Assembly (NCBI RefSeq): GCF_004010195.1
Contig: NC_057718.1
Span: 78,728,935-78,757,139 of the forward strand
Origin: Chiloscyllium plagiosum
Taxonomy: Eukaryota
DNA length: 28,205 bases
Reading direction: 5' to 3'
A program made the translations under genes and the position numbers. The notes under the pieces are model-generated. The model saw only the letters and a list, made by a program, of their open reading frames with translations, did no database searches and had not been told where the DNA came from. Shown one piece after another: positions 1-28,205 of the stretch. The number at the start of each line of letters is the position of its first letter. Positions within the stretch are counted from its first letter, which is position 1.

Positions 1-786
1 CCCGGAACCGCTCGTCCTCCAGCAGCAGGTTGTTAAAGTGCCAGTACGCAGAGCCGAGCCTGGCGCCGAACAGAAGGAATTCTGCCCACACCAGATGATG
101 GTCTGTGCACGACACCTGCCGCGTGGAGGCCTTCGGAAAACAGGAGGCGTACGCCCACAAAACGTACAGGAGGTCGATTCTAGACGCTCCAACCCCAGGC
201 CTCACGAAGGTGAAGGCGATGGAGTCGGGATGGAGATTCCGCCAGACGTCCACCAGGTCGAAGGACTTGACCATGTCACCCATCTCCTCCCCAACGCCCA
301 ACCAGTGTGGGCACCGCCATGGTCCCTGCCCTCGAGGACACAGTTAAAATCTCCTCCGAGGACAGCGCACTGGTTCTGGTCGATGGAGGCGAGATGAGCG
401 GACACTTCTTCAAAGAAGCTCGCTTGCCTCGGCCCGGCCAGGGGAGCGTTGACGTTCACCAAGTGAAGCACCGCGCCCCCCAGCCGAACCGTCAGGTGAA
501 GCAAACGGCCTGGCACGGACTCCCTGACCCCCAAGATCTCCGGCTGAAAATGCGGGGCCAACAGGATAGCCACCCCGCCAGATCTGCGGGTGAGGTGACT
601 CATGTAGAACCCCCCCCCCCCACCTCGCCATTCCAGGAGCCAGGTGGCTTCGTGTCCCGGGGTAGTGTGGGTTTCTTGCAGGAAGCACACCGCATATCTC
701 CCGTCCCGGAGGACCGAGAGGGTCTGGAATCTGCGCTGTGACTCCCTGCTGCTGTTGATGTTGAGGCTGGCTATAGTTGTCTCCAT
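1..786 (-). pseudogene. Tx1 ORF2 N-terminal apurinic-like endonuclease domain (frameshifted, truncated by window edge)
   Basis: ATG at 786 gives METTIASLNINSSR...FLQETH...SGGVAILL...VPGRLL...GGDFNC. After a frameshift near 290 it continues LVDVWRNLHP...SRIDLLY...TDHHLV...YWHFNNLLLEDERF. These are canonical L1/Tx1 EN motifs. Confidence 0.9.
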
Positions 787-839
787 GTCGGAAGCATTGT
801 GCAACCACCACCAGTACAGTTAAAAACCTATATACACAT

Positions 840-2976
840 TTACTGGGAGGATGAGGGAGGGGCACTGACGTCCCTCGCCCTCACCAGGAGTGTCCCCAGG
901 AAGTTCCTGACTCGCTTTCGCTCATTCACATCGAGCCCAGGCGCCTGGCGAGCAGCGTGGGCCGACCAGTAAACCCTCTCGAATGAGCTCCAGCGGTCGA
1001 GCGCCAGTTGGGCTCTATCCTGGTGACTCCGAGTTTCCTCGACAAATTCCCGGAGTTCCTAGAGGGGGATGAGGGGGAGATCGGTGGGGGGCACCTGGGA
1101 CTCAAATGTCGCTGCAGACGGAGTCCGCGTTGTCCCCGGTGTCCGCCACCGATCCCGAACCCTCCTCCGGGAGGTCACCCTCGGTCACCGACCCCTCCCC
1201 CACCGAGAGGATGGGGGCTAGTCCGGCGCCACCAACGGGCCTCAAACCCCCGGCGACCCTACCCCCAGGGTCACCGGCGGTACCTTTCTCGGCGCACCCC
1301 TTCCCGAGTTCGGGTCGTCGGGCAGCAGAGGCTCGGGGCCCTGCTCCCCTCCCGACACCGGGACGCCCGGCTCCTCGGGGAAAAGGTCCTCCCCCAGGGC
1401 CAAGGCCCCGGAAAAACAGTCTGGTAGGGAGGAGCGAGAATAATACCTTCCTCCCCTCCGCCGCTCGATGACCCAGCAGAGGGTTCTCCGTTGTCGCCCA
1501 CACCGTGGCCCATGTGGTTATTACGGTCCTCCCCAGGGGCCGGAGAAGTTGAAGTAGCAGGAGGCCCTGCTGTAGCCCCTAGGGGTTTGGGTAGGTCGGG
1601 CCATGGTGCGGGACAGTCGAGAGACACCGTTGGCTCTTCCCCTTGAGAGGGGCAGCGCCACCGGCGCGCTGCTGGAATGTCTCTCCCCTCCAAGGGCCGG
1701 CGCCTCTTCCCCAGAGAGACCGGGGGAATTTATGGGTCTTCCTCTCCCCGCCCGCCTTGGTGGTCATGGGGCCCGAGGTCCCTCCACCTACCTTTCCCGG
1801 AATACGATTGGCTGGGGGAAGACAGGGGGGGGAACGTGGCCAGAGTGGGGAGGGTCAGCCGTGTCACTTCCTGCCCCGCCCCTGGTTTATCAGGTGATGG
1901 GCGGGGCAGGGGCCCAGTTCCCCCTCTGGGGCTCAGAGACACGGTCGCTGCAGGAGGTAGGGCAGCGGTGGTTCCCCCCAGGTTAGTGCCAGGTGTTGCA
2001 GCCCCAGGGGTTTCTCTTTCGGGGTTGGATGTGGGGTCAGTGGGGCCAGGATCGGGTACGGGTTTGGGGGTCAGAGTTCCCGTGCCGGGGCGACGCTGGC
2101 ATGGCTGCAGGGTCATTGTTGTGCCGGGGTGGGGCAGGTCATGGGCGGGCCTGACGCGTCGCATCTTCTTGAGCGCCTTCTGGCCGGACGAACGCTCACC
2201 CCCCTCCCTGCCAGAGGCTGGAGCATTGGAAGCCTCCGGCTTAGCCTCCGGTGCCGGGGCCTGTGGTGTTGACTTCGGGGGAGGGGGAGTGGGTGCGGCA
2301 GCACCACCATCAGCCATTGGCGTGGGCTGGGCAGCCTTCTGGGTGGGGCAGTTTTTTCTAATGTGCCCCACCTCGTGGCACCGCAGGCTGTCTGCCGACC
2401 AGAAGGCACGGTAGGCCGCGCCCTCATGGAGGAGGGTGAATGAGCCCTCGGTGACCTCCTCCCGAGCCAGGCAAATGAACACCTGGCGTCAGAAGGAGTA
2501 GATGTGTCAGAGGGCGGGGTCCTTAAGACCGATCAGGAGCGGTTGTACACCTAACCGGATCTCCCCCAAGGTGGTGAGGTGGGGAAGAAGGAGTTCACTG
2601 GAAATGAAGGGCGGGACGTTGGAGATCACGACTCTCTGGGCCGTAACCGCCAGAGGGTCGACGGGCAAATGTGTCCCGACCACAGTGAGCTCCCTCTCCA
2701 CGGCCAGGTGGACCGCCTGCTCGGTATTAAGGAAAAACACGGCCTTCCCGTACATCCGGGCCTCAGCGACGATGGCCGGTGGGCCAACCACACTAGCCAT
2801 GGCCTTACTGCAGGCCTCGATGGACATGTTGGGGTGGGGATAGGCCTTTACCCCCAGGCGCTTAGTCAGTGCCTGAAGGGGGTCGCGGTTGCGTCTGGGG
2901 TTGGGACAGCCGAGCATAAGGCAACGGCTACCCCGGCGTAGGTGCGGCTGGGCCCCGCGACCTTCGGGCTCACCAT
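840..2976 (-). pseudogene. Tx1 ORF1 (gag-like, zinc knuckle), disrupted
   Basis: Reads MVSPKVAGPSRTYAGVA.../LTKRLGVKAYPHPNMSIEAC...ARMYGKAVFFL...RVVISNVPPFIS...RCHEVGHIRKNCP, a Pro-rich linker, then ELREFVEETRSH...ERKRVRNFLGTLL to TAA at 840-842. Several frameshifts and an in-frame TAG at 1059-1061. Confidence 0.85.
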
Positions 2977-2994
2977 ATTCTGCTGCTGAATGTT

Positions 2995-3551
2995 AGTAGG
3001 CCCCAGGCAGCAGCGGTGGAGGTGGGCCTCTGGCAGCAGCAGTGGTGGAGGTTGTGGGGAGGGGCTGAAGGTGAGTCACCCAAGGCGAATCCCAGGCAGC
3101 GACGGTGGAGACCAGCCTCAGGCAACAACAGCGGTGGAAGCAGGCCTTGGGCGAGTCCCAGGTAGGCCCTCTATCGCAGCGGTGGTGGGCAGATCTGTTG
3201 GAGGGTCCCCAAGGCAAGTCCCAGGCAGCCCCAAAATTGAGTCCCAGGCAGCAGTAGTGATGGAGGTTGTGGGGAGGGGCCCTAAGGCGAGTCCCAGGCA
3301 GCGGTGGAGGCAGGCCTCAGCGTTGTAGGCAGGCCTCAGGCAACAGTAGCAGTGGTGGAGGTCCTGGAGAGGGGCCCAAGGCGAGTCCCAGGCAGCGGTG
3401 GTGGAGGCAGGCCTCAGGCAACAGCAGCGGTGGAAGCAGGCCTCTGGCAAGTCCTAGGCAGGTCCTTGGTCGCAGCAGTCGGGGGCAGACCTGTTGGGGA
3501 GGTCCCCAAGGCAAGTCCCAGGCAGCCCCAAAATTGAGTCCCAGGCAGCAG
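2995..3551. repeat. GC-rich degenerate tandem repeats in the Tx1 5' UTR (short modules in a ~297-bp higher-order unit)
   Basis: Recurring modules ccaaggcgagtcccaggcagc and gcaggcctcaggcaacagcagcggtgga; aaaattgagtcccagg recurs at 3233 and 3530. Confidence 0.85.
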
Positions 3552-3836
3552 NNNNNNNNNNNNNNNNNNNNNNNNNNNNNNNNNNNNNNNNNNNNNNNNN
3601 NNNNNNNNNNNNNNNNNNNNNNNNNNNNNNNNNNNNNNNNNNNNNNNNNNNNNNNNNNNNNNNNNNNNNNNNNNNNNNNNNNNNNNNNNNNNNNNNNNNN
3701 NNNNNNNNNNNNNNNNNNNNNNNNNNNNNNNNNNNNNNNNNNNNNNNNNNNNNNNNNNNNNNNNNNNNNNNNNNNNNNNNNNNNNNNNNNNNNNNNNNNN
3801 NNNNNNNNNNNNNNNNNNNNNNNNNNNNNNNNNNNN
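3552..3836. other. Assembly gap (285 N)
   Basis: Run of N. Confidence 1.
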
Positions 3837-5160
3837 TGGGGAAGAAGGAGCTCACTGGAAATGAAGGGCGGGACGTTGGAGATCACGACCCTCTGGGCCG
3901 TAACCTCCAGAGGGTCGACGGGCAAATGTGTCCCGCCCACAGTGAGCCCCCTCTCCACGGCCAGGTGGACCGCCTGCTCGGTCTTAAGGAAAAACATGGC
4001 CTTCCCGTACATCCGGGCCACAGCGGCGATGGCCAGTGGGCCGACCACACTAGCCATGGCCTTACTGCAGGCCTCGATTTTCATGTTGGGGTGGGGATAG
4101 GCCTTTACCCCCAGGAGCTTAGTCAGTGCCTGAACGGGATCGCGGTTGCGTCTGGGGTTGGGACAGCCGAGCATAAGGCAGCGGCTACGCCGGCGTAGGT
4201 GCGGCTGGGCCCCGCGACCTTCGGGCTCACCATATTCTGCTGCTGAATGTTAGTAGGCCCCAGGCAGCAGCGGTGGAGGTGGGCCTCTGGCAGCAGCAGT
4301 GGTGGAGGTTGTGGGGAGGGGCCCAAGGCGAGTCCCAGGCAGCGACGGTGGAGACCGGCCTCAGGCAACAACAGCAGTGGAGGCAGACCTTGGGCGAATC
4401 CCAGGTAGGCCCTCTATCGCAGCGGTGGTGGGCAGATCTGTTGGGGAGGGTCCCCAAGGCAAGTCCCAGGCAGCCCCAAAATTGAGTCCCAGGCAGCAGT
4501 AGTGATGGAGGTTGTGGGGAGGGGCCCCAAGGCGAGTCCCAGGCAGCGGTGGTGGAGGCAGGCCTCAGCATTGTAGGCTGGCCTCAGGCAACAGTAGCAG
4601 TGGTGGAGGTCCTGGAGGGGGGCCCAAGGCGAGTCCCAGGCAGCGGTGGTGGAGGCAGGCCTCAGGCAACAGCAGCGGTGGAAGCAGGCCTCTGGCAAGT
4701 CCTAGGCAGGTCCTTGGTCGCAGCAGTCGGGGGCAGACCTGTTGGGGAGGGTCCCCAAGGCAGCCCCATAATTGAGTCCTAGGCAGCAGCAGTGGAGGTG
4801 GGCCTCTAATAACAGCAGCAGTGGTGGAGGCCCTGGGAGGGGCCCCCAAGGCAAGTCCCAGGCAGCAGTAGTGAGGCAGGCCCCAAGCAGCAACAGCTGA
4901 GGCAGGTCCGGGCGGGGTCCCAGAGACTAGCAGTGGGAGTGGGCCTCAGGTCAGCAGCAACACTCCACTCCCTTGACCTGGGTGAGGCCCAGGCTGCAGC
5001 TCCAAAAGTAGGCCCCAGACCCAAAAGCTCTCACCTTCTTCTGCCTCCTCTTCTTCCTCCTTCTTCCTTTTCTTCTTCTTCTTTCCTTCCTCTTTCTCGG
5101 TGTGGGACAGCTAGTCCTGGGACAGTCCCCTTCAAGGAGGAGAGTACTCGCACTCGCACT
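3837..5160 (-). mobile_element. Second copy of the Tx1 5' region (ORF1 N-terminus, ATG at 4233, plus a longer 5' UTR)
   Basis: 3837 onward aligns to 2580 onward at offset 1257 with scattered mismatches (5 in the first ~120 bases by eye). UTR repeats span about 4252-4900. The 5' boundary is uncertain. Confidence 0.85.
5034..5098. repeat. Degenerate (TTC/TCC)n polypyrimidine tract
   Basis: ccttcttctgcctcctcttcttcctccttcttccttttcttcttcttctttccttcctctttctc. Confidence 0.9.
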
Positions 5161-5164
5161 TGAG

Positions 5165-5349
5165 ATAGGCAAACACCCAAGTGGCCAGTGACAAGCACTG
5201 CCCTTCACATCAAAGGACAGTGCTGTGTGATCAAACAGTGAAGGAGAGGGTAGGAACTAAATCAAAATAGAGTTGGAGGGGTAAATAATGCACTCCACTC
5301 CCTGCGGCACCCACCTCTCCCTGAACAGCTCAAGACTGTTGGTGGACAC
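5165..5349 (-). mobile_element. 5'-truncated Tx1 3' tip (last 30 codons of ORF2 plus part of the 3' UTR)
   Basis: 5349->5257 translates VSTNSLELFRERWVPQGVECIIYPSNSILI*, matching the L..F..RW....C C-terminal motif typical of Tx1 ORF2. Confidence 0.75.
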
Positions 5350-5463
5350 ACTACTGTTTATATCTGTCAGCCAGTGCTTCCTGTTTAGACCAGATTAACA
5401 TCCATATTAAGGGAACTCATATTCTATGAGGTCTACTTGGTTGACCTCATAAAAATCATTACA
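5350..5463 (-). mobile_element. Probable 5' half of an LTR (solo-LTR-like), interrupted by the Tx1 complex
   Basis: On the minus strand it starts TGTA at 5463, contains a 9-bp inverted repeat (5425-5433 / 5443-5451) and TATAAA (5357-5362), and breaks off a few bases later. It resembles a common shark LTR (from recall, not searched). Confidence 0.55.
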
Positions 5464-5551
5464 GTGCACTCTGCCTATGTTGTGAAGTTGTAAATGAGAC
5501 AGACTGAAATGACAGAGTACAAATTGTGCAGCCAAGAAAAATAATATTCAA

Positions 5552-5652
5552 ACTAGAATTGCATACAGTACTTTAACCAAATTTTATATATTTCCAGCAT
5601 GCTCTCCCTGCTCTTAAACCCTCTGCCTTTGCTCATAAATCCTAGTATGCCA
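5552..5652 (-). mobile_element. Old CR1-like LINE fragment
   Basis: Degenerate similarity to the CR1 segment at about 6961-7075 (ccagaactgtacacaatactcc...). Confidence 0.45.
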
Positions 5653-6481
5653 TTATTTTCATGAAGAATATGATCACCTGGTACCTGGTACAGAAAGAGT
5701 TTCTCTACATTTCTCATCCTGTTTCTCTACTCCTTCTGCCTCATATTCCTACTCATGGAACTGAAATCAAAGTATTGACCTGGTTCTGAAATTGTGTTGG
5801 TTGACATTGGGCTGGTTTCTAGTGTGGAGATGGAAATAGAACACTTCAACACGACAAATCAAACATCGGCCATTGGTCACCCGGCAGAGAAGCAACCAAT
5901 CAGAAAGAGGGCTCCATGCCTAATTGGGTGTTTGCCAGGAGGGTGTTCGGCTGTGAACCAGAGGTTTGTCATGGCCACTCCTTTAAAGGCACCATGGCAT
6001 TGGTTTAGTGGCTGGATCAAGAGAAATTCATTTTTGGTGAGAGCACATTTTGAAGAAGGCAACATTCTTAGCTGCCACTAAAGCAGTGGAGCAGCAATAG
6101 GTGAGAGCATGCTTTTCAATTCTGTGGATGTATTGTGAATGAGTGGGAACTCACTCAGGCCCCTTGCCAGGGAGAAGATGGTACCTGATCACATCTGCCT
6201 CATTTCTCCCTCTGATTAATAAGTGTTAAGGAAAATTTTCAACCCTTTCTCTTGGTTTGTCTGTCCACAGAGGCTGAAAGATGTATTTCTAGCACTTCTC
6301 ATTTTGAATCTTTATCATAGAACACTGAATCTTTACCATTTAACAGTACAGTACAGGCCCTTCAGCCCTCGATGTTGCACTGACCTGTGAAACTAATCTG
6401 ACACCTCTCTATCCTGCACAATTCCACTATCATCCATATGTTTATCCAATGACCATTTAAATGCCCTTAAAGTTGGCACTT

Positions 6482-6611
6482 GAACATAGAAAAATACAGT
6501 GTAGTACAGGCCCTTTGGCCCTCGATCCAAGCCCACCTAACTTACACTAGCCCACTATCCTCCATATGCCTATCCAATGCCCGTTTAAATGCCCATAAAG
6601 AGGGAGAGTCC
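6482..6611 (-). mobile_element. Short 3' end of a second CR1 subfamily nested in the 3' region of the long CR1
   Basis: Near-identical to the reverse complement of about 18975-19114. The host CR1 breaks at aaagttggc (~6478) and resumes at ctgttgcaggcaggg (~6639). Confidence 0.8.
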
Positions 6612-7333
6612 TCTTTGTGTCTTCCACCACATCTATAGCTGTTGCAGGCAGGGTGTTCTACGCCCTTACTTTTCTCTGGGGAAAGAACCTACCTCTAACA
6701 TCTGTCTTATATCTATCACCCCTCAATTTAAAGTTATGTCCCCTCGTGCTAGCCATTGCCATCTGAGAAAAAGGGCTCTCACTGTCCAACCTATCTAACC
6801 CTCTGATCATCTTATATATCTCCATTAAGTCACCTCTCAACCATCTTCTCTCTAAAGAAAGTCTCTTAGCCTTTCTTCATAAGATCTTCCCAGGACAACA
6901 TCCTGGTGAATCTCCATTGCACCCTTTCCGAAGCTTCCACATCCTTCCTATAATGCAGTGACCAGAACTGTACACAATACTCCAAGTACGGCTGCACCAG
7001 AGTTTTGTACAGCTGCAACATAACCTCATGGCTCCGAAACTCAATTCCACTACTAATTAAAGCTAACACACCACATGACTTCTTAATAATCCTATCAATC
7101 TGGGTGGCAACTTTCAGGAATCTATGTACATAGACACTGAGATTTCTCTGCTCATCTATACTACCAAGAATCTTACCATTAGCCCAGTATTCTGCATTCC
7201 TGTTATGCCTTACAAAGTGAATCACCTCACACCTTTCCACATTAAGCTCCATTTGCCTCTTGTCAGCCTAGCTCTGCAGCTTATCTATGTCTCTCTGTAA
7301 CCTGCAACATTCTTCAGCACTTTCCACAACTCT

Positions 7334-7388
7334 GGTAAGATTTCAAAGCTCCTTGGATGCTGCCTGAACTGCTGTGCTCTTCCAGCAC
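7334..7388. mobile_element. 55-bp insertion with a 16-bp target-site duplication inside the CR1 RT region
   Basis: cactttccacaactct at 7318-7333 and 7389-7404 flanks non-CR1 sequence (gctccttggatgctgcctgaactgctgtgctcttccagcac). Confidence 0.85.
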
Positions 7389-10300
7389 CACTTTCCACAA
7401 CTCTACCTACCTTCGTGTCATCCACAAATTTACTAACCTTCCTTCTATACCCTCATCCAGGTCATTTATAAAAATGACAAACAGCAGTGGCCCCAAAACA
7501 CATGACTTGCGGTACACCATTAGTAACTGAACTCCAGGATGAACATTTCCCAACAACCAGCACCCTCTGTCTTCTTTTAGCTTGCCAATTTCTGATCCAA
7601 GCTGCTAAATCACCCTCAATTTCATACCTCTGTACTTTCTGCAATAGCCTACCGTGGGGAACATTATTAAACGCCTTACTGAAATCCATATATACCACAT
7701 CAACTGCTTTACCTTCATCCACCTATTTGGCCACCTTCTCAAAGAACTCCATAAGGTTTGTGAGGCACAACCTACCATTCACAAAACCATGTTGACTATC
7801 TCTAATCAAAGTATTTCTTTCTATATGATTATAAATCCTATCTCTTATAAGCCTTTTCAACACTTTACCCACAACTGAAGCAAGGCTCACTGGTCTATAA
7901 TTACCCAGGTTGTCCCCACTCCCCTTCTTGAACAAAGGGATAAAATTTGTAATCCTCCAGTCTACTGGCACTATTCCTGCAGACAATGACAAGATAAAGA
8001 TCAAAGCCAAGTGTTCTGCAATCTCCTCCTTAGCTTTCCAGAGAATCCTGGGTTAAATCCCACCTGGCCCGGGGACTTATCTATTTTCACACTCTCCGCA
8101 ATTGCTAACACCTCTTCCTTATGAATCTCAATCCTGTCTAGTCTAATAGCCTGAATGTCAGTATTCTCCTCAACAACATTGTCTTTTTCCAGTGTGAAAA
8201 CTGACAAAAAATATTCATTTAACACCTCTCCTATCTCCTCGGACTCCACGCACAACTTCCCACTAATCTCATTCTAGTCATTCTTTTATTCCTGATATAC
8301 CTATAGAAAGCTTCAAGATTTTCCTTGATCCCATTTGCCAAATACTTCTATGTCCTCTCCTGGCTCTTCTTAGCTCTCTCTTTAGGTCCTTCCTGGCTAA
8401 CTTGTCACCCTCAAGTGCCTCAACGGAGCCTTCTCATCTCATCCTCACATAAGCCTTCTTCTTTCTCTTGAAAAGAGATTCAACTTCCTTAATAAACCAT
8501 GGCTCCTTCGCTGGACCACGTCCTCCCTGCCTGACAAGGACGTGCAGTACCTGTTCCTTGAATAAGCTCCATATTTCAATTATGCCCAATCCCCTGCAGT
8601 TCCCTTTCCCATCCAATGCATCCTAAATCTTGCCTATTTGCATTGCAATTGCCTCTTCCCCAGCCATAACACTTGCCCTGCGATATATACCTATCCCTTT
8701 CCAACATTAATGTAACTGAATTGTGATCACTATAACCAAAGTGCTCACCTACCTCCAAATTTAACACTTGAGATTTGATCATTTAAATCTGGGTTCATTA
8801 CCCAGTATCGAACCCAATGTGGCCTCTCCTCATGTTAGCCTGTTTACATACCTTGTCAGGAAACCCTCTTGCACACATTGGACAAAAGTTGACAAATCTA
8901 AAGTACTCAAACTACAGTGTTTCCAGTCAATATTTGGAAAGTGAAAGCCCCCCATAACAACTACCCTGACACTTTCACTACTATCCAGAATCATCTTTAC
9001 AATCCTTTCCTCTACATTTCTGGAACTTTTCAGAGGCCTATAGAAGACTCCCAACAGGGTGACCTTTTCGTTCCTGTTTCTAACCTCAGCCCACACTACT
9101 TAGTAGATGAGTCCTCATTAAACGTCCTTTTTGCCATCGTAATACTGTCCTTGACTAACAGTACCACACTTGCCCCTCTTTTACCACCTACCCTGTTCTT
9201 ACTGAAACATCTAAACCCCTGAACCTGCAACAACCATTCCTGTCCCTGCTTTATATCATACCTTGCAACTTCCAGAATGAAAGATGGGCTCAGGTAGTGG
9301 ACAGCCCCACGATTCAATGATGGCAAGATTAATGTAATGATGAGCAGGAAACCACCTGTTCTCAGAGAATGTGCTTCACTCTGTCAGACCCTCTCTGCTA
9401 TCCACCTCCACTGTACACCCCTTGTTTTATGTGGCACTCGTCATGTGACAAGTGAGCAAAGAATATTGGAGAGAGTTGGCTGCATAGTCCAAGTGTCAAA
9501 AACATTTCTAACCAGAACTTCCCTCTCATTGTCTCATTATTAAATAAAACAAAGGAATAATGTCTAATAACAGCTAAATGCTATCAAAAATAACTGTGGC
9601 TCCATTTGCAAACCTTTTCACCTGCCCTTGCACCACCTCCCCATAAATGGCACAAAGTCACTCCAAGCACCCTTCCCATGCATCAATGTGAGCAATTCAA
9701 GTCAGTCCTCACTTTAAATATTGCCGTTGCTTTCCTGAAATCATAGTGTTTAAGTGAAACAGGTTCAGTCAGTCATTGTTTCTCATAGGAATCAGCCTTC
9801 AAGCCAAAGTTAGGTTCCTTCAGGCACTTCTTGCCTGGGAAAAAAATAAACAAAAGTTGAAATACAGTATCATGCATGTACAACTGCAAAACAAAATGTA
9901 AGGGTCCCCTCAAAAGCAAGTATCACAAATGGTAGAGCAAACTCTTTCCTGGCCGACACAAGGCTGAGCATATGCTGGCTTCCATGTGGATTTAGAAACT
10001 CACTTGCTTGTGCAAAACAAAAGCACACACTTAACTGTACGCTTCCCAGGTCAGAGATACTACACACTCCATCAGGGACTTGAACCCCATTCTCCTGTTT
10101 GATAGATAGGGATATTAAATGATGAGCTGCTGCAGCACAAGCTGTGCTGTCTTGTTGGGATTTCAAGGTGCATTTGTGTTGTCTTGCTGCTTTAACAGAA
10201 TGCCTGGCTTCCCTCACCAAATCAGGCTTCTTGAGCTGTTCACGGCCACAGTGTGCTTTCTTACCAATTGGTGCAGCCATGCGTGACTGAGGCAGCCTGC

Positions 10301-10858
10301 AAAGTAGATGTACCCTGTGTTTGTCCGCCCCTCAGCTGAAGACGTATAAGGGTCACCTCAAAACAAATGTTCAAAAGCAACTATCACCTGGATAGAAGAA
10401 ACTCTTTCCTGGCAGAAAGGAAGCTCACCAGCAGCTACTGATTGTCGGTGGTTGCCGACAGAAACATGGGCAAACTCTGCTTTTGGACATGGTCTTCTTG
10501 TATGCAGGTTCTTTTATACTGTAGTCTGAGAATTGCATAAACACTAATGGGGACAGGCAACTTCAGATATGAGGGGGAAATGCAACACAAAGGTTAAGTG
10601 ATAGGTCTTTGGTAGAATTTTTGAAAGTTTCATCCTGATTGCACTAAATCAATATTTGAGTGCTGTTTTTGTTACACTGTTTGCGTACAGAGAGTGGACC
10701 CGAGGCTTATAGTATTTGTTTTAGGTCACATTACAGCCTTCATGAAACTCACATATGATAGCAGGACGGAGATGTAAAATCCTTCGAGCTGACTGGCTGC
10801 ATCTGTTTTGGGCAGTTGGTGTGAAGTCCTCACTGGTCATCGGTCTCTGACTGGATTT

Positions 10859-12837
10859 GTCAACTGACAAGTGGGAAGCTTTCCGAAATGAGATAACAAG
10901 AGATCAGAGTCAGTATGGTCCTGTTAGAGTGAAGGGCAAGGCTGGTAAGAGTACGGAATACTGGATGACTAGAGATATCAAGGCCCTAGTCATGAAAAAA
11001 GAAGCATATGTCAGTTATAAACAGCTGGGATCGAGGGAATCCCTTGAAGAGTATAAGGGGCATATTTAAGAGGGGAATTAGGAGGGTATAAAAGTGGATG
11101 AGATAGCCTTGGCAGATATGGTTAAGGAGAATCTAAGAGATTCTACAAGTACATTAAGGGCAAAGGAGCAACTAAGGACAGATTAGGGCCACTTAAAGAT
11201 CAACTAGGTTATATATATGTGGAGGCACAGGAGATGGATGAGATAATAAACAAATATTTTGCAACAGCATTTACTGTGGAGAAAGACATAGAAGCTTGAG
11301 AACTTGGGGAAATAAATAGTGATGTCTTGAAAACAGTCCACATTACAGAAGAGGAGGTGGTGGAAGTCACTAAACATATAAAAGGAGACGAATCCCAGGG
11401 ATCTGACGAGTGCATCCAAGGACATTATGGGAAGCTAGGGAAGGAATTGTAGGGCCCCTCATGGAGATATTTGTATCATCGATAGCCACAAGAGGGGTAC
11501 CAGAAGACTGGAGGGTGGCTAATAATGTGCCTTTACTGAATAAAGTCTGCAAGGAAATGCCCAGGAGCTATAGACCAGTAACTCTGACATCAGTAGTAGG
11601 TAAGTTCTTGGGGGGGATTCTGAGAAACAGAATTTACATGCATTTGGACAGAAAAGAACTGAATAGGGAATGTCAGCATGGTTTTGGTGTGGAAAATCAA
11701 ACTTGATTGAGTTTTTGAGAACATGACCAAGAAGATAGATGAGGGCAAAGCAGTAGACATTGTCCACATGGACTTTCAGAAGGCATTCCACATGATAGAC
11801 TTGTGAGTAAAGTTAAATCACATGTGATTCAGGGAGAGGTAGCCAATCGGATACAAAATTGGCTTGGTGGTAGGAGACAGTGGGTGCTGGTAGAGGGTTG
11901 TTTTCCAGACTGAAGGCCTGTGACCAGTAGATGTTTCGCAGGGATCAGTGCTGTGGGTCCACGATTGTCATTTATATAAGAATATAAGAAACGTGGTTAG
12001 TAAGTTTGCTGATGACACCAAAATTGGTGGTATAGTGAACAGTGAAGAAGGTTGTCTGAGACTGCCAATTGGTTAAGGAGTGGCAGATAGAGTTTAATTT
12101 AGATAAACACAAAGTATTGCATTTTAGTGAGACAAACCAGAGCAGGACTTATACAGGTAATGGTAGAGCTTAGGGAGTGTTGGCGAACAGAGAGACTAAA
12201 GGTGCATGTACATGATCCCTTGAATGTGGCATCACAGGTAGACAGGGTGGTAAAGAAGGCATTTGGCAAGCTTGCATTCACTGGTCAGAGCATTGAGCAT
12301 AGGAGTTGGGACGTCATGTTGCAGCTATGCAGAATGTAGGACCACTTTTAGAATACTGCATGTAATTCTGCTCCTCCTGCTGTAGGAAAGATATTATTAA
12401 ATTGGAAAGGGAGCAGAAAAGATACACAAAGATGTTGTCAAGATTGGAAGGTTTGAGTTATTAGGAAAAGTTTATAGGCAGGGACTTCTTTCATTGGAGC
12501 ATAAGAGGTTAGGGGGTGACCTTAAAAATCATGAGGGCAGAGATAAGGTGAATAGCAAAGTTCTTTCCCCTAGGGTGGGGGAGTTCAAAACTAGAAGAGA
12601 AAGATTTTAAAAGGACCTGAGGGGAAACGTTTTCACACAGAGGGTGGTGCATATTTGGAATGAACTGCCAGAGGAAGTAGATACAGGTTCAGTTACAACA
12701 TTTAAAAGATGTTTGGGCAGGTACATGAATAGGAAAGGTTTAGAGGGATCGGGGCCAAATAGCTTTGGAAACGTGGTCAGCATGGATGAGTTGGACTAAA
12801 GGATCTATTTCTTTGCTGATGACTCTATGACTTTATG
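10859..12837 (+). mobile_element. CR1 LINE, 5'-truncated, degenerate ORF2
   Basis: KWEAFRNEI, HPRTLWEAREGIVGPL, VPEDWRVANNVPL, YRPVTLTSVVGK, an FADD motif near 12005, and a gactctatga tail. Confidence 0.92.
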
Positions 12838-13399
12838 CCATTAATACAAAAGAAATAATACAAATTATTTTCTGAATTCTAAACTACTATCTTCACCTTT
12901 ACTGTACAATCCTGTGAGATTGACAAGGCTTTGACTAGAGGCAGAAGATGTTTGAAGTGGGTATCAGCTGGACTCTGACAAACCAATTTCATTGACTGTC
13001 TTCACTCACTAGATGGAGCCCGGGAGCTCAAGAGTCATGCCAGAAGCAGAACCAGTAGCAAATATTGATTCAGAGATATGTTAGAGCTTCAACTATTTAC
13101 TATATTTATTTACAAATTAGTTACAATTGAAAGCCATATATACAAGCTTTCTAATGACACACAGGGTAAAATGAAGCATAAGACCACAAACAGCTGTTGA
13201 TAGATTGTGATTTGGTATTTGTGACTTCACCTTGTATTAGAACAGAACCCTGATCCTTCCAGGAGAAGACCAAGACCACTCCTGCATGGATGTAGTAATG
13301 TCCATGTTTTGCCAAATAAGTAAGCACTATGTATGTATCTGCCCCTCTTCCCTTCGTCCTGTTCTTATTCTCAATCATTGTCCACCATTTCTACCATCT

Positions 13400-14560
13400 T
13401 GCCCCAATGCTTTCTCTCTCATCCTGCAGGTTCCGCAAGCACTTCCACAATGTCTCCTGTGAAAGAACCATCCTCCTGCACCTCTAAGGATACCAGTCCC
13501 AAGGCTTAAGAGGAAGCATCAGCAAGGCTGCTGCCTGCACACCCTACTCCCACCCCTTCCATCTACTTGTCCAAATGACACTTCAAGCAGGGGGAGCTGT
13601 CATCCTAGAGAGTGACGCTATATAACCGAGAGGCCACCTCATATGACAGCTGTACCACTGGCTGAGGAAGAAACTGCCACTGTCTCTTGGAGGACTGCCA
13701 GAGACCAGCCACATGCTCACCTCCAGGTGATTGTAGCTTTGGCTACGGGTCAGATCATGCAAGTGCACAAGGAGGAGCAGCAGTGGCAGACAGCTATGTG
13801 TGATGTAATGGTTCAGATTGCTCAGGGCTTACAGTTACAAAGACTAAGCCAAGAGAACTCAGTGCATCTACTTCAGCTGCAAATGCACACCCACTCATCC
13901 CGTTCTCCTTCCCTCCTCTTCCTTAGTTTCTGTTGATGAACCTTACCATGGTCCACCTCATTGATTAACATGATCGGACAGCCCTGGGCAAAATTTGACA
14001 AGATCTCTCTCTGCTGCCTTTATGTTTCTCTGATTGCATTTGCCCTATCCCTTGGAGTTACCATTGCACAGCCAATGGACTGACCATGTTCAACTGCAGA
14101 GACATCGCCCCCTGACCATGAATATCCTAAGGAGACATCTGAGCATGGTCATTGTCCCAACTGGTGGGAAGGCTGCCCTTATTGAAGTCTCCATGGACTT
14201 CAGTGAGGTCTACTTAGAGTTGGACACATGGCTGCCTGCTTGCTGCACTGGCGGTGTGTGTGTAGAGTAGGCTGCTGGCACATGGAGGAGTTGTGAGGTG
14301 AAAAATGTGTGCCCCTGTCCCCAGGCTGAGGACTCCATAGCAGCGTGGCAGGATTCGGTTGGTTGTTTCACTCTTCTGATTGGCATGGCAAAGACAAGCC
14401 AGGGATCCTATAAGAAAGCAGGTAGGTGCCATATGAGTAGCAAACAAGCAGCCCTGAGTTGCAACTGCTCCAGTCTGTGAGCTGGATACTTGTCTTGTGC
14501 ACTAAGTGACCCTATTGCAGCCTTCATTTCTAGTTGCTGGCATTTCCTGAAATGCAAGTC
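13400..14560. mobile_element. Probable degraded Harbinger/PIF-type DNA transposon relic (Myb/SANT-gene 3' exon on +)
   Basis: Strong acceptor tttctctctcatcctgcag|g at 13429/13430, then S/T/P-rich and coiled-coil-like coding (AEEETA..RTARDQPHAHLQ..QVHKEEQQWQTAMCD) resembling the tail of fish/shark Harbinger Myb proteins. Recognised from recall only. Confidence 0.4.
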
Positions 14561-14587
14561 TCTCCTTCCAGATGTGTACTGCCAGTG

Positions 14588-15010
14588 CCTTCGGTCCAAC
14601 TCATCCGTGCCAACCAGATATCCCAACCCAATCTAGTCCCACCTGCCAGCACCCGGCCCATATCCCTCCAAACCCTTCCTATTCATACACCCATCCAGAT
14701 GCCTTTTAGATTGTACCAGCCTACACCATTTCCTCTGGCAGCTCATTCCATACCCGCTCCACCCTCTGTGTGAAAATGTTGCCCCTTAGATCTTTTTCCC
14801 CTCTCACCCTAAACCTATGCCCTCTAGTTCTGGACTCTCCCACCCCAGGGAAAAGACCTTGTCTATTTACCCTGTCCGTGTCCTTCATGATTTTATAAAC
14901 CTCTAAGGTCACCCCTCAGCCTCCGACGCTCCAGGGAAAACAGCCCTAGCCTATTCAGCCTCTCCCTATAGCTCAAATCCTCCTACTCTGGCAGCATCCT
15001 TGTAAATCTT
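14588..15010 (-). mobile_element. CR1 LINE 3' fragment
   Basis: ORF2 C-terminus EVYKIMKDTDRVNRQGLFPGVGESRTRGHRFRVRG..FTQRVERVWNELPEE plus 3' UTR. Confidence 0.92.
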
Positions 15011-15119
15011 GCCAGATGCCAAAAGAGGATGAGCTCCTGTGCCTGGTGCTCATGAATTGTGTCCAAGACTGCAGTTTAATCAGAGGCAACTTGGAAGTCA
15101 TCCGGAGAATGAGATACGT

Positions 15120-15422
15120 GGGTGGCACAGTGGTTAGCACTGCTGCCTCACAGCGCCAGAGACCGGGGTTCAATTCCCGCCTCAGGCGACTGACTGTGTG
15201 GAGTTTGCATGTTCTCCCCGTGTCTGCGTGGGTTTCCTCCGGGTGCTCCGGTTTCCTCCCACAGTCCAAAGATGTGCAGGTCAGGTGAATTGGTCATGCT
15301 AAATTGCCCGTAGTGTTAGGTAAGGGGTAAATGTAGGGGTATGGGTGGGTTGTGCTTCGGCGGGTCGGTGGACTTGTTGAGCCAAAGGGCCTGTTTCCAC
15401 ACTGTAATGTAATCTAATCTAA
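15120..15422 (+). mobile_element. HE1-type V-SINE (tRNA-derived)
   Basis: tRNA-like head (gtggttagcactgctgcctcacagc..ggttcaattccc), V-domain (gtgtggagtttgca..ttctccccgtgtctgcgtgggtttcctccggg), CR1-like tail ending (taatc)n. Confidence 0.92.
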
Positions 15423-15623
15423 TAAACTAAATTCATCAGGTACAAGCTCTGGTTTCCTTGTCAAGTTTTGCTGGTGCCTGATTTGTTTGGCCGGTTTGCT
15501 AAAATGGGAGTGTGAACATTAATGAGCTGAACTGAACTGTTAGCATGGCATTTAATATTCAAAAATGGCCCATTAATTGGCATCTCACCGCAGCTTAATG
15601 AGAATCTCATTCTTCCAGAATGA

Positions 15624-15884
15624 GACCAGAGATGGATGCCCTGCTCAACTTACCTTGAATCACTTTAGCAGAGCCACTTCAGCATTGGGATAGGCAGTCA
15701 TTCTCATCCTCCTCCTTGCTGGAGACAATGCTTGTTTGACAAACTGTTCTAAGATGTTTGCCTTATGCTTTAGAACACTCAATAAATTTGATGGAATTTC
15801 CCACTCCTTACCACTGTTTTCCACTTGCTATAGTAACTTCACTTCCTCACCAATTGACAACACTTCTTACTCAGCTTTAGCCAT
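15624..15884 (-). pseudogene. Tigger/pogo transposase N-terminal relic (CENP-B-type HTH domains)
   Basis: ATG at 15884 gives MAKAE*EVLSIGEEVKLL*QVENSGKEWEIPSNLLSVLKHKANILEQFVKQALSPARRRMRMTAYPNAEVALLK*FKVS*AG. This is colinear with TIGD4/TIGD6-type N-termini (LSIEEK...[20 protein letters not shown]). Four in-frame stops. Confidence 0.8.
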
Positions 15885-16136
15885 ATTTGTTGGCTTTGAA
15901 CATCTTCTTAAAGGAAGCTCTTGATGTCAAATGACAACTTGTCCAAGTCGTGTGATTTCACATTCCAGCATGCCCTGACTCTATTCCATTTGGCACAGTT
16001 ATATGACAAGTTTGCTCCTTTTGAATTTGACATTCTATTAATGAGAGTGGCTGGGATCTTTGATACATCTGGAATCTTCAGTTATCCAAATTTGTGGGTG
16101 TACCTACCCCAAATAGACTTTAGCAGTCTGAGAAAA

Positions 16137-17525
16137 CTGAGATATTTGTATCATCGATAGCCACGGATGAGGTGCCGGAAGACTGGAGGTTGGCGAACGT
16201 GGTGCCACTATTTAAAAAAGGTGGTAAGGAAAAGCTAGGGAACTATAGACCAATGAGTCTAATATCAGTGCAGGGAATCCTGAGGCACAGGATTTACATG
16301 TATTTGGAAAGGCAAGGACTGTTTAGGGATAGTCAACATGAATCTGTGCAAGGGAAATTGTATCTCACTAACTTCATTTAGTTTTTTTTGATGAAGTAAC
16401 AAAGAGGATTGATGAGGGCAGAGCAGTGGACACAACCTATATTGACTTCAGTAAAGCATTCAACAAGATTTCTCATAGAACGCAAGAAGAATTTGGATTC
16501 AGAATTGGCTTGAAGGTAGAAGACAGAGGGTGGAGGTGGAGGGTTGCTTTTCAGACTGGAGGCCTGTTGACTAGCCATGTGCCACAAGGATTGGTGCTGG
16601 GTTCACTGCTTTTTGTCATTTATATAAATGATTTGAACATAGAAGGTATGCTTAGTAAGTTTGCAAATGACACCAAAAGTAGAGATGTAGTGGACAGCAA
16701 AGAAGGTTACCTCAGAGTGCAACGGAATCTTGATCAGATGGACAAATGGGGCAAGAATTGGCAGATGGAGTTTAATTTAGATAAATGTGAGGTGCTGCAT
16801 TTTGGAAAAGCAAGTCAGGGCAGGACTTATGCACTTAATGGTAAGGTCCTGGGGAGTGTTGTTGAAAAAAAGAGACCTTGGAGTGCAGGTTCATATTTTC
16901 TTGAAAGTGGAGACTCGGGTAGAAAGCGTTTGGTATGCTTGCCTTTATTGGTCAGTGCATTGACAAAAGGAATTGAGAGGTCATGTTGTTAGGCTGTTGG
17001 TTAGGCCACTCTTAGAATATTGTGTTCAAATCTGATCTCCCTACCATAGGAAGGATGTTGTGAAACTTGAAAGGGTTGAGAAAAGATTTACAAGGATGTT
17101 GCCTGGGCTGGAGGGTTTGAGCTATTGGGAAAGGCTGAATATGCTGGGGCTGTTTTCTCTGGAGGATCGGAGGATGAGAGGTGACCTTGTAGTGGTACAG
17201 AAAATCACAAAAGGCATGGTTAGGGTAAATAGACAAGATCTTTTCCCCAAGGTGAGAGGGGAAAGATTTAAGTGGGACCTAAGGGGCAAGTTTTTCACAG
17301 AGACTGTGGCTCTTATGTGGAATGAGCAGCCAGAGGAAGTGGTGAAGGCTGGTACAATTACAACATTTGAAAGGATGGGTATATGAATAGGAAGGGTTTA
17401 GAGGGTTATGGGCCAAACACTGGCAAATGAGACTAGATTGATTTAGGATATCTGGTCGGCATGGGCAAGTTAGACTGAAGCATTCATTTCCATGCTCTAC
17501 AGCTCTATGACTCTGTGACTCTAAG
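16137..17525 (+). mobile_element. CR1 LINE, 5'-truncated (RT plus 3' tail)
   Basis: PEDWRLANVVPLFKKG..NYRPMSL, YIDFSKAF, VPQGLVLGSLLFVIYINDL, KFANDTK, and a ctctatgactctgtgactc tail. Confidence 0.93.
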
Positions 17526-17699
17526 ACAGATGACCACTTTCTCAAGGACAATTAGAAATTGATTGCTGACCCAAGTAGTGAGGTCCACATTTCATGAATT
17601 AATCAATGTAATTGATTCAGCTACAATTAATTAAATAAATACATTCATTGAATACATAATAAAGCTTGGTAACATTGAGATATAAATTTTGTATCTGGA

Positions 17700-19340
17700 C
17701 CGCAGAATGTGCGAATCTTGGATAGTGAGACCGACCTGAGCAAACATGTTGGAGATATCTCCAACTGAATTTCTACAGCATTGAATTATGGAGCTGAAGT
17801 ACAAGTAATGAGAGATTCTTATGCATAAGGGAGGGGTGTGTTTTCTGAACAATTTTATCAAAAATATGATTATACTCCTGCAAAAATACAGGTTCAGGAT
17901 AGTGACTAATAGGGAATTAGATAGGTAGCAGGGATTTAGGAAAGATGAGAAGGTCATCTGCAAGAAACAGGCCCTGTCCATCAGATGCAATATACTGTCT
18001 AGCTGTGAGGTCAAGGAGAAAGACAGCAGAGAGAACTTCACAATAATAGACCTAGGCACTATGGCTCAGGCGGTTGCTCAGGATGAGGTATAAGGGGGTG
18101 GAGATCGAGTAGAACTGAAATGTAATTGTAATAGAGGATTCTATATCGAGGAGGGTGAATTGCATTACCTGCAGCTAAGAGTAAGAAATCTGAAGGGTGT
18201 GTTGCCCATCAGTGTAAGGGTCAGGAATATTTCCTGGTGTCTGGAAATTAATTTAGATATAAAGAGGGTGAATCTGGTTGATGTGATCCATGTTGAGAAG
18301 ATGAAAGGAAATTCTTCTGAAAAACTGTTGAGAGTTAAACACTACGTTGAAGAGCAGCGCCTTGTAGTTACTTCTGGAAAATTGCCTAAGCCATGTGCAA
18401 ATCGGTATAGGAGCAGACATCTGGAGATCTGGCCAAAGGGCTGATGGGGAAAGCAGTTCCTATGCATGTTACTAGGTTTGGTTCTTGTGAGTATAGTGTG
18501 CAGTTTTAGTCTCCTTACCTGAGGAAGGATGTTCTGGCTATGGAAGGACTGCAGGTTTCTCTTTATGCATAGCCAGCAAATAGTAATGGCACATGTAAGA
18601 TTGGGAGAAGTAGGACATGAGATATGCCATTGGGTGTAGTAGATAATTAATTAGGTGAGCTTGGTAAGATATGGCAAGAGATCTTACTAGGCCTCACAGC
18701 AACAAATGCCAAAAAGTTTGACTGAACTCAGACTATGCCAAAAAAATGTATGATTCAGTCCAGCAAATTTAAAAAGCCTAAAAAAAGGAAGATTTACCAT
18801 TTGGAAATATTACCAGAGAATGAAGCAATATGAATAATTGAAGTAAAAGTAGGGATTCATCTTTTCAATTGTAAGCGTTCTATAAGGGGTGGTAGGTATA
18901 GGACAGATGTTAGGGGTAGATTCTTTACTCAGCGAGTCGTGAGTTCATGGAATGCCCTGCCAGTAGCAGTGGTGGACTCTCCCTCTTTATGGGCATTTAA
19001 ACGGGCATTGGATAGGCATATGGAGGATAGTGGGCTAGTGTAGGTTAGGTGGGCTTGGATCGGCGCAACATCGTGGGCCAAAGGGCCTGTACTGCGCTGT
19101 ATTTTTCTATGTTCTATGTTCTATAGTTTAATATGAAGCTGATGATAGAGGAGAACATTTTATAAGAAAATAGTTGAATAGATTGCCCAAAAAGTGATTT
19201 AGAGGTGCTGAGAATTGAACAAAAGAAAATAGAGTGGGCAACAATATCAGGAAAGAGCAGTCTGGAATGAGATGTGGAAGCTTTTAAGATGTGGTATTCA
19301 GCAAGATGCAGAAAAATACAACCCCTTCAAAGGAATGACG
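17700..19340 (+). mobile_element. Old fragmented CR1: ORF1 esterase relic (about 18120-18290) plus scattered ORF2 pieces
   Basis: NVIVIEDSISRRVN..VCC(L)P..RVRNIS matches the CR1 ORF1 SGNH/esterase motif VIGDSIVRG..VCCLPGARV.D. ORF2-like pieces occur at about 18489-18550 and 19190-19330. Confidence 0.6.
18875..19124 (+). mobile_element. Young CR1 3' fragment
   Basis: GRYRTDVRGRFFTQRVVSSWNALP C-terminus, retained CpGs, (ttctatg)n tail. Confidence 0.9.
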
Positions 19341-19380
19341 AGTGAAATTCAAAGCGGAATAAAGTCATAGGGAGCTGTCA

Positions 19381-20100
19381 TGTTGTCTTCCTAACACAAA
19401 GTTACCACTTTCAGACAGATCCTGTTAATGTGGTAGATTAAGTTTGAAAATCTAACATAGGTCTGCTCATCAGATAGGTTGGTTACAGAGACACAGTACT
19501 TCTAGTTAAGTTGAATCACAGCTGCGCACACTTATATATTGCATGCAGTAACCTGGACTCTTCATGGCTGCAGTCACCATATCACTGGTTCATTACCAAA
19601 CTCAGCTCTTTAAGTGATAATATACAGCCCTTCTCTCCCACAAATACAGTATCACAAGAAAGAAGGTATATGCACATTAGGGTAGCTGAAAGACTATTTA
19701 CGCAGAAACAAGATTTGAAAAATACAAGAGTTTATAAATCTGACAGTCTATATATGTATACGTAGTTTGACAATTTTTATGATCACATGATGAAATGACC
19801 TTCTTGAGGTTTCCGAGACTTTTGTTTTATCTTAGTAATACCCGTGTGTCCTTCATAGACAAAATGCATATATTTTTGCTGCAGCACTTTCAACCTAGTC
19901 GCTTGCGTTCTGTTTACAATATAGTTGTCATCAAACAATGTGAGCTCATTGTGCACTCCGTTGTGTAAGATCAGATGTTCCTCCATTTCACAAGGAGATT
20001 CAGGTACTGAGTGGCTTACTTTCTGTAGTATGTTGTCAGCTTTGACCTTCAACACCTCTTGCATCACAAGTTGCGTGCAAAAGCACCACTGTAATAGTCT
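19381..20100 (-). mobile_element. Gypsy/Ty3 LTR retrotransposon relic (pre-integrase and zinc-binding region, about 19810-20070, plus a possible LTR at about 19381-19627)
   Basis: ADNILQKV...VHNELTLFDDNYIV...LQQKYMHFVYEGHTGITKIKQKSR resembles the Gypsy pol motif ELS..D..LRG.R...LAHEGHQGI.KTKQRLR. The LTR assignment is tentative. Confidence 0.7.
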
Positions 20101-20334
20101 TGCGTTGCTTTCCTATCAATAATGTTGACTGTAATAATAGTGCAGCTAAACATTTCAGCAACTTGTTGATCAGACTATCTGCAATTACATAGACATGTGT
20201 TTCAGAATATGACTTACATGAAACAAATGGAATATGAAAAAGGAAAGCAAATGAAATACGAATATGGTATAATCTCATCATTCTCTAGTAGAATGTTTGG
20301 TTACATTGGTTAAAGAATGTCTGATTTATGGTTT

Positions 20335-20818
20335 GGAGGTCAGGTTGCGGCTGTACAGGACATTTGTTAAGCTACTGTTGGAATTCTGTGTGCAATTCTG
20401 GTCTCCCTGCTTTAGGAAGGAAGTTGTAAAACATGGATGGGTTCAGAAATGACTTTACAAGGATGATGCCAGGATTGGAGGGTTTGAGTCAATGGGAGAG
20501 ACTGAATAGACTGGGCCATCAGAGGCTGAGGGGTGACCTCATAGAGGTTTATAAAATCATGAGAGGCATGGATAGGATATAGACAAAGTCTTTTCCTTGG
20601 TATCCAGGAGTCCAAAACAGGAGGGCATAGGTTTTGGGTGAGAGTAGAAAGATTTAAAAGGGACCTAAGGGGCAACATTTTGACACAGAGGGCTGAGTGT
20701 ATGGAATGAGCTGCCAAAGGAAGTGGTGGAGACTGGCACAATTACAATATTTAAAAGGCATCTGGATGGGTATATGAATAGGAAAGGTTTATAGGGAATT
20801 GGGCCAAATGCTGGCAAA
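20335..20818 (+). mobile_element. CR1 3' fragment (host copy, left part)
   Basis: ORF2 C-terminal motifs. Breaks at gggccaaatgctggcaaa and resumes at 22602. Confidence 0.88.
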
Positions 20819-22601
20819 CGTTTCTTTCAATACATAAGAAACAAATGAGAGGCAAAAGTAGAGATTAGGCCACTCCAAACTGATGCCAGAAGGCTGGTGA
20901 TGGGAATAAGGAAATAGCTGAAAAACTTAGTAAATACTTTGTGTCAGTCTTCACAGTGGAAGACATGAGTAATATCCCAACAATTAAGGAGAGTCAAGGG
21001 GCAGAGTTGAGTATGGTGGCCATTACAAAGGAGAAAGTACTTGATAAGCTAAAAGGTCAAAAAACTGAAAAATCTCCTGGCCCAACTGGGCCACATTCTA
21101 GAATTCTGAGGGAAGTGGCTGAAGAAATAACGGAGATGTTGGTTGTAATCTTTCAAAAATCACAAGTCAGGGAAAGTCCCGATGATTGGAAAATCGCTGT
21201 TGTAGACCCCTTGTTCAAGAAAGGATCAAGACAAAAGATGAAAAATTATAGGCTGATTAGCCTAACCTCAGTTGTTAAAATTCTAGAATCCATCGTTAAG
21301 GATGATATTTCAAAATTCTTAGAATTGTAGGGTCGAATTAGAACAAGTCAGCATGGATTTAGTAAGGGAAGGTTGTGCCTGACAAGCCTGCTAGAATTCT
21401 TTAAAGAGGTAACAAATACGTTAAACCAGGAAAACCTGGTGGATGTTATCTACCTAGACTTCCAAAGGACCTTTGATAAGGTGCCTCACGGGAGGCTGCT
21501 GAGTAAAGTGAGGGCCCATGGTGTTTGAGGTAAACTACTGGCATGGATTGAGCATTGGCTGTCTGACAGAAGGCAGAGAGTTGGGATAAAGGTTCTTTTT
21601 CAGAATGGCAGCTGGTGACAAGTGGTGTCCTGCAGGATTTAGTGTTGGGGCTGCAGTTGGATCTGGATGAAGGGACTGGGGGGCATCCAGGTGAAGTTCG
21701 CTGATGATATAAAGTTAGGTGGACAGGCAGGTAGTTCTGAGGGGGTGGGGAGGCTACAGAAAGATTTAGACAGTTTAGGAGAATGGTCCAAGAAATGGCT
21801 GAGCAAATGCGAGGTCTTGCACTATGTAAAAAAGGACACAGGCATGGACTATTTTATAAACGGTGAGAAAATTCATAAAGCCAAAGTACAAAGGGATATG
21901 GGAGTGCTAGTACAGGATTTTCTAAAGGTTGACTTGCAGGTTGAGTCAGTGGTTAAGAAAGCAAATGTAATGTCATTTATTTCAAGAGGGTTGGAATGTA
22001 AAAGCAGTGAGGTGCTTCTAAGACTTTATAAAGCTCTGGTCAGGCCCCGTTTAGAATATGGTGTCCAGTTTTGGGCCCCACACCTCAGGAAGGACATGCT
22101 GGCACTGGAGTGTGTCCAATGGAGATTCACACGGATGATCCCTGGAATGGTAGGCCTAACATACGATGAACAGCTGAGGATCCTGGGATTGTATTCATTA
22201 GAGTTCAGAAGGTTGAGGGGAGATCTAATAGAAGCTTACAAGATAATGCATGGCTTAGAAAGGGTGGACGTTGGGAAATTGTTTCCGTCAGGCGGGGATA
22301 CTAGGACACGTGGGCACAGCCTTAGAATTAGAAGGGTTCAATTTAGGATGGAAAAGAGGATACATTTGTTCAGCCAGAGAGTGGTGGGCCTGTGGAATTC
22401 ACTGCCAAGGAGTGCAGTGGAGGCTGGGACGTTAAATGTCTTCAAGGCAGAGATTGATAAATTCTTAATCTCACAAGGAATTAAGGGCTACGGGGAGGGT
22501 GCGGGTAAGTGGCGTTGAAATGCCCATCAGCCATGATTGAATGGCGGAGTGGACTAGATGCGCTAAATGGCCTTACTTCCACTCCTATTTCTTATGGTCT
22601 T
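20819..22601 (+). mobile_element. CR1 LINE of a different subfamily inserted into the 3' UTR of the previous CR1
   Basis: KSPGPTGPHSRILREVAEEI, NYRLISLTSVVKILE, YLDFQRTFDKVPH, KFADDIKL, and a cttatggtctta tail. Confidence 0.92.
21667..22518 (+). pseudogene. Open C-terminal part of the CR1 RT ORF2 (283 aa)
   Basis: FADD, KCEVLH, LYKALVRPRLEYGVQFWAP, RTRGHSLRI. The upstream part of the ORF has stops and deletions. Confidence 0.85.
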
Positions 22602-22682
22602 AAATGGGACTAGATTTATTTAGGATATCTGGTCGGTATGGTCGAATTGGACAGAAGGGTCTGTTTTCTGTATGACTCTGTG
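22602..22682 (+). mobile_element. CR1 3' tail (host copy, right part)
   Basis: aaatgggactagatt..taggatatctggtcgg matches the tail following ctggcaaa in the uninterrupted copy at about 17419-17520. Confidence 0.85.
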
Positions 22683-23289
22683 CTTGGTCCAAAATATCAC
22701 CCCGGCAAGTGTGGTTTAGATTGGCCCATGGATCTGAGAGGAATTTCCCAACAGACACGCAGACAGACTGTTCTTTTTTATGCTGAAAAGATTTGTAACG
22801 AAGAATGAGTGTGAGAAAGAAAAGAATATGCAGTGCATGTAGCAAATATAGTGAATGTTAATAAATTTATGCAAATGATGATTCCAAACTGTTTGTTGTT
22901 TGATTTATTAAGTCAAATTTTGTAATTGTATATTTCAGTTCATTCAATTTTAAAAATAATTCAAATGAAAAGAGGGCAATGAACTTAAAAAGACTTTCAA
23001 ATAAACCTTCAATTGCTACGGAAGAGTTAGATATTGTCCTGTTGTTTCTAATTAGAAAGTTAGTGAATGTCATGTTGACCATAGACAGAGATATATTTAG
23101 ACACTGGTGAGCCCTACCAAGGCTGGGGTGCATCATCACCTGGAAAATGATATTTTGATTTAATAAATTTCTCTTGTATTTCTATAAGTTTCCATTAACT
23201 GCAAGATGGTGTTTCTGTTACAGTACCATACAAATGGTTGTTTAAGCCTTTGAAGTTTATTTCAAAAAAGATTAGACCCAATAACAACA

Positions 23290-23440
23290 ATCAGGTTATG
23301 CGATGTGATTACTGAATGAACAAATCCCAATGAAGACCTTCTATGGGAAAATGTCACTTGGGAACCCACTTTATGGTGGTAAGCAAATAAAGTCTAACGG
23401 CTGTTTAAAAGCAACTTCAAAACAATGTAAAATAGAGTTG
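23290..23440 (+). mobile_element. Old RTE-clade LINE C-terminal relic
   Basis: From 23324 reads IPMKTFYGKMSLGNPLYGGKQIKSNGCLKATSKQCKIE, resembling the RTE motif LPK.IFYGEL..GKR..GG.KKR.KD.LK.SLK.C.ID. Confidence 0.6.
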
Positions 23441-23882
23441 GGTGTAATGGGTACAAATATAAGGTAACAAAATATCCAAGAAGCTAATTCTTACCATAAT
23501 GCCTGTGGTATATTGCTGACACTGAAGATAAAAGTGAAAACTTCCAATTGAAAAATGAACATGCCCAACCTTGCATATTCTGAATGCACAGTGGAAGATA
23601 ATTCCCAGTAAAATAGGTCTTGTCAACAGCCAGAGAGTTCACTGCAAACTACAAGATGTGTTCTAGATGCCATTTTTAATGTCAAAGGAGAAATATTTGC
23701 TGCAAAGTAAAAAAAACTCAGAAGCTGTATAAAACCTTTTCTTTTAAAAACTCAATGACAATTTAAACACTTACTTTGTTGGATGAATAACAAAAATAAC
23801 ATTTGGAATCTTATCTCAGGTAAAATAATTTCTGAGTTAATTTTGCAATGTCTTTCTGATTGCCAATAAGATTAACTATTCA

Positions 23883-24241
23883 CAGTATAGTAGCTGTGTG
23901 GTTAACACTGCTACCTCACACTGTCAAAGACCCAGATTCAGTTCCACCCTTGGGTTACTGTCTGTGTTGCGTTTGCACATTCTCCCCGTGTCTGTTTGGG
24001 TTTGCTCCACTTTCCTCCCACAGTCCAAAGATGTGCAGGTTAGTTGGATTGGCCATGCAAAATGGCCCTGGGTTGTGCAGACTAGGTGGATTGACCTTGG
24101 GAAATGCAGAATTTTAGGGATGGGGTGGGATGCTCTTGGGGGGGGGGGCGCGGAATGGGGATGGGGGGATGTGGGGATGTGGTGTTTCAGTGTTCACTTG
24201 ATAGTATGAATGACCTGCTTCAACATTGTAGGGAATCTATG
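23883..24241 (+). mobile_element. Diverged HE1-type V-SINE
   Basis: tggttaacactgctacctcacac head, tttgcacattctccccgtgtctg V-domain, tgtagggaatctatg tail. Confidence 0.85.
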
Positions 24242-24794
24242 CTTCAAGAAGGACTCTGATTGTTAGCCAGCATCAGCCACCATTTATGAGAAACAAAAAA
24301 GAATCATTGCACTGGCATGTTAAAATTAAAAACAATCCTATTAGAACAACCATATCTTTATTTACTATTTCATAAAGGAAAGGATACAAAGGGAGAACTA
24401 ATTATATATTTAGTTGTGTACCTAAAGTATTTATCCAACTAAAATAGTATTTATTTTCCAGAAACCAATCACTAAGATCCATGTACTTGCTATTATACCA
24501 TCTGTACAATATCCATGTGATAGTATTCAATCAATCCTGAGTCCCACAGATTGTAACTGAAGTTAAATAGCTGCCAATATGAACCATAGATGCACTGCCA
24601 TTGCCTCTTTTACTGAGTAAAAAAATCATCTTATTTCAATACCTGAAAGACATTTCTTGCTAAACCTATTGAAAACATTGAAAGGTGTTTCAGTGTTCAC
24701 TGCCCACTCTGAAGGCCTTTACTTTTACATGGAATTTTTAATTTTGAGTAGAATTAGCAACCTTGTTACTATCATAAATGTGACAATATAACAC

Positions 24795-25860
24795 AGGCCT
24801 GAATTTTACTGGATGACGATGTCAAAGGGAATATATGCGCTCCATTCACATACAGGTGGATGGTGGGCAGCAGGAATTCTTCTAAATATTTACAAAGAAG
24901 AGCCCATTAAATGCTGGCAGGGAAAGGGTCAGCCAATCTAGGGTAGCGGGAGAGTTACATAGGTGGCCACCTGCTGTGGCAGACCAGTTTTAAAGATAAA
25001 AGTGCAGCATTCAGCCAGGCAAAAAGGCTTCCCGACCACTGCAACAGCAGATGAGAAATGGAATGAGGCAATTTAACACTCAAAAGCTCAGAGGATCCAC
25101 TGCAATCTCAGGATACTGCATCATTTTATTCCACTGCAGCCTCTACCCAACTCAGATGCGCTGTCAGTAGATACCTTAGTTGCATGTGTAGAATGGGTTA
25201 CACAATCTGATGAGCACCACACAGGATGAGATAACACAAAGAGAGAGACAACTGTCGCTACTTCACCTCGAAGTGAAGCATCATTTTATGCAGATGCTGA
25301 GCACGAGGTGTCATCAGCAAAAGAGCAGATGATTCCTTGGCAATGTGAAGTGTGGGAACATCTGTAAAAATGTCCAAAGGCATTGCAGTTTCTATGTGGA
25401 AATGATAGAGAAATCCATCGACATCTTGAATAATGCAAAGTTAAAAATCACACAACACAAAAGGCTTAACAGACAATCAATTCTTCAATGTATAATTTCA
25501 GTTACATCACACTGCAAAGTTTTGCTATAAATTCTGTGTTACGATCTAGCCCTACTATAACCTGGTGTGTGTGATTTTTAACTTTGTACACCCCAGTCCA
25601 ACACCGGCATCTCCGAATATTGAATAATGCAATTTCACTAGCATGTATATGCATGGTTTCCACCACTGAGGATTCATGATGATACCAAAGCTGATCTGGT
25701 GAACAAGGTAACCCTTGTTCAGATATAGATATCCCCAAATATGCTGGACCTTAGCAGATCTGAGGCACCTAGACAATGCAGCACATTTCCATCTAATGCA
25801 CTAGAACAGGAATGTTTGCATCTGTTCATACATCACCTCCATGCACCAGAAACACCTCAT
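24795..25860. mobile_element. Degraded Harbinger/PIF-type DNA transposon (Myb-like tail on +, HARBI1-like nuclease relic on -)
   Basis: TIR-like aggcctgaattttac at 24795. Plus strand 25290-25419 reads ADAEHEVSSAKEQMIPWQCEVWEHL..MIEKSI. Minus strand about 25771-25667 reads VPQIC*GPAYL/GYLYLNKGYL..IMNPQ, resembling HARBI1-type GWLLGDKGYPL..WLMTP.RNP. Confidence 0.5.
25439..25619. mobile_element. 181-bp non-autonomous insertion (Penelope-like terminal sequences) with a 13-bp TSD and a 19-bp inverted repeat
   Basis: ttgaataatgcaa occurs at 25426-25438 and 25620-25632. caaagttaaaaatcacaca (25436-25454) is the exact reverse complement of 25568-25586. Family assignment from recall. Confidence 0.75.
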
Positions 25861-26001
25861 AGAAACAACTATAAGTAAACATGTAAAACATAGACCAGCA
25901 CTTGAGGCTTCACTGGGTGATCCTTTCTTAACGTCAAGGGAATTTAATGTTTTACAACAGTTAAATGTCTTGACATTAAGAATATAATCTCTCATTTATT
26001 T

Positions 26002-26333
26002 GGGTAGCGTGGTGGCTCAGTGGTTAGCACTGCTGCCTCACAGAACCAGGGACCCAGGTTTGATTCCAGCCTCGGGTGACTGTCTGTGTGGAGTTTGCAC
26101 ATTCTCCCCGTGTCTGCATGGGTTTCCTCTGGGGGCTCCGGTTTCCTTCCACAATTCAAAGATGTGCAGGTCAGGTGAATTGGCCATGCTAAATTGCCCG
26201 TAGGGTTTAGGGATGAGTAGGTTAGGTGTATTAGTCAGAGGTAAATGTAGAGTAATGGGATAGAGGGAATGGATCTGGGTGGGATACTCTTTGGAGGGTA
26301 GACGTGGATTTGTTGGGTCTAATGGCCTATTTC
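26002..26333 (+). mobile_element. HE1-type V-SINE
   Basis: A-box tggctcagtgg, B-box-like ggtttgattcc, V-domain, CR1-like tail. Confidence 0.92.
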
Positions 26334-27012
26334 TTTTTGTACAACAGTCGACTGGCTATAGAACCATATGGCACAGCTCCACTAACATCTCCCCTAGAGA
26401 GACACAGTGTTCAAAGACATTGGCGCTCAGATATTTCAATGAAGCTGAACCTCTGACAGTACATCCTTTGTACTGGGTACTGCTTTTTGTGACCAAGAGA
26501 TTGCCCACTTGCCCAAATCTGCTGCTTTGAACTCTCCTTGTCCAAATCTGATGGCTTCCTCAATTCACTGGAGCTCTCCTAACTGTCATTCAATGTGGCT
26601 ATAGACCCATCTCTGCATCACTCTTCTCCTCAGTAGATGATCAACATCTAAATGCACTGAGCTCCTAGATAGATCAAGCTTCTCCAGAATCCTGTCCTGC
26701 CTCCAGTGATCTCTGTGGACCTGGGGGATATGTTTTCATAAGCAGCAATGCAGGGTCTCAAAACTTGGCAGTATTACTTCTTGACAATCCAGGCAGCTTC
26801 ATATTCACAGTTCACACTACAATTCAGCTGCCTTTGAAATCTCATCTCATTTGAGTAGGTGGATCTGTGAACCTTTGTGCATCTCTTGCACCACTGGTAA
26901 AATAAGATAAGGTATCCTGCCTCTCAAACAGTGACCAGCCATAATGTGGTGTCAGTGACAGTTTCAAAGTTCTCCAAATTAAATCAAAACCACATCTGTA
27001 ACTGTGAAAGAA

Positions 27013-27018
27013 TTTAAT
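27013..27018 (-). promoter_or_regulatory. Candidate polyadenylation signal (ATTAAA) for the protease-like gene
   Basis: About 70 nt after the TAA, followed on the minus strand by a GT/T-rich stretch (gatgtggttttgattt). Confidence 0.45.
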
Positions 27019-27088
27019 AATTCACATTTGGAATTTTACATTCTGAATGACAGGAAACATTTGATTGTTGTACTGAGTTATTCCTTTG

Positions 27089-27247
27089 TTAACCATGCCG
27101 TATGGTGTTTTCAATCCAGTCAACAAAAAATGAAACACGGACGTAAACTCCTGGCTTTGTTCGACCTGCACAACCCCGAGACATTACTCCTTGAAGAATA
27201 TATTGGTTTCTGGAGTTTGGACATACCAAAGGGCCTCCAGTGTCACC
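27089..27247 (-). CDS. Terminal coding exon of a plasminogen-like S1A (trypsin-fold) protease-domain gene; catalytic Ser replaced by Thr
   Basis: Acceptor tcttttattttag| at 27248-27249 (phase 0), then 52 uninterrupted codons [52 protein letters not shown] (TAA 27089-27091). Colinear with the plasminogen last exon [47 protein letters not shown]. Confidence 0.92.
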
Positions 27248-27464
27248 CTAAAATAAAAGACCATCGTCAAGGAATCAAGCGATAATAATGAAACCAACTT
27301 GCTTTAAACCCATTAAGTAGCACTCATATCAGATAAATGGTTGACAGGTTTTTGAGTACTGTAACTTTGAGATCACTTGTTTTGGAATTAAATAAAAACT
27401 TAGCTTTTCACTTAAGTACTTATTTTAATTACAAATAAGTCATTTAGTAATATAGAACTTAAGC

Positions 27465-27815
27465 AATTCTGAAAAACAAATTATACCAAAAACCAGTTAG
27501 GATTATCAGTAAGGCTCATGTTTTGGCACTCTTGTGTGCACAGGAAGATGCATTTATTAAAACACAGGCCAATGTTCTTGACAGAGAGCAATAAAATATT
27601 CACATACTGCCACCATTTCAACTCAGCATAATCAGATGACAGCCATTCATTGGGTCATTTCGCAGTCCGACTCAATCTGCCTGTTTTGAAATTAAACAAA
27701 GCCTGGCAAATAACTGTCAATAATCATAAACTAATGCATTCTCCATGGCAATGTCTCTGCCAATTAAATTTCACTTACTAAACAATCAAAACTTTCCTCA
27801 TGTATTATTAATATT
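27465..27815 (+). mobile_element. Old Penelope-like element 3' relic
   Basis: From 27502 reads IISKAHVLALLCAQEDAFIKTQANVLDREQ*, resembling the GIY-YIG C-terminal F.II..A.....L..LEA.YI....P.L.RQ, followed by a cattctccatggcaa terminal motif. Confidence 0.55.
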
Positions 27816-27816
27816 T

Positions 27817-28205
27817 AAAGTTTGTGAGAAGATTTGTAGCTCGGGTGCTCGTGGTTGTGGTTCTGTTCACTGAGCTGGGAATTTGTGTTGCAGACGTTTC
27901 GTCCCCTGTCTAGGTGACATCCTCAGTGCTTGGGAGCCTCCTGTGAAGCGCTTCTGTGATCTTTCCTCCGGCATTTATAGTGGTTTGTCTCTGCCGCTTC
28001 CGGTTGTCAGTTCCAGCTGTCCACTGCAGTGGTCGGTATATTGGGTCCAGGTCGATGTGCTTATTGACTGAATCTGTGGATGAGTGCCATGCCTCTCGGA
28101 ATTCCCTGGCTGTTCTCTGTTTGGCTTGTCCTATAATAGTAGTGTTGTCCCAGTCGAACTCATGTTGCTTGTCATCTGCGTGTGTGGCTACTAAGGATAG
28201 CTGGT
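27817..28205 (-). mobile_element. Penelope-like element 3' end (GIY-YIG C-terminus plus pseudo-LTR); continues off the right edge
   Basis: 28203->27910 is open: QLSLVATHADDKQHEFDWDNTTIIGQAKQRTAREFREAWHSSTDSVNKHIDLDPIYRPL...PSTEDVT*. The H.FDW....I.....R..RE..EAW....S.N motif marks the PLE endonuclease. Confidence 0.9.
27890..27929 (-). ncRNA. Minimal type I hammerhead ribozyme motif of the Penelope-like element
   Basis: GCA-CUGAGGA-U-GUCACCU-AGAC-AGGGGAC-GAAAC-GUC-UGC: CUGANGA and GAAA cores, stem II, GUC cleavage triplet, short GCA/UGC stem I. Confidence 0.8.

Follow-up and report, generated by a model that had tools for sequence, protein, structure and literature searches.

Plasminogen has repeatedly given rise to kringle proteins that are not enzymes: HGF, MSP, the apo(a) of primates and of the hedgehog, and copies in coelacanths. 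The causes of this repeated change from plasminogen to kringle binder, and the roles of the products outside primates, are poorly understood. Apo(a) binds lysine sites and interferes with plasminogen, and it is covalently linked to apoB-100 in Lp(a). HGF and MSP (MST1) each have a PAN domain, four kringles, an Arg-Val activation site and Tyr at position 195 of the protease-like domain. They also carry Gln at position 57 and require cleavage at the activation site. In HGF, PAN together with kringle 1 (K1) carries the high-affinity receptor site.

Duplicates of plasminogen itself have been described in other vertebrates. The accessible text of one study reports coelacanth PLG copies (PLG-2) in which PAN and two of the three catalytic residues are lost (PMC6337849, BMC Evol Biol 2019;19:27). 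Section 6 of that study names PLG duplicates in coelacanths and birds only and none in cartilaginous fish (PMC6337849). For Chiloscyllium punctatum, canonical plasminogen alone is named in the available portion of another paper (PMC13701976). Among the papers listed in searches on shark and Chiloscyllium plasminogen, none described a plasminogen duplicate of a shark.

We describe here a gene of Chiloscyllium plagiosum, plgL, which resembles primate apo(a) (LPA) in being a plasminogen duplicate that lies beside plasminogen, has no PAN and combines kringles with a non-activatable protease-like domain. The likeness extends to a colobus apo(a)-type multi-kringle protein (P0159), whose CPGSIVGG and TAARC motifs represent a plgL-like Ser-Ile activation site and a His57 that is also lost. 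Apo(a), however, contains only kringle-4-type repeats (many) and kringle 5, whereas plgL carries single copies of K1 to K5. In addition, plgL is nested within the shark plasminogens. Its origin is therefore independent of apo(a) and it is an analogue, not a member. HGF and MST1/MSP likewise combine kringles with a catalytically dead S1 domain, but these are ancient separate genes, while plgL is a younger tandem plg copy without PAN, with five kringles and with Ser at the activation site. The extra coelacanth copy belongs to a different lineage and, in the accessible text, is reported with one kringle (PMC6337849) compared with five in plgL. Judged from its sequence, plgL appears to be a plasminogen-derived pseudo-protease, which automatic annotation labels 'plasminogen-like'.

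The window analysed is a stretch of 28,205 nt of the C. plagiosum genome (G000:C9:78728935-78757139). Coordinates marked 'extended' continue the window numbering beyond its ends (the C9 position is 78728934 plus the coordinate). The window includes the following plgL features:

27089..27247, minus strand: terminal coding exon 19, 52 codons plus TAA (27091-27089); from the reading frame, PDB match, identity with P0001, exon borders and transcript contigs of 4/4 runs

27239..27241, minus strand: ACT (Thr) at the Ser195 position; from the codon alignment, with no other letter in 4/4 covering runs

27170..27181, minus strand: TCT CGG GGT TGT (S-R-G-C) where the canonical gene has SWGLGC; from alignments, with one 6-nt gap relative to the canonical exon

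27248..27260, minus strand: 3' acceptor of intron 18, polypyrimidine tract plus AG at 27249-27248; from the border fit, all four contigs breaking at 27249

26999..27088, minus strand: 3' UTR of about 85-90 nt with ATTAAA at 27018-27013; from the sequence, transcript contig pieces beginning at 26999, 27002 and 27006

27261..28205, minus strand: 3' part of intron 18; from the exon map, exon 18 lying outside the window at extended 33571-33426

The preliminary description of this DNA, made from the sequence alone, had proposed a clean terminal exon with a good acceptor, no stops or frameshifts and two Cys. This proved correct. On the minus strand, exon 19 (27247..27089) is open for 52 codons stop-to-stop and is followed by TAA. 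The pyrimidine-rich acceptor cttttattttag abuts its start, and both Cys, which we take to be 191 and 220 in chymotrypsin numbering, are retained. The translation matches the C-terminus of P0001 at 100% identity; NCBI names this 602-aa protein 'plasminogen-like isoform X3 [Chiloscyllium plagiosum]'. A phmmer search of PDB chains gave plasminogen in all of the 15 best rows (E 1.2e-13 to 6.8e-13). No further protein with 100% identity to the terminal exon or to the K1b exon was found in the protein search, nor were isoforms X1 and X2. The frame of 52 aa is shorter than the usual 60-aa default of ORF lists, which would account for its absence from the ORF track.

The ACT triplet, correctly located at 27239-27241 from the outset, is codon 3 of the exon and occupies the position of the catalytic Ser195. 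The context is GGT GAC ACT GGA in plgL and GGT GAC AGT GGA in the canonical paralogue. The suggested poly(A) signal is ATTAAA, and transcript contigs end at 26999-27006, 7-14 nt after this hexamer. A further change in the exon was overlooked in the preliminary description. In alignments, SWGLGCA of the canonical gene has become S--RGCA, that is, Trp215 is replaced by Arg and two residues are deleted before Cys220. At its far end (about 27800 to 28205) the window consists of a repeat of very high copy number (depth 1e4-2e5 from 27803 in run contigs).

The exon 19 stretch, or part of it, was found in 20 runs from 8 studies. We compared contigs of four of these runs: X3 and X2, from the same organism but from different samples and studies, and X15 and X16, from two other organisms (4 samples and 4 studies in all). 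In 4/4 runs, contig cover is limited to about 27000-27249; neither the flank downstream (26400-26948) nor the intron outside the repeat (27254-27619) has any depth. Past 27249, the loose ends of the X2 and X16 contigs correspond, in reverse complement, to the last part of exon 18 (...NIEHSVGNC). The X3 and X15 contigs extend 1,060 nt and 492 nt, respectively, beyond exon 19. Contigs that are limited to the exon and run into exon 18, together with an uncovered intron, identify these as spliced transcripts. plgL is thus transcribed, with exon 18 spliced to exon 19. The kinds of run are recorded as '?', 'DNA?' or 'RNA?'; from the spliced contigs and the uncovered intron we infer that the four runs hold RNA.

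These transcripts provide the recommended checks of expression and of the base, here in contigs of independent runs. ACT is carried by spliced transcripts from two samples of the same organism and from two other organisms, and no alternative letter occurs at 27239-27241 in any of the four covering runs. X15 shows five differences in the exon (two synonymous, two replacements, one of which is Gly216->Ser, and one in the UTR) and X16 shows two (one synonymous, one replacement). ACT is one substitution from AGT, so a single misread or misassembled base in an ordinary plasminogen exon might be suspected. The chance of this is negligible: the letters are identical in contigs of 4/4 runs, 4 samples and 4 studies, two other organisms included, and there are many further mismatches to the canonical exon (74% identity, flanks included).

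We mapped this gene and its neighbour in 288 kb of DNA by combining tblastn with a small fit that takes splice sites into account. The exon region has a second copy (74% identity with flanks) that reads GDSGGP...SWGLGCA and is found on the same strand, 143 kb lower. This copy belongs to the downstream gene, a canonical plasminogen that is complete: it comprises 19 exons, all bordered by GT-AG, and its 797 aa include PAN, five kringles and the motifs CFGR-IIGG, TAKHC, DIALL and GDSGGP. A separate canonical plg, which it had been advised to look for, is therefore present in tandem and on the same strand. It runs from exon 1 at extended -34354 to a last exon near -115700. plgL lies upstream, with about 61 kb between its poly(A) site (~27000) and canonical exon 1. 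Window positions 25693-25824 were considered as canonical exon 1 and rejected, the true exon being that at extended -34354. A search of the animal's own genome gave no third exon copy that might be a retrocopy.

In a 20-row tree, from which HGF and MST1 sequences were left out, plgL falls inside the galeomorph plasminogen clade (support 100/99). This placement and the tandem arrangement bear out the original proposal of a plasminogen paralogue as opposed to HGF or MST1. Exon structure, tandem position and tree placement together make plgL a member of the plasminogen gene family by descent.

plgL is a tandem plasminogen paralogue of 17 exons, exon 1 and exons 4-19. Its exon map is as follows (all minus strand, extended coordinates except for the last, which lies in the window):

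exon 1: extended 146282-146216, minus strand

exon 2 (dead): extended ~146125-145990, minus strand

exon 3: not found

exon 4: extended 121812-121698, minus strand

exon 5: extended 105991-105852, minus strand

exon 6: extended 99402-99282, minus strand

exon 7: extended 87054-86936, minus strand

exon 8: extended 75147-74985, minus strand

exon 9: extended 74725-74604, minus strand

exon 10: extended 70466-70310, minus strand

exon 11: extended 58392-58202, minus strand

exon 12: extended 56547-56399, minus strand

exon 13: extended 53646-53550, minus strand

exon 14: extended 47098-46978, minus strand

exon 15: extended 43349-43275, minus strand

exon 16: extended 42837-42697, minus strand

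exon 17: extended 36376-36270, minus strand

exon 18: extended 33571-33426, minus strand

exon 19: extended 27247-27089, minus strand

Recovery of the upstream exons, a step proposed at the outset, thus yielded exon 1 and exons 4-18, with five kringles present and the PAN exons dead or gone. All 16 introns of the model are GT-AG, and exons 4-19 are all bordered by AG/GT. These exons have the canonical sizes except for exon 19 (-6 nt) and exon 11, where an in-frame insertion of 24 nt is located in the K4-K5 linker (the exon 11 donor was placed to agree with P0001). Exon 1 is well conserved, as is its donor GTAAGT. In exon 2 both splice sites are destroyed (acceptor AG->AA, donor GT->CT), there are three 1-nt indels, and two PAN Cys codons have become TGA and TCT. 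Exon 3 has left no recognisable trace in the 24,201 nt that separate exons 2 and 4, where the best blastn match had E 0.18. This interval includes 228 N in two runs (120 + 108), and it is unlikely that a 107-nt exon is hidden within them.

Canonical exons 2 and 3 measure 136 + 107 = 243 nt, so the frame is preserved when exon 1 is joined directly to exon 4. The model of exon 1 and exons 4-19 then provides 729 codons with zero internal stops, encoding a signal peptide, K1-K5 and the protease-like domain. Both the frame arithmetic and the C. punctatum gene model (see below) indicate that exon 1 is probably spliced to exon 4. The canonical start ATG is ACG in plgL. Seven codons upstream, a canonical GTG is ATG in plgL.

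The public protein model P0001 starts inside the K2b and K3a exons, which it reads out of frame although both are intact when read correctly. The first ~116 residues of P0001 are therefore an artefact of the model; interpretation of this N-terminus as a sign of genomic frameshifts was rejected for the same reason. P0001 is the sole NCBI model with exon 19 and, since its N-terminus is out of frame, the annotation pipeline did not yield the plgL model proposed here.

No PAN was detected in P0001 or in the C. punctatum protein P0167 using Pfam. All 32 Cys of the canonical K1-K5, six per kringle together with those between kringles, are present in plgL, and each of K1-K5 is closest to the corresponding canonical kringle. 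By eye, the motifs NYCRNPD-x-D/E...PWC[YF]T...RW-x-[YF]C of K1, K2 and K4 are the same as the canonical motifs, and the acidic pair of K5 is kept; we take these residues to have lysine-binding roles. The S1 fold is recognised by a match to PF00089 Trypsin that spans all 220 profile positions and scores 184.2 bits, where the curated cut-off is 20.6. This match concerns the fold family and makes no statement on activity.

A similar gene exists in a second species of the genus. A search with the K1b exon identified P0167 (chiPu_0005082, C. punctatum), which is 96% identical over the exon. P0168 (chiPu_0005081), a canonical plasminogen with PAN, is on the same contig with a consecutive gene number. 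P0167 begins with MLVFTGLLFLILPSF followed directly by AFSLECKSGNG, that is, the signal peptide is joined to kringle 1 (LILPSF/AFSLECK). Pfam identifies 5 kringles in it but no PAN, and CFGSIVGG and SVGNCQ are kept. All 32 kringle Cys are kept in the plgL of both species. The P0167 gene model is without exons 15, 16 and 19.

The active site was aligned with 13 other sequences and also compared at the codon level. The changes in plgL relative to the canonical gene are:

His57: TAKHC to TAKQC, CAC->CAG (H57Q)

activation Arg: CFGR-IIGG to CFGS-IVGG, AGA->AGT

Asp189: VDSCQ to VGNCQ, GAC->GGC (D189G)

Ser195: GDSGGP to GDTGGP, AGT->ACT (S195T)

Trp215: SWGLGC to S--RGC, W215R with a 2-residue deletion

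Every one of these substitutions requires a change of one base. Asp102 (DIALL) and every Cys of the protease domain are kept. Thus, of the catalytic residues for which inspection had been advised, Asp102 remains while His57, Asp189 and the activation Arg have been lost. plgL lacks the features of a functional plasminogen: PAN, an Arg-Val/Ile activation bond and the full triad with Asp189 (it has Gln, Asp, Thr and Gly at these positions). From S1 enzymology, each such change would cripple a trypsin-like protease. Ser195->Thr is accordingly one of at least five changes of this kind.

The preliminary description had also raised the alternative of a Thr-protease, an active enzyme with Thr195 as its nucleophile. 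Gly193 and Asp194 are indeed kept in GD-T-GGP, Asp102 is kept and the Thr is conserved in three organisms. The upstream exons leave very little room for this alternative, which we consider most improbable. With His57 replaced by Gln, Asp189 by Gly and the activation Arg by Ser, Thr195 has neither a general base nor an S1 anchor at its disposal and zymogen activation is lost, and Trp215 is in addition replaced by Arg beside a 2-residue deletion. An Arg-specific activator could not free the Ile16 N-terminus, given the Ser in place of the activation Arg. Moreover, plasminogen-like proteins of other sharks have Asn or Gly at position 195, which indicates that the position is unconstrained and not a selected nucleophile. 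The loss of conserved catalytic machinery agrees with the other suggestion made originally, an independent loss of activity comparable to that of apo(a) or HGF/MSP, and we infer from the residues present that the plgL product would have no proteolytic activity.

Could plgL be an expressed but dying unitary pseudogene, still transcribed from its old promoter and giving no functional protein? Exon 2 is dead, exon 3 is missing, the canonical ATG is ACG and isoform X3, the NCBI model, has an out-of-frame N-terminus. C. punctatum aside, there is also no close orthologue among annotated proteins in the matches listed. Nevertheless, decay is limited to precisely the two exons whose joint loss keeps the frame, the remaining 729 codons are open with GT-AG at all 16 introns, and a new in-frame ATG is present seven codons upstream. 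Disruptions are confined to exon 2 and the lost exon 3 and spliced transcripts exist, which is not the picture of a non-functional pseudogene.

Comparison of exons with their surroundings argues in the same direction. Intron flanks contain 73 gap events in 3,367 nt (p-distance 0.34), while exons 4-19 contain only 2 in 2,099 nt, both multiples of 3, where about 45 would be expected. Simulated neutral decay gave a mean of 8.6 or 14.7 stops, and replicates free of stops were obtained in 1/5000 or 0/5000 cases. With the agreement of four runs, the open frame and the kringle Cys, these simulations make the initial caveat of a recent pseudogene or a sequencing error unlikely.

Pairwise dN/dS between plgL and the canonical gene is 0.38 for the whole (dS 0.47), 0.31 for the kringles and 0.47 for the protease domain. 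On the plgL lineage, assuming equal dS on the plgL and canonical branches, omega is about 0.43 for the kringles (p 6e-6) and about 0.72 for the protease domain, the latter not significantly below 1 (p 0.17). Unique changes in the protease domain number 39-41 in plgL and 19-21 in the canonical gene, a rate about twice as fast; those in the kringles number 33 and 34, or 39 and 19, respectively, depending on the outgroup. Between C. plagiosum and C. punctatum, the kringles differ at 18/453 positions in plgL and at 29/445 in the canonical gene, and exons 17-18 at 3/84 and 0/84.

The reading frame and the kringles of plgL are thus under purifying selection, while the protease-like domain is open and Cys-complete but relaxed. 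The omega of the latter and its roughly twofold faster change suggest that its sequence may matter little beyond staying open and folded. An omega indistinguishable from 1 in this domain is what a dying gene would show. The kringle omega, the 32 retained Cys and kringles that diverge between congeners no faster than those of true plasminogen are not, and we consider a dying pseudogene distinctly unlikely.

The explanation that we regard as probable is that plgL is an expressed tandem duplicate of plasminogen whose predicted product is secreted, without PAN, with five kringles and a dead protease-like domain, and which likely serves as a non-enzymatic kringle binder, for example competing with plasminogen for lysine sites as apo(a) does. 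Secretion would follow from the conserved signal-peptide exon. The product would remain a single, non-activatable chain owing to the Ser at the cleavage site. By analogy with apo(a), on which we model the decoy mechanism by assumption, it might act through the lysine-binding sites of its kringles.

A functional pseudo-protease could also act in a different mode, as a receptor ligand of the HGF/MSP type or as an angiostatin-like regulator. The constraint on the kringles described above would serve equally well here, kringles combined with a dead protease domain are the architecture of these growth factors, and Gln57 is the residue known from HGF and MSP. On the other hand, the PAN with which the HGF receptor site is associated is absent from plgL, there are five kringles and not four, and the activation-site Arg at which such ligands must be cleaved is missing. 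plgL also adjoins plg and is nested in the shark plasminogen clade, and by eye its D-x-D/E and aromatic motifs are the same as those of canonical K1, K2, K4 and K5. A mode of this kind is rather unlikely.

Being expressed, with kringles under selection and beside an intact plasminogen, the duplicate that we propose would offer a natural comparison for the change from S1 zymogen to binding protein. The Ser-Ile change at its activation site is the same as that in a primate apo(a)-type protein. It could also provide a handle on the control of fibrinolysis in cartilaginous fish. For annotation, the N-terminus of the public plgL model is wrong, and the label 'plasminogen-like' masks the predicted catalytic inactivity of the protein.

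The age of the duplication was examined by comparison with other sharks. plgL stands apart from the canonical genes of its order, among which the Rhincodon and C. plagiosum plg pair at 100/100, and is weakly placed beside a Mustelus 'plasminogen-like' protein (90/96). A species-specific duplication is rejected (p-AU 5e-6, full length); a duplication at the level of the order is not (p-AU 0.138 for the full length, 0.236 for the protease domain). A single clade of all four shark plasminogen-likes is rejected with the full length (p-AU 0.0012) but not with the protease domain (0.27). plgL exclusively shares states with one or other of P0006, P0007 and P0008 at 14 sites and with the orectolobiform canonical genes at 2, and at no site is its state common to both other shark lineages. 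dS is uneven along the gene, from 0.145 (K2) to 0.83 (K5), and gene conversion therefore probably blurs the plgL tree. Among the matches listed (120 of 357), there is no plgL orthologue in the annotated proteins of Rhincodon or other orectolobiforms.

The other shark proteins, P0006 (Mustelus), P0007 (Cetorhinus) and P0008 (Carcharodon), are also second plasminogen-type genes in which Ser195 has become Asn or Gly and the Asp189 loop is damaged. Unlike plgL, they have retained PAN, His57 and the activation Arg. They also have in common a 4-residue deletion in the Asp189 loop which is absent from plgL. It is possible, and we suggest this tentatively, that these genes and plgL form a galeomorph family of pseudo-proteases derived from one old tandem duplication, with Ser195 replaced separately in each lineage (Thr, Asn, Gly) and with the bamboo sharks having gone furthest. 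Such a family might be the third apo(a)-like protein to have arisen independently, with a role in regulating fibrinolysis or the binding of plasminogen at the cell surface. Its age would presumably exceed 100 million years, judging by shark divergence times. The codons for Thr, Asn and Gly are each one step from AGT, and on this view it would be in the bamboo sharks that PAN, His57 and the activation site were lost.

Synonymous divergence between the plasminogen-like tandem paralogue (plgL) and the complete canonical plasminogen gene over exons 4-13 is uneven, at 0.145 in kringle 2 and 0.28 in kringle 1 compared with 0.74-0.83 in kringles 4 and 5. The low values in kringles 1 and 2 against the high ones in kringles 4 and 5 therefore suggest gene conversion across the 5' kringles of the tandem copies. 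Between the two Chiloscyllium species, the canonical kringle divergence is inflated because it includes a cluster of seven differences from the C. plagiosum canonical gene within 12 residues of kringle 4 (residues ~393-404) in the C. punctatum canonical model (P0168). An artefact of the gene model or of the assembly could account for this cluster, as could a conversion tract.

In the public C. plagiosum model, 'plasminogen-like isoform X3' (P0001), residues 1-116 are the second exon of kringle 2 and the first exon of kringle 3 (extended coordinates, which continue the window numbering, 87055-86933 and 75165-74986) translated out of frame. The genome carries both exons undamaged when they are read in the correct frame, so the N-terminal part of the annotation is artefactual. 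The start codon of plgL is displaced:

Extended 146282-146216: plgL exon 1 (L014), start codon displaced.

In C. plagiosum this exon has ACG in place of the canonical ATG, and an in-frame ATG seven codons upstream, where the canonical gene has GTG. The C. punctatum plgL model retains the canonical Met.

'Plasminogen-like' proteins of smooth-hound (P0006), basking shark (P0007) and white shark (P0008) carry Asn or Gly at residue 195, the catalytic Ser position, and have in common a 4-residue deletion in the Asp189 loop. The Thr, Asn and Gly codons are each one base away from AGT. Cys220->Tyr also occurs in the lamniform proteins.

Further features lie in the window or directly beyond its end:

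Window 25693-25824, minus strand: stretch resembling the alternative N-terminal exon used in whale shark P0010 (plasminogen isoform X1).
Window ~27800-28205, both strands: very high-copy repeat in plgL intron 18, seen from contig depth.
Window 3552-3836: N run, 285 bases.
Extended 28206-29696, directly beyond the window end: N run, 1,491 bases.

Lying some 1.2 kb past the poly(A) site of plgL, the first shows 45% identity to P0010 residues 3-45 (E 3e-8, without composition correction) and contains an in-frame stop in C. plagiosum. It is distinct from canonical exon 1, located a further 61 kb downstream, and could represent either a non-coding exon upstream of that gene or a relic of read-through.

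Both N runs are either assembly gaps or withheld sequence, and the plgL introns contain seven more. A 97-aa open frame within the intron 18 repeat (27910-28203, minus strand) had no match in Pfam. Summed contig depth over this repeat reached 1e4-2e5 in all four transcript-carrying contig sets (two C. plagiosum samples and two other organisms), with numerous variant letters and joints.
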